Assembly: GCA_965243185.1 (NCBI GenBank)
Contig: OZ251531.1
Coordinates: 2,534,532-2,598,531, forward strand
DNA: 64,000 nt
Reading direction: 5' to 3'
DNA from: Dehalococcoidia bacterium
GTDB taxonomy: Bacteria; Chloroflexota; Dehalococcoidia; Lucifugimonadales; UBA3495
The first letter of the stretch is position 1. Each line of letters starts with the position of its first letter. Shown one piece after another: positions 1 through 64,000 of the stretch. Made by a program: the position numbers and the translations under genes. The notes below the pieces were generated by a model, which was not told the DNA's origin, ran no database searches, and saw nothing but the letters and a program-made list of their open reading frames with translations.

Positions 1-295
1 GATGGCGCAGTAGATGGTTTTGCCGCGGTTGGCGGCGAGGGATTCGAGGATCATCGAGACGCGGGCGTCATCGGCATCGGCAACGGCGGGGGATTCTTGC
101 CAGTCGGAGCAGTCCCAAGGGATGGAACGGGGGGCGGCTTGGGCGACGTCTACATAGAACAAGTGTTCTGGGGGGGGGTAGTACGGAATTGGAGCGGGTG
201 AGGGCGGGTTCGGCGGGGCCGCTGGAGTGGGTGAAGGCGGCGGCGATGACCAGGAGTCCGACCAGGGCCAAGGCGGATACGAGGGCGCGAAACAT
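1..295 (-). CDS. Secreted Cys-containing protein family, paralog 1 (5' part, continues off the left edge). The signal-peptide ORF and the mature-domain frame are offset by +1 at a C9 run.
   Basis: An ATG at 295 follows an AAGGA RBS and encodes MFRALVSALALVGLLVIAAAF (signal peptide). After the C9 run (plus-strand G9, 170-178), the +1 frame reads FYVDVAQAAPRSIPWDCSDWQESPAVADADDARVSMILESLAANRGKTIYCAI. This is homologous to the proteins at 30108-30911 and 60382-61398. Confidence 0.55.
156..169. promoter_or_regulatory. Perfect AGAAC-N4-GTTCT palindrome abutting the homopolymer. It could be a Cheo/SOS-box-like site or a 5-bp mRNA hairpin.
   Basis: The sequence agaacaagtgttct is read directly. The same motif class sits at 30101-30114 and, with one mismatch, upstream of lexA at 56621-56634. 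Confidence 0.3.
170..178. repeat. G9 (C9 on the coding strand) homopolymer inside paralog 1
   Basis: Counted directly: g at 170 plus gggggggg at 171-178. Confidence 0.95.
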
Positions 296-428
296 AGCGG
301 TTCATCCTTTGGGGTTGAGATTGGGGCGTAGGGTAAGGGATGAAGGGAGGTTTTGTCAAGGGTGAGGATTCTGGATTCCTGCTTTTGGGGGAAGGACGAT
401 TTCTATAGGTGATTGCCTTGGGGTTACG

Positions 429-458
429 GCGGGGGAACTTTTGTAAAAGTTCCCCCGC
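429..458. repeat. Family-C palindromic repeat (gcgggggaactttt-gt-aaaagttcccccgc)
   Basis: Arms of 14 bp. Near-identical copies lie at about 31123-31152 and 60123-60152, each next to a caaaagttttgaggg motif. Confidence 0.85.
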
Positions 459-495
459 GCCCCCTCAAAACTTTTGGATTGGTTATCCGTCCCCT

Positions 496-587
496 ATGTC
501 ATTCCGACCGAAGGGAGGAATCTAAAATGCCCGTCCTTGACTCCTTACCAGATTTTTAGATTCCTCGCTATCGCCTCGGAATGACAT
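496..587. repeat. Family-A MITE-like inverted-repeat element (atgtcattccga...ggaatctaaaa // ttttagattcc...tcggaatgacat)
   Basis: A 92-bp unit with matching terminal and subterminal inverted repeats. Half-copies occur at 29787-29825, 31021-31058, 59885-59950 and 60025-60060. Confidence 0.8.
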
Positions 588-629
588 GAGAAAGGGGTTG
601 GGGATTTGGGGAGTTTTTAAGGGCGGGGG

Positions 630-660
630 TTCTGGATTCCCACGTAAAGAGGGAATGACG
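630..660. repeat. Family-B repeat, right half (ttctggattccc-N8-gggaatgacg)
   Basis: Matches the right arm of the full element at 27021-27090 and the flank of the IS30 copies. Confidence 0.75.
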
Positions 661-708
661 GTGGGGAGGACGGTTTTTATAGGGGATGGGGCGGCGGAGC
701 AGGGTCTT

Positions 709-1365
709 TTAATTGTCAGCACTGGGGAAATCCAGGAGCTGCAAAGCATCCTCGGCCCGCCAGCCGTAATGCCGCAAAGCAGCGGCTATGTTGCTATGGC
801 CGGCTAAACGCAGCAAGCCGCTGACCAGGTTGCGTAAAGCCGCCAACACCGGCGGCGCCGCTCCGCTCCGGACCCGGCAGCGATCCTCGCCAAAAGTTAC
901 ATCCCGCACCCAATGCAGCCGGTTCGCAATGCCCCAATGCCCCCGCCACAATTCCAGCAGCCGCGCCGGGGCCGCCTGCTCCGGGGATAAACTGGTGATG
1001 GCGTAAGCCGTCTCCACCGTTGTTGTTCCCCGTTCCGTGCGGGTACGCTCCAGGCAGCAGACCTGCTGCAACCCGGGCCAATCCAAGTAATCCGTCAAGG
1101 CGGTGGAAGTCCGCAGCCACCGTTGCTCTTTACGCCCGCCGTGGCGGCTGGCTTGCCACGCCGCCGGGAAGGTTGCCCCAAAGGGCGGCTCCTTAAACAG
1201 CAGCTCCACCGCGTCCAAGGTAGTCGGCTGATTGCCCTTCAGCATCCAGAGATAATCCCCGCCTTGGGCTACGATGTCCCGGCTCAAGTCCCGTTGGGCA
1301 TACAGGGCGTCCCCGGTAACCACTTTCCCCGGCAAGTCCAATTCGGCCAGCAATTCCCGTCCCAC
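709..1365 (-). pseudogene. ISAs1-family transposase, C-terminal (DDE) portion
   Basis: LPGKVVTGDALYAQRDLSRDIVAQGGDYLWMLKGNQPTL and HWGIANRLHWVRDVTFGEDRCR are typical ISAs1 DDE-domain strings. This frame is +1 relative to the N-terminal ORF. Confidence 0.8.
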
Positions 1366-1372
1366 CCCCAGT

Positions 1373-1873
1373 TCACTGGATTTGGGCTGCCCCCTGACCC
1401 CCCTTTTGCCCGACCACCAAGCCGGCTGGCACGGCGTAGGCGGCTACCAACCGCACCCCGGGCAGTTCATCCCCGTGCAAGCCCCGCAGCGCCTTGCCGT
1501 CCACCGCCAGCGCCTTGCCGTCCACCGCCAGCACCTTGCCGTCCACCGCCAGCGCCGCCGCCCAGGCCGGCAAGGCCGCCAAGGCCCACTGGCTTAACGC
1601 CGCCTCAAAAGCCGCCACATCCAACCGCCGGAAAACATGATGCAAGGTCGCCACGCAAGGGGTCTGCTCCCGGGTAAAGCCCAAGGCTTGGGCCAACTCC
1701 GGGTGCTCCCGCCCCCACTGGGCCATAGCATACAGGCTGCGACCATCGCCCAGCATGGCGCACACCGCCAAAGCCAGAATGGCCGCCAAGGGATGCCGCC
1801 GCCCCCGGGCTTTACGGGGATCCGGAACTTGGGCCAAGACTTCCCGCAAGGACAACGCCAACTTTTCCGACAT
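1373..1873 (-). pseudogene. ISAs1-family transposase, N-terminal portion. It ends at a frameshift in a G6 run and contains a 3x 21-bp in-frame repeat.
   Basis: An ATG at 1873 follows a GGGAGG RBS. VPDPRKARGRRHPLAAILALAVCAMLGDGRSLYAMAQWG is the ISAs1 N-terminal domain. The expected continuation VRGQPKSSELGVGRELL is in the +1 frame after the run at 1398-1403. Confidence 0.8.
1490..1552. repeat. Tandem 21-bp repeat x3 inside the ISAs1 transposase gene
   Basis: cgccttgccgtccaccgccag occurs twice, then caccttgccgtccaccgccag. Together they encode AVDGK(V/A)L three times. Confidence 0.95.
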
Positions 1874-2050
1874 GGCGGCTACCTCCCTTTTTCCTAATGT
1901 CTCCCTTATTATCCCCCGTATCGGAAACAATTAAAAGACCCTGGGCGGCGGAGGGGGCGGGGTTGACTTGCCTGGGTTCTGCCTTTATGGTACATTGTCT
2001 GCAAAATTCAATCGTTGGACGCAAAGGCGTTGGCGGCAAAGGAGAGTTTG

Positions 2051-2236
2051 ATGGCCTATGTAACCCCTCGGGAGGGCGAGAGCCCGGAGAGTTTGGTCAA
2101 CCGATTTCGCGCTTCGGTGCAGCACGCCGGGGTTTTGCGGGAGCTGAAAGACCGGCGGTTTTTCCGCTCGAAGGCCCAGAAGGAGCGGCTGGCGGCGCAG
2201 CGGGCGGCGCGGCGGCGGCGGCGGCAGCGGCGGTAG
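2051..2236 (+). CDS. rpsU: 30S ribosomal protein S21
   Basis: An ATG at 2051 follows an AAAGGAGAG RBS. MAYVTPREGESPESLVNRFRASVQHAGVLRELKDRRFFRSKAQKERLAAQRAARRRRR fits the S21 pattern with a basic tail. Confidence 0.85.
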   Translation: MAYVTPREGESPESLVNRFRASVQHAGVLRELKDRRFFRSKAQKERLAAQRAARRRRRQRR

Positions 2237-2315
2237 GAGGGTCGTCCTGGTTTGCTTTTAACGGACTTCCCGCCGGCAACCAGGGCTATTGCATATACTT
2301 GGCGACTTACTTATC

Positions 2316-3424
2316 GTCATTTCCGTGAAAAGGGGGATCCAGAGTCCCCGGCCGTTCTGGATTCGCTAAATTCACAAAGGAAGGGCAACACTTTCTGGCG
2401 GAGGTGTTGCTATGGGAACTCGGTATCAACAGCTTACCTTGGCAGAGCGGTGTGAACTGGCCCGATTACAAGCCCAGGGCTGCTCCTACCGCCAAATCGC
2501 GGCAGCTCTGGATCGCGCGCCATCAACAATCACTCGGGAGGTGAAGCGTAACGGCAGCTCCCGGTAGCGGGGCTATCAGCCGGCTTATGCCGACCAGCAA
2601 GCCCGGGCTCGGCGATGGCAAGGCTCCAAGCTGGAACGGGATGCGGACTTGCGGGAGTGGGTGCTGGCCCGGCTCAAAGCCGGGTGGTCGCCGCAGCAGG
2701 TCTGCGGTCGCTTGAAACGGGAGACGGGCCGGACCATTTTGTCCCACGAGACCATCTATCGGTTCATCGATGCCCAAATCCGGCGGGGCAAGGCGTATGA
2801 CTGGCGGCATTACCTGCCCCAAGGCAAAACCCGCCGGGGGCGGAGCAAGCGGGGGCAGCCCGGCAGTCGGATTCCCTACCGGCAGGGGCTGGAAGCCCGG
2901 CCCCCAGCGGCGGCGACCCGGCAGACGCCGGGGCATTGGGCGGCGGACTTGATGCTGTTCAGCGCCTACGGGCAGGCCGCCCTGGTGCTGGCGGAACGCT
3001 ATTCCCGCTTGCTGGTGGCCTTGCGCCTGCCCCAAGTCAAGGCGTCCGAACCCATCGCCGCGGTCATCGGCCAGGTGCTGAATGGGCTGCCGGAAGAGTG
3101 GCGGCAGTCGGTGACCTTTGACAACGGGGCCGAGTTCGCCCGCCATCACCGGCTGCACGAGCCGGGAATTGCCACCTACTTTTGCGACACTCATTCGCCG
3201 TGGCAGAAGGGCGGGGTGGAGAATGCCATCGGGCGGTTGCGGCGGACGTTGCGGCGGCGGACGGATTTGGCGACTTTGCCGGAGGCGGCGATAATTGCGC
3301 GGGTGCGGGCGTACAATAACACGCCCCGGCAGTGTTTGGGGTATCAGACCCCGGCGGAAGTTTTTGCCCGGGAAGTGTTGCGCTTGAACTGTGAATGCTC
3401 ATTCCCACTTTCGGGGGAATGACG
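2316..3424 (+). mobile_element. IS30-family element, copy 1 (bounds include the family-B repeat halves that flank or terminate it)
   Basis: The transposase gene lies at 2412-3422. The left flank cgtcatttccgtgaaaa...ttctggattc and the right flank attcccactttcgggggaatgacg together reconstitute the solo element at 27021-27090. Confidence 0.75.
2412..3422 (+). pseudogene. IS30-family transposase with an in-frame TAG at codon 52
   Basis: MGTRYQQLTLAERCELARLQAQGCSYRQIAAALDRAPSTITREVKRNGSSR-stop(2565-2567)-RGYQPAYADQ... continues in the same frame to 3422. The intact paralog at 31196-32206 has CAG at that codon. Confidence 0.85.
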
Positions 3425-3588
3425 GGGGAAGGCAGGAATGACGGTTGCGATATGCGGCGGGGCGGCCGGGGGTGGGGTGACGCTGGGGGTTTGACAAGGT
3501 ATGTTGGGGGCGGGGATAATGCGGGGGCGGGGGGAATCGTTGAAGGCGGGGAAAGTTTTTGGGGAGATTTAGGTAAGGGGGTTTTGCG

Positions 3589-5427
3589 GTGGCAAAGAGG
3601 AAGGGCGTTGGCGGGCCTACGGCCGCGTTTAATGGGGTGAACCGGGGGGTGTATATCGCGGATAATTTGGATTTTCTGCGGGCGATTAACAGCGGGTCGG
3701 TGGATTTGGTGTGTATTGACCCGCCCTTTGCCAAGAATGATACTTTTACCGCCGATATGCTGAAGCCGGCTTTGACCGGGGCGGAAAAAGAGAATGAGAG
3801 GCGGCTGCTCGAGGGTCAGTGGGGGATTGCTACGCCGGAGCAGGCCGCCGCCGGGATTGCCTGGCCGGAGGACCCGAAAGCCCGGGGCGGTTATCGGGAT
3901 ACTTGGGATTGGGATATGGATGTTCACCCGGACTGGCAGACGGACTTGGAACACCATCATCCGGCGGTCAATAAGTTGATTGACACCACCCGGGACATTC
4001 AAGGGGATGACGTGGCCGCTTATCTGGCGTTTATGGCGATTCGGTTGGTGGAGATTCACCGGGTACTCAAGCCGACGGGCATTCTATTCCTGCACTGCGA
4101 CCATACGGCCGACGGTTACATACGGCAGCTGCTGGACGGGGTGTTTGGCAAGGATAATTTCAGGAATGCGATTGCGTGGAAACGGACTAACGCCCCGACG
4201 GCGTCAAAATACCAGTTCGGGTGCGTCCACGACACCATATTTGCCTACGCCAAGGGCGCGGCGGCGATTTTTAATCCGGTGTTTGTGCCGCATTCCCAAG
4301 AATACCTGGATAAATCCTATCGGCATAAGGATGAGCGGGGGACATTCCGGGCGTCGCCGCTGACGGCGCAGGGGGCGACACGGGGTTCGTCGGGGCAACC
4401 GTGGGGCGGGGTCGATGTGGCGGCCAAAGGGCTGCATTGGGTTGTTCCCCAAGCGATTCCGGATAATGTGGTAAAGCCGGCCAACTTTTCGCAAATGACG
4501 ACCCAAGAGAAATTGGGTTGGCTGGATAGGGAGGGGCTGATTTACTGGCCGCCGCGGGGGAAAGTGCCGGCGTTTAAGCGGTATTTGCATACCACGCCGG
4601 GGGCCAGGGGTTCTGACTTAATCGTGGACATTGCGGGGATACAAGGCTCCGCTTTGGAATTGACCGGCTATCCGACGCAGAAGCCGATTGCGCTGGCAGA
4701 GCGGATTATCCAAGCGGCGACGAAGCCGGGCGACATGGTGCTGGATTGCTTTGCGGGGTGCGCTTATGCGGCGGTGGCGGCGGAAAAGTTGGGTAGGCAG
4801 TGGGTAGCGTGCGATATTAACCCCCGGGCGTGGACGGTGTTTAAGCGGCAGTTTAACAAGGGCGGGGAGCTGCCCAAGTTGACCTGCAATGACCGGACTA
4901 CGGGGCAGCAGGTGATGGGGAGCGAGCCGACGGTTACGGTGCACGGGCCGGGGGAATTGCCCCGGCGGACTACGCCGCGCATAGTTGAAATCAAGCCGCT
5001 GCGGACGAACAACCGGCGGGCGGGCGGCGATGTGCCGGAGGGGAAACGGGAAAGGCCGCTGATGTCCAAGCCGGAAATCCTTAAAGAGCTGCTGGATTTC
5101 ACGGATGGCAAGGCTTATTGCTGCGGGTTTGAGAGCAAGAATGCGGACGGCAGTTATGCTTATGGGGATTATGAGCTGGATCATATTATCCCTAAAAGCG
5201 TGGGCGGGCCGGATGATATTACCAATCGTCAACCGCTTTGCCCGACGCATAACCAGCTGAAGCGGGATTTGGATTTGGACTTGAAGGAATTGCGGGCGCT
5301 GGTGGGGGAACGGCAGGAGTATAAGCCGGGCTGTAATTCCCGAACTTTGCCGCGCCCGGACCGCATCGCGGAATATGCCCGGGAGGTTTATATTAGGTAT
5401 TACCGGCTGCGGCGGGGGGAGGGGTAG
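3589..5427 (+). CDS. Beta-class (N4/N6) DNA methyltransferase fused to a C-terminal HNH nuclease domain
   Basis: The DPPF motif (VCIDPPFAKND) is N-terminal. The FxGxG motif I (VLDCFAGCAYAAVAAEKLGRQWVACDINP) comes later, giving the beta-class order. The C-terminus reads CCGF...YELDHIIPKSVGGPDDITNRQPLCPTHNQLK (HNH). Confidence 0.8.
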   Translation: MAKRKGVGGPTAAFNGVNRGVYIADNLDFLRAINSGSVDLVCIDPPFAKNDTFTADMLKPALTGAEKENERRLLEGQWGIATPEQAAAGIAWPEDPKARGGYRDTWDWDMDVHPDWQTDLEHHHPAVNKLIDTTRDIQGDDVAAYLAFMAIRLVEIHRVLKPTGILFLHCDHTADGYIRQLLDGVFGKDNFRNAIAWKRTNAPTASKYQFGCVHDTIFAYAKGAAAIFNPVFVPHSQEYLDKSYRHKDERGTFRASPLTAQGATRGSSGQPWGGVDVAAKGLHWVVPQAIPDNVVKPANFSQMTTQEKLGWLDREGLIYWPPRGKVPAFKRYLHTTPGARGSDLIVDIAGIQGSALELTGYPTQKPIALAERIIQAATKPGDMVLDCFAGCAYAAVAAEKLGRQWVACDINPRAWTVFKRQFNKGGELPKLTCNDRTTGQQVMGSEPTVTVHGPGELPRRTTPRIVEIKPLRTNNRRAGGDVPEGKRERPLMSKPEILKELLDFTDGKAYCCGFESKNADGSYAYGDYELDHIIPKSVGGPDDITNRQPLCPTHNQLKRDLDLDLKELRALVGERQEYKPGCNSRTLPRPDRIAEYAREVYIRYYRLRRGEG

Positions 5428-5458
5428 TTGCGGAGGTGGCGGGGTGGATGGGGGAGGG

Positions 5459-6256
5459 ATGATGTACGACGGCGGGGGTTATACCCTTTACAATGAGGAT
5501 TTTTTGGCCGGGGCCGGGCGGGTGGCCGACGGGGCGGTGGATTTGGTTATCGCTGACCCGCCGTATGGGTTAGGCAAGGATTACGGGAACGTTTCGGACA
5601 AGTTGCCGCCGGGGGAGTTTCTGGAGTGGACGGCGGCGTGGGTTGACGCCGTTCTGCCGAAGTTGAAGGAGACCGGCAGTCTCTACATTTTCACTACCTG
5701 GCGGTATTCCCCGGAGATTTTTGCTTTCCTGAAAACCCGGATGGTGATGGTGAACGAAATCATCTGGGATCGGAAGGTGCCAAGTATGGGCGGGACGCCC
5801 CGCCGCTTTTCGTCGGTACACGATACTATCGGCTTTTTTGCCAAGGCCGGGAATTACTATTTTGACTTGGATGCGGTGCGAATTCCTTATGACGCCGTTA
5901 CCAAGAAAGCCCGGACGCGGGAGCGGTTTGTGGGCAAGAAGTGGCTGGAAGTGGGCTGCAATCCCAAGGATGTTTGGCGGGTGTCGCGGCTGCATCGTCA
6001 GCATCGGGAGCGGGAGGCGCATCCGACGCAGAAGCCGTTGGAAATCATTGAGCGGATGGTCAAGTCGAGCTGCCCGGAGCAAGGGTTGGTGCTGGATCCG
6101 TTTGCCGGTTCCGGGACGACGGTTGCGGCGTGTGTTCAGAACGGGCGGCGGTGCGTGGCGTATGAAATCAGTTCGGAGTATTGCGAGCTGATTGAGCGGC
6201 GGATTGAACGGCTGCGGGGGCAGCCGCCATTGGAGAAGGGAGGGCGGCCGGGTTAG
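5459..6256 (+). CDS. Beta-class (N4/N6) DNA methyltransferase
   Basis: VIADPPYGLGKDYG (motif IV), HPTQKPLEIIERMV and VLDPFAGSGTTVAACVQNGRRCVAYEIS (motif I) are present. The start is 31 nt after the preceding methylase stop. An alternative ATG lies at 5462. Confidence 0.85.
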   Translation: MMYDGGGYTLYNEDFLAGAGRVADGAVDLVIADPPYGLGKDYGNVSDKLPPGEFLEWTAAWVDAVLPKLKETGSLYIFTTWRYSPEIFAFLKTRMVMVNEIIWDRKVPSMGGTPRRFSSVHDTIGFFAKAGNYYFDLDAVRIPYDAVTKKARTRERFVGKKWLEVGCNPKDVWRVSRLHRQHREREAHPTQKPLEIIERMVKSSCPEQGLVLDPFAGSGTTVAACVQNGRRCVAYEISSEYCELIERRIERLRGQPPLEKGGRPG

Positions 6257-6276
6257 AGGGGATAAGGCCGGGGCTA

Positions 6277-6285
6277 TGCTATAAT
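6277..6285 (+). promoter_or_regulatory. Extended -10 promoter element TGCTATAAT
   Basis: tgctataat is read directly, 84 nt upstream of the ATG at 6369. Confidence 0.4.
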
Positions 6286-6368
6286 TCGGAGCATACCGGG
6301 CTGTTGCTTTCCAATGGACAGCAGGGAGTTGACGGTTGAGACCGGCGGCTGGAGCAAGGAGGTTGAAA

Positions 6369-6617
6369 ATGGGGCAGTTGGATGGGGAGATTGCGACTTA
6401 TAACCGGATGCGGGAGGAGCTGGAGGCTAATCACCGCTGGGAGTGGGTGGTTATTCACGGGGAGGAGTTGGTGGGGATTTTCGAGGATTTTCAGGTGGCG
6501 GCCAAAACCGCCGTGAAACGGTTTGGGCGGGAGCCTTTTCTGCTGCGCCAAGTAGGCCGGGGACAACGGACTTTGCCGGCGTCGGTCTGGGGGCGGCGAG
6601 TTTATGTCCACGATTAG
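6369..6617 (+). CDS. Small DUF5678-like protein (partner of the retropepsin-like protease)
   Basis: An ATG follows an AAGGAGG RBS. HRWEWVVIHGEELVGIFEDFQVAAKTAVKRFGREPFLLRQVG fits the remembered DUF5678 pattern. It overlaps the downstream gene by 14 nt. Confidence 0.55.
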   Translation: MGQLDGEIATYNRMREELEANHRWEWVVIHGEELVGIFEDFQVAAKTAVKRFGREPFLLRQVGRGQRTLPASVWGRRVYVHD

Positions 6618-7062
6618 CGGCAGGTTCAGCGACCAGCCGGGATTTTCTGGGCAGGCGGCGTTAATTCGCTATGGCCCGACTATCTTGGTGGAAATTGGCT
6701 ATGACGCGGGCTTTGAGGACAGCGACCGGGAACGGCCGGATATACCGGATGATTTGCTGCCGGCGTTGGTGGATACGGGAGCATCGGATAGTTGTATTGA
6801 CGCCAGCTATGCGGATACGCTGGGCTTGCTGAAGTCTGACCAAGGCGATATTGCCGGCGTCGGCGGTGTAATTTCCGTTGACTATTACTTGGCGCAGATC
6901 TATGTGCCGGGGTTGAACCGCACGATTTACGGGCAGTTTGCCGGGGTGCGGCTGCAAGGCGGGGGACAGTCGCAGTACGCCATTATCGGGCGGGATTTCC
7001 TTCAGAACTACACGCTGCTTTATCAAGGCCGCAACGGCCGCGTTACTATCAGCAGCGATTAG
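6604..7062 (+). CDS. Retropepsin-like (clan AA) aspartic protease
   Basis: LPALVDTGASDSCID carries the DTGA active-site motif. IIGRDFLQNYTLLY is the C-terminal flap or dimer motif. Confidence 0.7.
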   Translation: MSTISGRFSDQPGFSGQAALIRYGPTILVEIGYDAGFEDSDRERPDIPDDLLPALVDTGASDSCIDASYADTLGLLKSDQGDIAGVGGVISVDYYLAQIYVPGLNRTIYGQFAGVRLQGGGQSQYAIIGRDFLQNYTLLYQGRNGRVTISSD

Positions 7063-7126
7063 GCGGGGGTTCTGGAGCGCAGCCGGGCGTCAATTTCTAT
7101 TTATGTCTTACTTGGCGGCGGCCGGG

Positions 7127-7981
7127 TTAGAAGGGGTAGGGCTGGCCGCCGCCTACGGCCAGCACCTGGCCGGTGATGTAGGAAGCGTCGTGGGAGGCTA
7201 GAAAGGCGATGGCGGCGGCTTGTTCGTCGGCGTCGCCGCGGCGGCCCATAGGGATTTCGGAGAGGCGGGTTTCCTGCCGGTATTTTTCCTGGCGGGTCAG
7301 TTCCTCCGGTGGCAGTTCCGGGGGCGTTACGCTGATGCCGAAGTTGCGGGCGGTGACCCGGTCGTCAGCCAGGGTGCCACTGGGCGCCATACAGTTGACC
7401 CGGATGCCTTGGTCAGCTACTTCCCGGGCCAGAGAAGTGGTCAAGCCAATCTGCCCGGCTTTGGCGGCGGCGTAGGGGACGCGGAAGGCGCCGGTGACGG
7501 CGTGGGTGGCAACATTGACGATAGCCCCGGACTGCTGGTTCAGCATATAGGGCAGGACGGCGCGGCAGCACCAAAGGGCAGTCCAGAAACTTTTGTTAAT
7601 TTCGGCTTGAATCTGCTCCGGGGTGTAGTATTGGAAAGACTGGAACCAGATGGTGCCGCCGGCGACATTAGCCAATACATCAATGCGGCCATATTCGGCG
7701 TGGGCGGCGGCCATTAACGCCTGGGCGTTTTCCCATTGGGAGAGTTCGCCGAGGGCAACAATGGCGGAGCCGCCGAAGTCGCGGATTTCATCCCGCACCC
7801 GGTTGGCGGATGCGGCGACCATATCGCCGATGACGATGGCTGCGCCCTCTTGGGCCAGACGGCGGGCGGTGGCGGCGCCGATGCCTTGCCCGGCACCGGT
7901 TACTACGGCGACCTGTCCCGCAAAACGCCGGGCGCCGGCGGCCTTGCGGTCGAGGACCTTTATTGTTGGCTCATCGGGCAT
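7127..7981 (-). CDS. SDR-family oxidoreductase
   Basis: VAVVTGAGQGIGAATARRLAQEGAAIVIGD (TGxxxGIG Rossmann motif) and YAAAKAG (YxxxK) are present. Confidence 0.85.
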   Translation of the reverse strand: MPDEPTIKVLDRKAAGARRFAGQVAVVTGAGQGIGAATARRLAQEGAAIVIGDMVAASANRVRDEIRDFGGSAIVALGELSQWENAQALMAAAHAEYGRIDVLANVAGGTIWFQSFQYYTPEQIQAEINKSFWTALWCCRAVLPYMLNQQSGAIVNVATHAVTGAFRVPYAAAKAGQIGLTTSLAREVADQGIRVNCMAPSGTLADDRVTARNFGISVTPPELPPEELTRQEKYRQETRLSEIPMGRRGDADEQAAAIAFLASHDASYITGQVLAVGGGQPYPF

Positions 7982-8050
7982 TGCGCGCTCCTCTGGCGGC
8001 TGGATTGCCGGGGCCGGCAGTTCTGTCGCATTTTGGTGGTGGTGGGCGGC

Positions 8051-8239
8051 TTACCACAAGCCCAAACTCTTCATCACCTCCTCCGGTTCCCCCTCAACCA
8101 GTACGGTGGTGCCGCCTTTCAGGTGAACCTCCACAATGTGGTTGTTATCCGTCCCCTCCACCGCAGATACTTCCGCGGGGATGATAAACACATCCTCCCC
8201 CACACAACCGATAAACCTAACCGCCTTCCTTTTAACCAT
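8051..8239 (-). CDS. Small hypothetical protein (weak FlbD/SwrD-like pattern)
   Basis: A 62-aa ORF. FIIPAEVSAVEGTDNNHIVEVHLKGGTTVLVEGEPEEVMKSL loosely resembles FlbD-family proteins. The coding call rests mainly on a clean ORF between genes. Confidence 0.35.
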   Translation of the reverse strand: MVKRKAVRFIGCVGEDVFIIPAEVSAVEGTDNNHIVEVHLKGGTTVLVEGEPEEVMKSLGLW

Positions 8240-8305
8240 TGCTGCCCTCCATAGTGTCTTTCTTGCTACCCGGCCGCTGTCAACAGCGGCCGGGTAGGAT
8301 TGGGG

Positions 8306-8692
8306 TTAGCGTATGGTAATGTCCGGATAATCCGAACCGTCAACGCCGTTGACATATTCAGAACCCGTCAATTCAAGGCCGTTGCCGCACCAAAGGGCAT
8401 CCCAGTGATCGGGGCGGGTTTCCCCAGCCGCATAAAACTTAACCCGCTTGCCGTCCATAGGCGGTTCGCTGTTGGCGCAACTGGACTCTACCTCTTGCCA
8501 ATCGTAGTCACTCCGATAGATAACCGGCTCCCGACCGGATTCCCTTTCCGCCGCAAGGTAAGCGTCAACCGACGCCTGGTCTTTCAGGATGTCCTCCGCC
8601 GAGGGTGCGCCGCAGGCGATGCTCGCCACAAGGATACCGGCGATAAGGATACCGCCGGCAAGCCGGGATTTGATATGTGCCATTATTGGCAC
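8306..8692 (-). CDS. Hypothetical secreted protein or lipoprotein
   Basis: N-terminal LAGGILIAGILVASIACGAPS is a hydrophobic segment followed by Cys (lipobox-like). Confidence 0.55.
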   Translation of the reverse strand: MPIMAHIKSRLAGGILIAGILVASIACGAPSAEDILKDQASVDAYLAAERESGREPVIYRSDYDWQEVESSCANSEPPMDGKRVKFYAAGETRPDHWDALWCGNGLELTGSEYVNGVDGSDYPDITIR

Positions 8693-8800
8693 CTCCTAAA
8701 AAATTGCCTGCAAGCGATGGCGCCGATTATGGGCAATCCCTTAACAGGGCAATCCCTAATGTCTGGCTCCATCAGACGCTTACCAGTATAGTGGGGCCGG

Positions 8801-9880
8801 CTACTTGAAGGCCGGCATTACTTCCTGGGTCAGCAGTTGCAGGCTGCGGTGGACGGCGGCTTTGGGCAGCATACCGCCGGGGTTCAGTTCGGCGGTGAAT
8901 CCGGTCAAGCCGAGCATTTCCTGATACTGACGCAGGCGGTCGATGACCCGCTCCGGGCTGCCGACGATTACCTTGGTTTCAAGGATGTCATCGTAGGTCA
9001 TTTTTTCCAGCCGATCGAGGCGGGCGCGGCGGGCTTCAATCTGTTCGGCGCCGCCGCTGGTATCGGACAAGGCTTCCTCAAAGCGTCCCTGCTGAAAGCG
9101 TTCCCGCATCCGCCGGAAGTAGCTTTCGATAGTTTCCCGGGGTTCCGCAATAGCGTCCTCCTCCCGGGGCGCGACATAGAGGGGGAAACGGACGGAGATG
9201 TCGCCGCTGGCGCCGGGATGGCCGGCAGCGCGCCAAGCCTGATGGTAGGATTTAAGGTTGGTTTCCAGTTCATAGACATCCATTCCGCGCATGGACAGGA
9301 AAATGGGAAAGCCGAGGTTGCCGACCCGGGCGAAGCTGTCGCCGCCGCTGGAGGCGATGCGGATTTTGGGATGGGGCTTCTGGTAAGGCAGGGGCGTCAG
9401 GCGGGCGTTGGTGATGTGATTGTATTTGCCTTCGTAGGAAAAGGGTTCGCCGCGCCAAGCTTGCAGGATGATTTCGAGGGCTTCCTGAAAGCGTTCCCGG
9501 CTTTCGAGGTAGTCGATGCCCATCGTATCGTAGGCGCGGATGTTGCCGCTGCGGCCGACGCCGAATTCAAAGCGGCCCTGGCTGATTTGGTCCACGGTGG
9601 CGGCTTCCTCGGCAATTCGCAGGGGATGGACTAAGGGCAGGACGTGGACGGCAGAGCCGACGCGGATCTGCTGGGTGCGGGCGGCGATGGCGGCAGCGAT
9701 GACCATTTGGGCGGAATGGACGGCGCGTTCCGGGGCGAAGTGGGTTTCGCCGAGCCAGACGGTATCCAACCCCAAGTAGTCGGCTAAATCGACCAGCTCA
9801 AAGGTGTTGCGAAAGGCATCCTCGTGGGTGTCGCCTTGATGGACGGGGAAGTCGAGGAATACGCCAAAATCCAAGGGCAT
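8801..9880 (-). CDS. LLM-class flavin/F420-dependent oxidoreductase (luciferase-like)
   Basis: MPLDFGVFLDFPV...LADYLGLDTVWLGETHF and RFEFGVGRSG are luciferase-like monooxygenase signatures. Confidence 0.8.
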   Translation of the reverse strand: MPLDFGVFLDFPVHQGDTHEDAFRNTFELVDLADYLGLDTVWLGETHFAPERAVHSAQMVIAAAIAARTQQIRVGSAVHVLPLVHPLRIAEEAATVDQISQGRFEFGVGRSGNIRAYDTMGIDYLESRERFQEALEIILQAWRGEPFSYEGKYNHITNARLTPLPYQKPHPKIRIASSGGDSFARVGNLGFPIFLSMRGMDVYELETNLKSYHQAWRAAGHPGASGDISVRFPLYVAPREEDAIAEPRETIESYFRRMRERFQQGRFEEALSDTSGGAEQIEARRARLDRLEKMTYDDILETKVIVGSPERVIDRLRQYQEMLGLTGFTAELNPGGMLPKAAVHRSLQLLTQEVMPAFK

Positions 9881-10011
9881 AGGGCTAACTCCGGGGGCAG
9901 GATGGGGTTACGGTGGCTTTGGGGCGGCATTTTATACCGGCGCAAGGATGGGGGCAAATCCGGGGGCGATAACGGGACGGGCAACGGTAGCCGCCGTCCG
10001 TCCCGCCGGGT

Positions 10012-10830
10012 TTAAGCAGGCAAGTCCCAACCCAGCCAGTTGCAGAGGGCGCGGCCCATAATCAGCTCTTTGTCCGTTTCCGAAAGCCAGGGCAGTTCCT
10101 CGGTAAAGAGGGTGATGCACTGTTTCCACGAGCAGGGCATTCGGGTGATGTCCGTTCCCCAAAACATTCGCTCCGGGCCGAAGGCGTCATAGACTTGGTG
10201 GAGGTAGTCGTGGATGTTGGCGAAGGGGTAGGCTTGGCTGGAGTAGCTGGGGGCGCCGGTGGCTTTGACGGCGACATTGGGGTATTGGGCGAGGGCGAGC
10301 AGGTCGGGGAGATTGGCCCACGCCGCTTCATCGGTAGCCGCGCCGCCGCGGCCGAAGTGGTCAACGATGAGTTTAACGCCGGGATTGCCCTCGGCAATGG
10401 GGCCGAGGGCGGGCAGAAAGGCGGAGCAAGCCAAGGCGACCGGCAAGCCGGCATCAGCGGCGGCCGGCCACAGCCAATCCATCGTGCCATCGGTGGGCCA
10501 GGTCAGCATATAGGGCTGCTGAAAGGTAAAGCGCAAGCCCAACATTCCCGGCTGCTGTTTCCAGTCGGCGACCAGGGCGCGGCTTTCCGGTTGATCGAGG
10601 GGGAAGTTGCCCAGCACGGACAGGCGGTTGGGATATTGGGCGGCGGCGTCCACCGCCAGTTGGCCGGAGTTGGGATCCCAGCCCGGGGGGTGGATGATGG
10701 CGGCGTCCACGCCGGCTTCGTCCATTTCCCGCAGCAGGTCGGTTACGGAAAAGGAAGTAATTTGGCGGTGGGCCGGATTGGTGGGCAGCCCGGTAGCCCA
10801 GAGATGAACCTGGGCGTCAACGATTAGCAT
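10012..10830 (-). CDS. Amidohydrolase-2 family metal-dependent hydrolase
   Basis: From the ATG at 10830: MLIVDAQVHLW...AAIIHPPGWD...LIVDHFG...MFWGTDITR. This is the TIM-barrel amidohydrolase pattern. The upstream extension of the ORF looks non-coding. Confidence 0.75.
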   Translation of the reverse strand: MLIVDAQVHLWATGLPTNPAHRQITSFSVTDLLREMDEAGVDAAIIHPPGWDPNSGQLAVDAAAQYPNRLSVLGNFPLDQPESRALVADWKQQPGMLGLRFTFQQPYMLTWPTDGTMDWLWPAAADAGLPVALACSAFLPALGPIAEGNPGVKLIVDHFGRGGAATDEAAWANLPDLLALAQYPNVAVKATGAPSYSSQAYPFANIHDYLHQVYDAFGPERMFWGTDITRMPCSWKQCITLFTEELPWLSETDKELIMGRALCNWLGWDLPA

Positions 10831-10948
10831 AGCCTGCTCCTTTGGGGGCGGTGTAAGGCGGTTCGCCCGGTAGGTTTTTGCCGGTGGGAAAGGGGGATTA
10901 TACACTATTTCTACCGGCAGGGGGGAGCGGGCTATGGCAGAACGGCGG

Positions 10949-12532
10949 CTAGCCGACCAGCATTTTGTCTTGGGTGTCGCCGACGAGGGAGCGGGGGTCA
11001 ACGGGCGGCAATACCGGCCGTTCTGCCTGTTGCAGCATTTCCTGGACGCTCAGCACTTGCATTTTGGGATATTCCTGCCGGCCGCCGTCCCGGGTATTGA
11101 GAGTTACCCGTCCCTGTTCAGCGGCGAAAACCCGCAGGGATGGCGGCGGCGGGTACAGGCTGACCATTATCGACATGGGGGCGTGCAGTCCCCGGTTCTG
11201 CATGGCCGTTTGGGCGCCAAGCAATTGGTCCAGATCGGGGCGGCCGATGGCGTTACGGTGCATCTTTACTTGCATCGGGATGATTATGCCCTCGTTGCAG
11301 TCCAGGTCGATGGCGCCGAAATAGCGGGCGTCAACCCCGCCATCGCCGGTTTTCTGCTGGTTGGGGACGGCGTTAAGCAGAGCGGCTATTTTGTCCTCAG
11401 CCCAAGCCCAGCCCGGCACGCCATCGGCGGCTTGTCCGCGCGGCATTAAGGCGCGTTCCTCGAAATGCTCCCAATTAAAGTCGTCCCAATCGAGTCCGTA
11501 CACCGTCGGCACAAAGCCTTGGCCCCGGGATTCCAGCCGCTGCTGCATTACCCGCACGGCAATGCCGCTGGTGTCGATGCCGAGGTACTTGCGGCTCAGC
11601 TCAGCTGCGGCGTCCGCGGTCGTGCCGCAGCCGCAAAAGGGATCCAACACCAGATCGCCCGGATTGGACGACGCTTCGATGATTCGATCCAGCAAGGCTA
11701 ACGGCTTTTGCGTGGGATAGCCGACGATTTCCTCACCGTAAGGGCGGGGAATGCTGCGCCACCAGTCCTCGACGACTTTGCCTTTGGGGTTAGGCTTGTA
11801 GGTCTTGCCCGGCGCGCGGGTATCATCGCCGGCAAAGACGGTGGACTTGTAGTCGGAGTCGTAAGGAATCCGCACCCGCTCTTTGTTAAAGAGGTAATCT
11901 TTGGTTTTGCTGTAGCGGAAAATAGTATCGTGCTTCCGGGGGAAGTCTTTTTTAGGCTGACCGCCGCCGGAGTAGCACCAGACAATTTCATTGCGGAAAT
12001 TGTCCGCGCCAAAAACGGTATCCAGCAAAATCCGCAGGTAGGCGTTGGCGTGGGGGTCGCAATGGAGATAGATACTCCCGGTAGGTTTCAAGACCCGATG
12101 GAGTTCCCGCAAGCGGCCGGCCATAAAGACGGCATAGGCGGCCATGGGGGATTTATCTCCGGCTTGCAGGCGGATACCGCGCAGGCAATCCAGCAACTTC
12201 CCGTGGGGGAAACGCTGAAAGGCGTTCTCAGTCGCCACATTCCAGCGCCAGATGTCCCGCAGTTGGGCTTCCACCCGGCCTTTGTCGCGAAAGGCGGCCA
12301 CATAAAAGTGGTTGCCGTTAAAGGGCGGGTCAAGGTAAATGAGGTCAACGCTTTCGTCCGGGAGTTCGCGGAGGACTTGCAGATTGTCGCCGTGAACCAG
12401 CACTTGGCCGGCCAGGTAGCGGTGGGCCGGCTCCATAGCAGCGAGGGCTTCGGCCACGCGGGCATCAATCCACGCCCGGTCGGCCGGGGTGAAATGCTTG
12501 GTAAGTTCGCGGTACGGGTAATGTCCGCTCAT
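10949..12532 (-). CDS. Beta-class DNA methyltransferase fused to a C-terminal Mrr-cat-like restriction-endonuclease domain
   Basis: LIYLDPPFNGN (motif IV), GYPTQKPLALLDRIIE and VLDPFCGCGTTADAAAELSRKYLGIDTS (motif I) are present. The C-terminal GDGGVDARYFG...IIPMQVKMHRNAIGRPDLDQLLG resembles the D...(Q/E)xK Mrr catalytic core. Confidence 0.75.
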   Translation of the reverse strand: MSGHYPYRELTKHFTPADRAWIDARVAEALAAMEPAHRYLAGQVLVHGDNLQVLRELPDESVDLIYLDPPFNGNHFYVAAFRDKGRVEAQLRDIWRWNVATENAFQRFPHGKLLDCLRGIRLQAGDKSPMAAYAVFMAGRLRELHRVLKPTGSIYLHCDPHANAYLRILLDTVFGADNFRNEIVWCYSGGGQPKKDFPRKHDTIFRYSKTKDYLFNKERVRIPYDSDYKSTVFAGDDTRAPGKTYKPNPKGKVVEDWWRSIPRPYGEEIVGYPTQKPLALLDRIIEASSNPGDLVLDPFCGCGTTADAAAELSRKYLGIDTSGIAVRVMQQRLESRGQGFVPTVYGLDWDDFNWEHFEERALMPRGQAADGVPGWAWAEDKIAALLNAVPNQQKTGDGGVDARYFGAIDLDCNEGIIIPMQVKMHRNAIGRPDLDQLLGAQTAMQNRGLHAPMSIMVSLYPPPPSLRVFAAEQGRVTLNTRDGGRQEYPKMQVLSVQEMLQQAERPVLPPVDPRSLVGDTQDKMLVG

Positions 12533-12921
12533 CCGATTAAACCCTCCCGGCGTAGTATCGCCAAGTGTTCGTCATAGAGGTCGTCGGCTTGGCGGACAAA
12601 ACGCGGGTAAAAGCGGTCGTTCCCGGTCTTGTCGCCGCCGATAATCAAAATAGCCGACCGCCGCGGGTCAAAGGCGCAAAAGATACGCAACGGGCGGCCG
12701 CCGCTTTGTACCCGCAATTCCCGCATATTGCTATGGCGGGAACTGCGAATTCCAGAGGAATGGGGAAAGTCCAAATTCGGGCCTCTTCTCCCCAGGAGAT
12801 CAACACCGAAGTCAACGGAACGCTGCTCCGCCAGTGTAAGGTCATCCCACCACTGACTGAACTGGTCAGTGTATTCTACATCCCAAACATAAGGGGACTC
12901 CGCGCCGCCCATCATTGCCAT
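12529..12921 (-). CDS. RelE/ParE-superfamily (HigB-like) toxin
   Basis: WDVEYTDQFSQWWDDL...LGRRGPNLDFPHSSGIRSSRHSNMRELRVQSGGRPLRIFCAFDPRRSAILIIGGDKTGNDRFY...ADDLYDEHL matches the actinobacterial RelE/ParE toxin pattern. Its stop overlaps the methylase ATG (ATGA). Confidence 0.75.
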   Translation of the reverse strand: MAMMGGAESPYVWDVEYTDQFSQWWDDLTLAEQRSVDFGVDLLGRRGPNLDFPHSSGIRSSRHSNMRELRVQSGGRPLRIFCAFDPRRSAILIIGGDKTGNDRFYPRFVRQADDLYDEHLAILRREGLIG

Positions 12922-13160
12922 TGCTGCTATTGTCCCGGATTATTGGGGTTTAGTCAACGGGGTTGGCAACAGCCGGCAAGCAAACTCCGCTGACCGCATA
13001 CTGTATCCGGCGGCGAGTTCAGGAGGGGCAGAAAAGAGCGGGGTTATTTCCGGATGCCGCCGGCGGATGGGGCATTGCGGCAACTTCCAGCGTAAGGGTT
13101 GGGATGGGGAAAGGGGGCAACCATCACGGTTGCCCCCAAGATTTTTCCGGGCGGTCGGGA

Positions 13161-13490
13161 CTAGGTTACGGCAACGCCGCGCTCGGTGAGCTTGTCCGGG
13201 GTCGCCACTTCGTAGAGTTCCAGGACATACTCGTCGAGGAGGGCCTGCAACTGGGGGTTATACTCCAGGACCGCCGGGGGGATTTGGGAGAACCAGTTGG
13301 GTTCGATGGCGTCCTGCGTCCACTCGGCATAGACGGAGTTGGGGGTGCCGGGCAGACCCTGGCCGCCGATGTAGACCGTGGCCTTGCTGCGCCCCTTTTC
13401 CTCGTACGCCTGACAAATGCGGGCCAGCAGGCCGGCTACTTTCCACGCCTGCCCCGGCTTGGTTCGGCAAACCCGCCGTACCATATACAT
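13161..13490 (-). CDS. Small hypothetical protein (about 109 aa)
   Basis: An ATG at 13490 follows an AAAGGAGG RBS. The upstream part of the 254-aa ORF is Ala/Ser-rich antisense to the SDR gene and is discounted. Confidence 0.5.
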   Translation of the reverse strand: MYMVRRVCRTKPGQAWKVAGLLARICQAYEEKGRSKATVYIGGQGLPGTPNSVYAEWTQDAIEPNWFSQIPPAVLEYNPQLQALLDEYVLELYEVATPDKLTERGVAVT

Positions 13491-13653
13491 AAGGGAGCCT
13501 CCTTTGGGTAAGATGGGGGCATTATATAGCACGGCAGCCCTTTTTGCCAGACCCGTATTGCCGCCAATAGGCAGCGGTAGCATAATGGCGGCAAAACCGG
13601 CGGGAGCCGCCGGGCAAAGGCCGCCGGGTAAATAAGGGCGGATTAAGGAGCGG

Positions 13654-14400
13654 ATGATGGAATTGACCGGAAAGACAGCGTTAGTTACCGGGGCGGGCCG
13701 CAACATTGGGCGGGCGATTGCCCTGGCGTTGGCTGCGGAAGGCGCGGATGTGGTGGTAAATGTGCGCGCCAATGCGGCCGATGGCGAGACGGTGGCGGCG
13801 GAAATCGCCGCGCTGGGCCGGCAGTCGCTGGCTTTGCTGGCGGATGTGGGCGACCGGGCGGCGTTGGAGCAGCTGCTGGATACCGCCCTGGAGCGGTTCG
13901 GGCGGCTGGACATTGTGGTGAACAATGCCTCGGTGCGGCCGCATAAGCCCTTTACCGAAATGACTTATGACGATTGGCGGGGAGTGCTGGCTACGGACCT
14001 GGATGCAGCTTTTATCACGGCCCGGGCCGCCGCGCCGGGGATGATTGAGCAGGGTTGGGGGCGCATTGTGAACATCGGCGGTTTGCAAGCCCATCAGGGT
14101 ACGCACGGCGGGGCGCATATTTCGGCGGCTAAAGTGGGATTGGAAGGCTTTACCCGGGCCTTGGCTACGGAACTGGGGCCGCAAGGCATCCGGGTCAACT
14201 GCGTTGTGCCGGGGATGATTGACACTACCCGGGAGGGGGCGACGACGACGCGCGCGGCTAACCGGCTGGCCGGGATTCCGTCCGGGCGGATGGGGCATAC
14301 CGCCGACATTGCCAATTTGTGCCGCTTTCTCTGCACCGCTGCCGGCGACTACATCAGCGGCCAGACGATTCATGTCAACGGCGGGGAACGGGGGTATTAG
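13654..14400 (+). CDS. SDR-family oxidoreductase (FabG-like)
   Basis: KTALVTGAGRNIGRAIALALAAEGADVVV, NNAS, SAAKVG (YxxxK variant) and PGMIDT are present. Confidence 0.85.
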   Translation: MMELTGKTALVTGAGRNIGRAIALALAAEGADVVVNVRANAADGETVAAEIAALGRQSLALLADVGDRAALEQLLDTALERFGRLDIVVNNASVRPHKPFTEMTYDDWRGVLATDLDAAFITARAAAPGMIEQGWGRIVNIGGLQAHQGTHGGAHISAAKVGLEGFTRALATELGPQGIRVNCVVPGMIDTTREGATTTRAANRLAGIPSGRMGHTADIANLCRFLCTAAGDYISGQTIHVNGGERGY

Positions 14401-14464
14401 CCGGCCGCTGTGCTATAATTCCGGGGAGGATGCCCTAACCTGTGCAGCTTACGGGAGGTCAGCA

Positions 14465-14926
14465 ATGGCAACGCAAACTATGGCACCGTCCCAAGCAATC
14501 CAAGCCGCCCAAGCCGTGGCCCAACCTTTGGTGACCATCACGGCGATGGACCATATCGTCCTGCGGGTGCGGGATGTGGAGGAATCGCTGCGGTTCTATT
14601 CGCAGCTGCTGGGTCTGCCCACGGAACGGGTTTCCCAGTGGCGGGCCGGGGAGATTCGGTTTCCGTCGGTGCGATTGAACGCCGACACCATCATTGACCT
14701 GTTTGCCAGCGACCAGGAGCCGATTGGCAAGGAGGGGCGGCGCAATCAGGATCATTTCTGTATGGTGATTGCGGCGACGGATATGGAGCGGCTCAAGGCG
14801 GATTTTGAGGCGTTGGGCGTGGGGATCCAAGCCGGGCCGGGCAAGCGGTGGGGCGCCCACGGCGATGGCATTTCCCTTTACATCTATGACCCGGATGACA
14901 ATGTGGTGGAGCTGCGGCACTATTAA
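14465..14926 (+). CDS. VOC/glyoxalase-family protein
   Basis: MDHIVLRVRDVEESLRFYSQLLGL...DHFCMVI...SLYIYDPDDNVVELRHY is present. TGCTATAAT lies at 14411-14419 upstream. Confidence 0.8.
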   Translation: MATQTMAPSQAIQAAQAVAQPLVTITAMDHIVLRVRDVEESLRFYSQLLGLPTERVSQWRAGEIRFPSVRLNADTIIDLFASDQEPIGKEGRRNQDHFCMVIAATDMERLKADFEALGVGIQAGPGKRWGAHGDGISLYIYDPDDNVVELRHY

Positions 14927-15003
14927 GCCGCCAGTCAATCAGGGCGGGAGCGGCGGCCGTTGCTCCCGCCCTAATGGAACGCCAGAGGGCAAAGGAGTAG
15001 GCG

Positions 15004-15273
15004 ATGCCGGACAACGGTTTTACGACTAAAGAGGTAGTGGCCCGGGGCAAGGAAATCTACCGGGAGCAAATCCAGGAGCTGGTGGAACCCCAGGAGAAGG
15101 GGAAGTTCATAGCCATCGACATCTTGACCGGGGACTACGCGGTTGACGCGGAGCATATCGGCGCCGTCCGACTGCTGCGGAAACGGCGGCCGGATGCGGA
15201 GATGTATGTCGGAAAGGTAGGCTACCCGTCGGCCTATCAGTTCCGGCGGCCTTTTAGCGTCCCTAATGATTAG
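15004..15273 (+). CDS. Small DUF5678-like protein (second copy of the module)
   Basis: QEKGKFIAIDILTGDYAVDAEHIGAVRLLRKRRPDAEMYVGKVGYP shows the same pattern as 6369-6617. It overlaps the downstream gene by 8 nt. Confidence 0.55.
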   Translation: MPDNGFTTKEVVARGKEIYREQIQELVEPQEKGKFIAIDILTGDYAVDAEHIGAVRLLRKRRPDAEMYVGKVGYPSAYQFRRPFSVPND

Positions 15274-15637
15274 GGGCCGGGTGGATTTCACCCTGGAGGC
15301 GGTGGTTGTCGTTCCGGTAAGGGACAGCAACGGGCAGTTTCGGCCGGTTGAGTTTATTATCGACACCGGGTTTGACGGCTACCTGAGCTTGCCCCTGGAG
15401 CGGATTCAGCAGCTGGAGGGGGAGCCGGCAGGTAAAATCGGCGTTACTTTTGGCAACGGGCAGACGGAGGAATGGAATAGTTGGCTATGCCGTATCCTTT
15501 GGCACGACCGGCCGCGGGAGGTGGCGGTTTTCGAGTCCCGGGGCGATGCTCTGATCGGGATGGCATTGCTGGAACACAGCGCAGTTAGCATACAAGTCCG
15601 CACTGACGGGGCGGTGGTGATTGAGGAGTTGGGCTAA
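15266..15637 (+). CDS. Retropepsin-like (clan AA) aspartic protease, second copy
   Basis: VEFIIDTGFDGYLSLP (DTG motif) and ALIGMALLEH are present. Confidence 0.65.
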   Translation: MIRGRVDFTLEAVVVVPVRDSNGQFRPVEFIIDTGFDGYLSLPLERIQQLEGEPAGKIGVTFGNGQTEEWNSWLCRILWHDRPREVAVFESRGDALIGMALLEHSAVSIQVRTDGAVVIEELG

Positions 15638-15800
15638 TCTCTTAATCATTTTCCCGACTCTGTCGGCCGCCGCAGCTGTGCGCTATCCTGACTAGGCTAA
15701 CGGATAACTACTATCGGGTCGACTTGCAACCCTCATCTTACTCTCGCAAATGTGCTATCCTGTCCCAACATCCCATCCTACCCCCAAAGGAGGCCCCGTT

Positions 15801-16823
15801 ATGCCTTTCGGCGGCAATGACTGGCTGGAACTGACCCAAGAGGAGACGCTGGAACCGGATTTGCCCATCTGCGACCCCCATCACCACTTTTGGGACTTGC
15901 GGCCGGAGCGGCTGCCCTATCAGCGTTACCTGCTGCACGAACTGGCGGCGGATATTAATGCCGGCCACAATGTCCGCTCCACGGTGTTTATCGAGGCGCG
16001 GGCAATGTACCGGGCGGAGGGGCCGGAGGAACTGCGGCCGGTGGGCGAAGTGGAGTTTGTGCAGGGGTTGGCGGCGGCTAGCGGCAGCGGCCTTTACGGC
16101 CCGGGCCGGGCGGCGGCCGCCATCATCGGCCACGCCAACCTGAACCTGGGCGCAGCGGTGGCTCCGGTCTTGGACGCCCTGCAAGCCGCCAGCCCCAACC
16201 GCTTCCGCGGCATCCGCCATTCCGTAACTTGGGATCCGCACCCGGAAGTGGAAAACACAGCGGCGCACAATATGCCGGGACAACTGGCATCCGATAACTT
16301 CCGGGCCGGGGCGAAAATCCTGGCGCAGCGCGGCTTGACTTTGGAGGGTTGGCTTTACTTTCCGCAACTGCCGGAATTGGCTGACTTCGCTAAAGCCGTG
16401 CCGGATTTGACCATTATCCTGAACCATATCGGCGGCCTGCTGCGGGTCGGCCCCTATGCCGGGCGGGAGGAGGAAGTGATGGGGCAATGGCGGGCCGGAA
16501 TTGCCGCCGTAGCCGCCTGCCCTAATGTAGTCTGCAAGTTGGGCGGCGTCGGGATGCCGCGCACCGGCTTTGACTGGCATCTCCGCGACCGGCCCATCGG
16601 GTCTGAGGAACTGGCGGCGGAGCTGGCGCCGCTGCTGCACTACTGCATTGAGCAGTTCGGGCCGGAGCGGTGTATGTTCGAGAGCAACTTCCCGGTGGAC
16701 AAGGTTTCCTATTCCCACCATATCCTTTACAACGCTTTCAAGCGGCTGTCGGCGGGCTATTCGGCGGCGGAACGGGCGGGAATGTTCCACGATAACGCGG
16801 CGCGGGTTTATGGGATAGCCTAG
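15801..16823 (+). CDS. Amidohydrolase-2 family metal-dependent hydrolase
   Basis: An ATG at 15801 follows an AAAGGAGG RBS. ICDPHHHFWD...IILNHIGG...MFESNFPVDK is present. Confidence 0.8.
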   Translation: MPFGGNDWLELTQEETLEPDLPICDPHHHFWDLRPERLPYQRYLLHELAADINAGHNVRSTVFIEARAMYRAEGPEELRPVGEVEFVQGLAAASGSGLYGPGRAAAAIIGHANLNLGAAVAPVLDALQAASPNRFRGIRHSVTWDPHPEVENTAAHNMPGQLASDNFRAGAKILAQRGLTLEGWLYFPQLPELADFAKAVPDLTIILNHIGGLLRVGPYAGREEEVMGQWRAGIAAVAACPNVVCKLGGVGMPRTGFDWHLRDRPIGSEELAAELAPLLHYCIEQFGPERCMFESNFPVDKVSYSHHILYNAFKRLSAGYSAAERAGMFHDNAARVYGIA

Positions 16824-16838
16824 CGCGGCGCGGCGGAT

Positions 16839-18023
16839 TCAGCGGATGCCGTAGCGTTCTTTCAAGGCCAGGATACGCTCTGCCGATTGGTAGATGCGTT
16901 CCTCGGTCAGGATGCCGGCGGCTACGGCTTGCAACAGGGCATCGCGAACTCGATAGACCCGCTGCAAGTCATAGTCGCCTTGCTGATTGGCGAGCAGGAT
17001 AATGTCAACGCCGGCTTGGACGGCGGCGATGGCTGCTTCCTCGGGGCCGTATTCGGCAATGATAGCCCCCATCTGCATATCGTCGGAGACCACTACGCCG
17101 GCAAAGCCCAATTCCCGCCGCAGCAAGCCGCTGATGATGGGCGGGGACAGGGTAGCCGGGCGGGCGGATGGGTCGAGGTGGCGGTTGACAATGTGGGCGG
17201 TCATCACCGCGCCGTCATAACCGCCGCTAATCAGCTCTTGGTAAGGCGCCAGTTCTGCCTCCCGGTTGTAGGTGGCGGTTACATCGGTAACGCCCAAGTG
17301 GGTATCGCCGGCGGCGCTGCCGTGGCCGGGGAAGTGTTTCAGAGTGGGGATAATCTGCCGCTGCCGCATCGCATTACTGAAGGCTTGGGCGTGGGCGGCC
17401 ACTACTGACGGGTCGGGGCTGAAAGAGCGTTCAATAGCGCCGATGGCCGGGCTTTCCGGGTTGACATTCACATCGACCACCGGGGCCAGGTTCCAGTTCA
17501 AGCCGGTTTCCTGCATTGCCGCCGCCAGTTGGCCGGCAATGGCGGCCGTTTCCGCCGCCGGGCCGTTGCCCATTTGCTGCGCCGTGGGGACTTTCAGAGT
17601 AAAACCGTACTTTTCCTTGAGGCGGTTGACATAGCCGCCCTCGGCGTCAATGGCGATAAAATAGGGGATGGCGGCTGGTTCCTGGAGTTGGGCGGTCAGG
17701 GCTTGCAGCTGCTCCCGGGAAGTGATGTTCCGTTCCAGTGCGCCGCCGCTGGGGCCGTCCCGGTCAAAGAGGATAAGGCCGCCGGGCTGAATATCCCGCA
17801 GCATTGCGGCGGTGGGTTCATCCAGAGTTGTACCGCGAAAGCCGACCAGCAGCATTTGCCCGACAGCTTGCTCCAAGGTCAGGGCGGCCGCTGCATCCCG
17901 GTTGTTGACCAGTTGGCAAGCCGGGGCCAGGGCTGCCAGCAGCAACAGCAGGGCAAGGCTGACCGCCGGCCTGGTAAGCCAAGGCCGGCGGCGAAATAAA
18001 CCGGTTGACGGCAAGACGGTCAA
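16839..18023 (-). CDS. Secreted glycoside hydrolase family 3 (beta-N-acetylhexosaminidase-like)
   Basis: A signal peptide (LALLLLLAALAPAC) is present, together with GQMLLVGFRG, IAIDAEGG, KHFPGHG and VVSDDMQMGAI. Confidence 0.85.
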   Translation of the reverse strand: MTVLPSTGLFRRRPWLTRPAVSLALLLLLAALAPACQLVNNRDAAAALTLEQAVGQMLLVGFRGTTLDEPTAAMLRDIQPGGLILFDRDGPSGGALERNITSREQLQALTAQLQEPAAIPYFIAIDAEGGYVNRLKEKYGFTLKVPTAQQMGNGPAAETAAIAGQLAAAMQETGLNWNLAPVVDVNVNPESPAIGAIERSFSPDPSVVAAHAQAFSNAMRQRQIIPTLKHFPGHGSAAGDTHLGVTDVTATYNREAELAPYQELISGGYDGAVMTAHIVNRHLDPSARPATLSPPIISGLLRRELGFAGVVVSDDMQMGAIIAEYGPEEAAIAAVQAGVDIILLANQQGDYDLQRVYRVRDALLQAVAAGILTEERIYQSAERILALKERYGIR

Positions 18024-18034
18024 AACTCAGCCCG

Positions 18035-18790
18035 CTATTCCGGGGGGCCAAAGAAGGGGTGTTCCATATACTGCCCCAAGCGCAGGGTTTCCAGGACATC
18101 CGACCAGGCCGTCGTGGCTTTATCGAAATCCTCCGGCCAGAAGTCCATAGTGATGAATGCCTGCACCCCGGAGCCGCGGGCCAAGGCGTAGCGGCCGAAA
18201 GCCGGCCGCCGGCCAAAGGGGTCAATGAACTCCATCTCCGACCAAACGATTTCCACGCCCGGCGGGCCCAGTTCCATCGGCAGGGGTATCCCCCGGTTGA
18301 GGACAGTTCCGCGATCCTCGATGCGGGCGTCGAGCTGTTCGGCCAAGGGCGGCTGCATTACATCGAAGGATTTGAGCAAGGCATCCTGCAAGTCGTCCTG
18401 GTTCAGCGGGCCCGTCCGGGCGGCGGCGGCCAGTTCGGTCAAGCGGGCGGCCAAATCCGGCTCCTGCTCGGCTACTTCCCCGGCCAGGGTTTCCAGATAT
18501 TCGGCGGCGGCCGCCGGGTCAGCGTCCTGGCCGGTGGACGACTCCAGGCGGGCGTTAAAGCGCAGGCAGGAAATTTCCAGCCGGATGTTGTCGTCCGGGG
18601 GTTCGCCGTCATAAATCCGAATTGACGGGGCGGTATCGCCGCTTTCCCGGTCGACGACCCAACCCTGGGGGATTTCGCAAATGACTTCCCCCCGGTTCAG
18701 GGCAATCACATTGTTGCCCGGCTTGGCTTTCCAGCGGTGGCGCGGGGGGAGCTTGAAAACCTGCCGGCGGAGCCGCCGCCGATTAGACAT
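18035..18790 (-). CDS. Hypothetical protein
   Basis: A 251-aa ORF with no recognisable motifs. It is overlapped by 8 nt by the upstream LLM gene and lies 11 nt upstream of the GH3 gene, which suggests one operon. Confidence 0.5.
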   Translation of the reverse strand: MSNRRRLRRQVFKLPPRHRWKAKPGNNVIALNRGEVICEIPQGWVVDRESGDTAPSIRIYDGEPPDDNIRLEISCLRFNARLESSTGQDADPAAAAEYLETLAGEVAEQEPDLAARLTELAAAARTGPLNQDDLQDALLKSFDVMQPPLAEQLDARIEDRGTVLNRGIPLPMELGPPGVEIVWSEMEFIDPFGRRPAFGRYALARGSGVQAFITMDFWPEDFDKATTAWSDVLETLRLGQYMEHPFFGPPE

Positions 18791-19970
18791 TGCCGTTCTC
18801 CTGCTGCCGAAAGCGGGGGATGACCGCTTTGCCGAACAGTTCGATGGAACTCATCACCTTTTCGTGGGGGATGGTTTCGGTCTGCATAATCATCATAACC
18901 TGGTCGACGCCGATGTCCTCATACATTTGCACGGCTTGGGCGCAGCTGTCCGGGTTGCCGGCGATGATGACGCCGCGGTCAGCCAGGGTGTTGGCGTCCA
19001 GTTGGGCGATGGCCGCCCGGGCCGCGCCGGGGCCGGCGTCCAGAGAAATGCCGGACTGCTCGGCTTGGGCCCGGTGGGCATCATCGGACTGCCGCAGCCA
19101 GCGGCCAAAGTCGGCTTGCAAGTGGTCGGGAACGCCGCCCCAGGCTTCCAGCAGTTCCTCGTAGGCGTTGATGCGGCCGGCAATGTAGGGCTTGTCCGGG
19201 CCGAAAAAGGTTTTCATCGACAGGGCCGCCAGTTCCCGGGCTTCGTCGTTGTCCGGGCCGCAATAGGCGTGGACATTGTTGCCCCAGAATTCGTTGACGA
19301 AAGCGCCTACCGGGTTGGCGTTGGCCAAGGCATCCCGATAGACCTTTACGTGTTCCGCCAGTACCGCCGTGGCGTAGGAGGCGGAGGACAATACGCCGAT
19401 GCCCTTTTCGGCGGCCAGTCGGAAACTTTCGGTCTGGGTGCAAGCCAGGTACATCCGGGGATGGGGTTTCTGGAAGGGTTTGGGCAGCACCCGCCGCTTG
19501 GGGACATTCCAGTGTTCGCCCTCCCAGGAAAACTCCTCGGACTGCCAGATTTGGGGCAGCATGGCGATGGATTCCTCCCACAGGGCGCGGGTGTTGCGGG
19601 GGTCGATGCCCAAGCCCATCTGTTCGTAGGCGTTGGAGCGGCCGGTGCCGAACTCGACCCGCCCGTCGGTCAGCTGGTCCACCAACGCGACCCGCTCGGC
19701 GACCCGGACGGGATGGTGGTAGGGCAGGATGCAGACGCCGTAGCCGATGCGGATGTTTTTGGTGATGCGGCTCAGCGCGCCAAAGAGGGCGTCCTGGCTG
19801 GGGGAGCCGGAGAAGCCGGTAAGGAAGTGGTGTTCCACGAACCAGACATTGTCGAAACCCACCTGGTCGGCCAGTTCGCACTGAGCCAAGGTTTCCTTGT
19901 AAAGGGAGTTCCAGTCAATAGCGGTGCCTTCGTAGGGACGCTGGGCCTCGAACAGCAAACCGAACTGCAT
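18783..19970 (-). CDS. LLM-class flavin-dependent oxidoreductase
   Basis: MQFGLLFEAQRP...DNVWFVEHHF...RVEFGTGRS are present. Confidence 0.8.
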   Translation of the reverse strand: MQFGLLFEAQRPYEGTAIDWNSLYKETLAQCELADQVGFDNVWFVEHHFLTGFSGSPSQDALFGALSRITKNIRIGYGVCILPYHHPVRVAERVALVDQLTDGRVEFGTGRSNAYEQMGLGIDPRNTRALWEESIAMLPQIWQSEEFSWEGEHWNVPKRRVLPKPFQKPHPRMYLACTQTESFRLAAEKGIGVLSSASYATAVLAEHVKVYRDALANANPVGAFVNEFWGNNVHAYCGPDNDEARELAALSMKTFFGPDKPYIAGRINAYEELLEAWGGVPDHLQADFGRWLRQSDDAHRAQAEQSGISLDAGPGAARAAIAQLDANTLADRGVIIAGNPDSCAQAVQMYEDIGVDQVMMIMQTETIPHEKVMSSIELFGKAVIPRFRQQENGNV

Positions 19971-20064
19971 AGGGCTGCCTCCTTTGCGGGGAGTTGGGGG
20001 TCGGGGAGTTGCGGGGGTATTATAGCATAATGGGGATAATGCCGGGGATGGCGCTGAAACTCAG

Positions 20065-20093
20065 TTGACTAGCCCGCCTTGCCCCCCTAATAT
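20065..20093 (+). promoter_or_regulatory. Sigma70-like promoter TTGACT-17-TAATAT
   Basis: ttgact (20065-20070), a 17-nt spacer, then taatat (20088-20093), 43 nt upstream of the ATG at 20137. Confidence 0.5.
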
Positions 20094-20136
20094 AGCAGTA
20101 GCATCAGCGTAAGTTGGCAAAGCACTGGGGGAAAAT

Positions 20137-20919
20137 ATGGCCTTGACGGGATACGACCCCCGCGCCCTCCAAGTCGCTCGGGAACTGCATCAAAGCGAAC
20201 AGCCGGAGCTTACCATCCTGTTCGGCTCCCGGGCCCGCGGCGACTACCGGGACGGGGTTTCCGACATCGACATAATGGTGGTGCAGCCGGAAAACCCGCC
20301 TTGGGAGCATCAAACTTCGACGGAGCAAGCGGCAACGGACGCGGCGGAACTGCTCTGCGGCTATCCCGCGCCCGTGCATATAATCTGGAAAACCTCCGCA
20401 GAGTTCCACCGGATGCGGCGCAGCATTAACGACGTAGTCGCCAACGCCCTGCGCGATGGAGTTATTATGCCCCCGGAACTGGAAGCAAACTACCGGAATC
20501 AGGACGATGACGATTATTCCTACGAATGGAGCGTCACCGACGAGCGCGTCCGCCACGCCGAAATGCACATTACCGCCTTTAACCTGATGGTTGAAAACGG
20601 TATGCACGACGACCTGCTTGGGCAGCACGCCCACTCGGCGCTGGAACACGCCCTCAAAGCCCTGATTTCGGCCCGGGGACGGGGCTACCAGCACATCCAT
20701 AACATTCACCTGCTCACCCGGGACGCGCTGGCGGCCGACCCGGCCTTTCCGTTTGCCCCAGGCATCGACGGCGGCATTTATAACCAGTACGCCGGGCGGG
20801 ACGAATACAAGCGCACCGAAAACCCCATATCCCACATCCCCGGCTACCGGGAAATAGTCAACGCCGATGTACGGGCCATCCTGAACCGGGTGCAGGAAAT
20901 CCGGGAACTAGCGGGCTGA
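20137..20919 (+). CDS. Fused nucleotidyltransferase (MNT) and HEPN domain protein
   Basis: LTILFGSRARGDYRDGVSDIDIMVV (GS-x10-DxD NTase motif) is N-terminal. The C-terminal helical domain carries HSALEHALKALISARGRGYQHIHNIHLL (HEPN-like R-x-H). Confidence 0.7.
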   Translation: MALTGYDPRALQVARELHQSEQPELTILFGSRARGDYRDGVSDIDIMVVQPENPPWEHQTSTEQAATDAAELLCGYPAPVHIIWKTSAEFHRMRRSINDVVANALRDGVIMPPELEANYRNQDDDDYSYEWSVTDERVRHAEMHITAFNLMVENGMHDDLLGQHAHSALEHALKALISARGRGYQHIHNIHLLTRDALAADPAFPFAPGIDGGIYNQYAGRDEYKRTENPISHIPGYREIVNADVRAILNRVQEIRELAG

Positions 20920-21059
20920 CCCCGCTGTCGCCGGAAAAGCCCGATATTCCCCTATTGACAACCCCCGCGTCATCCGCTAATAATTGTTGCCGCATTGCCC
21001 CGGTTATTCGGGGCGGGCAGCTGTTGCCCTTTCCCGACTTGCTTTCAGGAGTAAGGAAT

Positions 21060-22451
21060 ATGGCTGAAAACATTGCCTTGATGGCCCATTTGGTGCGGCG
21101 GGCCGGTTTCGGCGCCACCCGGGAGGAACTGGAGGAACGGGCGGCCCGGGGCTACGCCGCCACTGTCGAGGAACTGCTGAACCCGGAAAGCGTCAGCGGC
21201 GCCGACCGCTACGAATTCCTGCGCTACCATCCCTCTTTGTGGAAACCCATTACTTCCCCCGGAATGGGGGCCTCGGCTTGGCTCCACGCTATGCTTAACA
21301 CGGAGCGGGTGCTGGAGGAGAAAATGGTTCTCTTTTGGCATCAGGTTTTCGCCACCGGCGGCTCCAAGCTGGACCACTGGCACGAAATGGTCAGCCAGAT
21401 TGACCTGTTCCGCCGCTGCGGAATGGGCAACTACCGGGATTTGCTGGTGGAACTGGCGAAAAACCCGGCGATGATTTTCTGGCTGGACAACTGCGACAAC
21501 CACGCCGACGCGGTCAACGAAAACTGGGGGCGGGAACTGCTGGAACTGTTCAGTATGGGCGTGGGCAACTATACCGAGGCGGATGTGCGGGAATGTTCCC
21601 GGGCCTTTACCGGCTGGACTATCGCCGCCTCCATCCCCCGCAACGCCCACGGCCGCTACGATTGGGAATTCGAGTATCTGCCCGAGGATCACGACGAAGG
21701 CGAAAAGAATTTCCTGGGCCACACCGGCAACTTTAACGGCGCGGACATCATCGACATCCTTTGCGCCCAGCCGGCTACGGCCCGGTTCGTCGCCCGCCAT
21801 CTCTACAACTTCTTTGTGGCGGATGAGCCGCAGGTGCCGGCGTGGTCGGTAACGCCGCCGCGGGATCCGGCAGCCATTGACTTGTTGGCGCAGACCTTTG
21901 TCGATTCCGGCTATGAAATGCGCCCGGTCTTGCGGGTTTTGTTCAATTCGGACTTTTTCAAGGAAGCCCGCTTTGCCAAAATCAAAAGCCCGGCCGAGGT
22001 ACTGGTGGGTACTTTGCGCTTGGTCGGCGGCTACCGCTTTCCCGCGCCCGGCATCGGCAATCTGTCCAAGGAAGCTGGCTATATGGGGCAGGAACTGCTG
22101 AACCCGCCCAGCGTCGAGGGTTGGCACACCGGGGCCGAGTGGATTAACAGCGGCACCCTGATGAAGCGCATTAACTTTTCCGCCGACCAAGTGGGCAACA
22201 CCGCCAAGCCCGGCATCCAAGCTATCATTGGCCGCCTGCAAGCCGGCGGCGATTTGTCCCCGGAGCAGTTGGTGGACGGCTGCATTGACCTGCTCGGCCC
22301 GCTGCAAGTGGATCAGGACAACCGGCAGCAACTGGTCAACCACGCCCGGGAGTCCGGGGATTTGACTTGGGCTGACCCGGATACCGCAGCGGCCCGGGTC
22401 GGCGAAACCCTGCAACTGGTGGTATCCCTGCGGGAATATCAGTACGCTTAA
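21060..22451 (+). CDS. DUF1800 family protein
   Basis: An ATG at 21060 follows an AGGAG RBS. MAHLVRRAGFGATREELE, FWHQVFAT and NENWGRELLELFSMGVGNYTE are typical DUF1800 strings. Confidence 0.8.
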   Translation: MAENIALMAHLVRRAGFGATREELEERAARGYAATVEELLNPESVSGADRYEFLRYHPSLWKPITSPGMGASAWLHAMLNTERVLEEKMVLFWHQVFATGGSKLDHWHEMVSQIDLFRRCGMGNYRDLLVELAKNPAMIFWLDNCDNHADAVNENWGRELLELFSMGVGNYTEADVRECSRAFTGWTIAASIPRNAHGRYDWEFEYLPEDHDEGEKNFLGHTGNFNGADIIDILCAQPATARFVARHLYNFFVADEPQVPAWSVTPPRDPAAIDLLAQTFVDSGYEMRPVLRVLFNSDFFKEARFAKIKSPAEVLVGTLRLVGGYRFPAPGIGNLSKEAGYMGQELLNPPSVEGWHTGAEWINSGTLMKRINFSADQVGNTAKPGIQAIIGRLQAGGDLSPEQLVDGCIDLLGPLQVDQDNRQQLVNHARESGDLTWADPDTAAARVGETLQLVVSLREYQYA

Positions 22452-22516
22452 CTTGGCAAGCTCCGGTCGCAATCGGTATAATTCCCTTACGCTAAACCCG
22501 GTTAAGGAGACAAGCT

Positions 22517-23644
22517 ATGACCAGCAACAAGAAAGACCCGGTACTGGTGGTGTTGCAGCTGTCCGGCGGCAACGACTACCTGAACACCGTCATTCCCTAC
22601 ACCGACCCCCTCTATCGGGACAACCGGCCGGCGGTCGGCATTGCCGACGCGGAAATGCTCCGGGTCAACGACGAACTGGCCTTTCACCCCAGTATGCGGG
22701 TGCTGCAGGAGCTGTACGACCAGGGCAACCTGGCGGTCGTTCACGGCGTTGGCTATCCCGACTCCCCCCGCTCCCACTTCCGCTCCATGGACATCTGGCA
22801 CACCTGCGAGCCGGATACGCTAGGCACTGAGGGCTGGCTGGGCTTGGCGACCCGGGAAATCGACCCCCGCAAGGAAAATGTCGTTACCACCGTCAGTATG
22901 GGCCCCAGTATGTTCCGGGCGGTATCGGTGGCCGGCGTTCCCGTGGCCGCTGTGGACAGTTTGGACAGCTACGGCTTGCTCACCGGCATTGCCAACCAGG
23001 AGCAGCGGCTCAAGATTCTGGACCGCTTTACCCAGATGTATACCCCCACCATCGGCTCCGGTATGGTAATGGAATACTTGGGAGAGACCGGCTTGGAAGC
23101 GATGAAAGGCGCGGACATTCTGAAAGTTGCGCCGGGGATGTATTCCTCCACGGTGGAATACGCCGACACGCCCATTGCCCGCAAGCTCAAGGACATTGCC
23201 CGCATCCATTTGGCGGACTTGGGGACGCGGATTTTCTACTGCGACCACGGCAGCTTTGACAGCCACGCCAACCAGTTGGGGATGCACGCCAACCTGTGGA
23301 CGGATGTATCGGCGGCCGTCGGCGATTTCTTTGCCGACCTGAAGGAACACGATGCCGCCGACAATGTGATTATGCTGCTCTTTTCCGAGTTCGGCCGCCG
23401 GGTGCATGACAACGGCTCCGGCACCGATCACGGGGCCGCCGGGGCCGCCTTTATCCTCGGGGAGCCGGTGCAGGGCGGGTTCTACGGGGAATATCCCTCC
23501 CGCAAAGCCGAGGATTTGCAGCAGGGCGATTTGGTGCCGAACCTGGACTTCCGCGGCCTTTACGGCACTATCCTTGAGGACTGGCTGGGACTGGATGCCA
23601 AGCCCATCGTCAAGGGTCAGTTCGAGCAGCCCAAGTTTCTTTAG
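22517..23644 (+). CDS. DUF1501 family (sulfatase-like) protein
   Basis: VLVVLQLSGGNDYLNTVIPY, HGVGYPDSPRSHFRSMDIW, FDSHANQ and SEFGRRVHDNGSGTDHG are present. This is the classic partner of DUF1800. Confidence 0.8.
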   Translation: MTSNKKDPVLVVLQLSGGNDYLNTVIPYTDPLYRDNRPAVGIADAEMLRVNDELAFHPSMRVLQELYDQGNLAVVHGVGYPDSPRSHFRSMDIWHTCEPDTLGTEGWLGLATREIDPRKENVVTTVSMGPSMFRAVSVAGVPVAAVDSLDSYGLLTGIANQEQRLKILDRFTQMYTPTIGSGMVMEYLGETGLEAMKGADILKVAPGMYSSTVEYADTPIARKLKDIARIHLADLGTRIFYCDHGSFDSHANQLGMHANLWTDVSAAVGDFFADLKEHDAADNVIMLLFSEFGRRVHDNGSGTDHGAAGAAFILGEPVQGGFYGEYPSRKAEDLQQGDLVPNLDFRGLYGTILEDWLGLDAKPIVKGQFEQPKFL

Positions 23645-23752
23645 GCAACTTGCCGCCGGGTAAATCAGTGCCGGGCTAGCGCCTTATTCGGGGTGGCTGG
23701 CCCGGTGTTTTAGCAATTCCCGAATCAGCGTTGAACCGGTAGAGGTAGCAAT

Positions 23753-24802
23753 ATGGTAACGCGGACAGTAGCCGGCCGAACCTACGATTTCAGCCACGCT
23801 ATGGGCCGGGGGGCGGCCTCCGGGATGGGTTTCAGTTCCGCCAACGCCCTGGCTCTGGCCGCCGACAATGCGGTGTTTGTCCTGAACCGGGGCGGCGAAG
23901 CCGTTACCGCCGTCCCCTGGAACCGTACCGCCCGGGGCGCGCGGGTCAGCATCGTCCAGATTGGCAGGCAAGCCGGCGATGAGGAGTTTATCGACGAATT
24001 CGGGCGCAGCGGCGACGCCGATGGCGAATTCATCTGGCCCACCGGCATTGCCCTGGATTACCAAGACCGGGTTTATGTCACCGACGAATGGTTAAACCGG
24101 GTCTGCGTCTTTGACCGGGCCGGCAATCTGCTGCGGCAATGGGGCAACGCCGGCAGCAGGGACGGTGAACTCGACGGCCCCTCCGGGATTAGCTGCGACT
24201 CAGAGGATAACCTTTACCTCGTGGACAGCCGCAACTGCCGGGTCCAACAGTTCACCGTTGACGGGCAGTTTATCCGCAAGTTCGGCGGCCCTGGCAGCGG
24301 CAACGGTCAGTTCAGCGCCCCTTGGGGCATTACCCAAGACGCGGACGGCTGCCTCTATGTAGCTGACTGCAAGAACCACCGGGTACAGAAGTTCACCGCC
24401 GCCGGGGAATATCTGGCGCAATTCGGCAGCTACGGCAGCGGCCGGGGCGAACTGAACCATCCTTCGGATGTGGCGGTGGACGCCGATGGCGATGTCTATG
24501 TCTGCGATTGGGGCAATGACCGGGTGCAGGCGTATGACGCCGCCGGCAAGTTTTTGACCAGCTTTGTGGGGGATGCCCGCCAACTGACTACTTGGTCGCA
24601 GATGATTGTCCAGACCAACCCGGAGGCAATGAAACGGCGGCGGGAAGTCAAGGATTTTCAAGCTGAATGGAAACTGCGGATGCCCCGCGGCGTTGCCTTT
24701 GACCACGCCAACAACCGCTTGCTCATTCTGGATACCCAGCGCAGCCGCATCCAGATTTACAACAAGCTGAGCGGCTACGCCTCGCCGGCCCGCAACTTGT
24801 AA
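23753..24802 (+). CDS. NHL-repeat beta-propeller protein
   Basis: Repeated units of the form G.G.G.F..P.G.a.D..g..YV.D..N.RVQ are present (for example GSGNGQFSAPWGITQDADGCLYVADCKNHRVQKF). Confidence 0.8.
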   Translation: MVTRTVAGRTYDFSHAMGRGAASGMGFSSANALALAADNAVFVLNRGGEAVTAVPWNRTARGARVSIVQIGRQAGDEEFIDEFGRSGDADGEFIWPTGIALDYQDRVYVTDEWLNRVCVFDRAGNLLRQWGNAGSRDGELDGPSGISCDSEDNLYLVDSRNCRVQQFTVDGQFIRKFGGPGSGNGQFSAPWGITQDADGCLYVADCKNHRVQKFTAAGEYLAQFGSYGSGRGELNHPSDVAVDADGDVYVCDWGNDRVQAYDAAGKFLTSFVGDARQLTTWSQMIVQTNPEAMKRRREVKDFQAEWKLRMPRGVAFDHANNRLLILDTQRSRIQIYNKLSGYASPARNL

Positions 24803-24839
24803 GGCCGCGTTATCGGCTATCCCAATGGGGTAAAGAATA

Positions 24840-24867
24840 GGGGCGGGTTGCTGTAACCCGCCCCTTT
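24840..24867. terminator. Bidirectional hairpin terminator between convergent genes
   Basis: ggggcgggtt-gctgt-aacccgcccc is followed by ttt and preceded by aaagaata. Confidence 0.6.
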
Positions 24868-24892
24868 GGATTCGCCTTTTCCGGAACCGCCG

Positions 24893-25231
24893 CTAATCCT
24901 CCAGGTGAATGGTAACGGTAACCCGGGGCGTGTCGCTGACTACGGCGGTGGTATGGCCGTCGCCGGTGGTATCCTCGGCCAGGTTCACATCCCCGGGGCC
25001 GAGGCGGTACTTGGTACCGTCCCGCAAGCCGATTTCCCCCTCGCCGGCCAGGGTAATGACATACTGGCGGCGCGGCGCCACGTGCCAGTCGCTGAACCGC
25101 CCCACTTCAGCGGCCCGAAACACCACGCCTTTAGCCCCGTGCAAATCGGTGAAATCCGGGCGGGATTCCCAATCCAGTTCCTCAATGTGGGAATGGCCGT
25201 CATCCCCGGTATAAAGTCGGATAAACTTCAT
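24893..25231 (-). CDS. Cupin-domain protein
   Basis: A 112-aa protein. GDDGHSH...WHVAPRRQYVITLAGEGEIGLRDG...GPGDVNLAEDTTGDGH is a cupin beta-barrel pattern. Confidence 0.65.
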   Translation of the reverse strand: MKFIRLYTGDDGHSHIEELDWESRPDFTDLHGAKGVVFRAAEVGRFSDWHVAPRRQYVITLAGEGEIGLRDGTKYRLGPGDVNLAEDTTGDGHTTAVVSDTPRVTVTIHLED

Positions 25232-25447
25232 CAGTCCACCTCCGAAAGTTTCCGGTTAAAGCCGGGCTATTCTAACACCATTTCCGGGGGTGTACCAATT
25301 AAATCGTGACGGGCGGGGGACGCCGACGGTTGCAATTGCCGGGTTTCTGTGGCAAGGTTAGGGCGGCGGATGCGGCGGAAAGGGTGGCTTGGCGGTTAAG
25401 GCGGGGCGGGTTGCTTTAAGGCGGGCGGGCCGGAGAGGTTGGTTGGT

Positions 25448-26956
25448 ATGTGGACTAAAGAGGATTTGCAACGGCTGGTGCAGCGGCAGATTGGCGATTA
25501 CCGGCTGGTTATCGTTTCCAACCGCCAGCCGTATATCCATACCCTGGTGGAGGGGCAGCCGCAATCCATTATGCCGGCCGGGGGGCTGACCAGCGCGCTG
25601 GATCCGCTGATGCAGGCGTGCGGCGGGACCTGGATTGCCTATGGGGGCGGCAGCGGCGATCGCTATGTAGTGGATTGGGATGACCGGGTGATGGTGCCGC
25701 CGGAGGATCCGGCTTACGCCCTGCGGCTGGTCTGGCTGACGGAGCAGGAGGAGCAGGGGTATTATTACGGCTTTTCCAATGAAGCCCTGTGGCCGCTGTG
25801 CCATAACGCCTATACGGAGCCGATTTTTGACTGGCGGGATTGGCAGACTTATCAGGCGGTCAACCGCAAGTTCGCCGATATGGTACTGGATGAAATCGGG
25901 GGGCGGCCGGCCATTGTGCTGACCCAGGATTATCATTTGGCATTGCTGCCGCAATACATCCGCAACGCGGCCCCGGACATCATTACCGGGCAGTTCTGGC
26001 ATATTCCCTGGCCGCATCCGGAGATTTTCCGCATTTGTCCCTGGCAGGGGGAGTTGGTAGCGGGACTGTTGGGGAATAACCTGCTGGGGTTTCATATCGG
26101 CGATCATTGCAGCAACTTTATGGAGACGGCGGCGCGGACGCTGCCGCTGGAAGTGGACGCGGAGTATAACCGCATTGAGTATCAAGGGGAGACGACGCTG
26201 GTGCGGCCCTTTCCGATCAGCATTGACTTTGACGACCTGTGCCGGTTTGCGGAGAGCGGGGAAGTGGCGGCGGAGATGGAGCGGCTGCAAGGGGAGTGGG
26301 GGCTGGAGGGCAAGCTGATCGGGTTGGGGATTGACCGGGTGGACTATACCAAGGGTATCCCGCATCGGTTCCGGGCGATTGGGCGGTTTCTGGAGAAGTA
26401 CCCGGAGTATCTGGGCAAGGTGGTTTTTGTGCAGGCGGGGGTGTTGAGTCGCAGCGATATTGACGCCTATCAGCAGCTGGCGGCGCAGATTGACGGGCTG
26501 CTGGATGACATCAACAGCCGGTTTGCCCGGGACGGCTGGCAGCCGATTATTTATATGCCGGACGATTTGCCGGCGGTGACTTTGATGGCATTGCGCCGTT
26601 TGGCCCGGTTCTGCATTGTCAGTTCGCTGCACGACGGGATGAACCTGGTAGCCAAGGAGTTTGTGGCCAGCCGCTTTGACAATGACGGGGTGCTAATCCT
26701 CAGTCCTTTTACCGGGGCGGCTCTGGAGTTGACGCAGTCGCTGATTGTCAATCCTTACGCTACGGAGGATCTGGCGGAGGCGATCCGGGAGGCGGTGACG
26801 ATGCCGGCGGCGGAACGGGCTTATCGGATGGCGCAGATGCGGGCGACGGTGCGAGAGAATAACATTTACAAGTGGGCGGCGCGGCTGCTGGTGGAGTTAA
26901 TCCAGTGCGCCCGGCGTTCCACCTCGGGACTGGCGCAATTGGCCGGGGTTCGTTAG
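25448..26956 (+). CDS. otsA: Trehalose-6-phosphate synthase (GT20)
   Basis: LVIVSNRQPY, GGLTSAL, FSNEALWPLCH, QDYHLALLP, IGLGIDRVDYTKGI and LHDGMNLVAKEF are present. The ATG at 25448 lies 10 nt after GGAGAGG. Confidence 0.9.
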   Translation: MWTKEDLQRLVQRQIGDYRLVIVSNRQPYIHTLVEGQPQSIMPAGGLTSALDPLMQACGGTWIAYGGGSGDRYVVDWDDRVMVPPEDPAYALRLVWLTEQEEQGYYYGFSNEALWPLCHNAYTEPIFDWRDWQTYQAVNRKFADMVLDEIGGRPAIVLTQDYHLALLPQYIRNAAPDIITGQFWHIPWPHPEIFRICPWQGELVAGLLGNNLLGFHIGDHCSNFMETAARTLPLEVDAEYNRIEYQGETTLVRPFPISIDFDDLCRFAESGEVAAEMERLQGEWGLEGKLIGLGIDRVDYTKGIPHRFRAIGRFLEKYPEYLGKVVFVQAGVLSRSDIDAYQQLAAQIDGLLDDINSRFARDGWQPIIYMPDDLPAVTLMALRRLARFCIVSSLHDGMNLVAKEFVASRFDNDGVLILSPFTGAALELTQSLIVNPYATEDLAEAIREAVTMPAAERAYRMAQMRATVRENNIYKWAARLLVELIQCARRSTSGLAQLAGVR

Positions 26957-27020
26957 CCGGGCCGAGCTGTCCGCATAGCGCCAACCGTCCGCCAAGGGCA
27001 AGGCGGTCACATATAGAAAC

Positions 27021-27090
27021 CGTCATTCCCGTGAAAACGGGAATCCAGAGTCCCCGGCCTTTCTGGATTCCCACTTTCGTGGGAATGACG
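27021..27090. repeat. Complete family-B palindromic element (MITE-like) in the otsA-otsB spacer
   Basis: The sequence is cgtcattcccgtgaaaacgggaatccagagtccccggcctttctggattcccactttcgtgggaatgacg. Its two halves equal the sequences flanking both IS30 copies. Confidence 0.8.
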
Positions 27091-27140
27091 ATAAGTAGGC
27101 CGCAAGGTATATGCGATGGCCTTGCGGTCAAGGGCTGTTT

Positions 27141-27920
27141 ATGCCGCATCTCTTGAATGTCTGGCCGCAAGTACGCCGGCAAGTTAATCGAGCCGGGCAT
27201 ATTTTGTTGCTGCTGGATTATGACGGGACTTTAGCGCCCCTTGCGCCGCGGCCGGAGCTGGCGGTTTTGCCGGAGGATACGCGGCGGGCGGTGAGTCGGC
27301 TGCAACGGCGGGAACGGTATACGGTGGGTCTGGTCAGCGGGCGGGGGCTGGCGGATTTGAGGGGGATGGTGGCTTTGCCGGGGCTGATTTACGCCGGCAA
27401 TCACGGGTTGGAGATACAAGGGCCGGGGCTGGAGTTTTTGCATCCGGCGGCGGACGAATGGCGGGGGGAATTGGCGGCATTGGTCAACACCTTGGCGAAT
27501 CGGTTGGGCGGGTATGAGGGGGTTCTGGTCGAGGGCAAGGGGCTGACTTTGAGCGTTCACTATCGGTTGACGCCGGGGGAACAGCGGGCGGCGGTGGCGG
27601 CGGATTTTAGGGCGGCGGTAGGGGAATTGCAGGCGGCGGGGCGGGCGCGGATTACCCGGGGCAAGGAAGTGCTGGAGGTGCGGCCGGCGGTGGATTGGGA
27701 TAAGGGGAAGGCCATTGCGCGGATTGCGGCGGAGTTTCCGGCGGGGACGCTGCCGGTGTTTTTCGGGGATGATTTGACGGATGAGGATGGGTTTGCGGCG
27801 GTGGCGGAATTGGGGGGAATATCGGTAATAGTGGGGCCGGCGCGGCAACCGACGCGGGCGGCGTATCGGGTGGATTCGCCCCGGGAAGTGGCGGAGACGC
27901 TGACTTTGCTGGCGGATTGA
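27141..27920 (+). CDS. otsB: Trehalose-6-phosphate phosphatase
   Basis: LLLLDYDGTLAP (HAD motif I), SGRGL, GNHG, KGKA and FFGDDLTDEDGF are present. An alternative start lies at 27111. Confidence 0.85.
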   Translation: MPHLLNVWPQVRRQVNRAGHILLLLDYDGTLAPLAPRPELAVLPEDTRRAVSRLQRRERYTVGLVSGRGLADLRGMVALPGLIYAGNHGLEIQGPGLEFLHPAADEWRGELAALVNTLANRLGGYEGVLVEGKGLTLSVHYRLTPGEQRAAVAADFRAAVGELQAAGRARITRGKEVLEVRPAVDWDKGKAIARIAAEFPAGTLPVFFGDDLTDEDGFAAVAELGGISVIVGPARQPTRAAYRVDSPREVAETLTLLAD

Positions 27921-27922
27921 GG

Positions 27923-28372
27923 CTAACCTTCGGCTTCGACCTGGAGGAGTTTGTCGAGGCGGCGTTGGAAACGGGGTTCGGGTTGGAAGGCAGCGTTAAG
28001 GAAGGCGGTGAGGATTTCTTTGGCGAGGTCGGGGCCGATGATGCGGGCGCCGAGGCAGAGGATGTTCATCGCGTCGTGTTCGACGCCCTGGTGGGCGCTG
28101 TAGGTATCGTGGCAGAGGCCGGCGCGGATGCCGGCTATTTTGTTGGCGGTGATGCTGGCGCCGATGCCGCTGCCACAGATAATGATGCCGCGTTCGGCGT
28201 GGCCGGCGGCGATGGCGCGGGCGACGGCGACGGCGAAGTCGGGGTAGTCGTCCTCCGGGTCGAGGGTGTGGGCGCCGAGGTCATGGATGTGGTGGCCGGC
28301 GGATGCGAGCCAAGGTTTGAGGGTTTCTTTGAGGGGAAGGCCGGCGTGGTCGGCGCCGAGGGCGATTTGCAT
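27923..28372 (-). CDS. rpiB: Ribose-5-phosphate isomerase B
   Basis: MQIALGADHAGLPLKE...GIIICGSGIGASITANKIAGIRAGLCHD...HDAMNILCLGARIIG is present. Confidence 0.9.
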   Translation of the reverse strand: MQIALGADHAGLPLKETLKPWLASAGHHIHDLGAHTLDPEDDYPDFAVAVARAIAAGHAERGIIICGSGIGASITANKIAGIRAGLCHDTYSAHQGVEHDAMNILCLGARIIGPDLAKEILTAFLNAAFQPEPRFQRRLDKLLQVEAEG

Positions 28373-28655
28373 AGCGGCAGGCTCCAAGAGGGATGGTTGG
28401 GTGGTTAAGGTTCGGGTGAGTTTAAGGATAGCGGCAAGGGGGCGGGTGGGGCAAGGGGTGGGGGAGTGGGAATTGGGAATTAGGATGTGTGGACCTTTAC
28501 TAAATTCCGGTAGGAAACCGGGCAGGTTTGTGGCGATTCAGCGGCGGCGACCGGACTGAACCGGTACGCCTAATGCTCCGCCTCAGTCGCCGGTATTTTG
28601 CTAACGGCTCGGCGTGGTATAATGGGGGCGTTGCAATGGGTGCAAGCCTGAGGAG

Positions 28656-28856
28656 GTGGAACTGATGCAGACCGGTATTTTGATTGGACTGGCTTTTGTT
28701 GCGGTTTGCTGGGCATTAGTCATCGGGCATCAGCTGAATGCTTTTGACCCTGACCAGTTTGCGGTGTTGCAGGGCTTTACCGCCGTGGCTTATGTAGGGG
28801 CCGGTTTGTCCCTTTGCGTGGTCTTTGTGGCGGCGGTGGCGGCGTTCAAGAGGTGA
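28656..28856 (+). CDS. Small membrane protein (2 TM segments)
   Basis: Two hydrophobic segments are present, and TGGTATAAT lies at 28615-28623 upstream. The stop overlaps the next GTG (GTGA). Confidence 0.45.
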   Translation: MELMQTGILIGLAFVAVCWALVIGHQLNAFDPDQFAVLQGFTAVAYVGAGLSLCVVFVAAVAAFKR

Positions 28857-29071
28857 AAGAGCGTCAAAGAAATTGGTTGAGCCGGCTGAGCGATTGGCTA
28901 CGACCGGGGCTGACCGACTTGGGGACGGTGTGGTTAGGCGCGGCGGCTATATTCCTGACCCGGGCTTTTCCGTCCGACGCCCCGTTGGACGATTTTAACT
29001 TGGGGATGTTGATTGCCAGCTTGGTCTGTTGCGCCGTCGGCATGACCTTGCGGATGCTGGCCCGGCCTTAA
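28853..29071 (+). CDS. Small membrane protein
   Basis: The GTG at 28853 overlaps the upstream stop. Two hydrophobic segments are present (LGTVWLGAAAIFL and MLIASLVCCAVGM). Confidence 0.4.
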   Translation: MKERQRNWLSRLSDWLRPGLTDLGTVWLGAAAIFLTRAFPSDAPLDDFNLGMLIASLVCCAVGMTLRMLARP

Positions 29072-29138
29072 CCGCCCCTTGCACATTGCCCGGTTCATTC
29101 CGTACCATACGAACTTTTACCGACTTTGGGGTGCCTTG

Positions 29139-29615
29139 ATGCGTATTCCCGGACACAAGCGAAGCCAGGAACCTGACGCGGTAGGCAACCGGGCCGGCGT
29201 ATTTGCCGAAGCCATCCGGGACGGCGATATGAACCAGGCTTGGGGAATGCTGTCCCGGGAAACCCGGGGGATGCGCTTGGGCGTCTGGGCCACGCGCAAC
29301 AACATTGATATGCAGGACGCTTATCGGGCGGCCTACGACCGCGACCACGGGATGCGGGCCAGTATGCTGAAAGATTTTCGCGATACCGTGCTGCGCTTGT
29401 GGCCGCTGGAGGATTTGACCGACTTGGGCGTGGCCCCGACCAGCTATATCGACGACCGCCACGCCTTCGCCTTTCTGCCCTTCGGAGTCGTCGAGGAGGA
29501 GCGGTCGGTGCCGCAGGGTCGGATGATGTCGGGCCTGGTAATTCCGATGCTGCTGGAGGAAGGGCAATGGCAAGTAGATTTGCCCGGTTGGCGCTTCTTG
29601 AACACCCGGGGATGA
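29139..29615 (+). CDS. Hypothetical protein
   Basis: About 158 aa from the ATG at 29139 (alternative TTG at 29079). No recognisable motif. Confidence 0.45.
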   Translation: MRIPGHKRSQEPDAVGNRAGVFAEAIRDGDMNQAWGMLSRETRGMRLGVWATRNNIDMQDAYRAAYDRDHGMRASMLKDFRDTVLRLWPLEDLTDLGVAPTSYIDDRHAFAFLPFGVVEEERSVPQGRMMSGLVIPMLLEEGQWQVDLPGWRFLNTRG

Positions 29616-29786
29616 TGGCCGGCCGGGCTGCGGCAATCAGTAATCGAGTTGATGACCGGGCTAAACCGGCCACAATAACCGGCCGGCCATCCCCCCAGCC
29701 CACCCCTGTTCACTCCCAACTTCTCCCATATATGTCACCCCGCCATTCCGGTTACTACCCCTGTCATTCCCCCCCTTTATATCCTC

Positions 29787-29825
29787 ATGTCATTCCGAGC
29801 CGACAGCCGAGGAATCTAAAATGCC
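29787..29825. repeat. Family-A repeat, half copy
   Basis: The sequence is atgtcattccgagccgacagccgaggaatctaaaatgcc. Confidence 0.75.
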
Positions 29826-29968
29826 CGCCTGACCCCATCACTACCGCAGCATCCCCCACCGTCCCCCTATTCCTAATTCCCGATTCCCCCCTCATCCCCG
29901 GTTGACAACCCTAGCCTCATCCTGTTACCCTAACCCCACCTCGAACTTCCCCCACGGAGGCCGCCTAT

Positions 29969-30911
29969 ATGTTCCCCTTCCCCCTCAAACTAATCCTCTC
30001 CCTGACCAACCTGTCCCTCCTCCTAGTCACCGCCGCCTTCACCCAAAGCAGCCCCACCGCCCCGGCCCTCACCTGCTCCAATTCTGTACTACCCCCCCCC
30101 AGAACGCTTGTTCTATGTAGGCGCGGCTGCGGCCGCCCCCCGCTCCATCCCCTGGAACTGTGACGACTGGCAAGCCTCCCCCGCCGTTGCCGACGCCGAT
30201 GACGCCCGCGTCTCCGCCATCCTCGAATCCCTCGCCGCCAACCGCGGCAAAACCATCTACTGCGCCATCGACCAATCCGACACCTTCACCAAAGCCGAAA
30301 CCTGGGCCGCCGGCCGCCACCGCAACGAACGGGATGACACCGTCTATTTCGGCCAAAGCGGCAACTTCCGCGGCTTTCTGGCGGCCCAAGAAGGCTACCT
30401 GACCGATGGCGAATCCGGCGTTACCGGCGTCTCCCGCGACCTCATCTTTGAATTCCCCCGAGAGGAACGGAAACGGCGGCGGTACCGGACTTTTAAGGCG
30501 TGCCCGGCTTATGATGCCGCCCAACAGCACCCGCCTTATTCCCCTTGTGTATTGCAGACCGGCTTGCACAGTACGGCGGGCGGGATCGGCAATCGCGCTT
30601 CCGCGCTAACCGCCGCTAACACCCAGTGGCTCACCTTCGCCGGGCGACCCGCGGCGGTCAACACCGCTGAAAAATATCAGGCTTGGCTGGAAGTATCGGC
30701 CCGCCAAGCGGACGCTAACGCCCAGGCCACGGCCGCCTGCCGCGTCCGCGGAGCGCGTTTGACCGGCCGCGCCCGGATCCGGGTTCAACCCGGTACGACC
30801 CGGGCAGCCGATACCTATTACTACAGCGCGAACTTGGCCGGCGGCGGCAATTATCAATTCCGGGTGGGCGCCCAAATCTACTTCGACGCTACCTGCAAAA
30901 AACGCCGGTAG
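29969..30911 (+). CDS. Secreted Cys-containing protein family, paralog 2. The signal-peptide ORF (29969-30163) and the mature-domain ORF (+1 frame, to 30911) are joined only by a +1 shift in a C9 run.
   Basis: GGAGG lies 8 nt before the ATG at 29969. MFPFPLKLILSLTNLSLLLVTAAF is a signal peptide. The +1 frame after 30092-30100 reads ERLFYVGAAAAAPRSIPWNCDDWQASPAVADADDARVSAILESLAANRGKTIYCAIDQSD..., about 80 percent identical to 60382-61398 over roughly 125 aa. Confidence 0.6.
30092..30100. repeat. C9 homopolymer at the signal-peptide/mature-domain junction
   Basis: Counted directly in gta cta ccc ccc ccc aga acg. Confidence 0.95.
30101..30114. promoter_or_regulatory. Perfect AGAAC-N4-GTTCT palindrome directly after the C9 run
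   Basis: agaacgcttgttct is read directly. Confidence 0.3.
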
Positions 30912-31020
30912 GCGGGGTTCGCCCGGCCCCGGTGAACGGGCGGGAGCGGCAACCCACTCCAAGGGGGCGGGATTAGAATGGTCCGCCCTCTTCCATTTTC
31001 GCCTTCCCAACGCCCCCACC

Positions 31021-31152
31021 CATGCCATTCCGCGGCGACAGCCGAGGAATCTAAAATGCCGCCCCCGCAACTAACTTCAACACAACCAGCCCTCCCCAAA
31101 ACTCCAAAAGTTTTGAGGGTGTGCGGGGGAACTTTTACAAAAGTTCCCCCGC
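31021..31152. repeat. Composite repeat unit (family-A half, caaaagttttgaggg motif, family-C palindrome)
   Basis: By eye about 85-90 percent identical to 60025-60152. It also matches the reverse complement of roughly 429-535. Confidence 0.8.
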
Positions 31153-31194
31153 CGTACTCCATCCCCCGGCCACCATCCTTCCCCACCTGTTACC

Positions 31195-32284
31195 GTCATT
31201 CCCACGAAAGTGGGAATGTACATTCACAGTTCAAGCGCAACACATCCCGGGCCAAAACCTCCGCCGGGGTCTGATACCCCAAGCACTGCCGGGGCGTATT
31301 ATTGTACGCCCGCACCCGCTCAATTAACAACTCCTCCGGCAAAGTCGCCAAATCCGTCCGTCGCGGCAGCGTCCGCCGCAGCCGCCCGATGGCATTCTCC
31401 ACTCCGCCCTTCTGCCACGGCGAATGGGTGTCGCAGAAATAGGTGGCAATCCCCTGCTCGTGCAGCCGATAGTGGCGGGCGAACTCGGCCCCATTGTCAA
31501 AGGTCACCGTCTGCCGCCACTCGTCCGGCAGCACATTCAGCACCTGGCCGATGACCGTGGCGATGGGTTCCGCCAGCTTGCCTTGCGGCAGTCGCAAGGC
31601 CACCAGCAACCGGGAATAGCGCTCCTCCAATACCAGGGCGGCTTGCCCGTAGGGGCTGAACAGCATCAAGTCCGCTTCCCAATGCCCGGGCGTCTGCCGG
31701 GTCGCGGCCGCCGCCGGCCGGGCGTCCAGTCCCTGCCGGTAGGGAATGCGACTGCCAGCCTGCCCCCGCTTGCTCCGACCCCGGCGGGTTTTGCCCTGCG
31801 GCAAGTAATGCCGCCAGTCATACGCCTTGCCCCGCCGGATTTGGGCATCAATGAACCGGTAGATGGTCTCGTGGGACAAAATCGTCCGACCCATCTCCCG
31901 TTTCAAGCGACCGCATACCTGCTGCGGCGACCACCCGGCTTTGAGCCGGGCCAACACCCACTCCCGCAAAGCGGCGTCCCGTTCCAACTTGGAGCCTTGC
32001 CACCGCCGAGCCCGGGCTTGCTGGTCAGCATAAGCCGGCTGATCGCCCCGCTGTCGGGAGCTGCCGTTGCGTTTCACCTCCCGAGTAATGGTTGATGGCG
32101 CGCGATCCAAAGCTGCCGCGATTTGGCGGTAGGAGCAGCCCGCGGCTTGTAGTCGGGCCAGTTCACACCGCTCTGCCAAGGTAAGCTGTTGATACCGAGT
32201 TCCCATTGCAGCGCCTCCGCCAGAAAGTGTTGCACTTCCTTTGTGAATTTAGCGAATCCAGAAAATCCGGGGACTGGGAATGAC
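31195..32284 (-). mobile_element. IS30-family element, copy 2 (intact transposase), inverted relative to copy 1
   Basis: Flanked by gtcattcccacgaaagtgggaat (31195-31217) and gaatccagaaaatccggggactgggaatgac (about 32254-32284), which are family-B halves. The subterminal sequence cattcacagttcaag is shared with copy 1. Confidence 0.75.
31196..32206 (-). CDS. IS30-family transposase
   Basis: A 336-aa protein with an N-terminal HTH (LTLAERCELARLQAAGCSYRQIAAAL). HWEADLM...DNGAEF...CDTHSPWQKGGVENAIGRLRR is the DDE (rve) core typical of IS30. Confidence 0.9.
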   Translation of the reverse strand: MGTRYQQLTLAERCELARLQAAGCSYRQIAAALDRAPSTITREVKRNGSSRQRGDQPAYADQQARARRWQGSKLERDAALREWVLARLKAGWSPQQVCGRLKREMGRTILSHETIYRFIDAQIRRGKAYDWRHYLPQGKTRRGRSKRGQAGSRIPYRQGLDARPAAAATRQTPGHWEADLMLFSPYGQAALVLEERYSRLLVALRLPQGKLAEPIATVIGQVLNVLPDEWRQTVTFDNGAEFARHYRLHEQGIATYFCDTHSPWQKGGVENAIGRLRRTLPRRTDLATLPEELLIERVRAYNNTPRQCLGYQTPAEVLARDVLRLNCECTFPLSWE

Positions 32285-32411
32285 GACTTCTATATGCGAT
32301 ACCCCAAAACCCCATCCCCAAATAAGGTATCCCCCACCATCCCCAAAAGTGCTATACTTATAACCATCCCAAAAACCGCCAGCCCGCAAACGCCACCCAA
32401 CGAGGGAAACA

Positions 32412-32774
32412 ATGTCGCTCTACTTTCTGATGGGAACCTCCACCTCCAGCGGCCGCCGCCGCCTCCGCGACAACCCGGATTTGATTGTCGAGTCTATCCG
32501 CGACTGCCACTGCGAAGGCGCCGACATCCTCAGCCAGTACGCCGTCCTCGGCCAGTACGACTTTGTAATGCTCGCCGAAGCCGACGACAACGACGCCGTC
32601 GCCCGCCTCTCCCTGGAAATGTCCGTCCTCGCCGGCCTCCAGATCGAAACCCTCCCCGCCATCGCCATCCGCCTCCGCGGCGACAGCGACCCCAACGCCG
32701 TGGACTACGAACCGGCTTACGCCACCGCCCCGGCCGTCAGCGAATGGACCCTCCCCGACCAGCAGCCCGACTAA
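32412..32774 (+). CDS. GYD-domain protein
   Basis: MSLYFLMGTSTSSGRRRL...YAVLGQYDFVMLAEADDNDAVARLSLEM carries the GxYD motif. TGCTATACT lies at 32349-32357 upstream. Confidence 0.7.
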   Translation: MSLYFLMGTSTSSGRRRLRDNPDLIVESIRDCHCEGADILSQYAVLGQYDFVMLAEADDNDAVARLSLEMSVLAGLQIETLPAIAIRLRGDSDPNAVDYEPAYATAPAVSEWTLPDQQPD

Positions 32775-32788
32775 TCCCCAGCCCGACC

Positions 32789-32840
32789 GGAATAGAACCG
32801 TCATTCCCCTATAGTAACCGTCATTCCCACGAAAGTGGGA
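32789..32840. repeat. Family-B repeat copies (one partial plus cgtcattcccacgaaagtgggaatccagaaag)
   Basis: Read directly. Same unit as 62124-62154 and 59963-59995. Confidence 0.75.
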
Positions 32841-32957
32841 ATCCAGAAAGCCCGGAGACCTGTTAGTAGGAATGATGGTAAGTAAGCCGCTAGATATATG
32901 CAACAGCCTTGGTACCGGGGCCAACCCCAACCCTTCACCCCACCGGCAGGTAACTCA

Positions 32958-33758
<801 letters not shown>

Positions 33759-33821
33759 GGGGATAATCGGATTACCGCGTCTGACTTGCTGATTGGCCGC
33801 TTTGCCGCGTCCCGCCCCGGT

Positions 33822-34772
33822 TCAGCCGGGAATCAGCGGCATCACTTCCCGGGAGAACTGCTCCATAGCCTCTTGCAGGGCGGCGGCGCTGTTCACCCGA
33901 AAGCCCAAGATAAAGTTCTGAACGCCGATGTCCTGGTACTGGCGCAGGTCGGCGGCGATTTGTTCGGGAATGCCCTGCATCAGGCGGCGGCCCGGCCCGG
34001 CGGTACGGTCAAACTCCACATCGGTACTGAAACAGGGGGCTACGGCGTCCTCCGGGCGGCCGGCTTGGACCGTGAGACGGCGCAGTTGGGCGATTTTGCC
34101 GGCCAGTTCCTCCGGTTCCAGCACCGCCGGCGGCCGCAGGCCAATAGGCATCCAACCGTCGCCCAAGGCGGCGGCGCGGCGCAGAGCCGGCCCGGTATGG
34201 CCGCCAATCCACAGCGGCGGATGCGGCTTTTGTACCGGCTTGGGCAGGAAGCCGGCCCCGGCGGTTTGAGCGTAGCGGCCATTGAACTCCGGGTTTTCCG
34301 CCGTCCACAGTTCCTTGAACAGTCGCAGGTATTCGTTAGTTACCGCGCCCCGCTCGGCAAAAGTGTCCAGTCCCAAGGCTTGAAACTCCTCCTCCATCCA
34401 GCCCACGCCCACGCCCAAAGTTACCCGCCCTTCGGACAGGGTGTCGAGGGTGGCAATCATCTTGGCGGCCAGCACCGGGTTGCGGTAGGGGATAATCAGC
34501 ACATGGGTGCCGAGACGCAGGTGATGGGTGCAGCCGGCCAGAAAGTTGAGGGTGGACAGGGGGTCGTAGTAAGGCTGGTCGGGGCTGAAAGCCGGCGTCC
34601 CGTCCGGGGAGTAAGGATAGAAAGATGCAACCTGCCGGGGCAGGATGATGTGGTCGCTGACCCAAGCGGAGTCGAAGCCCAATTCCTCAGCCCGCTGGGC
34701 CAAAGAACGCAGGGTTTGGGGGCTGGCCAGCGGCCCCCGGCTGGGCAGGGAACAGCCAAAAGTTACCGGCAT
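33822..34772 (-). CDS. LLM-class F420-dependent oxidoreductase
   Basis: AEELGFDSAWVSDH, LGTHVLIIPYRNP and GRVTLGVGVGW are present. Confidence 0.8.
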   Translation of the reverse strand: MPVTFGCSLPSRGPLASPQTLRSLAQRAEELGFDSAWVSDHIILPRQVASFYPYSPDGTPAFSPDQPYYDPLSTLNFLAGCTHHLRLGTHVLIIPYRNPVLAAKMIATLDTLSEGRVTLGVGVGWMEEEFQALGLDTFAERGAVTNEYLRLFKELWTAENPEFNGRYAQTAGAGFLPKPVQKPHPPLWIGGHTGPALRRAAALGDGWMPIGLRPPAVLEPEELAGKIAQLRRLTVQAGRPEDAVAPCFSTDVEFDRTAGPGRRLMQGIPEQIAADLRQYQDIGVQNFILGFRVNSAAALQEAMEQFSREVMPLIPG

Positions 34773-34821
34773 AAGAGTCGCCTCCTTTTACGCTGATTTG
34801 GTAGAACCGGGTGAAACCGGA

Positions 34822-35055
34822 TTAGACCGGTACCGCCGCCGGCTTAACCGGGGACAGCTCCACATTGAGGGGTTGGTCTTTGATCGCGCTGACGCCATCA
34901 ATCTTGAACCCCAGTATGTTGTCAGCCAAATCCACTAGAGCCAAAGCCCGGCGGTCGGCGGTAGCGGTGTAGTACCCGTTGCCGGTTCCCCAGGAAACAT
35001 CCAGGTAGTCGCCGGCGGCGTCGTACCAGACATTGACTTTCAGCCGCTGGTTCAT
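34822..35055 (-). CDS. DUF2283-like small protein (antitoxin-like), copy 3 of 3
   Basis: VWYDAAGDYLDVSWGTGNGYYTATADRRALALVDLADNILGFKIDGVSAI fits the DUF2283 pattern (YD.e.D.l.v.......vD..g.i.G.ei). Confidence 0.65.
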   Translation of the reverse strand: MNQRLKVNVWYDAAGDYLDVSWGTGNGYYTATADRRALALVDLADNILGFKIDGVSAIKDQPLNVELSPVKPAAVPV

Positions 35056-35091
35056 AGGGGGTCTCCTTATGCCCCTGAAAACCCGGTAGCG

Positions 35092-35331
35092 TCATTCTTT
35101 GGGCGGCATCACCGGGTACAAGTCCACATTGACGAAGCCCATTTCCCCATCGTCGATTTCGCTGATGCCGCAGACCTTGAACCCGCACAAGTTGCCGGCG
35201 GCGTCCACCAGAGCCTGTACCCGGTGGTCGGCGGTAGCGGTGTAGCGGGTATCCGGCGGGGCCGCCCAATGGACTGCGAAGTAATCCCCGGCTTCGTCAA
35301 AGCGGACGCTGATGTTTTTGATTTCCTCCAT
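35092..35331 (-). CDS. DUF2283-like small protein, copy 2 of 3
   Basis: From the ATG at 35331: MEEIKNISVRFDEAGDYFAVHWAAPPDTRYTATADHRVQALVDAAGNLCGFKVCGISEI. Confidence 0.65.
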   Translation of the reverse strand: MEEIKNISVRFDEAGDYFAVHWAAPPDTRYTATADHRVQALVDAAGNLCGFKVCGISEIDDGEMGFVNVDLYPVMPPKE

Positions 35332-35336
35332 AAGGG

Positions 35337-35585
35337 CTATACCTCCACCACCGCCGGGCGGTCTTGCGGCAGTTCCGCCGGGGTCAAGTCTTGGTTGACA
35401 ATGGCCCCGCCATTGAGCTTGTTGAGACCCCAAACCTTGAACCCCGTAATGTCGCCGTCCTTATCCACCAGCACCCACACATCGTCGTTTTCGGTAGGCG
35501 TAAAGCAACGGCCCGGGGACCAAACCACATCCAGGTGGTACCAAGCCTTGTCGAACCAAACGTTCACCCGGTCAATTTGCCCCAT
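35337..35585 (-). CDS. DUF2283-like small protein, copy 1 of 3
   Basis: VWFDKAWYHLDVVWSPGRCFTPTENDDVWVLVDKDGDITGFKVWGL is present. It overlaps the upstream toxin-like gene by 22 nt. Confidence 0.6.
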   Translation of the reverse strand: MGQIDRVNVWFDKAWYHLDVVWSPGRCFTPTENDDVWVLVDKDGDITGFKVWGLNKLNGGAIVNQDLTPAELPQDRPAVVEV

Positions 35586-35890
35586 AGCAGTTCATCTCCT
35601 TTGATGTGGCTGGCGACAAAAGCGGTTATGATATAAGCATCGCCATTGAGAACCTTAATCGCCACGCAAATTCGGTTGTCGCCCACCGGCAGGCCATTGA
35701 ACCAGCGATAGTATAGCCGAACGGTGTTCGGGTCTTGGGGATCCCGGTAGATTTCATCCGGGTCGGCTAGCGTTTCCCCAATAGTATATTCCATCGCAGC
35801 CATTTCCGAATGGTCGATGAGGATATGCCGCCACCGCTCCTCAGGAAAGCGGATGGCCCGACCTTGGTAGTCTAACAGCATTGCCCGCAT
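35564..35890 (-). CDS. Small toxin-like protein (DUF4258 or RelE/barnase-fold-like)
   Basis: A 108-aa protein. RFPEERWRHILIDHSEM...PDEIYRD...RICVAIKVLNGDAYIITAFV matches the pattern of small nuclease-type toxins that precede DUF2283 genes. The family assignment is from memory only. Confidence 0.45.
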   Translation of the reverse strand: MRAMLLDYQGRAIRFPEERWRHILIDHSEMAAMEYTIGETLADPDEIYRDPQDPNTVRLYYRWFNGLPVGDNRICVAIKVLNGDAYIITAFVASHIKGDELLWGKLTG

Positions 35891-35949
35891 TTATGATACT
35901 CCGCGGAAGGAAGGGGTTACAGCTGCGGGCGGCAAACCCGATTAACTGA

Positions 35950-36531
35950 CTACTCCCGCCGTTTCCGCACCACATAAGTGCCGCCGATGTGGTCGTGCCA
36001 GCCCCGCTTTTCCTTGTCCCAGCCGACCCACAGGTAGCCCAGCAGCAGGGCGAGGCCGGACAGGAACTTGCCGACGATTTCCCGCAGCAGAACCGCGCCG
36101 AATCCCGGGATGTTGCCGCTTCGGTTCACCACCTGCACGCCGACAATCATCTTGCCGATGGTCTGACCTTTGGCGGTGATGAAAGCGACATGGTAAATCC
36201 AGCCGACAACCAAGCCAATGAGGTTTGACGCCGTGTCGCCCGAGCCGAACCCCAGCAGAGAGCGCAGTACCCAGCCGGCTAAAAGAGCGACAATGCTAAT
36301 CAGAATGACGTCAATCAGGGCCGCCGCAACTCGAATCCAGAATCCCATATATTCCACGCCGCCGGCGAACTGGCCGCCGGGCGGATTAGCCATCCCCGGC
36401 GCATAGCTCGGCCCGCCGCCGGTCAGCGGGTCAGTTGCCGCGCCGCAGTTGGGACAGAAACGCGTGCCCGGTTCCTGTTCCCGGCCGCAGGTGGCGCAAA
36501 AGGCAGCGTTGTCCTCGGGGTGGTAAGCCAT
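35950..36531 (-). CDS. Zinc-ribbon plus RDD-domain membrane protein
   Basis: An ATG at 36531 follows an AAGGAGAA RBS. FCATCG...FCPNCG is a zinc ribbon. WIRVAAALIDVIL...GQTIGKMIVGVQVV...WHDHIGGTYVV is an RDD domain. Confidence 0.7.
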   Translation of the reverse strand: MAYHPEDNAAFCATCGREQEPGTRFCPNCGAATDPLTGGGPSYAPGMANPPGGQFAGGVEYMGFWIRVAAALIDVILISIVALLAGWVLRSLLGFGSGDTASNLIGLVVGWIYHVAFITAKGQTIGKMIVGVQVVNRSGNIPGFGAVLLREIVGKFLSGLALLLGYLWVGWDKEKRGWHDHIGGTYVVRKRRE

Positions 36532-36607
36532 TGACTTTCTCCTTACTTCGGGATGGTGTCTGATACTGAAACCTTTTACCAAGCCGCAGGCTAATCGCTT
36601 GGTGGCA

Positions 36608-37522
36608 CTACCAAGGCGGTTTCATTCCCCTTTGCTTAAGATAGTCCGTCAGCATCTTGGTTAAGAAGGGTACTACCGCGGACGGAATGCCGTTCTTAAC
36701 GGCTATTTGCTTAACATCCAACTTTCCATTAGGGTGAGTCTTTATATACTGGATGACCGCAGGAATAACGAAGATCTCGATGATCATCAGAAACGGCTCC
36801 AGATCCGAACTGTCCGAGTTACCGGATTTCACCGGAGCGCGTTCCCTTTCCTGACGAGCGGCTTCCTTTTGGGCCGCCTTCCGTTCCGCCCGTTCTGCCT
36901 CTTTTTGTGCTCGCCGCTCCTCCTTTTGGGCGGCGATGTTTTCTCGAATAAGCGCGCTCTCAGCTTCTTTAATAGCGCGTTCATATTCAGAAGGTTCAGA
37001 ACGCTTGGAAAGCATTATCCGAATAAGCTCGGGACGCTCGGAAAGTGCTGCCCGAATAAGCTCGGGAGGGATGGCTTTTCTCCTGGAGCGTTCCTCCTCC
37101 TTGGCAAGTTTCTTTTGGGTAATCCTATGCTTTAGAGAATCCAAGACCGGGATCTTGCTGCCAAAAGCAACCGCTCCTTTCATAGGGAGAGTAGGATTTT
37201 CCGGGATGGTGCTAGATCTGACAGCAGCCTCAACTGCCGCTATGCCGCACCATTTGCAATAGTTGTCACCAAGGTTAAGCGAACCTCCGCAATGGGCGCA
37301 AGCAAGTTGCGGTTCTGTCTCCACCGGTTCGTTAAGCGGAATCCTAGCAACCCCGCACCGGCTACAGAAGTTGGCGGTCGGGTTTAGCTGATTGCCGCAG
37401 GCAACGCAGGCAACTACGGTTTCCGCAGACGACGCTTCTTGCTCTTGGCGCAGAACATTGCCGCACCAATGGCAAGATTCAGCCTGTTCCGGGTTGTGGC
37501 TGACGCACTTGGGACAAATCAT
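36608..37522 (-). CDS. Triple zinc-ribbon protein with a charged coiled-coil and a C-terminal domain of unknown function
   Basis: CPKC...CHWCG, CVACG...CSRCG and CAHCG...CKWCG are three ribbons, followed by EERRAQKEAERAERKAAQKEAARQERE. The gene is visibly lower in GC than its neighbours. Confidence 0.6.
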   Translation of the reverse strand: MICPKCVSHNPEQAESCHWCGNVLRQEQEASSAETVVACVACGNQLNPTANFCSRCGVARIPLNEPVETEPQLACAHCGGSLNLGDNYCKWCGIAAVEAAVRSSTIPENPTLPMKGAVAFGSKIPVLDSLKHRITQKKLAKEEERSRRKAIPPELIRAALSERPELIRIMLSKRSEPSEYERAIKEAESALIRENIAAQKEERRAQKEAERAERKAAQKEAARQERERAPVKSGNSDSSDLEPFLMIIEIFVIPAVIQYIKTHPNGKLDVKQIAVKNGIPSAVVPFLTKMLTDYLKQRGMKPPW

Positions 37523-37540
37523 TTTGATACCCCGCCAAGT

Positions 37541-37939
37541 TTAGTTGCCCGGCCGGTTCCGCACTACCCAAGTTCCGCCAATGCGGTCGTGCCAGCCGCG
37601 CCGTTCCGGATCAGCCAAGACGCCAAAGATGCCTACTATCCCGATTAACTCCCGCAGGATAAGCGGGGCTAGGCCGGGTTTGCTGCCTTGACCGTCCACC
37701 ACCCGCAAGCCCAGCAGCATTTTGCCCGGCGTCCGGCCCAAGGCGGCGATAAGGATGATGTGGTACAGATAGAGGGCGACCGGAGCCCCGACGGTTTGAA
37801 TGATTTGCGGAGGAATGATGCCGGTACTGCGCTCAAAGGCGAAAACCGCCAGCAGGACAGCGGCGTACACGATGACCGCGTCAATCAGAAAAGCCGCCAC
37901 CCGCAGCCCGAAACTTGCGCCGTTGTTGGATTGGGCCAC
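37541..37939 (-). CDS. RDD-family membrane protein
   Basis: FGLRVAAFLIDAVIVYA...GRTPGKMLLGLRVV...WHDRIGGTWVV is present. Confidence 0.7.
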   Translation of the reverse strand: MAQSNNGASFGLRVAAFLIDAVIVYAAVLLAVFAFERSTGIIPPQIIQTVGAPVALYLYHIILIAALGRTPGKMLLGLRVVDGQGSKPGLAPLILRELIGIVGIFGVLADPERRGWHDRIGGTWVVRNRPGN

Positions 37940-37973
37940 AATCCCGTCTCCCTTGCCGCCGCGCCGTTGGCGG

Positions 37974-38315
37974 CTAGTTTCGGTAGTAGCTGGCGGCCCG
38001 GTTCAAGTCCCGCTGCACCAAAAACCATACCGCCGGGGCGAACACCAGCCACAGGATGAATAGGGCAATCCCCGGGTACTTTTCGCCGATGAATTGGGCG
38101 TACTGGTGGGCGTGATGCCACACGGCAAAGAGGTTGGCAATGGGAATAATCGACAGCACCGTCCACCAGCCGGCCCCGGCGGCGCTGCTGTTGGCTTGGT
38201 GCAGTTCCTTGAGGGTGGCGTAAAACCAGTAGATGCCGTAAATGCCAACGGTGATGATATACAGGATAACCTGCACCACCATATTGCGGTACTTGATGTG
38301 GTCATACTGGAACAT
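37974..38315 (-). CDS. DUF4234-like membrane protein
   Basis: An ATG at 38315 follows an AGGAGG RBS. VILYIITVGIYGIYWFYATLKEL is the DUF4234 hallmark. Confidence 0.6.
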   Translation of the reverse strand: MFQYDHIKYRNMVVQVILYIITVGIYGIYWFYATLKELHQANSSAAGAGWWTVLSIIPIANLFAVWHHAHQYAQFIGEKYPGIALFILWLVFAPAVWFLVQRDLNRAASYYRN

Positions 38316-38394
38316 ACCGCCCTCCTGATCCCGACTGCGGCCCGGCAAGCGGCATTTTAGACCGGCGCCGCCGCCCTGTCAAATTGCCTTGCCT

Positions 38395-39396
38395 TTAACC
38401 ATCATCCCCCGCCCATACTAGGGCCGCCGCGCCCATCATTCCCGCCGCATCGCCCAAGCGGCTTGGCACCAGCCGAAAGTTGCGGTGGCCGTCGCTCATC
38501 GCCCGTTCCAACAGCAGTGTATTCAGATGCGGCAGCAAGCCCTGCCGCACTAATCCCGCCGACACGCCCCCGCCCATCACCAGCAGGTCAGGGTTATAGA
38601 GATGCAGCACATTCACCAACCCCACGGCCAAAGTCTGCACCGCTGTTTCCACAATATCCTGGGCTAAAGCGTCCCCTTGGCCGGCGGTCTCAAAAACCGT
38701 CTCGGCAGTGATTTGCCCGGCGGCCAGGCGGGATAATGCCGAATTCGCTCCCGGTTCCGCCGCCCGCTGCCGGGCAATGCGGGCAATGGCTGTCCCTGAC
38801 ACCAACGCCTCCAGACAGCCTTGCCGCCCGCACTTACAGCGCGGCGCATCACTGCTGCGGTCAACGACCTGATGCCCGATTTCTGCCGCCATCCCGTTAG
38901 CCCCCAGAAACAGCCGCCCCCGGTCAATCACGCCGCCGCCAATGCCGGTGCTGACGGTAACATAGACCAGCGTTGTCGCCGTGTTCTGCCGCCGCCGCGC
39001 CGCTAATCCCGCCCCGTAGCGATATTCGCCCAAAGCCGCCAGGTTAGCGTCATTCCCAATCCGCACCGGAAAGCCCAAATCCGGCTCCCAAAGGGCTTTA
39101 AGGGATACCCCGTTCAGCGCCGCCAGGTTCGGCGGATCCAGCAAAGCTCCGGTCGCCGCATCCACCGGCCCGGCGACGGCAATGCCCAAGCCGGCAATGG
39201 GCCGGGGGCCGCACCATTCCCGCGCCTGCTCAATCAACCCGGCGCCGCAAGCCAGTAGCTGCTCTTTATCCGCTCCCGGGGGGTTGGGCAAACGGGATTG
39301 CCACAGCATTTCCCCCTGCCGGTCCACTACTGCGATTCGGTTCCAGGTGCCGCCCCAATCCATTGCCAGGGCCGCCATTGCCGCCGGCGTCGTCAT
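38395..39396 (-). CDS. ROK-family sugar kinase or regulator (glucokinase-like)
   Basis: LAMDWGGT, IGNDANLAALGE, TVSTGIGGGVI, AEIGH and CKCGRQGCLE (ROK zinc motif) are present. Confidence 0.85.
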   Translation of the reverse strand: MTTPAAMAALAMDWGGTWNRIAVVDRQGEMLWQSRLPNPPGADKEQLLACGAGLIEQAREWCGPRPIAGLGIAVAGPVDAATGALLDPPNLAALNGVSLKALWEPDLGFPVRIGNDANLAALGEYRYGAGLAARRRQNTATTLVYVTVSTGIGGGVIDRGRLFLGANGMAAEIGHQVVDRSSDAPRCKCGRQGCLEALVSGTAIARIARQRAAEPGANSALSRLAAGQITAETVFETAGQGDALAQDIVETAVQTLAVGLVNVLHLYNPDLLVMGGGVSAGLVRQGLLPHLNTLLLERAMSDGHRNFRLVPSRLGDAAGMMGAAALVWAGDDG

Positions 39397-39535
39397 CGCT
39401 GCCTCCCCTTTCCGAACCCGGCCGGGCGGCCGGGTCTGCTGATTTTCTCCCGACTATCTTATAAGTCTCTGGTGAAAATGGGAATAGGGGGCCGGGCAAG
39501 TCCGGATTAGCGCTTATGGAATTGTCTTGCCCCGC

Positions 39536-40351
39536 CTAGCCATCCGTTGGCGGCCACAGGTTGGGGAAATAGGCTTGCGCTTTAGCCAATATGCCGTGCG
39601 GCAAGTCGTCCGGCAGCGGCTCCAAGCGGAACCGGTCGGATGCCCAGGTTGCAGTAGCAGCCAAGGGATAATACTTTAGCTGGCCGCCCGATTCTCCATA
39701 CCACTCAAAGACCCGGCCGGCGGCGTTATCGCCGTTGAGGTGATTGCCGACCCGCGCCACGCCGTTTCGGGTGTAAATCGGGAAGTACCAGTTTAAGGAA
39801 TCCGGCTGCGGCAAAGTCAAGGCAAACCGGTGCAGCTGATACCAGCCAGCGGTATTCCAGGATAGCACCAAGTAGCAACTGCCCGCCAAGTCAACAGCAC
39901 CGCCGGCGGCGATACTGACTTCGGTATGCCAGTCGCTTACCTGTTCCAGCAGGCTGTGGCCTACTTCGGCCGGATGTTCCTGGTAATTTCCCTGGTCAAT
40001 GCCGCGAGTTCCCAAGTAATCCCAGAACTTCCGGGCGGAGTTGGACAATTCCAAAGTTACCCGGCCATCCCGCCCGATGCGGTTTAACTCCCGGCGCATT
40101 TTACAGGAAATCCCGTAATTTACGCCCGGTCGGGCCAGGTCCGGCAAGCGGACATCGAAAATATCCTTGCTCTCCGCCGCAACGCCGTTGAAAGTCAAGG
40201 CCACGGCCCGCTCAAAGTCGCGCCAACCGGGCAAAGTTCGCCTATTAGCCGCGGCAAGCATCCCCGTCCCATCCTGATAGGTACTCAGGATGAGGCGAAA
40301 CCTTTCTAACTCTTGCGGGGTCGGCAGCCGCTCCGCCAAGGCTACGGGCAT
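39536..40351 (-). CDS. Putative type II restriction endonuclease (no recognised family)
   Basis: A 271-aa ORF directly downstream of an XRE/C-protein gene and divergent from a Dam-like methylase. A possible PD-(D/E)xK remnant is present (SKDIFDV...YGISCKMRRE). The assignment is mainly by context. Confidence 0.5.
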   Translation of the reverse strand: MPVALAERLPTPQELERFRLILSTYQDGTGMLAAANRRTLPGWRDFERAVALTFNGVAAESKDIFDVRLPDLARPGVNYGISCKMRRELNRIGRDGRVTLELSNSARKFWDYLGTRGIDQGNYQEHPAEVGHSLLEQVSDWHTEVSIAAGGAVDLAGSCYLVLSWNTAGWYQLHRFALTLPQPDSLNWYFPIYTRNGVARVGNHLNGDNAAGRVFEWYGESGGQLKYYPLAATATWASDRFRLEPLPDDLPHGILAKAQAYFPNLWPPTDG

Positions 40352-40392
40352 TATTACCGCCTTTCACCCCTTGCTATCCGGGCAAGGGGCAT

Positions 40393-40623
40393 TTACAATT
40401 CGTCTTTGAGCAGTTCATCGGTAGTCACCTCAAAGAAACGGGCGGTACGGAGTACCAGCCCGGCAGTAGGCAACTTCCGGCCATTTTCCAGTTCGCTGAG
40501 ATAGGCGTGGGTTTTGTAACCCAGGGCAACGGCCAACTCTTGGAGGGTCAAGCCGCGCTGTAGCCGCAGCCGGCGCAACTTTTCACCGAACCGGGTTATT
40601 TCGCTGTTGTCCGCCCTTGACAC
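40393..40623 (-). CDS. XRE-family HTH protein, probable R-M controller (C) protein
   Basis: FGEKLRRLRLQRGLTLQELAVALGYKTHAYLSELENGRKLPT is present. GTG start at 40623. It lies upstream of and on the same strand as the putative endonuclease. Confidence 0.7.
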   Translation of the reverse strand: MSRADNSEITRFGEKLRRLRLQRGLTLQELAVALGYKTHAYLSELENGRKLPTAGLVLRTARFFEVTTDELLKDEL

Positions 40624-40645
40624 GGGTTTTCTCCCCGGCTAGAAT
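40617..40645 (+). promoter_or_regulatory. Near-consensus promoter TTGACA-17-TAGAAT for the methylase gene, overlapping the C-gene start
   Basis: ttgaca (40617-40622), a 17-nt spacer, then tagaat (40640-40645). A TGTC-N9-GACA inverted repeat lies at 40645-40661 immediately downstream. Confidence 0.55.
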
Positions 40646-40691
40646 GTCTCTATTCGCGACAAATTCCCTACATACCCCGAGGTCTGAACCG

Positions 40692-41567
40692 ATGCTCATC
40701 CATCAGCCGGACGCCCCGCCCTACAAATCCCTCAACAGCCCCTTTAAGTGGGTCGGCGGCAAGTCCCGGCTCCGCAAAGCCATCATCCCGTTGCTGCCGC
40801 CCCATACCTGCTATGTGGAACCCTTTGCCGGGGCGGCTTGGGTGCTGTTCGGCAAGCCGCCCAGCCCGGTGGAAGTGCTGAACGATATTGACCAGGAGTT
40901 GATTAACTTTTTCCGGGTAGTGCGGGAACAGCCGCAGGAATTGATTGCCTCTTTTCAATGGGAACTGGTGTCCCGGGCCGAGTTCGCGCGGCTGGCCGGG
41001 TTGGACTTGTCGGAACTTTCCCCCGTCCAGCGGGCCCATCGGTTTTACTACCTGATAATGGCTGGTTGGGGCGGCGAGGCCGCCTATCCCCGCTTTCAGA
41101 CCGCCATCTCCGACGCCGGCCACGGCAACCGGCTGGCCGGCGCCCTGAAAACCCTGGAGCGGCGGTTGCTGCCCATCCACCAGCGGCTCAGTACCGTCAT
41201 CATCGAAGCCCTGGACTGGCGGGAATGTCTGGAGCGTTACGACCGACCGCGCACGGTGATGTACCTCGACCCGCCCTATCCGGGCAACGGAGCTAACTAT
41301 CGGCACAATATGCGCGCCGCTGCCGACCATCAGGAACTGGCTGACCGCCTCAACGCCGCCCGTTGCCGCTGGATACTATCCTCTTATGATACCCCGGAAG
41401 TATATCAGTTATTCGACTACTGCGTCATCACTCCGGTGCAATCGGCTTCCGGAATGAAAACCGGCGCGGCCGCCGCCCGCGCCGGCCGCCACCGCACCCT
41501 GAACCGGGAAGTGCTGATAACTAACTTCCCGCCGCCGGCCGCGCCGCAATATCTGATTGCCGGGTGA
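40692..41567 (+). CDS. D12-class (Dam-like) N6-adenine DNA methyltransferase
   Basis: NSPFKWVGGKSRL, YVEPFAGAAWVLF and VMYLDPPYPG are present. Confidence 0.85.
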   Translation: MLIHQPDAPPYKSLNSPFKWVGGKSRLRKAIIPLLPPHTCYVEPFAGAAWVLFGKPPSPVEVLNDIDQELINFFRVVREQPQELIASFQWELVSRAEFARLAGLDLSELSPVQRAHRFYYLIMAGWGGEAAYPRFQTAISDAGHGNRLAGALKTLERRLLPIHQRLSTVIIEALDWRECLERYDRPRTVMYLDPPYPGNGANYRHNMRAAADHQELADRLNAARCRWILSSYDTPEVYQLFDYCVITPVQSASGMKTGAAAARAGRHRTLNREVLITNFPPPAAPQYLIAG

Positions 41568-41787
41568 GGAAGTCCCGATTTATGATAGCGTTGCATTTCG
41601 GGTGGTTCAGCCGGCGATTTGACTTGTACCCTTACTGCAAAACCCCAATTTACCAATCAAACCCCCTAAATCGGAACGCTACCCGATTTATTCCGGCCCC
41701 TTGCGCTCCTTTCCCATCTGCGCTAAAGTAGCCGCCCGCGTATCCCCTACTTCTGGCAAAAATTCGACGCAAGGAACTTTACCCGCT

Positions 41788-42717
41788 ATGGACATTCTGG
41801 TTTCCGGCTCTTTGGCTTATGACCGCATTATGGACTTTCCCGGCCGCTTTGCCGACCACATTATGCCGGACAAGATTCACATGATAAATGTGAGTTTCAC
41901 CGTCAACGGGCTGCGGGAAAACTTTGGCGGCACTGCCGGCAACATCGCCTACTGCTTGTCCCGCCTCGGCATCAACTCCCGCATCATCGCCGCCATCGGC
42001 CACGACTACCACCGTTACTTTGACTGGTTCGCCGAGTGCGGCCTGTCCACCGACCAGATCCGCATCATCCCGGAGGAGGCTACGGCGTCGGCTTACATCA
42101 CCACCGACCAGGCGGACAATCAGATTACCGGCTTTAATCCCGGCGCGATGAAACATCCGACCGGGTTTGACTTTGCCGGGATTGTACCGGCCCAAGCCAT
42201 TGCCATCGTTGCTCCCGGCAATTTGCAGGATATGGCGGACTATACCGCCGAGCATAACCGCCGCGGCATCTATACCATCTTTGACCCGGGGCAATCGCTG
42301 CCGGCTTGGCCGGCCGAGGGTTTGACCCGCTGTATCAGCCAATCCAACCTGCTGGTCTCCAACGACTATGAACTGGCGTTGATTCAGGACAAGACCGGCC
42401 AGTCGGTTACGGAACTGCTGGAACTGACCGGCGCCATCGTTACGACCAAAGGCGAGCAGGGGGCGGAGGTAGTTACCAAAGTTGGCACGGTGCCGGTGCC
42501 GGCCGTGCCGACGGCCAATGTGGTTGACCCCACCGGAGCTGGCGACGCTTTCCGCGGCGGTCTGCTCAAGGGCTTGGTCGCCGGTCTGCCGTTGGAGCGG
42601 GGGGTAATGATGGGCGCGGTCTGCTCCCACTACGCCATCCAGAGCGTCGGCACGCAGGTTTATGACTTTACCCCGGCGGAGTTTGACGCCAAGTTGGTGG
42701 AGTGCTACGGCGCATAA
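41788..42717 (+). CDS. PfkB-family carbohydrate/nucleoside kinase
   Basis: MDILVSGSLAYD, GGTAGNIAY and VVDPTGAGDAFRGG (PfkB signature 2) are present. Confidence 0.85.
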   Translation: MDILVSGSLAYDRIMDFPGRFADHIMPDKIHMINVSFTVNGLRENFGGTAGNIAYCLSRLGINSRIIAAIGHDYHRYFDWFAECGLSTDQIRIIPEEATASAYITTDQADNQITGFNPGAMKHPTGFDFAGIVPAQAIAIVAPGNLQDMADYTAEHNRRGIYTIFDPGQSLPAWPAEGLTRCISQSNLLVSNDYELALIQDKTGQSVTELLELTGAIVTTKGEQGAEVVTKVGTVPVPAVPTANVVDPTGAGDAFRGGLLKGLVAGLPLERGVMMGAVCSHYAIQSVGTQVYDFTPAEFDAKLVECYGA

Positions 42718-42759
42718 GCGACCGGGGCAATCATAAGGATTGCCCCGGCATAGCCGCCG

Positions 42760-43845
42760 CTACCAGGTGGGCTTGGGGTTGTTGACCACGGACGGGTTGA
42801 GGGTATGGACTGAAGTATGCCCGCAGTGGCCCAGCACTAAATCCACTTCGTGGCGCAGGATTTCCAACATCAGGCGCACGCCGTCCGCGCCGTTCCACGC
42901 CAAGCCCCAGAACAGCGGCCGCCCGACCAGCACCGCCCGCGCGCCCAAGGATAAGGCTTTGATGACATCGCTGCCGCGCCGGATGCCGGAATCCATATAG
43001 ATTTCGGCGCGGTCTTTAACGGCGTCAACGATTTCCGGCAGCATTTCAATGGTGGACAGGGTGCCGTCCAACTGCCGCGCCCCGTGATTGGACACCCATA
43101 TTCCTTCCACGCCATGCTCCACGGCTTGGTAAGCGTCCTCGGCGGTGCGGATGCCTTTGAGTACCAGCGGCAGGTTAGTCTGTCGCCGCAGCCAGCCCAA
43201 TTCGCCCCAAGTCAGCGGCTGGGTAAAGGGACGCTGATAATAGAGGGCGTCGAGGGTATCGGCGACTAAGCCCAAGCCGGCCGCCTCGCCGACAAAGTTG
43301 CCGGGATTAAAGCCGCGCGGCCGTTCCGAACCGTGCTTGATGCTGCGCTCGATGGGGCTGTTCACCGGCATATCCACGGTAAGGCAGATGGCTTTGTAGC
43401 CGGCTTGTTCGGCCCGTTGTACCAGCATTGCGCTGGTTTCTTGGTCTTGATGGTAGAGCTGAAACCACAGCGGCCCACTGGCGGCGGCCGCCACATCCTC
43501 CATACTGTAATGGGAGCCGGTAGCCAGTACCATCAGCGTGGCGGCGGCTCCGGCGCCCCGGGCCGTAGCCAGTTCGCCGTCCGGGTGCGCCATCTGATGC
43601 CCGCCGGCCGGGGCTACCATTACCGGAAAACTGATTTTCTCGCCCAGCACGGTGGTGGACAAATCCCGGTCGGCAATATCCTCGAGAAAGCGGGGGCGCA
43701 GGGTAATGGCATCGAGGGCGGTGCGGTTGCGCTTGACGGTAACTTCATCCTGCGCCGCGCCGTCGATAAAAGCCCAAGCGTGGGGGCTGATAAACTTGGC
43801 GGCGTGGGCTTCCAGTTCATACAAGTTCAGCGGTTCCAGTCGCAT
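42760..43845 (-). CDS. FMN-dependent alpha-hydroxy-acid oxidase/dehydrogenase (LldD or glycolate-oxidase family)
   Basis: From the ATG at 43845: LYELEAHA...WFQLY, LTVDMPV, LKGI, VSNHGARQLD and DSGIRRGSDVIKALSLGA are present. Confidence 0.85.
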   Translation of the reverse strand: MRLEPLNLYELEAHAAKFISPHAWAFIDGAAQDEVTVKRNRTALDAITLRPRFLEDIADRDLSTTVLGEKISFPVMVAPAGGHQMAHPDGELATARGAGAAATLMVLATGSHYSMEDVAAAASGPLWFQLYHQDQETSAMLVQRAEQAGYKAICLTVDMPVNSPIERSIKHGSERPRGFNPGNFVGEAAGLGLVADTLDALYYQRPFTQPLTWGELGWLRRQTNLPLVLKGIRTAEDAYQAVEHGVEGIWVSNHGARQLDGTLSTIEMLPEIVDAVKDRAEIYMDSGIRRGSDVIKALSLGARAVLVGRPLFWGLAWNGADGVRLMLEILRHEVDLVLGHCGHTSVHTLNPSVVNNPKPTW

Positions 43846-44000
43846 CGTAAAAATCCTTTCAGCCGGCGTAGGATGGGCCGGGGGAAATGGAATGTGGGTT
43901 AAGGCAGGGGGGTATTGTAGCACAGGGTGGGGTGGCACTGTTTCCGAAAATGTCTGCCCGGAGCGGATTACAACGCGGCTGAACCATCCCGGAGCAAGAA

Positions 44001-44030
44001 TTGGAACCCCCCGCCGGTTTGCGCTATAAT
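44001..44030 (+). promoter_or_regulatory. Promoter TTGGAA-18-TATAAT pointing into the IS5 element (and the protease gene beyond it)
   Basis: ttggaa lies at 44001-44006 and tataat at 44025-44030. Confidence 0.45.
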
Positions 44031-44089
44031 TGCCCCTCGCCGAACCGGCCGGAGGGCGGCGCGCTGCGAATACCGCTGCGGGTGGACTA

Positions 44090-45043
44090 CTAGGGCGTGT
44101 TGACATTCAGAGCTTCCGAATGGTCTCGGCCCTTTGATAAACTGACTCCGGTCGTTGCTGCTGCTTGGTGCCGATGAACCACGACGCCAAGTTGACGAAA
44201 CCCGCATAATTCTCCGCCAATTTGGCATAGCGGCAAGCCACTACCCGGAACTGCTTGAGGTCAGCAAAGGCATTTTCTATCAGATGCCGGCTCTGGTAGC
44301 TCCACGCATCAAACCATATTGGAACCCGGCGGTTCGACTTGCCGGGGATCGTGGCACTAATCCCCAGGACGGCCAACCCACGGCGCACCCCAGCGCTGTC
44401 ATAAGCCTTGTCCCCCAGGAGCTCGGCGGTCTGACACAAGGGAACGCCGGTTAATAGAGGGGGCAACTCGGTTACTTCGGCAGCGTTCCCCGGCCTTAAC
44501 AAGAACTTGACGACGCGGCCCCGTTTATCGGTCAAGGCCAGCAGTTTGGTGGTCAGCCCGCCCCGGCTCCGGCCGATGGCTTGGTCTTGCCGGCTGGCCG
44601 TGGCAGCGCGTCCCCCTTTTCCGGGCCGGAACCGTGCTGATGAACCTTGATAAAAGTCCCATCCACCATCACGGTGGTAAGGTCCAGTTCCTCTTGTAGA
44701 GCCGCCAGCAGGTTAGCAAACACGCCACTTTTGACCCAGCGCCGGAACCGGCGATAGACCGTGTTCCACTTGCCGAAGTAAGGCGGCAAATCGCGCCATG
44801 GGGCGCCGGTGCGGGCCACCCAGAGGATGCCCTCCACCGTTTTACGGTTGTTATTCCCGGTGCGGCCCGGGTCGGAAGCCTTGCCCGGCAAAAGGGGTTC
44901 CAGGCGTTTCCACTGCGCGTTGGAGAGCTTGGTTCGCGGCATAATGCGACCTCCGTTCCGCTGAAACACTTTAGCGGAACTAGGGGGAAAGTTCAAGCAT
45001 TTGCAGATACAGATTTATACTGGTGAATGTCAACACGCCCTAG
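44090..45043 (-). mobile_element. IS5-family (IS427-like) insertion sequence, about 950 bp
   Basis: The 20-bp perfect IRs are ctagggcgtgttgacattca (44090-44109) and tgaatgtcaacacgccctag (45024-45043). The outer CTAG may be the target or its duplication. Confidence 0.85.
44107..44942 (-). CDS. IS5-family transposase, orfA (44553-44942) plus orfB (44107-44535 and upstream), joined by a -1 frameshift near GGAAAAGGGGG
   Basis: orfA reads MPRTKLSNAQWKRLEPLLPG...GAPWRDLPPYFGKWNTVYRRFRRW. The -1 frame continues GGRAATASRQDQAIGRSRGGLTTKLLALTD...GDKAYDS...YQSRHLIENAFADLKQFR, which is typical of this IS5 group. Confidence 0.85.
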
Positions 45044-45054
45044 GAGCGATACCA

Positions 45055-46431
45055 TTGAAAGTTGCCCTAACTCTGCTGGTATTGCTAGTTCTTATCCCGG
45101 CCTTTGCGGCTTGCCGCCCGGCAGCCCCGGCCGAAACCCCGGCTCCCATTCGCATTGTCCTTGCTACCCCGGATGTTCCGGCCACCAGCAGGGCAATGAC
45201 GCCGATAGTGGTAACGGCAACGCCGGACTTGCCGGCTACCATCGTCGCCTTGCAGCAGCAGCCCACGCCGACTCCACCGCCTACTTGGACGCCCGCGCCT
45301 ACTTGGACGCCGGTACCCACCAACACGCCCATTCCTACAGCAACGCCTACCCCAACACCCACACCGACACCCCAACCTACCGCTACTCCCCAGCCAACTG
45401 CTACCCCGGTACCCAGCATTGCCGACTGGAGCGAACGGTTGGATGCCTTGGCTCTTTACCTTGAAACGCCCGATGACGGCTTCGGCTCAGGATTTTTCAT
45501 CCGCCGCAGTGCTGGCGAACGCTGGTACGCCGTAACCAATGCCCACGTCGTCGACCGCAACTCCGCTGTAGAGGCATTCTGGTACGACGACTTCCCGACC
45601 ATAACCGCCCCGGTGCTGGGCGTCGACGAAGTGGCTGATTTGGCACTACTGGATTTGCAGCCCCGGGATTTTACTCCGGACGGCAACTCTATCATCGCGG
45701 AAATAATCGACGGGCTGAAGTTCCGCCGCTCGGCAACCGAGCCGCTCCGTATCGGCGAGGAATTGTTAGCTGCCGGCTTTCCCGATGGGCAATACTCCCA
45801 TACCCGGGGAATTATCTCCAATCACGATGTGCTGTTCGTCGAATCCGGGGATGTGAAACACATTCGGACCGACACAGCCATTAACCCGGGCAATTCCGGC
45901 GGCCCTCTGCTGTCTATGGACACCGGTACAGTCATCGGGGTCAACACTTACAGCCAATCCGGCGTGTTGGACAATGTGGGCCACGCCGTTGACCTGTCCG
46001 AACTCTTTCAACGCTGGTACAGCTTGCAGAACGGACTAAATATATACTTGCCCGACCCGGCCGACGAAGTCCCGACCGCTACCTGGTTCGGCGATGGCGG
46101 CCGTTTCCCTCAAGCTACTTGGAGCGACGGTTCTTTTCTGGTTGAAATTATTTGGCCGGCTCCGGGCAACGAAGTTTATGGCGTGACCCAATGCTATCCT
46201 CACGAAACGCCGGATTGTCCCGGCAATTACCAGGACGCCCAGTTTTGCGCTACTCGCGTGGAATACGACTCGGATGCTGAGTGGTACAGCTGGGACAACT
46301 GGCGCGACCGCGGCCCTTGCCACTACGTCGGAGAGTATTATGGGATTGACTTGGTAGTAACCATCGCCGGCGTCCGTTTCTATGCCCCGCAAGTATTTTT
46401 CGACCAGGAACTGGATTGGTGGATACCCTGA
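45055..46431 (+). CDS. Lipoprotein with a Thr/Pro-rich linker and a trypsin-like (S1/HtrA-type) serine protease domain
   Basis: From the TTG at 45055: KVALTLLVLLVLIPAFAAC is a lipobox. PTPTPPPTWTPAPTWTPVPTNTPIPTATPTPTPTPTPQPTATPQPTATP is the linker. TNAHVV, DLALL and NPGNSGGPLL form the catalytic triad context. Confidence 0.75.
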   Translation: MKVALTLLVLLVLIPAFAACRPAAPAETPAPIRIVLATPDVPATSRAMTPIVVTATPDLPATIVALQQQPTPTPPPTWTPAPTWTPVPTNTPIPTATPTPTPTPTPQPTATPQPTATPVPSIADWSERLDALALYLETPDDGFGSGFFIRRSAGERWYAVTNAHVVDRNSAVEAFWYDDFPTITAPVLGVDEVADLALLDLQPRDFTPDGNSIIAEIIDGLKFRRSATEPLRIGEELLAAGFPDGQYSHTRGIISNHDVLFVESGDVKHIRTDTAINPGNSGGPLLSMDTGTVIGVNTYSQSGVLDNVGHAVDLSELFQRWYSLQNGLNIYLPDPADEVPTATWFGDGGRFPQATWSDGSFLVEIIWPAPGNEVYGVTQCYPHETPDCPGNYQDAQFCATRVEYDSDAEWYSWDNWRDRGPCHYVGEYYGIDLVVTIAGVRFYAPQVFFDQELDWWIP

Positions 46432-46764
46432 ACCGGCGACCGGCGTCGGAGACCTTTATCATCCCGGCAAGGCGAAATCCGCAAAACCGGAAACCGCTCC
46501 CCGGTTTGGAAATTTCAGTATCCTTACTTGACATCCCCCGCCGCCCATACTAAACTTAATCCCCTGATGAACCCATCCAACTTGCCACCCAACCTTACCT
46601 GTTGCGCCTGTCCCGCTACATAGGGAGCAGGCGGCCCATCATCCTAACCGGAAATTGGAGCCTGCGCCCGCCCAAAACCGGGCTGCCCGATTCGGGGCGC
46701 AGGCTTCATTTATGCCCCTAACCCGCCCCGGCGCATCCTGACCATCGAGGAGGACATCAGGATT

Positions 46765-47628
46765 ATGACCACTATGACCAAGACCGCGCCGCCGCCGCCT
46801 CTGGCCCTGACCCCGGAACAGGTCAAACGCTACAGCCGCCACATCATTATGGGCGATGTCGGCAGCGCCGGCCAGCGCAAACTGATGCAGGCCAAAGCCC
46901 TCATCGTCGGCGCCGGCGGCCTCGGCTCCCCTTCCGCCATCTACCTCGCCTTGGCCGGCGTCGGCGCCGTCGGCATCGTGGACTTCGATGTGGTCGAGAT
47001 TTCCAATCTCCAGCGGCAAATCCTGCACCACTCCGACGACATCGGCCGCCCCAAGCTCCAGTCGGCCATCGACAACATCCACGCCTACAACCCCGATGTC
47101 CAGGTCATCCCCCACGAAGTACGCCTCGAATCCGACAATGCCCTGGAAATCATCAGCCAGTACGACCTGGTGATTAACGGCGCGGACAACTTCGCCACCC
47201 GCTACTTGGTGAACGATGCCTGCTATCTGCTGAACAAGCCCCTGGTCGATGGCAGCATCCTTATTTTCGACGGCCAAGCCACCGTCTTTCTCCCTGGACA
47301 AGGCTGCTACCGCTGCCTGTTCCCGTCGCCGCCCCCGCCGGGGATGGTGCCTAACTGCGCCGAAGCCGGCGTTCTTGGCGCGCTCACCGGACTGGTTGGC
47401 AGCATCCAGGCCACCGAAGCCCTCAAGTATTTCCTCGGCATCGGCGAAAGCCTCACTTCCCGCCTCCTGCTCATTGACGCCCTCAGTATGAGTTTCCGGG
47501 AAGTCAAGCTCAAGCGTAACCCGGCTTGCCCCCTCTGCGGCGACAACCCCACGGTTACCGAACTCATTGACTACGAAATCTTTTGCGGCCTGGCCGCCCC
47601 GGAACCGGTGGGCGTAGCCGGCAACTAG
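46765..47628 (+). CDS. moeB: MoeB/ThiF-family adenylyltransferase
   Basis: RYSRHIIMGDVGSAGQRKLMQAKALIVGAGGLGSP, DNFATRYL, and the zinc motifs CYRC and CPLCG are present. Confidence 0.8.
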   Translation: MTTMTKTAPPPPLALTPEQVKRYSRHIIMGDVGSAGQRKLMQAKALIVGAGGLGSPSAIYLALAGVGAVGIVDFDVVEISNLQRQILHHSDDIGRPKLQSAIDNIHAYNPDVQVIPHEVRLESDNALEIISQYDLVINGADNFATRYLVNDACYLLNKPLVDGSILIFDGQATVFLPGQGCYRCLFPSPPPPGMVPNCAEAGVLGALTGLVGSIQATEALKYFLGIGESLTSRLLLIDALSMSFREVKLKRNPACPLCGDNPTVTELIDYEIFCGLAAPEPVGVAGN

Positions 47629-47709
47629 GAAAACCCGCCGGCAGCCCTCGGGAGAACCCTACCCGTCCCGCGGCCGGGGCGGGCAAAGCCCTTGACCCAG
47701 AAAGGAATT

Positions 47710-48660
47710 ATGGTTACTCGGCTGGCCTACAAAGGTATCCTGTCCACCATCGGCAACACGCCGGTCATCGAGCTGCAAAACCTCAGCCCCAAGCCCGGCG
47801 TCCACATCTACGCCAAGCTCGAGGGGCAGAACCCCACCGGCAGCGTCAAAGACCGTATCGCCCTGAAAATGATTGAACGGGCCGAGGATACCGGGGAGAT
47901 TTCGCCCCACCGCACCTTGCTGGAGCCGACCAGCGGCAACACCGGCATTGCCCTGGCAATGATTGGCCGCCTCAAGGGCTACAAGGTCTCCGTAGTAATG
48001 CCCGAAAATGTCAGCGTGGAACGCAGCCAGCTCCTCTATGCTTACGGCGCGGACATCATCTTTTCCGATGGCGAAAAAGGCAGCAACGGCGCCATTGAAG
48101 TCGCCCAGGATTTGGCCGAAAAGTGCCCCCACGACTACCTGATGATGTACCAGTACGGCAACAGCGGCAACCCGGACGCCCACTATGAAACCACCGGCCA
48201 GGAAATCGTGGACGCAGTGCCTGATGTGGATATGTTCGTCGCCGGCCTCGGCACCGGCGGCACTTTGATGGGCGTCGGCCGCCGCCTGCGCGAACACAAC
48301 CCCGAAGTCAAAATCGTCGCCGTGGCCCCGGAGCCGGACGACTTCATCTCCGGCCTCCGCCGCCTCGAGGACGGCTATGTCCCCCCCATTCTGGACTTGA
48401 ATATGCTGGACTCCCGCCTGCTGGTCGGCAGCCTGCCCGCCTTTCGCACCACCAAAGAACTGCTGCATCAGGAAGGCGTATTCGCCGGCATCTCCTCCGG
48501 CTCGGTAGTCTATGGCGCAATGCGGCAAGCGGAACGCCTCGAATCCGGCCATATTGTCTGCCTCCTGGCTGATGGCGGTTGGAAATACCTCAGCACCAGC
48601 CTCTGGACTAAAGACTACGAACAGCTGGAAAAGGAAGCCCAAGGCAAAATCTGGTGGTAA
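47710..48660 (+). CDS. Cysteine synthase (CysK/CysM family, PLP-dependent)
   Basis: IGNTPVIEL, NPTGSVKDR, EPTSGNTGIALA and GISSGS are present. Confidence 0.85.
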   Translation: MVTRLAYKGILSTIGNTPVIELQNLSPKPGVHIYAKLEGQNPTGSVKDRIALKMIERAEDTGEISPHRTLLEPTSGNTGIALAMIGRLKGYKVSVVMPENVSVERSQLLYAYGADIIFSDGEKGSNGAIEVAQDLAEKCPHDYLMMYQYGNSGNPDAHYETTGQEIVDAVPDVDMFVAGLGTGGTLMGVGRRLREHNPEVKIVAVAPEPDDFISGLRRLEDGYVPPILDLNMLDSRLLVGSLPAFRTTKELLHQEGVFAGISSGSVVYGAMRQAERLESGHIVCLLADGGWKYLSTSLWTKDYEQLEKEAQGKIWW

Positions 48661-48687
48661 AACCCCGGCCGCAAGCATTAGCAGCGC

Positions 48688-48719
48688 AAAGCCCGTCATA
48701 ATGGAATGGCGGGCTTTTT
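48688..48719 (+). terminator. Rho-independent terminator after the cysteine synthase gene
   Basis: aaagcccg-tcataatggaatgg-cgggcttt is followed by ttt. Confidence 0.65.
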
Positions 48720-48776
48720 ACTGGGACATCCGATAAATCCAAAAAGGATTGCGGGAAGTAATTAACGGTTATAACC

Positions 48777-48805
48777 TTGAAACCGTCCCCGGTCAATGCT
48801 ATACT
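48777..48805 (+). promoter_or_regulatory. Promoter TTGAAA-17-TATACT for the nusA operon
   Basis: ttgaaa lies at 48777-48782 and tatact at 48800-48805, with about 175 nt of leader before the GTG at 48983. Confidence 0.5.
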
Positions 48806-48982
48806 GAACGGGTGTATTGACGCCGGAAGCGGGGGTTCGACCCGCTTTCTTGACCGGTGGCGACCGGTTAAACCGCCGGGCGGTAGGCCGCATTCAGCTA
48901 CTGGCAGCAAACATCAGGATGAATCCGGGCGGCGGCTGAACCGCGCCGCCGCCAACAACCTTAATCCGGGGAGGGCCAGGCA

Positions 48983-50608
48983 GTGAAAAGCGATTTCTTG
49001 ATAGCGTTGACCCAGATGGCCGCGGAACGGCACTTGCCCCGGGAACAGGTGTTGAGCGCCGTTGAAGTAGCCTTGGCATCGGCTTTCCGCAAGGATAACC
49101 CGGCCGCCGGCCAGAACATCAATGTAACCCTGAACCCCAATACCGGGGAAGTCAGCGTTTTCGCCCTCAAAACCGTCGTCGAGACGGTCGAGGATGACAG
49201 CCGGGAAATTGCCCTCCCGGAGGCCCGCCAGGTCAAAGGGGATGTTGCCATCGGCGACGAAATCGCCCCGGCCGGCGCCATCCCCTACATCCCCAGCCGC
49301 ATCGCCGCCCAGACCACCAAGCAGGTAGTCCTGCAGCGCCTCCGCGAAGCCGAACGGGAACTCCTCTTCGAGGAATTCCTCCAGCACCGGGATGACATCA
49401 TCACCGGTGTGGTCGAGCAGGTCGAATCCAACCGCTCCATAACCCTGGAATTGGGCCGGGCCCAAGCGACGATGCCCCTGCAAGAGCAGGTGCCGACCGA
49501 GCGGTACAAGAAAGGCCAGCGCATCAAGGTCTATGTCCAGAATGTGGAGAACGGCGTCAAGGGGCCGGAAATCACCGTATCCCGCAGCGACCGGGATATG
49601 CTGAAACGGCTCTTTGAGATTGAAGTGCCGGAAGTCTATAACGGCACCGTGGCCATCAAAGCCATCTCCCGGGACGCCGGCTTTCGCAGCAAGATCGCCG
49701 TTCAAGCCTTGCAGGAAGGCGTCGACCCGGTAGGCGCTTGCATCGGCCTGCGCGGCAACCGCATCCAGAGCATCGTCAACGAACTCCAGGGGGAAAAAAT
49801 CGATGTAGTCCCCTGGGAACCCGACCCCAAGGACTTTATCGCCAACGCCATCAGCCCCTCGGAAGTGGTTCATGTCGAACTGGCCCCGGAGGAGATGACC
49901 GCTATCGTCGTCGTCCCGGAACGGCAGTTGTCCCTGGCTATCGGCAAGGAAGGACAGAACGCCCGCCTCGCCGCCCGTCTGGTGGGTTGGCGGCTGGACA
50001 TCAAAGGTCTCCCCGAATGGGAGGAAATCAAGGAAGTCCGCCAGAAAGAAGCCGAGGAGCAGCGCCGCCGGGCCGCCCGGGAATCCATCGGTATGGCCGC
50101 CGAAGCCCCGCCTGCTGAGGAACCGGCAGCGGCGGCGGAAGTTGCCGCCGCCGTGGCCGCCGTGGCCGAAGCCGAAGCCATCGTTGAGGCCCAACAACAG
50201 CAAGAGGAGCCTTTGCCGCCGGCCGCTCCTGTTGCCGAAACGATTGCGGTGCCGGAAGCCGCCGCGCCGCTGCCCGAAGTCGCCGACATCGACGAGGATG
50301 CCCTGCTCGAGGCAATGATTCGGGAGGAAGCGCAAACCCAGCCGGCCCCGGAGGAAGCCGCCCCCACCATCAGCGTCGACGAACTGGAAACCTTTACCTT
50401 GGACGAAGTGCCGGAGGAAGCCGACGAAACCGAAGTCGAAGAGTTTTTCCCCGACTTGCCCGAAGCCCCCATCCTGACCCCGGACGCCGGCAAGATTCGT
50501 TTTGCCGAGGACTTGGTTGGCGAATATCGGGGCGGCGCCCGGAGCGGCCGCCGCCGGCGCAATTCCGGCGCCGGCAACCGGGGCGGCAATCGCGGCGGCG
50601 GCCGCTAA
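48983..50608 (+). CDS. nusA: Transcription termination/antitermination factor NusA with a long acidic/Ala-rich C-terminal extension and an RGG tail
   Basis: A GTG start follows [36 protein letters not shown], the S1 domain and KH domains ([33 protein letters not shown]) are present. The tail reads [22 protein letters not shown]. Confidence 0.9.
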
Positions 50609-50643
50609 TCACGGCGGCGATTTTCACCGGAGGTACCAGAGAC

Positions 50644-50940
50644 TTGCCGAAAACCCGGCATATCCCGGAGCGCAAGTGCGTAGCCTGCGGGCAAAAGGCG
50701 GACAAGCGGTCGCTGACCCGCATCGTCCGTACGCCCGATGGCTCGGTACAAGCCGACGCCACCGGGAAAGCCAATGGCCGCGGCTCTTATCTGTGCGCCG
50801 CGGTGGTTTGTTGGGAAAAAGGCGTCCGTCGCGGGGGATTGGAACGGGGCTTGAAAACCGCCATCCCCGGCCGGGAACGGCAACTGCTGCTGGATTATTA
50901 CCGGGAGCAGGTCGCCGACCCCCAGGCATTGGAGCAATAG
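50644..50940 (+). CDS. ylxR: YlxR/RnpM (DUF448) family protein
   Basis: RKCVACGQKADKRSLTRIVRTPDGSV...GRGSYLC is present, and the gene sits between nusA and infB. Confidence 0.85.
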   Translation: MPKTRHIPERKCVACGQKADKRSLTRIVRTPDGSVQADATGKANGRGSYLCAAVVCWEKGVRRGGLERGLKTAIPGRERQLLLDYYREQVADPQALEQ

Positions 50941-50941
50941 A

Positions 50942-52729
50942 ATGACCACTACCAGAGAAGTCCGCCGCAGCGGCCCTTCCCGTACCTTGGTGCTGCCGCA
51001 AACCCTGACGGTCAAGCACCTGTCGGAACTGATTGACCAAAGCCCGGTGGATGTCATCAAGCAATTGATGCGCAACGGGATTATGGTCTCGATGAACCAG
51101 GTCGTCGACCACGAAGTGGCCGCCCTGGTTACCGCCGCCTACGGCATCCGCACCCGGGTCGCCGAACCGGTGGCTGAAAAAGGCGCCCTGGTCGGCGCCA
51201 GCAACGGCGCCGAAGATGTGGATTCCCTCGCCGGCCGGCCGCCGGTCGTCACTATCCTCGGCCATGTCGACCACGGCAAAACCAGCCTCCTCGACTCCAT
51301 CCGCAACGCCCATGTCGCCGACCGGGAAGTGGGCGGCATTACCCAGCACATCGGCGCTTATCAGGTGGACTATCAGGGCAACAAGATTACCTTCCTCGAC
51401 ACCCCCGGCCACGAAGCCTTTACCGCCATCCGCTCCCGCGGCGCGCGCGTTACCGACATCGCCGTGCTGGTCGTGGCCGCCGATGATGGCATTATGCCGC
51501 AAACCGAGGAAGCCATTGACCACGCCCGGGCCGCCGATGTCCCCATTGTAGTCGCCATCAACAAAATGGACTTGCCCGGCGCCGACCCGGAACGGGTAAA
51601 ACGGCAGCTCAGCCAGCACAACCTCCTCGTCGAGGATTGGGGCGGCGAAGTCATTTCCGTTCCCGTTTCCGCCCGCACCGGCGACGGCATCGACGACCTA
51701 CTGGAGAACCTGCTGGTAGTAGCCGAAATCTCCGAACTGAAAGCCAACCCCTCCCGCCCGGCCAGCGGCGCCGTCATCGAGGCCAAACTGGACCGCAAGC
51801 GCGGCCCTACGGCTACCGTCCTGGTCCAGAGCGGCACCCTGCAAGTGGGCGACTATATCGTGGCCGGCACCGCTTGGGGCCGGGTCAAAGCCTTGGCCAA
51901 CGACCGCGGCCGGGTAGTTAAAGAAGTAGTGCCGGGCGCGCCGGCGGAAGTGCTGGGCTTCGGTTCTTTGCCCGAAGCCGGGGATTTGATGTCAGTATTT
52001 CCCAACGAGCGTTTGGCCCGGGCCACCGCCACCGACCGGGAACGCCTGAAAGCCAGTCAGCAGTCCCAAGCCCGCGCCCTGACCCTCGAGGAAGTGGTCA
52101 AGCAGATTGACGCCGGCGACATCAAAGAGCTTAACCTCGTCCTCAAAGCCGATGTCCAGGGCAGCGTCGAAGCCGTCCGCCAGTCCCTCGAGCGGTTGAC
52201 GGACGCCGAGGCCCGGGTGCGGATCCTCCACGCCGGCAGCGGCAATGTTACCGAATCCGATGTGCTGCTCGCCAGCGCCTCCGGAGCCATCATCGTCGGC
52301 TTTGCCGTGGGCAACGCCCTCGGCGTGGAGCGGGTCGCCGAGCGAATGGGCGTCGAAATCCGCCACTACGCCATCATCTACCAGATGATTGAGGACATCG
52401 AGCAAGCCCTCCACGGGATGCTTGAACCGGCTTACACCGACATTATCGTCGGCCAAGCCGAAGTGCGGGAAATTTTCCCCTCCCGCCGCAATGTGAAAAT
52501 TGCCGGCTGCCGCGTTATCGAAGGCCGTATTAACCGCGGCGCCAACATCCGGGTGATGCGGGAAGGCGCCGCCCTCGAGGAAACGGCTATCGGCAGCCTG
52601 CGCCACTTCCGGGAGGAAGTCAACGAAATCACCAACGGGATGGACTGCGGTATCATCCTGGCCGGCTTTAATGACTTCGAGCTTGGCGATATTCTCCAAG
52701 CCCACCGCCAGGAACGCAGCCAGCGGTAA
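50942..52729 (+). CDS. infB: Translation initiation factor IF-2 (short form)
   Basis: [28 protein letters not shown] and NKMD (GTPase G1-G4) are present, plus the IF2 C-terminal domains. Confidence 0.95.
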
Positions 52730-52787
52730 AGTCGTCGGCTTCCCAACCGGATTAGCCCGTCCCATCCTTTACTAGAGGGTATCCCGA

Positions 52788-53234
52788 ATGTCCCGACGGG
52801 TTGAGCGCATCAACGGCCTGCTCCGCCAGGAAATCAGCCAACTCTTGGCCCGGGAAATTAAAGACCCCCGCTTGGGCGGCGTCATCAGCATTACCCAAGT
52901 GCAGACCGCCAGTGACTTGCGGAGCGCGCGGGTACTGGTCAGTGTTATGGGCGACCAGGAAACCCGGGAAACCGCTTTGGAAGGCATCCAATCGGCGGCG
53001 GCCTTTCTGCGCCGGGAACTGCGCGACCGGCTCAAACTGCGCTATGTCCCTTTCCTGAAATTCTCCCTGGACGATTCTATGGAAAACGCCGATGCCCTGC
53101 TGCGCCTGATGGACCGACTGCGCGCGGAACCGGTCGATCCAGACCCATCCCCCCAACCCGATAACGCCAGCCCCTGCAACCCCCAAGAGTCAGCCCCCTA
53201 CAACGGCCCCCTATCCTTTCCGCCCGGCGGTTAG
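52788..53234 (+). CDS. rbfA: Ribosome-binding factor A
   Basis: RVERINGLLRQEISQLLAREIKDPRLGGVISITQVQTASDLRSARVLVSV is present. Confidence 0.9.
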   Translation: MSRRVERINGLLRQEISQLLAREIKDPRLGGVISITQVQTASDLRSARVLVSVMGDQETRETALEGIQSAAAFLRRELRDRLKLRYVPFLKFSLDDSMENADALLRLMDRLRAEPVDPDPSPQPDNASPCNPQESAPYNGPLSFPPGG

Positions 53235-53240
53235 TCAGCT

Positions 53241-54221
53241 ATGCCCCGCAACCGCAAAAACGCCCTCCCGTCGCTCAACGGCTTTCTGAACTTCTACAAG
53301 CCGGTAGGGATGACTTCGATGGAAGCCCTGCGGCAGGTAAAGCGCATCGCCGGCCCCGGCCAGAAAGTCGGCCATTGCGGTACTATGGATCCCTTGGCCC
53401 AGGGCGTCCTCCCGGTCTGTTTCGGCCAAGCCACCCGCCTGATGGACTATGTAGTGGACGGGGTGAAATGCTACCGAATGGTAATGCGCCTCGGCGCCAT
53501 TAGTACCACCTATGACGCCGAAGGGGAGATCACCGAAACCGGCAACCCCGCCGGCTTGACCGCCAACATCATTGCGACCGCTTTGACGCCCTTTATCGGC
53601 GCTATTGAGCAGACGCCGCCAATGTATAGCGCCGTCAAAGTACAGGGACAGCGGCTCTATAAACTGGCCCGGGCCGGTAAGGAAGTAGAACGGGCGGCTC
53701 GTCCGGTCGATATTTTCGATATCCAACTGACCGACTTTGCCTTGCCGCTGCTGACCTTGACCGTCGAATGCGGGCGCGGCGTCTATATGCGCTCCTTGGC
53801 TCACGACTTGGGGGCGGCTCTGGGTGTCGGCGGCTATGTAACCGACTTAACCCGGGAATACTGCGGCGGCTTTGCCGCCGCCGATGGCATCACCCTGGAA
53901 GGACTGGCGGCAGCTGAAACCGAAACCGCCGGCGGTTGGCAATCCCACCTGCATCCCGTTGACCGGGCCTTGCGGGGGCTGCGCGCCGTGCGGGTCAACC
54001 CCCAAGGGGAACGGCTGCTGCGGAACGGGCAGGCTGTCAGCTTGGGGCGTACCGCATTGGCAATAGAAGCCGGCTACCTCGAACAGTTCCGCGCCTACGC
54101 CCCGGATGACCGCTTTCTGGCTCTGGTCCGCTACGACCGTCCCGCCAACTCTTGGCAGCCGGTCAAAGTTTTCCAACTGGACACGCCCTCCCCCTACGCC
54201 GCCGACGCCATCAACCCCTAA
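53241..54221 (+). CDS. truB: tRNA pseudouridine(55) synthase
   Basis: GFLNFYKPVGMTSMEAL, GHCGTMDPLAQGVLPV and PPMYSAVKVQGQRLYKLAR are present. Confidence 0.95.
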   Translation: MPRNRKNALPSLNGFLNFYKPVGMTSMEALRQVKRIAGPGQKVGHCGTMDPLAQGVLPVCFGQATRLMDYVVDGVKCYRMVMRLGAISTTYDAEGEITETGNPAGLTANIIATALTPFIGAIEQTPPMYSAVKVQGQRLYKLARAGKEVERAARPVDIFDIQLTDFALPLLTLTVECGRGVYMRSLAHDLGAALGVGGYVTDLTREYCGGFAAADGITLEGLAAAETETAGGWQSHLHPVDRALRGLRAVRVNPQGERLLRNGQAVSLGRTALAIEAGYLEQFRAYAPDDRFLALVRYDRPANSWQPVKVFQLDTPSPYAADAINP

Positions 54222-54532
54222 CCACCCCGTCCCCCTACCGGCCGTTCAGTTGCCCCCGATTGCTCCCGCCTCGGAACCCCACCCTCTCTCTGTCATCGGT
54301 GTCTTGCCCCGATACCAAATCGTCCCCCACCAGCGTAACGCCTATCTCATTCCGGGGGATTGGGGATGGTGAACGAAACAAAAAAGAGCCGGGAATTCCC
54401 GGCCCAGCAGTCACCAGCGAGCGGCGGCTCAGCTGAAGGATGATTGCTGCGATTTTGGAATTCCCGGCATCGACGCCGGCCGGTGCTATCGGCGAACCGG
54501 CCGGCGTTTTTTGGCGGTACTGGCGTTCCCCT

Positions 54533-54727
54533 CTAGGCCGCGCCGATCTCCGACATAATGCGGGTTGCGTCGTCCTTGCTGAGGATCTTGGAGACCTTGA
54601 GCTCCGGGCTCCCCTTGGCGTTGCCCTTCAGAAAATACACGCCGTTCTTGGCCTGCTCGACCCGGGGGTTCTCGACCTCGACGTTCTCCCTGAGCTTCAG
54701 GCAGTAGGCCATCAACTTTTCACTCAT
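54533..54727 (-). CDS. Small (64 aa) protein, paralog of 55122-55313. It resembles a cysteine-less version of small zinc-ribbon DUF5679-type proteins.
   Basis: An ATG at 54727 follows GGAGG. MAYCLKLRENVEVENPRVEQAKNGVYFLKGNAKGSPELKVSKIL is present. A near-consensus promoter lies on the minus strand (TTGACA at 54848-54853, TATAGT at 54827-54832). Confidence 0.55.
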   Translation of the reverse strand: MSEKLMAYCLKLRENVEVENPRVEQAKNGVYFLKGNAKGSPELKVSKILSKDDATRIMSEIGAA

Positions 54728-55027
54728 AAGAATGGCTGCCTCCGTTATGTTGATTTGGCGGCTGGTCTGTGAACCTGGCCGCCGGGCGGCGGGGCTGTTA
54801 GGCTCCCCCGCTTTGCTGGCACCTACACTATAGTTAAAAGTTGTAATTGTCAATAGCCAGCAAGTACGAAGTTGCATTATTTGTTTTGTTTTTGGTTCAA
54901 AATATATTTATCTTTGCTGGAAATGCCGACCCTTCGTTTCCCGCCAGCGGTCTGGGGCGGCCAGCAGGACGGCGATACGGCCGCCGCATCTGGTGTCCCG
55001 GCGCGGCAAAATCCAATGGGATTTTAC

Positions 55028-55055
55028 TTGACAAAATGTAATGGTTTTGTATATT
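55028..55055 (+). promoter_or_regulatory. Promoter TTGACA-16-TATATT in an AT-rich spacer
   Basis: ttgaca lies at 55028-55033 and tatatt at 55050-55055. The palindrome ttacataatgtaa follows immediately. Confidence 0.55.
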
Positions 55056-55121
55056 ACATAATGTAAAACCAGTTCCCCCCGGAACCGCCAAATCTTTCGT
55101 AAAGGAGCGGAACGCAAGACG

Positions 55122-55313
55122 ATGAAACTCGATGAAATTACGGCCTTCAACCTGAAAACCCGCCAGCGAACGACCATCCTCGACCCCAAACTGGTGACCC
55201 ACAACAACGGCACCAAAGCGGTAACCGGCACCGCCGCCGATGACGGCGTCACCAAGGTGCACAAGTTCATCTCCAAAGCCGACGCCGCCAAACTGGAGCC
55301 GCAGTTGCAGTAG
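55122..55313 (+). CDS. Small (63 aa) protein, paralog of 54533-54727
   Basis: ITAFNLKTRQRTTILDPKLVTHNNGTKAVTGTAADDGVTKVHKFISKADA aligns with the divergent neighbour. Confidence 0.55.
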   Translation: MKLDEITAFNLKTRQRTTILDPKLVTHNNGTKAVTGTAADDGVTKVHKFISKADAAKLEPQLQ

Positions 55314-55411
55314 CCGCCCGCCGGCACAGCAACGGGATACCGCCCGCGGCCCGCCCGGCACCGCTAACCCCGGAGCAGCTCCAACCGGCCGACCAGTTCC
55401 CTGACTACTTT

Positions 55412-55460
55412 ACTGCGGGCGCAGCTTCCAAGGCCGGAAACTGCGCCCGCAGTTTGTTTA
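55412..55460 (+). terminator. Rho-independent terminator
   Basis: actgcgggcgcag-(16 nt)-ctgcgcccgcagt is followed by ttgttta. Confidence 0.65.
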
Positions 55461-55534
55461 TCACCCCCGGCTGAACCGGCCGGCAAAATCCTATCCCTGT
55501 CCCCGTCCTATTTCCCCCGAGTCGAGGTTTTGCC

Positions 55535-55867
55535 ATGGATACCGCCGCGCCGCCGACCCGCTGCCAACGTTGCCGCAAGGATGTCAGCAACCGTTGGTCT
55601 TTTGTTTTCAAGGGGCGCGCCGCCGCCGGGAACGGGACGCCACCGGAAACGATCAAGTGCTTTTTCTGCGCCCTGCTGCACCGGCCAATGCTGAAACGCT
55701 CGGCTATCGCCGGCTTGGTCGTCGGCACCATCCTGACTCTGCTCAACCAAGGCGACCGGCTGCTGTTGGGACACTGGCACGAAACCCACCTCTACCAGAT
55801 ACCCTTGACCTACTGTGTGCCATTCCTGGTCGCCACCTACGGTGCATTGGTCAACGGGCGACGCTAG
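55535..55867 (+). CDS. NrtS-like (nitrate/nitrite transporter NrtS family) small membrane protein with an N-terminal Cys-pair extension
   Basis: SAIAGLVVGTILTLLNQGDRLLLG...IPLTYCVPFLVATYGALVN is present. The N-terminus carries CQRC...CFFC. Confidence 0.55.
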   Translation: MDTAAPPTRCQRCRKDVSNRWSFVFKGRAAAGNGTPPETIKCFFCALLHRPMLKRSAIAGLVVGTILTLLNQGDRLLLGHWHETHLYQIPLTYCVPFLVATYGALVNGRR

Positions 55868-55953
55868 AGAGAGCAACCCGGAAACGAACCGGCGGAGCTT
55901 TCGGGAAAATATCCCGTAAAGCTCCGCCGCTTCTGTTTAAGCCGGTGCCGGAA

Positions 55954-56604
55954 TTAGCCCAACTTGCGGATGACCTGCACCACCCGGCCGCGCACTTCCA
56001 CATTGTCGGCGGCGGAATAGATGGGCTCCATCTGGCTGTTGGCCGGCTGGAGTCGGACCTGGCTGCCCTCTGGGTAGAACTTTTTGAGGGTAGCCTCCTC
56101 CTCCTCTTTCAACCAGGCCACCACCGTCTCGCCGGTATCGGCGTTTTCGGCGGGCTGAACGATGACCACATCCCCGTCATCGATGAACGAGTCGATCATC
56201 GACTGTCCCTGCACTTCCAGACCGTACAGCCGGCGGTAGCGGCGGGCCAGCTCCGGCGAAACCTCGATAGTGTCGAACTCCTCCCCGGCGAGGCTGCCCT
56301 CGGCGGAAAAAGCCGGCAACGGCGCGCCGGCGGCGATGCGGCCCACAATCTGGATTTTCGGCACCGGGCCTTTGGGCTTGCCGCTCTCGTCCAGCAGCTC
56401 GATGCCCCGGGCCATATCCGGCCGGCGGATCAGGTAGCCGTCCCGGTCCAGAATCCGCAGGTTATAGTCCACCACCGAAGTGGAACTGATGTCGCAGGCC
56501 AGCTGAATGTCCCGCACCGTCGGCGGCAGGCCGTGGTCCTCGATAAAGGTCTCGATGAACTCCAGTATCCGCTTCCGGCGGGGCGGCATCTTGTTAATCG
56601 GCAT
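55954..56604 (-). CDS. lexA: LexA repressor
   Basis: RRKRILEFIETFIEDHGLPPTVRDIQLACDISSTSVVDYNLRILDRDGYLIR (wHTH) is present, together with VGRIAAG and the S24 peptidase strings GQSMIDSFIDDGDVVIV and TLKKF. Confidence 0.9.
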   Translation of the reverse strand: MPINKMPPRRKRILEFIETFIEDHGLPPTVRDIQLACDISSTSVVDYNLRILDRDGYLIRRPDMARGIELLDESGKPKGPVPKIQIVGRIAAGAPLPAFSAEGSLAGEEFDTIEVSPELARRYRRLYGLEVQGQSMIDSFIDDGDVVIVQPAENADTGETVVAWLKEEEEATLKKFYPEGSQVRLQPANSQMEPIYSAADNVEVRGRVVQVIRKLG

Positions 56605-56620
56605 AACTCAACTCCTTCAC

Positions 56621-56634
56621 AAAACTATTGTTCT
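56621..56634 (-). promoter_or_regulatory. Candidate LexA operator (AGAAC-N4-GTTTT on the lexA strand) overlapping the likely -10 region
   Basis: The plus strand reads aaaactattgttct. This is one mismatch from GAAC-N4-GTTC and lies 17-30 nt upstream of the lexA ATG. Confidence 0.45.
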
Positions 56635-56645
56635 TATGAAGGTAA

Positions 56646-56674
56646 CAAAAATAAAAGTCCCTGTCAACAGGGAC
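56646..56674 (-). terminator. Rho-independent terminator downstream of rpsT
   Basis: On the minus strand, gtccctg-ttga-cagggac is followed by ttttattttt. Confidence 0.65.
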
Positions 56675-56791
56675 GCGTCAGCGAATTTGGAAATTCGTTC
56701 CCTTTGCGCGAGGCCGTTGCCCATCTGCCCGCAAGTTCAGGTCCAGCGGGCAAAGGCCGGCAAAGGGAATGGAGCGGAGCAGATAGGGGGT

Positions 56792-57046
56792 TCAGTTCGT
56801 CAACTGATTAAGGCGGGCGGCCAGACGGGACTTGCGGCGGGAAGCGTTGTTCTTGTGCAGGATACCCTTTTTGACCGCCTGGTCCAGGACGCTGATGGCG
56901 TGGCGGATAGCCGGTTCAGCTGCGGCGGCATCGCCGCTGCCCATCGCCCGGCGGGCGGCAGTAACAGCGGTGCGGGTAGTGCGGCGGATACTCTGATTGC
57001 GGCGATACCGCTTGACGGATTTGCGGGCGGCTTTCTTAGCGGGCAA
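56792..57046 (-). CDS. rpsT: 30S ribosomal protein S20
   Basis: A TTG at 57046 follows an AAGGAGAGG RBS. PAKKAARKSVKRYRRNQSIRRTTRTAV...AISVLDQAVKKGILHKNNASRRKSRLA is present. Confidence 0.85.
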   Translation of the reverse strand: MPAKKAARKSVKRYRRNQSIRRTTRTAVTAARRAMGSGDAAAAEPAIRHAISVLDQAVKKGILHKNNASRRKSRLAARLNQLTN

Positions 57047-57270
57047 GTAATTCCTCTCCTTTATCGTTGTCCCCGGAGTCCAGTTTAGGTATCCCCGGAA
57101 AGCTGTTTTGCCCATTATAACGGAAAAGGCTAGAGATTGCCAACACTATTTTGATGCAGTCGGACGCAGGATTGCCGGCGCCGGATGACACTACCTTGTC
57201 CCACCCCTACACCCGGAAATACCCCCAGCCCAACGGCCGGTTGTCAATGCCGTCGCAACGGGCCGCCCGG

Positions 57271-57651
57271 CTACTCCCCGGCCAGCCGCTCCGCTTCCCG
57301 GATGTAGTCCAAGGTTTCCCGGATGTCTTGAATCAAGGCTTCCGCCGGTTCGCAGTTGCCATCGTAAAAGCACATACCGTGCAGCACATTGGCGCGGGTG
57401 TTGTAAGGCCCTTCCAATAGGCCGATTTCCGGGTCGCTGCGGAAAGAGCGCAGGCCGCGTATCGTTTGCCCGGCGCTGCGGGGTTCCCGGCCAGTGCGGG
57501 CCAGGAGCAGCCCGTCGGTGGCCCCCTTGGTCGCGCCCCATGCCTTTTCCGCCGAATTACGCAGCTTGCCCTGCGCCAACTGCTCCAGGGCTTCATCATA
57601 AAGCTCCCGGGCGTTGGCAAAGAGAACGCTGACCCGTTCCGGTTCCTGCAT
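57271..57651 (-). CDS. PaREP1/HEPN-like helical protein
   Basis: ELYDEALEQLAQGKLRNSAEKAWGATKGATDGLLLART is present (the SEKxWGA-type motif remembered from the PaREP1 family). The assignment is tentative. Confidence 0.4.
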   Translation of the reverse strand: MQEPERVSVLFANARELYDEALEQLAQGKLRNSAEKAWGATKGATDGLLLARTGREPRSAGQTIRGLRSFRSDPEIGLLEGPYNTRANVLHGMCFYDGNCEPAEALIQDIRETLDYIREAERLAGE

Positions 57652-57762
57652 ATTGCGACTCCGTTACTTCCCTGCTGTCCGTGTTACGCCGGACAATTCC
57701 GGATACTTGCTGGAACGGGAATGATGGCGGCGGCAAGGGCAATCCTTGCCGCCGCCAAATCC

Positions 57763-58926
57763 CTAGCCGTACTCTTGCCGCAGCTCTTGCGCCGCTTCGG
57801 TTATGACCGCCATTTTCCGCACGGCGGCCTCAGCCGTGTTGATGTTGCGCTCGGCAAAGGTGCCGAAACCGCAATCCGGGTTCAGGTACAGCTTGTCCGG
57901 GTCAAAGTAAGCCAGCATTTCCTTGACCCGGGCTACAATCTGCGCCGGCGTTTCCAGTTCGTCGGTGCGGGGATTGACGACGCCGAAGCCGATTTCCTTT
58001 TCGTTGGCGTATTCCTTGAAAACTTCCATTTCCCCGGCCCGGGGCGTGGCGCACTCCAGCACCAGTTGGTCCACATTCATCTGCACCAGATAGGGCAACA
58101 GCGGGCCGTAGTTGCCGGTCAGCAGCACTTCCTCTTTGCGGCTCCAGTTGCCGCGGCAGATGTGGACGCCCAGTTTGATGCCCTCAATGTCCTCAGCCAC
58201 TTCGTTCATCAGGCGCAGGGCAAACTCCAGTTCGGTAGTGGGATCGCGGCGCTGCGGCAGGGAGGCGCACATAAAGGTTTCGCTGCTTTCCTCGCCCAGC
58301 ACTACCTGGGTCAGGATGGGTTCATCGTACTGGATAAAGTCCGCGCCCATATCGCGCAGTTTGATGGTTTCCTCCCGCAGGATGGCGACCACATCCCGGG
58401 CCAAATCCTCCGGGCTGGGATAGACCTGGTCGGAAAGCCCCTCGAACCAACTGGAGCGGGTCAGCATATAGGGGCCGGGCAGGGGGATTTTGACCGCCCG
58501 GTCGGTGTGCTGCTTGACGAAAGCCAATTCGTCAAGGGACAAGCCCTCTTTGGCTGCGATTTTTTCGGTAACGATGGGGCTTTTGATGGCGAAAGCCGGC
58601 ACATCGAGGGCGCGCAGGGTTTCCTCGAGCCGGGCCCGGTCTTTGGCGTAGTCGAGCAGTTGGGAAACCTGCATCAGCTGCATCCCGGCGATTTTGCCGA
58701 CTACATAGGAATAGAAGTTGTCCCGCCGCTGCTCCCCATCGCTGAGCAGGTCAACGCCGGCCTCCTCCTGGGCTTTCAGGGCCTCCAAGACGGCAGTGTC
58801 GGCTACGGCGTTGAACTCGTCCGCGGAAATTTCCTCGGCTTGGCGGCGGCGCAGGGCTTGAATCAACTCCGGAGGCCGCGGCCAACTGCCGACTACGGTA
58901 ACCGGAAACAGGGGTAGGTCTGCCAT
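57763..58926 (-). CDS. Cobalamin-independent methionine synthase II family (MetE C-terminal-like) protein
   Basis: LPLFPVTVVGSWPRP, DLLSDGEQRRDNF, IQYDEP, LGVHICRGN and NPDCGF are present. Confidence 0.8.
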   Translation of the reverse strand: MADLPLFPVTVVGSWPRPPELIQALRRRQAEEISADEFNAVADTAVLEALKAQEEAGVDLLSDGEQRRDNFYSYVVGKIAGMQLMQVSQLLDYAKDRARLEETLRALDVPAFAIKSPIVTEKIAAKEGLSLDELAFVKQHTDRAVKIPLPGPYMLTRSSWFEGLSDQVYPSPEDLARDVVAILREETIKLRDMGADFIQYDEPILTQVVLGEESSETFMCASLPQRRDPTTELEFALRLMNEVAEDIEGIKLGVHICRGNWSRKEEVLLTGNYGPLLPYLVQMNVDQLVLECATPRAGEMEVFKEYANEKEIGFGVVNPRTDELETPAQIVARVKEMLAYFDPDKLYLNPDCGFGTFAERNINTAEAAVRKMAVITEAAQELRQEYG

Positions 58927-58943
58927 TAGCTCCTCCTCTGATG

Positions 58944-59732
58944 TTATTCCTGATTAGTCCAGTGCGGCTCCCGTTTTTCCAGAAAGGCGGCGATGCCTTC
59001 CTGCCCGTCGGCGGCCAGCAGGTTCTCAACCATAGTTTGCTGAGCGATGGCATAGGCCGCCGGGCGGTCGGGGGCTTGCAGTTGGCGGTAAAAGGTTTCC
59101 TTGCCCACGGCCAGGGTGTAGGCGCTGGCTTGGGCAATGTGGCGGGCCAGTTCCATAACCTGACTTTCCAGCTGGTCATCGGGGACTACCCGGTTGACCA
59201 AGCCCAACTCCAAGGCTTTTTGCGCCGGAATGGGGATGCCGGTCAGCAGCATTTCCATCGCCGGCTTGGGGTTCACCGCCCGGGCCAGAGCCACCGCCGG
59301 CGTGGAACAGAACAAGCCAATCTGCACGCCGGGGGTGCAGAAACTTGCCGATGCGGCGGCCACCGCCAAATCGCAGGTGGCGGCCAGTTGGCAGCCGGCC
59401 GCCGTAGCCAAGCCCTGCACCTGGGCGATGACCGGCTGGGGCAGCAGGCGGATGGCTTCCATCACGGCGGTACATTCGGCGAACAAGCCGGTGAAACTTT
59501 CCCGGTCGTCCCCCACCATTTCCCGCAGGTCGTGGCCGGAGCTGAACACCGGCCCTTGGGAACGGATTACCACTACCCGGGCCGCCGGGTCGGTTTTGAT
59601 GCGGGCCAAGTGGTCATGCAGGGCATCGAGAACCGCGCCGGAGAGGGCATTGCGCCGCCCCGGGTTGTTCAGGGTCAGTAGGGCAATGGAGTCAACCAGT
59701 TCGTAAATAACCGGCGGTTCAACCGTAACCAT
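58944..59732 (-). CDS. Enoyl-CoA hydratase/isomerase family protein
   Basis: An ATG at 59732 follows GGAGG (alternative GTG at 59762). LTLNNPGRRNALS, FSSGHDL and VIAQVQGLATAAGCQLAATCDLAVAA are present. Confidence 0.85.
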   Translation of the reverse strand: MVTVEPPVIYELVDSIALLTLNNPGRRNALSGAVLDALHDHLARIKTDPAARVVVIRSQGPVFSSGHDLREMVGDDRESFTGLFAECTAVMEAIRLLPQPVIAQVQGLATAAGCQLAATCDLAVAAASASFCTPGVQIGLFCSTPAVALARAVNPKPAMEMLLTGIPIPAQKALELGLVNRVVPDDQLESQVMELARHIAQASAYTLAVGKETFYRQLQAPDRPAAYAIAQQTMVENLLAADGQEGIAAFLEKREPHWTNQE

Positions 59733-59884
59733 AACAGCAGCGCCTCCATTTCTGGATAGCACAGTGTAACACCAACCGGCGGCTGGGGTCTAGGGCTGAT
59801 GGGGGATACCGACCGGTGCAACGGCATACTTCCTGGGGCGTGTTCCCACTAATCATTGACGCCCCGGATAACCGACTCTATAGC

Positions 59885-60152
59885 TATGTCATTCCGACCG
59901 AAGGGAGGAATCTCAAATGCCCGCCCTTGACTCCTTCCCAGATTCTTAAATTCCCCCCTCTTAACGTCATTCCCACGAAAGTGAGAATCCAGAACCCCCT
60001 ATGTCATTCCCTTGCACTGTTACCCATGTCATTCCGAGGCGCAGCCGAGGAATCTAGAACGCCGCCCCCGCAACCCCCTACAACACAACCAGCCATTCCC
60101 CAAACTCAAAAGTTTTGAGGGGGTGCGGGGGAACTTTTACAAAAGTTCCCCC
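59885..60152. repeat. Repeat cluster: family A, family B, family-A half, caaaagttttgaggg motif and family-C palindrome
   Basis: The units are read directly. The order mirrors the cluster upstream of paralog 1 (365-660, opposite strand). Confidence 0.85.
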
Positions 60153-60228
60153 GCCGTCTCTTTTTGAATCCCTCTCCCGGGAACACCCATCCCGGGCCCA
60201 AAAAAATTTTTAATTTTTAGTCCCCCAA

Positions 60229-60237
60229 CCCCCCCCC
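60229..60237. repeat. C9 homopolymer 145 bp upstream of paralog 3
   Basis: Counted directly in tcccccaa-ccccccccc-ggt. Confidence 0.95.
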
Positions 60238-60268
60238 GGTAGCCAACCCCACCCTTCCCGAAAAGTCC

Positions 60269-60329
60269 AAAAGTGTAGAAAAGGGCGGGCTTCCTGTCAA
60301 GTAGGAAGCCCGCCCTTTTCTACACTTTT
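60269..60329. other. Perfect 27-bp-stem hairpin (aaaagtgtagaaaagggcgggcttcct / aggaagcccgcccttttctacactttt) with a 7-nt loop
   Basis: Both arms were read and complement-checked. It lies 53 bp upstream of the paralog 3 start. Confidence 0.9.
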
Positions 60330-60381
60330 ATTACCGGCTTACTACCGGCATTAAAAGTCCTGCTGCCGCGGAGGTATTCCA

Positions 60382-61398
60382 ATGAACCGCTACCGATTCC
60401 CTATTGCCATCCTAATCCTGTCCGTCATGACCTTCGGACTGCTCGTTACCGCCAGTCCTACCCCGGACGCGCAAGCCGCCCCCCGCACCATCCCTTGGGA
60501 TTGCTCTGACTGGCAAGAGTCCCCGGCGGTCGCCGACGCCGCCGACGCCCGCGTCTCGATGATCCTCGAATCCCTCGCCGCCAACCGCGGCAAGTCCATC
60601 TATTGCGCCATCGACCAGTCCGACACCTGGACTAAAACCGAAACCTGGGAAGCCGGTCGGTACCGCAACGAACGGGACGACACCGTCTATTTCGGCGAAC
60701 AAGGCAACTTCCGGGGCTTTCTGGCGGCCCAAGAGGGTTATCTAACCGACGGCGAATCCGGCGTTACCGGCGTCTCCCGCGACCTTATTTTTGAGTTTCC
60801 CCGAGAGGAACGCCGCGGCAAGAAAACCGTCCGCTTCCGGGTCCGCAGCGACTCCGCCGAAACCGGCACCTGCATCACGCCGCACCCGCAAACCCTCTCG
60901 GAGAGCACGCCGGCGCCCCCCGGCACCCTGATTTGCTCTAACCTGCACGGTTCCTGGACCGGCTCCTGGATCCAAAGCTTGGCTGATCCTATGCAGCATC
61001 GGGCCCGGAACGCGTATGTCGGCCGCCCTCAAGGGGACACCGACTGGAGGTTCGACTGGCGAACCCGCGTCCGGACGTGGACTGTGCAAAATCCGGCGGT
61101 CGCCCAGGGTAGCAGCCTTAGCGAGGATGAGTGGATCGCCAAGGCGGAAGCCGCGGCCATTTCCGCTTGCCGGGCCCGGGGCGGGAAGTATGTCGCCGGC
61201 AGCGCCGATTTCGGCCCCGGCCATAACAACGAACGCGGCTCGGGCGCAAGTTATATGGGCCCCAACCATGGCTGGTTTTACGACTACCGCCGACAGAGCG
61301 AATCGGGGTTCGGGAACAATGCCCACGCTTATCAGGCGAAAGCCCGGGAAAGCCGCACCTGGAGCGGTGTCTGCACCAAACGCGTCCGCCGCCGCTAA
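60382..61398 (+). CDS. Secreted Cys-containing protein family, paralog 3 (uninterrupted)
   Basis: GGAGG lies 8 nt upstream. The signal peptide is MNRYRFPIAILILSVMTFGLLVTASP. APRTIPWDCSDWQESPAVADAADARVSMILESLAANRGKSIYCAIDQSD...GVTGVSRDLIFEFPREER is conserved with the paralogs. The C-terminal half is diverged. Confidence 0.75.
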   Translation: MNRYRFPIAILILSVMTFGLLVTASPTPDAQAAPRTIPWDCSDWQESPAVADAADARVSMILESLAANRGKSIYCAIDQSDTWTKTETWEAGRYRNERDDTVYFGEQGNFRGFLAAQEGYLTDGESGVTGVSRDLIFEFPREERRGKKTVRFRVRSDSAETGTCITPHPQTLSESTPAPPGTLICSNLHGSWTGSWIQSLADPMQHRARNAYVGRPQGDTDWRFDWRTRVRTWTVQNPAVAQGSSLSEDEWIAKAEAAAISACRARGGKYVAGSADFGPGHNNERGSGASYMGPNHGWFYDYRRQSESGFGNNAHAYQAKARESRTWSGVCTKRVRRR

Positions 61399-61488
61399 CC
61401 CGGCAACCCACAAAAAGGCGGGTCTCCCGGCCCAGCCGGGAAACCCGCCCCCCAATTCCCCCCTCCGCGTCAGCAGCAAAGCCAGCCG

Positions 61489-61950
61489 CTAATCCTTCCC
61501 GGCCTTGCCGGCCGCCCCACCGTTGCCGCGCGAATCCCGATTCCGCGCCCACTCCTCAACCTCCTTGGCCGTAGCCCCCGGGTTCTCCCCCAGAAACTCC
61601 AGCAACTCCCTCCGCCCCTCCAGCCGCCCCTCCTGCCGCCCTTCCTCCCGCCCCTCCTGCCGGTTCAACTCCCGTTCCTTCCTGCTCAGCACCTGATGCA
61701 CCCCCTTAATCTTATGCCACAGATAATCGCTCAGCCAAATCCCGCCCCCCGCCACACTCCAGCCGCCGATGACCAGGGCCAATCGCTGCTGCCAAGTCTC
61801 CTTGACATTATCCGGCGCCACACTCAAGGTAAGCCACGCAACGCCCACCGCAATAGCCACCACCAACAAAGCAACCCCAATCGTCCCGTAGCGCACCGCA
61901 AAGCGCGCCACCGCCCGTCTAACCCTGGTTCCCCCTTGCCTTACCCGCAT
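61489..61950 (-). CDS. Hypothetical membrane protein with an (E/Q)GR-repeat C-terminal region
   Basis: An ATG at 61950 follows GGAGGAG. Two TM segments are present, followed by QEGREEGRQEGRLEGRRELLEFL. Confidence 0.5.
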   Translation of the reverse strand: MRVRQGGTRVRRAVARFAVRYGTIGVALLVVAIAVGVAWLTLSVAPDNVKETWQQRLALVIGGWSVAGGGIWLSDYLWHKIKGVHQVLSRKERELNRQEGREEGRQEGRLEGRRELLEFLGENPGATAKEVEEWARNRDSRGNGGAAGKAGKD

Positions 61951-62123
61951 CGTCGCTCCTCCATTTCTCTGAAACTGCCTACCAAACCGAACCGCTTTGC
62001 TGTCAATAACTATACCACACCGCCCACCCCCTATAAAAAGCATCCCGCCCCCTACAACTCCCCCGCCGTATCTCCCACCGTCAAACCGTCATTCCCCCGC
62101 CCTAACTCCCATCCTCCGGCAAC

Positions 62124-62154
62124 CGTCATTCCCACGAAAGTGGGAATCCAGAAC
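62124..62154. repeat. Family-B repeat copy
   Basis: The sequence is cgtcattcccacgaaagtgggaatccagaac. Confidence 0.8.
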
Positions 62155-62197
62155 CCCCATTCCCAAAATTCACCCGAAAATTCATCCCATTGAACCC

Positions 62198-62226
62198 TTG
62201 ACAACTACCATTCCATCCCCCATACT
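62198..62226 (+). promoter_or_regulatory. Promoter TTGACA-17-CATACT heading a roughly 650-nt ORF-free region
   Basis: ttgaca lies at 62198-62203 and catact at 62221-62226. Confidence 0.45.
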
Positions 62227-62906
62227 TATCAGTGCGAGGTCAGACCTAGCCCCGGGACGCCGGGTCTCAAAACGATACGCTAGCTTACCGTGAAATACAG
62301 CTCACAGCGCGCTGTGGACGCATCCGGCCCCCGCGGCCGTCAAGCGTCCCTGCTCCTGCCCCCGGGGAACCGGCCCAGGAACCCGTACTTCCCCAACCGG
62401 AGCCGCGGAAAACGGCAAATCCCAATCGCCGCCAAACCGCTACTCCTTCCCTAAAGGAGCTGGAGTTAATAGGTTGACTGGAGGTCGGTCAACCAACGGT
62501 AGCTGGACTGGGCCAACCCGCCGGCATGGCAACCATACCAACCGGCGTCAGTAGCCAATTCAAGGTCCATTTGCCGCTAGGCAATCGGGTCGGGAAACGT
62601 CTCGCCGGATGTACGCCGATGTTCCCATTGACGCAGGCAACCCAATGGCCCCTTTGCCAGCCGCCTCCCGCACGGGCGGAACTCCCGGCCAGGGGTTCCG
62701 CCCCCCGCGAACTAACTCCCTAGCAATAGCAAAACCCCAACCCGCCGGGGCGGCCAAAAAGCCGCCGCCCCGGCAATTCCCCGTACTTGAACCAGCCCCC
62801 AATCGCCACCCCCGCGTCCTAACCCCCGCCGCCCCATCCTCCAATTCCCAATTCAATGCTATACTAAAACCCGCCCATCACCCTATCCCCGGCAGGTTAA
62901 ACCGCT

Positions 62907-64000
62907 TTGTCCCCAACTACCCACCCGCCCCTCCGCATCCTGTTCCTCACCCCCTACTTCCGCCCCTACCTCGGCGGCATCGAGCGGGCCGTCGAACAGC
63001 TTTCCCTCCAACTGCTCAACTCCCCCCAAGTCGCCGCCATCGGCGTCCTCACCGCCAAATACGCCTTCCCCCGCATCCCCCATCCCGAATGGCCCGACCA
63101 TGAGCGTACCCCTCAAGGCATTGACCTATTCCGCCTGACCGGCTTTCCCCAACGCCCGCCGCCCTTCTACTCCGTCCCCCTCGTCTGGTTCTCCCCCCGG
63201 CAAATCCGCCGCTATATCCATCAATTCAACCCCAACATCATCCACTTCGTTGGCGATGGCTGGTTTTGGGGCCACTGGCAGACCTGGCTGGTAATGCGCC
63301 GCCGCGCCCGCTTCATCTTTACCCCCTCCTACCATCCCCTCCCGCCGGCTCACTGCTGGCTGCGCCCCCTCAACCGCCGCCTTTGCCGCGCCGTTGACCG
63401 GGTAGTCGCCCTGACCCATCACGAAGCCGCCCAACTCCAACGCGACTACCGGGTTGACCCCGCCCAACTCTCCGTAATCGGCTGGGGTGCCTCCCCCTTG
63501 ACCACGCCGGACAATCCCGCTAACCGCGAATTGCCGGACAATACCCCGGACGCCCCGGTCCACATCCTCTGCGTCGGCCGCCTCGGCCGCCACAAAGGAC
63601 AGGACTGGCTCCTCGAAACCTACCGCCAAGCCCGCCCCCGGTTCCACCATCCCGCCCGTCTGACCTTTATCGGCAGCGCTGAGGATGCCGCCGCTGACCG
63701 TATCAAAGCCGCCGTCCCGTCCGCCGGCTTGCAAGACGAAGTCCATTTCACCGGCGAACTGGGCGACGCCGCTTTGGCTGAACAATACGCCCAAGCCGAT
63801 CTGTTCGCCCTCTTTTCCCGCTACGAAGCCTTTGGCTTGGTCTATTTCGAGGCGATGTTGCACGGCCTACCGGTACTGACCCATCAGGTCGGCGCCAACC
63901 CGGAACTGCTTACTCACGGCGCCCTGGTCGTTCCCCGCTACGACCGTCCCGCCGCCGTTGCCGCCCTCGTCCGGCTGGTCAACGAATCCGATTACCGCCG
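62907..64000 (+). CDS. GT4-family glycosyltransferase (3' end beyond the window)
   Basis: The frame is open from the TTG at 62907 to the window end. RILFLTPYFRPYLGGIERAV, ILCVGRLGRHKGQD and SRYEAFGLVYFEAMLHGLPVL (E-x7-E region) are present. TGCTATACT lies at 62857-62865 upstream. Confidence 0.8.
   Translation, partial: MSPTTHPPLRILFLTPYFRPYLGGIERAVEQLSLQLLNSPQVAAIGVLTAKYAFPRIPHPEWPDHERTPQGIDLFRLTGFPQRPPPFYSVPLVWFSPRQIRRYIHQFNPNIIHFVGDGWFWGHWQTWLVMRRRARFIFTPSYHPLPPAHCWLRPLNRRLCRAVDRVVALTHHEAAQLQRDYRVDPAQLSVIGWGASPLTTPDNPANRELPDNTPDAPVHILCVGRLGRHKGQDWLLETYRQARPRFHHPARLTFIGSAEDAAADRIKAAVPSAGLQDEVHFTGELGDAALAEQYAQADLFALFSRYEAFGLVYFEAMLHGLPVLTHQVGANPELLTHGALVVPRYDRPAAVAALVRLVNESDYR

Follow-up and report, generated by a model that had tools for sequence, protein, structure and literature searches.

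The window analyzed here, a 64,000-nucleotide stretch of a Dehalococcoidia genome, carries on its plus strand a gene (29969-30911) whose signal peptide and mature domain are encoded in different reading frames, which raises the question of whether and how the mature protein can be made. A Shine-Dalgarno sequence (GGAGG, 29956-29960) is located 8 nt 5' of the ATG at 29969, which opens a signal-peptide ORF of 64 amino acids as assembled (29969-30163; MFPFPLKLILSLTNLSLLLVTAAF...SNSVLPPP) with a hydrophobic signal-like segment scored at its N-terminus. Beyond a run of nine C residues (30092-30100), this ORF in the ORF list reads through out of frame to its stop. The mature domain (30099-30911, stop at 30909-30911) is open only in the +1 frame relative to the ATG, and its translation contains the conserved domain (..PPPERLFYVGAAAAAPRSIPWNCDDWQ..). 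An earlier note had described this arrangement and offered programmed +1 recoding, a phase-variable switch, or a homopolymer over-call as its cause; direct reading agreed with the description. Among these explanations the switch is the probable one: the C9 run appears to be a slipped-strand phase-variable contingency locus, and both window copies that carry it at this junction would be in the OFF state.

The surroundings of this gene, referred to as copy 2, were as follows. A candidate promoter (29902-29931), consisting of TTGACA (29902-29907), an 18-nt spacer, and TACCCT (29926-29931), was recognized by its conservation, as TTGACA was invariant and TTACCCT nearly invariant among six aligned, diverged 5' modules; a consensus scan missed it because its -10 box matches at only three of six positions. 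Two 40-nt direct repeats detected by a repeat search (29786-29825 and 31021-31060, both on the plus strand) flank the whole gene cassette, and their 24-mer core has two exact copies in the window where none is expected. The C9 tract is followed immediately by AGA ACG and abuts a palindrome (AGAAC-GCTT-GTTCT, 30101-30114), which is read as E-R-L-F in the mature frame. This frame continues with a conserved N-domain, a polybasic linker (FEFPREERKRRR), a variable C-domain, and a C-terminal ATCKKRR. Profile searches of Pfam, NCBIfam, and PDB with the copy 2 protein gave no match, AlphaFold2 confidently predicted the C-domain alone, and a Foldseek search of the predicted structure against PDB gave no match below E = 0.79. 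The srp RiPP precursors of sponge Chloroflexota were rejected as an identity for the family, as those are small azol(in)e peptides, whereas the family protein has a signal peptide and 250-350 amino acids. Gene callers chose an internal TTG at 30108 as the start, which was judged unlikely because it has no Shine-Dalgarno sequence, because translation from it would leave out the signal peptide present in all in-frame paralogs, and because of the conserved cysteines. These cysteines suggest an exported protein, and the family product is presumably secreted or surface-exposed. In two ON alleles (P0014 and P0020), the signal-peptide module of copy 2 continues in frame into the mature domain.

Two other members of the family occur in the window. 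Copy 1, on the minus strand, extends past the window start; its signal-peptide ORF (68-295, ATG at 295-293) reads MFRALVSALALVGLLVIAAAF...SNSVLPPP and then falls out of frame at a C9 tract (170-178) in the same register as copy 2. Direct reading and a motif scan placed the palindrome AGAAC-ACTT-GTTCT at 156-169, and the start of the mature frame (1-171), all that the window holds of it, matched P0034. The signal-peptide module type of copy 1 is in frame in L082 (P0026) and L080 (P0024). The conserved junction between diverged paralogs reported in the earlier note was borne out, with an identical 20-mer (GTACTACCCCCCCCCAGAAC; 0.01 expected by chance) in copies 1 and 2 and signal-peptide modules that were clearly different when aligned. 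Copy 3 (60382-61398, plus strand) is a non-tract paralog with an ordinary in-frame signal peptide (MNRYRFPIAILILSVMTFGLLVTASPTPDAQA) by ORF reading, and a third C9 run (60229-60237, plus strand) is located upstream of it. The number of C9 runs in the window is not above chance (three observed versus 8.2 expected from dinucleotide shuffles), and the signal is positional: all three are at the 5' ends of the three copies of one family, two of them at the same codon position, and, across 263 kb of related loci, 25 of the 33 G/C runs that reach 8 nt fall at the signal-peptide/mature junction. The motif GAACN4GTTC is found in the window only at the two junctions, and all 15 of its occurrences in the 263 kb of family loci are at the junction, where this palindrome forms the sole recurrent predicted hairpin. 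It resembles the LexA box of Gram-positive bacteria and Dehalococcoides, but it sits 130 nt inside the ORF, and one of its arms is mutated in L108.

The retrieved homologues of the copy 2 mature protein numbered 743, many of them gene-caller truncations to cytoplasmic-looking "MFYV..." proteins, and the family comprises approximately 40 copies per genome in Dehalococcoidia MAGs, with a coding poly-C or poly-G tract in roughly one third to one half of these paralogs. The comparison of run length and frame in relatives that the earlier note had proposed revealed junction tracts of C7 to C13 in the poly-C subset and, in a sister subfamily, of G10-G13 at the equivalent junction, including an in-frame G12 allele (L107). 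The claim of a common run length and offset holds for the window copies and six other loci, and it fails for the family as a whole. Tracts without an extra A measured C8 (L022), C8T (L105), C9 (L017/L080, L082, L084, and L083, the last continuing in frame with GCA), C10 (L001, L002, L036, L086, and L106), C11 (L008), and C13 (L081). Those with an extra A measured C7 (L108), C9 (eight loci, including both window copies and L085), and C10 (L026). ON alleles, in which the junction is in frame, were P0014, P0020, P0024, P0025, P0026, P0029, P0130, P0144, and P0124, which comes from the window's own genome (3.37-Mb contig). By DNA, six poly-C loci were ON and 19 were OFF. Both OFF registers were seen in poly-C loci, with 12 needing +1 and three the opposite shift, which L108 needs as well. 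At a syntenic locus found in two samples, one allele was ON (L105, C8T) and the other OFF (L106, C10). This pair was used for the orthologue comparison, since the CBDESR MAG, 95% identical in the flank 26000-28481, has its family gene inverted and offers no simple orthologue. A scan of JGI metagenomes with the junction pattern returned no matches. The full-length mature ORF ending in ATCxK..RR was kept in approximately 20 of 28 OFF loci. In a set that left out one makeshift locus, Ka/Ks was 0.07-0.30 for OFF copies (0.09-0.30 for copy 2 against the others), and on these ratios the OFF copies are under purifying selection.

These data bear directly on programmed +1 ribosomal frameshifting, in which the ribosome would stall at CCC-CCC-CCC with a rare AGA in the A site and the peptidyl-tRNA-Pro would slip from CCC to CCA, producing the fusion from C9 DNA. 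Slippage on CCC-N is established, CCC-A permits re-pairing on CCA, and CCC-AGA offers both the slippery P-site codon and the slow A-site codon of such a site. The rarity of AGA assumed in the earlier note was confirmed when codon usage was computed, with AGA supplying 15 of the 1151 Arg codons (1.3%) in 44 long ORFs of the window. Eight loci share C9+AGA, and three with C10+GAAC (CCC-CGA) and one with C9+TGA also require +1; the purifying selection on OFF copies would fit as well. On the other hand, efficient frameshifting would damage the in-frame C9 alleles L017, L082, and L084, and tract length varies (C7-C13 and G10-G13). A site and offset conserved to the exclusion of in-frame alleles was not found: L008, L022, L026, and L108 need the opposite shift, and L108 (C7+AGAAC, for which C8 would be in frame) is, among independent relatives, the closest to the window gene (C9+AGAAC). 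Poly-G loci behave alike with a different codon and tRNA, and L009, which is in the same register, keeps its ORF intact without any slippery codon. As for stimulators, direct reading found no SD-like sequence upstream, and downstream RNA structure was not beyond chance (z = 0.03 and 0.46). Recoding at CCC-AGA is therefore very unlikely.

Slipped-strand phase variation, which the earlier note gave as an alternative, was compatible with all of the data. The C9 run would act as a hypermutable homopolymer that joins the signal-peptide module of a secreted protein to its mature domain, and slipped-strand mispairing during replication would add or remove C residues and thereby decide whether the two parts share a reading frame. 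Copies 1 and 2, with C9 followed by A, are one nucleotide above an in-frame length (C8 or C11 in copy 2), and both are thus OFF. A tract shortened by one C or lengthened by two would yield ...SNSVLPPPERLFYVGAAAAAPRSIPW... and switch secretion on, and the in-frame product of copy 2 would contain junction peptides such as LFYVGAAAAAPR and SNSVLPPPER. Features typical of contingency loci are present: an uninterrupted tract of at least ~7 nt in the 5' coding region (C9 in both copies); a length, read from consensus assemblies, that is polymorphic between conserved flanks in paralogs, orthologues, and samples (L105/L106); a frame that toggles with this length, both ON and OFF alleles being found; and a downstream ORF that selection preserves even in copies that are OFF. 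In ON alleles the PPP stretch is still written CCC-CCC-CCC, despite a preference for CCG (49.5%) over CCC (33%) among Pro codons. Since a coding tract occurs in one third to one half of some 40 paralogs, it is proposed that each cell displays a stochastic subset of the family, and switching within a population would be expected to be frequent. Several findings count against phase variation. None of the 10 sampled loci in the extra-A lineage is ON, and eight of the 10 share C9. The long-read MAGs and the window together contain 27 tract loci, of which a single one is ON and 20 are one nucleotide too long, a distribution more skewed than the neutral one third. The OFF loci L009 and L028 (interrupted tract) and L106 (additional 4-nt deletion) are beyond rescue by tract slippage alone and have intact ORFs. 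In addition, phase variation is mostly documented in host-adapted pathogens; the habitat of the window organism is probably, by inference, a sponge.

The same skew could indicate an assembly or sequencing artefact, in which the true length would be C8 (or C11), the window copies would be in frame, and the ninth C would be a long-read homopolymer over-call. Homopolymer indels are the main error of long reads, the contig names of relatives (ctg28309_9x_l) resemble a low-coverage metaMDBG long-read assembly, and Sanger sponge projects combine HiFi with metaMDBG; 20 of 27 loci exactly one nucleotide too long is the pattern that such an error could leave. A G6 run also lies near a split in the window's ISAs1 transposase, although this split (1366-1403) is an ambiguous gauge of assembly quality, and other long window ORFs with C6-C7 runs are intact. 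However, identical C9+AGAACGC is present in eight loci of three assemblies; outside the window it recurs in six loci of another MAG and in L085, a short-read-style scaffold from another sample and apparently an Illumina data set. Short-read-style scaffolds also hold the OFF states C10 (L086, L106) and C7+A (L108) beside ON states, and the same genome contains an in-frame tract-bearing paralog (P0124). The recurrence in short-read-style scaffolds makes a one-off error unlikely, and the over-call envisaged in the earlier note is, as an explanation of the locus, highly improbable.

A different way to rescue a true C9 would be transcriptional. RNA polymerase would stutter on a run of at least 9 nt, and the resulting mixture of C8, C9, and C10 mRNAs would give low constitutive expression of a frameshift kept by selection. 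Runs of at least ~9 nt are present, with C9 in the window and tracts of up to C13 and G13 elsewhere, and most tracts are of this length, which is about that of the RNA-DNA hybrid (L108 with C7, L022 with C8, and L105 with C8T are the exceptions). Because the polymerase could slip either way, the frame could be restored from both OFF registers, in poly-C as in poly-G. Work by Wernegreen and colleagues in 2010 reportedly described selection-maintained frameshifts in homopolymeric sequences (poly-A, Blochmannia/Buchnera) that are rescued by transcriptional slippage, and the excess of intact, constrained OFF alleles resembles these frameshifts of insect endosymbionts. They share with the window family a frameshift in a homopolymer of at least 9 nt within otherwise intact, constrained genes, but lie in A/T tracts of single-copy housekeeping genes in reduced genomes with no ON/OFF allelic polymorphism, whereas G/C tracts, a variable multigene family, and clear length polymorphism in DNA are found here. 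Documented productive slippage, according to the introduction of PMC3711429, which cites that work, occurs on A/T runs, and G/C hybrids are more stable; L009, L028, and L108 (C7) would be poorly rescued. Because length polymorphism and ON alleles are observed in DNA, a DNA-level switch exists regardless of any slippage during transcription. Transcriptional slippage as the main explanation is thus unlikely, yet both could operate: the C9-AGA alleles, one nucleotide out of frame, might be expressed at a low level through RNA polymerase or ribosome slippage, as a dimmer on top of the switch.

The intact ORFs of L009, L028, and L106, which tract slippage alone cannot rescue, imply that these loci are maintained by a further process as well, for instance recombination among copies. 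OFF copies might even serve mainly as a silent reservoir, donating mature segments that would be recombined behind functional 5' modules in the manner of pilS or vls. Across loci, signal-peptide types occur in various combinations with junction types, the same mature protein (at least 90% identical) follows an OFF module with a tract in P0038 and P0126 and an ordinary signal peptide in P0125, and the 40-nt direct repeats flank the window cassette. However, the OFF copies possess their own conserved promoter-like element, ribosome-binding site, and complete signal-peptide ORF, which silent cassettes normally lack, and ON alleles of the same modules exist. A purely silent function therefore has a low probability, and cassette recombination would complement tract switching rather than exclude it.

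The proposed phase variation at this junction has counterparts elsewhere. In Neisseria, the opa family of 11-12 outer-membrane protein genes carries CTCTT repeats where the signal peptide is encoded. As in opa, the window family is an exported multigene family with a repeat in the leader coding part, in which slippage would set the mature frame, copies would switch independently with most of them OFF at once, and recombination produces mosaics; it differs in having a homopolymer instead of a pentamer, approximately 40 copies, unrelated proteins, and an uncultured organism of the Dehalococcoidia instead of a proteobacterial pathogen. Intragenic G/C tracts of ~8-13 nt near the 5' end, ON or OFF by length modulo 3 and with a modal length of ~9-10, also occur in Campylobacter jejuni (Cj1295, PMC3068675), Helicobacter pylori, and Haemophilus/Neisseria. 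In those pathogens the tracts are scattered over unrelated surface-modification genes, whereas here they occupy one homologous position of one expanded family, and poly-C and poly-G alternate among subfamilies. The frameshift sites of prfB (CUU-UGA-C, with an upstream SD) and Ty1 (CUU-AGG-C) resemble CCC-AGA in combining a slippery P-site codon with a slow A-site codon; in contrast to them, site and offset are not conserved here, no SD-like stimulator accompanies the tract, and in-frame and opposite-register alleles coexist.

A further type of variation was observed upstream of other paralogs, including copy 3, which have a variable poly-C tract and a perfect palindrome with a -35 box (TTGACA) in its loop. 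At copy 3 this palindrome (60269-60329, plus strand) has 27-bp arms and a loop (60296-60302) with TTGACA on the minus strand, a candidate flip promoter that points away from the gene. The orientation of the TTGACA loop is flipped between paralogs, and inversion at a single locus was not seen. The upstream poly-C, a second class of variable tract to which the C9 run at 60229-60237 belongs, reached 8 nt or more in seven cases (C8-C21) and was ~C6 in most other paralogs; its correlation with promoter orientation was not significant (5/16 versus 0/9). Like the invertible promoters of E. coli (fimS) and of Bacteroides capsule loci (PMC10403206), this element has inverted repeats flanking a promoter element whose orientation differs between copies, but only a 7-10-nt loop holding just the -35 box would flip, the -10 box lies in the symmetrical arms, and no recombinase gene was identified for it. 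It is conceivable, though on balance doubtful, that the approximately 40 secreted proteins each have a stochastic switch of their own, of at least three kinds: coding poly-C, coding poly-G, and, in all other copies, variable upstream poly-C with a palindrome whose 7-10-nt -35 loop is flipped by hairpin-mediated inversion, turning the promoter toward or away from the gene. If this is true, the loop flip would be a previously undescribed, recombinase-independent "mini-inverton", and the family would provide the first description of a contingency-gene system from Chloroflexota and, provided that the inferred habitat holds, from sponge symbionts. A real flip of this kind would, to our knowledge, escape the inverton finders now in use.

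A search of the available literature found no paper that connects phase variation through repeat tracts to Dehalococcoidia, Chloroflexi, or the symbionts of sponges. For a handful of host-adapted pathogens, homopolymer contingency loci belong to textbook knowledge; as far as we know, there is essentially no description of them from environmental or symbiotic phyla that have been seen through metagenomes alone. If the interpretation of the C9 run as a phase-variable switch holds, the truncation and pseudogene calls of gene callers hide a major family of secreted or surface proteins, and long homopolymers that look like errors can be regulatory and should not be "polished" into frame. Approximately 40 switchable, C-terminally hypervariable genes in a 3.4-Mb genome would then point to strong fluctuating selection, for which host recognition, phagocytosis, and phage are candidates, and a host or phage would presumably be the selective agent.

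Copy 2 of the family (29969-30911, plus strand) is preceded by a Shine-Dalgarno sequence (GGAGG, 29956-29960) and starts with an ATG at 29969, from which a 64-codon signal-peptide ORF, with a hydrophobic signal-like segment at its start (MFPFPLKLILSLTNLSLLLVTAAF), extends to its end at 30163. Its zero frame reads ...TCC AAT TCT GTA CTA CCC CCC CCC AGA ACG across a C9 run at 30092-30100, and the mature domain (...PPPERLFYVGAAAAAPRSIPWNCDDWQ...) is open solely in the +1 frame, from inside this run to the stop at 30909-30911. Direct reading bore out the earlier note on the ORF, ribosome-binding site, signal peptide, C9 run and +1-frame mature domain, as well as on a second copy with the same flanking sequence: copy 1, on the minus strand, carries a C9 run at 170-178 and shares with copy 2 the identical 20-mer GTACTACCCCCCCCCAGAAC (chance expectation, 0.01), and the signal-peptide modules of the two copies are clearly different in alignment. 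The number of C9 runs in the window is ordinary for its composition (three observed vs. 8.2 in dinucleotide shuffles); what is unusual is their position, as each sits at the 5' end of a different one of the three family copies in the window. Both coding C9 sites are probably homopolymeric contingency loci in the OFF phase, placed where signal peptide and mature domain meet in a large secreted-protein family; a slippage-prone tract one nucleotide too long would put the mature domain out of frame with the signal peptide.

The conceptual fusion protein had no match in Pfam, NCBIfam or PDB sequence searches, and 743 homologues were found in a large protein collection; the family loci were taken from two Dehalococcoidia MAGs, with approximately 40 copies per MAG. 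Members have in common a signal peptide, an approximately 110-aa N-domain that is conserved (Ka/Ks about 0.1), a polybasic linker (FEFPREERKRRR), a C-domain that varies, and a C-terminal ATCxK..RR(R) motif. AlphaFold2 predicted the C-domain confidently (pLDDT 73-92) and the N-domain not, and Foldseek found no structural relative of the model in the PDB. With its signal peptide and conserved cysteines, the protein is a candidate for export. The paralogs fall into three groups according to their 5' module. The majority have an ordinary signal peptide joined in frame (...TASPTPDAQA-APRSIPW); a poly-C subset contains an extra segment (...R-S-x-S-x-L-PPP-E-[HR]-L-F-Y-V...) whose PPP is encoded by the tract; and a poly-G subfamily, found chiefly in the more distant MAG, carries a tract at the equivalent position.

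Tract lengths vary at these junctions, and in-frame (ON) and out-of-frame (OFF) alleles coexist. In the first poly-C series, in which GAAC immediately follows the tract unless marked otherwise, loci with C9 (L017/L080, L082, L084), C9+GCA (L083), C13+AA (L081) and C8+T (L105) were ON, and those with C8 (L022), C10 (L001, L002, L036, L086, L106), C11 (L008), C9+T (L038) and C10+TAC (L010) were OFF. In the second, window-type series, an A precedes GAAC, and the OFF alleles had C7 (L108), C9 (window copies 1 and 2, L004, L007, L013, L030, L039, L085) or C10 (L026). Poly-G tracts ranged from G10 to G13, with an in-frame G12 allele (L107). Homologous proteins that read in frame across the junction were P0014, P0020, P0024, P0025, P0026, P0029, P0130, P0144, and P0124, and the P0026 junction (...SELPPPERLFYVG...) is exactly that predicted for the window genes if one nucleotide shorter. 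The window sites have every sequence-level hallmark of homopolymeric contingency loci, and phase variation, which the earlier note listed as an alternative, fits the variable tracts, the coexisting alleles and the constraint on OFF ORFs.

Programmed +1 ribosomal frameshifting at CCC-AGA, the reading that the earlier note had put first, is very unlikely. The window tracts do run from CCC into AGA, which is rare, as the earlier note supposed (44 long window ORFs use it for 15 of 1151 Arg codons, 1.3%), and of the 16 poly-C loci from the window and the long-read MAGs, 12 have a register that needs +1. However, some C9 alleles are in frame as they stand, and four poly-C loci have the other register; one of these, L108, shares a 90% cluster with the window protein (about 92% identical), so that its C7+A and the window's C9+A bracket an in-frame C8+A. 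Furthermore, poly-G loci behave alike with different codons, L009, also in the register that needs +1, has an intact ORF but an interrupted, non-slippery tract, no SD-like element was found upstream of the window tract, and downstream folding was no better than that of shuffled sequence (z = 0.03 and 0.46). The pattern is explained by a mutable tract and not by a fixed recoding signal; some product may still leak through low-level slippage of ribosomes or RNA polymerase on these runs.

Homopolymer error was a fair concern because the relatives' contig names (of the form ctg28309_9x_l) suggest low-coverage metaMDBG long-read assembly. A one-off sequencing or assembly artefact at the window C9 tracts, such as the over-call considered in the earlier note, is nevertheless very unlikely: the same C9+AGAACGC state recurs in eight loci across three assemblies, including L085 on a scaffold labelled PANK22-1; scaffolds of the PANK22-1 data set hold ON as well as OFF states; and the window's own 3.37-Mb contig also encodes the in-frame, tract-bearing P0124. 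From its label, PANK22-1 would belong to the Pankey/Lesser Caribbean sponge metagenomes (BioProject PRJNA555077), which were sequenced by Illumina HiSeq PE150 (PMC9723761), and cobiont MAGs in Sanger sponge genome notes are based on HiFi plus metaMDBG. The sponge habitat and sequencing technologies of these assemblies are inferred from the label and genome-note practice rather than established from records.

Of the 27 tract loci from the window and the long-read MAGs, only one was ON and 20 were one nucleotide too long. By DNA, the poly-C loci of all assemblies comprised 6 ON and 19 OFF, proportions that are not unbiased, since several ON short-read loci were picked deliberately. Campylobacter poly-G tracts have a length equilibrium near 9-10 nt, and a similar equilibrium together with selection against expression could account for the skew toward OFF; consensus bias or RNA-level rescue may also contribute to it. 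The OFF copies are not decaying. In about 20 of 28 tract-bearing loci, the mature ORF is still full-length and has the canonical C-terminus, a few loci carry additional lesions (L036, L065, L010, L062, L064), and Ka/Ks among OFF copies was 0.21-0.29 for the whole mature domain and 0.07-0.30 for the N-domain. ON alleles still use CCC-CCC-CCC for the three prolines, despite a preference for CCG among Pro codons (49.5% vs. 33%), which fits retention of the repeat as such.

The tract is directly abutted by a palindrome, (A/C/T)GAAC-N4-GTTCT, in both window copies (30101-30114 and 156-169) and at the junction of every poly-C paralog. GAACN4GTTC is strictly junction-specific (15 of 15 occurrences in 263 kb), and its arms always use GAA, xTG and TTC, although the preferred Leu codon is CTC. 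We take it to resemble the Gram-positive/Dehalococcoides LexA box. Four unrelated genomes likewise had a match to the pattern TA-C(8-15)-GAACRCYTGTTCTA (two Eubacterium MAGs, L094 and L096; Caldilineaceae, L103; and a Chloroflexota MAG, L093), against roughly 0.2 expected by a back-of-envelope estimate. The pairing of a poly-C tract with an adjacent LexA-box-like palindrome may recur.

Paralogs without a coding tract contain seven of the eight long non-junction G/C runs, at 166-298 nt upstream of the mature-domain start. These upstream poly-C runs range from C8 to C21 and include the C9 (60229-60237) 5' of the third window copy (60382-61398, plus strand); this second class of variable poly-C tract is also represented at L006, L031, L032, L073, L075, L076 and L079, paralogs whose ordinary signal peptide is in frame. 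A conserved module surrounds the tract in most such loci, with AAAAAATTTTTAATT before Cn and GGTAGCCAACCCC after it. Between upstream tract and gene, about 170-185 nt before the mature domain begins, 25 non-tract paralogs have a perfect palindrome (the window copy, L003, L005, L006, L011, L012, L014-L016, L018-L021, L023-L025, L027, L031-L035, L037, L040, L079). Its arms (9-26 bp, or 27 bp with the loop counted as 7 nt) vary in sequence among paralogs, pairing always being kept, and its 7-10-nt loop holds TTGACA. In nine loci, TTGACA lies on the gene strand, giving TTGACA-17 nt-TAYCCT/TACACT/TATTAT; in the other 16, the loop TTGACA is exactly reverse-complemented, as in the third copy (60269-60329, loop 60296-60302), where it points away from the gene. 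Matched inverted-loop pairs of near-identical paralogs occur on at least three different arm backgrounds, and the element is unique within the window. Upstream runs of at least 9 nt were found only with away-pointing loops (5/16 vs. 0/9, not significant). Judged from these differences between paralogs, the element looks like a candidate promoter whose direction would be set by hairpin-loop inversion; our literature search found no description of such a hairpin-loop-flip promoter switch.

The window family genes appear to lie in IS-rich surroundings, with an ISAs1-type transposase (709-1930, minus strand) beside copy 1 and, by the look of its sequence, a 336-aa transposase-like ORF (31196-32206, minus strand) directly downstream of copy 2. 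The former, which also has a tandem VDGKxLA duplication, is split near a G6 run into ORFs at 1373-1930 and 709-1365, and could be a real pseudogene or reflect an assembly indel. A small perfect palindrome, gcgggggaacttt-TACA/TGTA-aaagttcccccgc, recurs next to each of the three window family genes (429-458, 31123-31152, 60125-60154). In the orthologous region of a related MAG, the family gene is inverted.

In mechanism, the proposed contingency loci most resemble Neisseria opa, a multigene family switched by repeats in the leader-peptide coding region, and the contingency genes with poly-G/C tracts in Campylobacter and Helicobacter; our literature search found no repeat-mediated phase variation described for Dehalococcoidia, Chloroflexi or sponge symbionts. 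Tract slippage alone cannot rescue L009, L028 (a stop in the mature frame immediately before HLFYV) or L106 (an additional 4-nt deletion), yet all three stay intact. Comparison of L105 with L106 showed that some OFF alleles have additional lesions in the signal-peptide ORF and an intact mature ORF. One and the same mature protein (at least 90% identity) can follow either a tract-bearing OFF module (P0038, P0126) or an ordinary signal peptide (P0125), which, like the lesioned OFF alleles, hints at cassette-like recombination among paralogs. Direct repeats of 40 nt (29786-29825 and 31021-31060; 93% identical, 1235 nt apart) flank the copy 2 cassette, candidate promoter included, and suggest that it is a duplicated or mobile unit. 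Given the unrescuable intact loci, the mature protein behind different 5' modules and these repeats, recombination among copies is probably a second layer of variation in this family.

Follow-up and report, generated by a model that had tools for sequence, protein, structure and literature searches.

A multicopy family of predicted Sec-exported two-domain proteins in sponge-associated Dehalococcoidia with homopolymer tracts and invertible-looking hairpin loops near its gene starts

In the opa genes of Neisseria, the repeat is located inside the region that codes for the signal peptide. Phase variation by tracts in promoters occurs at the poly-C of Bordetella fim, at opc and porA of Neisseria meningitidis, and at the poly-G of Treponema pallidum tpr. 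Programmed +1 frameshifting takes place where a slippery codon in the P site meets a slow codon in the A site, as at CUU UGA C in prfB, at CUU AGG C in yeast Ty1, and in Listeria phage PSA where UGA comes after a Pro codon. The precursors of conotoxins and cathelicidins combine a conserved pre-pro region with a hypervariable mature part built on a Cys framework. Two papers give general background on the simple-sequence contingency loci of host-associated bacteria (PMC5320596, PMC5084427), and a third deals with a poly-G tract of T. pallidum (PMC7864442).

We analyzed a window, by which we mean the whole stretch of 64,000 nucleotides under study, that holds three copies (A, B, and C) of a protein family. 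Judged from sequence, these copies probably belong to a variable family of two-domain proteins exported by Sec, of the contingency or the recoded type, in which each copy would be gated individually, a reading to which we assign a probability of roughly 0.55. The family resembles contingency loci such as Neisseria opa and the poly-G/poly-C genes of Neisseria, Campylobacter, and Haemophilus in being multicopy and exported, and in having a tract in or just after the signal-peptide region whose length determines in which frame the mature part is read. As in those loci, a consensus genome shows the majority of copies out of frame, and tract length differs between copies. The family differs from them in belonging to an uncultured sponge associate of the Dehalococcoidia and not to a proteobacterial pathogen, and in encoding a protein that has no relationship to known adhesins or porins. 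In assembled sequence the C9 state of the family is stable across two species and six runs, which is atypical of a tract that switches freely.

Copies were located at all three places given in an initial annotation of the window (1-295, 29969-30911, and 60382-61398), and two of the entries were revised (Table 1). Copy A is present at 1-295, but it lies on the minus strand and is truncated by the window start. For copy B the mature ORF was confirmed at 30108-30911, but the annotated start at 29969 is that of a signal-peptide ORF in a different frame. The leader and the mature ORF of copy B can be joined only if the reading frame moves by +1 within the C9 run at 30092-30100. Copy A has the same +1 frame break, with G9 on the plus strand at 170-178 corresponding to C9 on the gene strand. 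Copy C is an intact ORF of 338 aa in the ORF listing, and its flanks map to two separate loci in a related MAG.

Table 1. Positions of the features of copies A, B, and C in the window
Feature	Position	Strand	Description
Copy A	1..295	-	T2 leader, ATG at 295, start of N-domain; cut by window edge
Copy B leader (T2)	29969..30100	+	ATG, signal peptide, and linker, all frame 0, through C9 run
Copy B shift site	30092..30103	+	CCC CCC CCC AGA; +1 mature frame starts here (CCA GAA ...)
Copy B mature part	30101..30911	+	+1 frame; N-domain to 30458, junction REERKRRRY, 150-aa C-domain ending CKKRR
C9 run, ~150 nt 5' of copy C ATG	60229..60237	+	Other T1 copies: C5 to C19 at equivalent position
Perfect palindrome 5' of copy C	60269..60329		27-nt arms, 7-nt loop GTCAAGT at 60296-60302
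Copy C gene, T1 leader	60382..61398	+	ORF; full-length homologues at 89% identity
Copy C signal peptide (predicted)	~60382-60477	+	MNRYRFPIAILILSVMTFGLLVTASPTPDAQA, cut before AP
Copy C N-domain	60478..60801	+	Acidic, 2 Cys, final residues IFEFP; 87% identity to copy B
Copy C polybasic junction, then basic 4-Cys C-domain	60802..61395	+	Junction REERRGKKTVRFRVR; terminus CTKRVRRR

The secreted appearance that had been noted for these proteins was supported by a Sec-type leader ending in AQA, with the predicted cut before AP, and by 4 to 6 Cys. Residues 5-23 of copy C form a helix in the structure model. The sharp loss of similarity described behind a conserved head was also seen. BLASTP of copy B against copy C gave 97/111 identical residues (87%, E = 3e-69) and stopped exactly at FEFP, beyond which it detected no significant similarity. 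The N-domain has ~105 aa, 2 Cys, a set of invariant alignment columns, and a net charge of about -9 (-10 in copy C). The C-domain has 110-210 aa, 2 or 4 Cys, and a net charge of about +10 (+12 in copy C). There is one polybasic cluster at the domain junction and another at the C-terminus; the junction is dibasic in 65/65 copies and reads R-x-K/R-R in 43/65. The C-domains are not unrelated and link via intermediates into one homologous cluster. The scattered anchors that had been named in this half of the protein were borne out as conserved columns when 79 to 102 members were aligned, namely the Cys residues, A..AC(R)a.G, and the terminal C.K(K/R).RR.

The comparison of dN/dS between the domains, which had been proposed as a check, gave an omega of ~0.18 at dS ~0.6 for the N-domain, indicating strong purifying selection. 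Omega for the C-domain was ~0.63, a rate ~3 to 4 times faster than that of the N-domain, and it was the higher of the two in 127/127 pairs. For the C-domain of copy C, omega against its closest relatives was 0.55-0.85, and for copy B against its relatives L052 and L054 it was 0.16-0.18 in the N-domain and 0.23-0.43 in the C-domain. The nearest neighbors of the N- and C-domains agree in just 6/65 copies, so the two domains have differing genealogies. One pair (L041 and L051) is 97% identical in the N-domain (nt) and 32% identical in the C-domain (aa). As these comparisons read, the C-domain is reshuffled relative to the N-domain. The C-domain also occurs alone behind a lipoprotein-type leader (P0169, P0180) and is repeated three times in another protein (P0171), which makes it an autonomous module.

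The initial annotation had recognized no characterized domain, and wider searches agreed, since neither domain matches Pfam, NCBIfam, PADLOC, or a PDB sequence or fold. No meaningful match emerged when copies B and C, together with atypical members, were scanned against Pfam, NCBIfam, PADLOC, and PHROGs, and a PDB profile search returned 0 matches at E up to 10. Foldseek gave nothing better than E ~2, whether the full model was compared with PDB and BFVD or the N-domain model with PDB. Modeled on its own by AF2, the copy C N-domain has a pLDDT of 94.8, and the C-domain has a pLDDT of 85-97 in the full-length model. These are two confidently modeled domains for which no structural relatives were found.

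From charge and conservation, the N-domain would be a common handle that either binds one conserved partner or forms the anionic pro-piece of the cationic tail, and the C-domain would be the variable working end, binding a polyanionic target or one exposed by host or phage. The second of the roles suggested for the N-domain can be taken further. The acidic N-domain might mask a cationic, Cys-stabilized C-domain until cleavage at the polybasic site frees it to act as an antimicrobial or on the host matrix. The charge split (-9 versus +10), the frequency of dibasic and R-x-K/R-R junctions, and the autonomy of the C-domain module are consistent with this, and by analogy so is a layout that looks like that of conotoxin and cathelicidin precursors, with a conserved leader, an acidic head, a polybasic junction, and a fast-evolving cationic tail on a Cys framework. 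The family differs from those precursors in being bacterial and in having a tail of 110 to 210 aa that is a folded domain and not a peptide, with no kinship in sequence or fold. Against such processing, no linked protease partner, immunity gene, or self-protection gene was found among the flanking ORFs, and a pro-piece is rarely the most conserved part of a protein, as the N-domain is here at omega 0.18. The basic stretch may also be structural and not a cleavage loop, because residues 147-155, immediately behind the junction, form the first sheet strand of the C-domain in the AF2 model. We consider it unlikely that the family consists of pro-proteins of this kind. This reading is compatible with either of the gating models considered below.

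The description of the family as three-membered proved far too narrow. There are 769 database matches, and two Dehalococcoidia MAGs carry at least 35 and at least 30 copies. The contigs of the related MAGs resemble long-read assemblies. An HMM search of 1.84 billion representative proteins found the family in only 90 clusters and found no relatives beyond the family itself. DNA of the window is present in sponge metagenome runs. As far as these searches reach, the family is lineage-specific and strongly expanded in Dehalococcoidia (Chloroflexota) whose habitat is marine sponges. A search of the literature returned nothing relevant on the family, nor on phase variation in sponge Chloroflexi.

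The copies are dispersed among housekeeping genes, so that embedding in IS clusters, which the initial annotation had linked to the family, is not a family trait. Every copy is nevertheless preceded by conserved palindromes of its own, and copies are located where synteny breaks. That annotation had also likened the family to polymorphic effectors. Since its many copies pair a conserved head with a variable tail, and the tails show evidence of having been swapped between heads, the family could be one of polymorphic toxins or bacteriocins with cognate immunity genes. In its strict form this idea did not hold up. Pfam, NCBIfam, and PADLOC contained no matching toxin, trafficking (RHS, LXG, WXG, PT-VENN, etc.), or immunity family, and the C-domains form one homologous fold family where unrelated toxin folds would be expected. 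When the ORFs flanking 67 loci were clustered, no conserved same-strand ORF was found immediately downstream, where immunity-like genes had been proposed to lie. No neighbor was conserved beyond 4 to 10 loci, and those that recurred were housekeeping or miscellaneous genes. We therefore regard a toxin family with immunity partners as highly improbable.

The most productive lead in the initial annotation was its hint about homopolymer status. The window holds just three G/C runs of at least 8 nt, one for each of copies A, B, and C. Across loci, 24 G/C runs of at least 9 nt fall in 20.8 kb of leader zone as compared with 3 in 412 kb of flanks, an enrichment of ~160-fold (binomial p = 6e-29) that is inflated because the paralogs are not independent samples. 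Tract lengths were read from assembled contigs, where runs of 10 to 13 are error-prone and long runs in long-read MAGs can be miscalled. Leader poly-C ranged from C8 to C12, poly-G from G10 to G13, and the upstream poly-C from C5 to C21. The G10-G13 runs occur in relatives, within the signal peptide, and G9 and G11 variants of the poly-G tract were seen in contigs, but this region is multicopy. Among 13 T2 copies from two species, 10 need a +1 shift and 1 is in frame. All nine poly-G leaders in related MAGs are out of frame, and because six of these need +1 and three need -1/+2, one frameshift signal cannot serve them. Overall, a single leader among the 22 that bear a tract is in frame, far fewer than the one-third that neutral switching would predict. 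In-frame alleles were seen at L047, L067, and L068.

Frame breaks of this kind could be artefact or decay, arising from long-read homopolymer miscalls or marking dead or silent copies. The long-read-like appearance of the MAG contigs and the error-prone nature of runs of 10 to 13 favor such an origin, as do a 1-nt deletion within the N-domain of L070 and truncated ORFs in L029, L065, and L066. However, the C9 run of copy B was reproduced without gaps in contigs from six independent public runs (X1-X5, X12) that come from at least three studies, with a 151-nt read-length record among the exact matches. In the four runs examined for this, assembled contigs rather than single reads contained zero variants of the run at a 1% share. 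The matching runs were of unstated library type and of even, DNA-like depth. Random miscalls would leave at least about one-third of leaders in frame, against the 1/22 found. Mature ORFs of at least 199 aa are present in 63/67 loci, and both ORF halves of the frameshifted copies are intact. In these copies the N-domain is under purifying selection, with omega of 0.15 (T2) and 0.11 (T4) at dS 0.3-0.4, and the promoter-like box, Shine-Dalgarno sequence, ATG, and signal-peptide ORF are all retained. In copy B, for instance, the upstream sequence reads as a promoter-like TTGACA (29902-29907)-N18-TACCCT with a GGAGG Shine-Dalgarno sequence. Together, these data make artefact or decay a very unlikely source of the frame breaks.

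A more serious alternative for copies A and B is that ribosomes get past their C9 runs by programmed +1 frameshifting, which would be constitutive, and that these copies do not vary by phase. When CCC occupies the P site and a slow codon the A site, tRNA-Pro would re-pair on CCA/CCC/CCU, and reading would continue with GAA to give ...LPPP-E(R/H)LFYV.... At CCC-N sites tRNA-Pro is reported to be prone to +1 slippage (PMC4519876, PMC7577736, PMC8324841). The exact +1 shift needed by 10/13 T2 copies in two species supports this alternative, as does purifying selection on the mature parts. In frame 0 the C run is followed by AGA, by CGA, or, in L054, by the stop codon TGA. Of all Arg codons, the window uses AGA least (0.6 per 1000) and CGA next to least (2.4 per 1000). 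This pattern, however, is partly forced by the GAA that is needed in the +1 frame. In L069 the run is broken (CCCCTCCCC), yet CCC AGA and the +1 state are kept. By contrast, tract length varies elsewhere, being C8 in L038, C10+A in L043 (where a different shift is required), and C12 in L068. The family site appears similar to known programmed +1 sites in having CCC followed by AGA/CGA/UGA, re-pairing possible on CCA/CCC/CCU, intact ORFs, and a shift conserved across paralogs and species. It is unlike them in lying within a length-variable 9-nt homopolymer and in that no stimulatory element was found. No conserved Shine-Dalgarno-like element or RNA structure was detected beside the run; there is no RNA stem-loop immediately 5' of it, and the sole structure is a weak hairpin ~35 nt away that offers no useful covariation. 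The constancy of the copy B C9 as the major allele in all six runs and the +1 state shared by most T2 copies of two species fit fixed recoding better than free switching. Taking both sides together, we view constitutive frameshifting as possible but doubtful for these two copies.

Tracts are also found near the promoters of other copies. In T3 copies a poly-C run of C7 to C19 directly adjoins the -35 box, and in T1 copies a run of C5 to C19 lies ~55 nt 5' of the -35 loop and outside the -35/-10 spacer. Both arrangements would liken the family to promoter-tract systems, from which tracts of the copy C type differ in being located outside that spacer.

Upstream of copy C, the -35 hexamer TTGACA in the loop of the perfect palindrome reads on the minus strand, and the sole promoter-like site found there is on that strand (60300->60272, TTGACA-17-TACACT). 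A terminator-like hairpin of 20 pairs is also predicted in this region. Compared with copy C, its close paralogs L002, L005, and L071 have identical arms with the loop in the opposite orientation. Across copies, the -35 loop is forward in 7 and reversed in 15, with the hexamer intact in all of them, and the palindrome arms covary in 11/17 pairs. Searches against Rfam gave just sub-threshold matches to miRNA-like hairpins for the region upstream of copy C and none for 61400-64000. The arrangement is like that of invertible promoters such as fimS and the Bacteroides invertons in that a promoter element lies between inverted repeats and is seen in both orientations among otherwise identical copies. 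Unlike in invertons, the inverted piece here measures a mere 5 to 8 nt, much less than an inverton flipped by a recombinase would need, and no recombinase recurs among the flanking ORFs of the 67 loci. Loop flip-flop between perfect arms has been described for plastid hairpins in two reports (PMC5492656, PMC12928735). Similar loop flips also occur in 5'UTR hairpins that have no promoter box, and because of this the flipping may be mutational noise.

Returning to our main reading, each copy would have a gate of its own, made of unstable or recoding sequence that lies directly in front of the mature domain; the anatomy of these sites is observed and their function is suggested by it. A first gate would be the C9 run after the signal peptide that forces a +1 shift in copies A and B, and a second the G10-G13 run within the signal peptide of relatives. 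A third could be the variable poly-C upstream of, or abutting, the -35 box, and a fourth the -35 hexamer in the loop of a perfect palindrome, in either orientation, as in the copy C type. Most likely, a changing subset of copies would then be expressed in each cell in the fashion of contingency loci, with low-level programmed +1 frameshifting at CCC-AGA as an alternative for the C9 copies. A broader proposal is that this is an undescribed variable-surface or secretome system in a mutualistic Chloroflexota symbiont. It would comprise tens of paralogs made of two new folds, each copy being switched individually by one of three cis devices (leader homopolymer/+1 recoding, promoter-adjacent poly-C, and -35 hairpin-loop inversion), and the antigens or ligands facing the sponge or its phages would vary stochastically as a result. 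We offer this proposal tentatively and think it improbable as a whole.

Sponges feed by phagocytosing bacteria, and their symbionts are mostly uncultured. The family is a concrete candidate for a system of variable surface proteins, directed at host or phage, in bacteria other than the classical pathogens, and it bears on the question of how symbionts persist inside an animal that phagocytoses bacteria. The CCC-rich runs present a clean natural case in which to separate +1 frameshifting from phase variation, and inversion of a hairpin loop that carries a -35 box may be a new promoter switch. For annotation, the consequence is that genes of this family will routinely be miscalled as truncated genes or pseudogenes.

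The initial annotation had described three look-alike copies of a gene with a conserved head and a diverging tail in the window. ORF prediction, BLASTP, and a DNA repeat finder, which recovered the same three copies, agree. This bears out the observation, with two corrections: copy A is in inverted orientation, and copies A and B can each be read as a single protein solely by means of a +1 shift within C9. Copies B and C align by BLASTP with 97/111 identities (87%, E = 3e-69) as far as IFEFP, and past this point no further significant similarity between them was detected by BLASTP.

Coordinates of the family copies, their tracts and the IS30-like elements in the window
Feature	Position	Strand	Remarks
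Copy C	60382-61398	+	intact ORF, 338 aa
C9 run upstream of copy C	60229-60237
Copy B mature ORF	30108-30911	+
Copy B upstream ORF	ATG 29969		typical signal peptide, frame differs from mature ORF
C9 run, copy B	30092-30100		+1 shift site
Copy A	ATG at 295	-	cut by window start
G9 on + strand, copy A	170-178		+1 shift site (C9 run on gene strand)
IS30-like element	2343-3425 and 31193-32275		inverted copies, 91% identical
IS30-like ORF	31196-32206	-	HTH_38 and rve matches

The family is not limited to three members, as had first been thought. A word-indexed search returned 769 matches without Pfam domains, many on the same megabase-sized contigs, and a scan with one genome per species confined the relatives to two genomes, both named "MAG: Dehalococcoidia bacterium", with at least 35 and at least 30 loci. 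When 1.84 billion representative proteins were searched exhaustively with an HMM, only 90 clusters came up, every one within the family. DNA of the window and of a relative is present in public runs, several labelled "sponge metagenome", and the best protein identity between the window and MAG CBDESR01 is 89%. The window thus originates from the genome of a sponge-associated Dehalococcoidia, a relative of MAG CBDESR01 and not identical to it. Literature searches turned up no paper about the family, nor any that deals with phase variation in Chloroflexi of sponges.

In all full-length members a Sec-type leader precedes the mature protein, which starts with (A)PR(S/T)IPWDCSDWQ, followed by an N-domain block of about 105 aa that is rich in invariant residues and ends in IFEFP. 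Next come a polybasic junction (such as REERRGKK, REERRVKRVKR or REERKRRR), a variable region in which a few anchors are kept (A..AC(R)a.G and, close to the end, W..(A/V)TC), and a polybasic C-terminus, C.K(K/R).R(R)RR. The N-domain is acidic (median net charge -9, pI 4.3) with two Cys in 65/65 copies. The C-domain is basic (median charge +10, pI 10.1) with four Cys in 40 and two in 22 of the 65 copies, and R-x-K/R-R is found at the junction in 43/65. C-domains are divergent yet homologous, since 121/121 join one cluster at E < 1e-5, and the C-domain is an autonomous module. Among the proteins found in searches, it stands alone after a lipoprotein-type (lipobox) leader and a Pro/Ala-rich linker in P0169 and P0180, follows a different N-terminal region in P0179, and has its core (..C(R/Q)..GY...W.ATC) repeated three times in P0171; in P0147 the N-domain is fused to a different tail by a long PT-rich linker. 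AlphaFold2 modeled the C-domain confidently (pLDDT 85–97, 78 homologues) as an alpha+beta fold in which the post-junction strand and the C-terminal hairpin share one sheet, and the N-domain alone, with a more diverse alignment, at pLDDT 94.8. Neither model had a PDB or BFVD match with Foldseek, a sequence profile search of the PDB found nothing, and Pfam, NCBIfam, PADLOC, and PHROGs scans were empty.

Selection differs between the two domains. Nei-Gojobori estimates from 2080 pairs gave a median omega of 0.18 and a median dS of 0.60 for the N-domain; for the C-domain, alignable in 128 pairs, median omega was 0.63. Omega was higher in the C-domain in 127/127 pairs, in keeping with the rapidly diverging tail of the initial annotation. 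The head is maintained by purifying selection on the protein and not by recent gene conversion alone. Head and tail also have separate histories. The nearest relative of copy C is locus L004 by N-domain and L002 by C-domain, only 6/65 copies have the same nearest neighbour for both, and loci L041 and L051 are 97% identical in the N-domain (nucleotides) and 32% in the C-domain (amino acids). Within 57400-64000, the two flanks of copy C match different loci: the downstream DNA corresponds to the flank of locus L009, the upstream DNA to that of L011 in inverted orientation. In the related MAG about 700 kb separates these two loci, and family copies therefore appear to be genome rearrangement breakpoints.

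G/C runs of at least 8 occur only three times in the window, once per copy. Across 65 related loci, there are 24 runs of at least 9 within the 320 nt preceding the mature domain (20.8 kb) and 3 per 412 kb in the flanks, an enrichment whose p-value is inflated by paralogy and to which at least four unrelated tract contexts contribute. We distinguished four leader/upstream types. Type T2, comprising copies A and B and 11 loci, has a promoter-like TTGACA-N18-TACCCT, GGAGG, ATG, a signal peptide, ...SNSVLPPP, and C9, after which the mature frame is +1. Exactly +1 is required in 10/13 T2 copies; L043 needs another shift and L047 is the sole in-frame copy. Other assemblies have in-frame alleles (L067, C9+GAA; L068, C12). 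In T4 leaders, from the second MAG, G10–G13 lies within the signal-peptide coding region and 0/9 are in frame (+1 required in six, -1/+2 in three); contigs are interrupted at the tract and there are G9/G11 variants, but the region is multicopy. In T3 copies poly-C (C7 to C19) abuts the -35 box directly, and in loci L015-L061 of MAG CBDBCU01, upstream of MPK... leaders, poly-C (C7 to C19 in L050) lies immediately next to the -35 box TTTACA.

In contigs from six runs of at least three studies, one being a 151-nt record, the C9 run of copy B recurs with neither gaps nor mismatches and is therefore not an assembly error. The mature ORF is at least 199 aa long in 63/67 copies and N-domain omega of frameshifted copies is low (0.15 in T2, 0.11 in T4); the tract-bearing copies are therefore not decaying pseudogenes. 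Separately, a close relative of copy C (L070:2600-2660, 95% identical) has a 1-nt deletion in the N-domain (TCCATCTAT to TCCTCTAT); the scaffold comes from a short-read metagenome, and the deletion reflects a true pseudogene or else a fault in the assembly. Only 1/22 tract-bearing leaders is in frame, well under the one-third expected from neutral switching, which indicates either selection for a "mostly off" state or reading by recoding. The C9 copies may undergo phase variation by slipped-strand mispairing, which accords with variable tract lengths, the mixed frames of poly-G leaders, and the promoter tracts. They may instead use programmed +1 frameshifting at CCC-AGA/CGA/UGA. This accords with a C9 that stays the same in different runs and species, the +1 shift that is uniformly needed, L069, where the run is broken (CCCCTCCCC) and +1 is still needed, and rare A-site codons; the frame-0 codon after the T2 run is AGA, CGA or TGA, of which AGA and CGA are rarer here than any other Arg codon. 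Both processes may operate at the C9 copies.

T1 copies, including copy C, have intact leaders and share about 215 nt of conserved upstream sequence with poly-C (C5 to C19) and a perfect palindrome. Its loop (5–8 nt) always contains TTGACA or its complement, with a -10-like box (TACACT, TACCCT or TATCCT) 17 nt past the forward hexamer. The loop is forward in 7 copies and reversed in 15, and identical arms carry opposite loops in L002, L005, and L071 versus copy C, and in L007 versus L003, L006, and others. Of 17 arm pairs, 11 covary, and 95.8% of cells are paired. Near copy C, a promoter scan of the window found a sole promoter-like site, on the minus strand and directed away from the gene. 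Inversion of the -35 loop is at minimum a recurrent mutation, and should abolish or restore the predicted promoter. A T3 5'UTR hairpin lacking a promoter box also has its loop flipped between paralogs, and the CBDBCU01 loci have a perfect 5'UTR hairpin after the -10 box with the loop, CAAGG or CTTGG, inverted between paralogs.

Neighbouring genes are not conserved beside family copies and the immunity-like small ORFs sought downstream of them are absent; the reading as a polymorphic toxin in the strict sense therefore does not stand. A convergent 184-aa ORF (61489-62043, minus strand) lies about 90 nt past the family gene at four loci (copy C, L007, L009, L019); it is predicted to form two hydrophobic helices, has a tail rich in RE/QEG, and had no match in Pfam, PADLOC or PHROGs scans. 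A non-coding repeat of about 600 nt (62180-62800, plus strand), also at L003, L009, L045, L046, L052, L054, and L065, carries a TTGACA box resembling a promoter and, over about 330 nt, a core nearly invariant in 8 copies. It has a GC-rich terminal hairpin, no ORF, and no Rfam match at E < 0.01, and may represent a structured RNA gene present in several copies or a mobile element. Copy B is followed by one IS30-like element about 300 nt downstream, and copy A has the other at a distance of about 2 kb. Short REP/MITE-like repeats (GTCATTCCGACCGAAGGGAGGAATCT... and hairpin GCGGGGGAACTTTTACAAAAGTTCCCCCGC) occur at 494-569, 59884-59959, 60125-60154, and in the 29788-31149 region; word depth at 29788-31 in sequencing run X2 is about 100x single-copy depth, so the genome contains very many copies of the element.

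As a comparison, the family fails on defining features of polymorphic toxin systems and of classical invertons. Similar logic is found in the contingency loci of pathogens adapted to a host, where tracts sit in signal-peptide regions or promoters (PMC5320596 and PMC5084427), for the C9 copies in +1 frameshift sites with slippery Pro codons (PMC4519876, PMC7577736, and PMC8324841), and for the loop flips in plastid hairpin-loop inversions (PMC5492656 and PMC12928735). We regard both domains as lacking known relatives and the organism as unexpected for such a system. The charge architecture and polybasic strands suggest polyanion binding, or a relation of pro-piece to mature domain. Together, these data describe an orphan, expanded, exported two-domain family whose acidic head stays constant while its basic tail evolves fast and recombines. 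In a sizeable proportion of copies, hypermutable or recoding sequence specifically precedes the mature part and would gate expression copy by copy.
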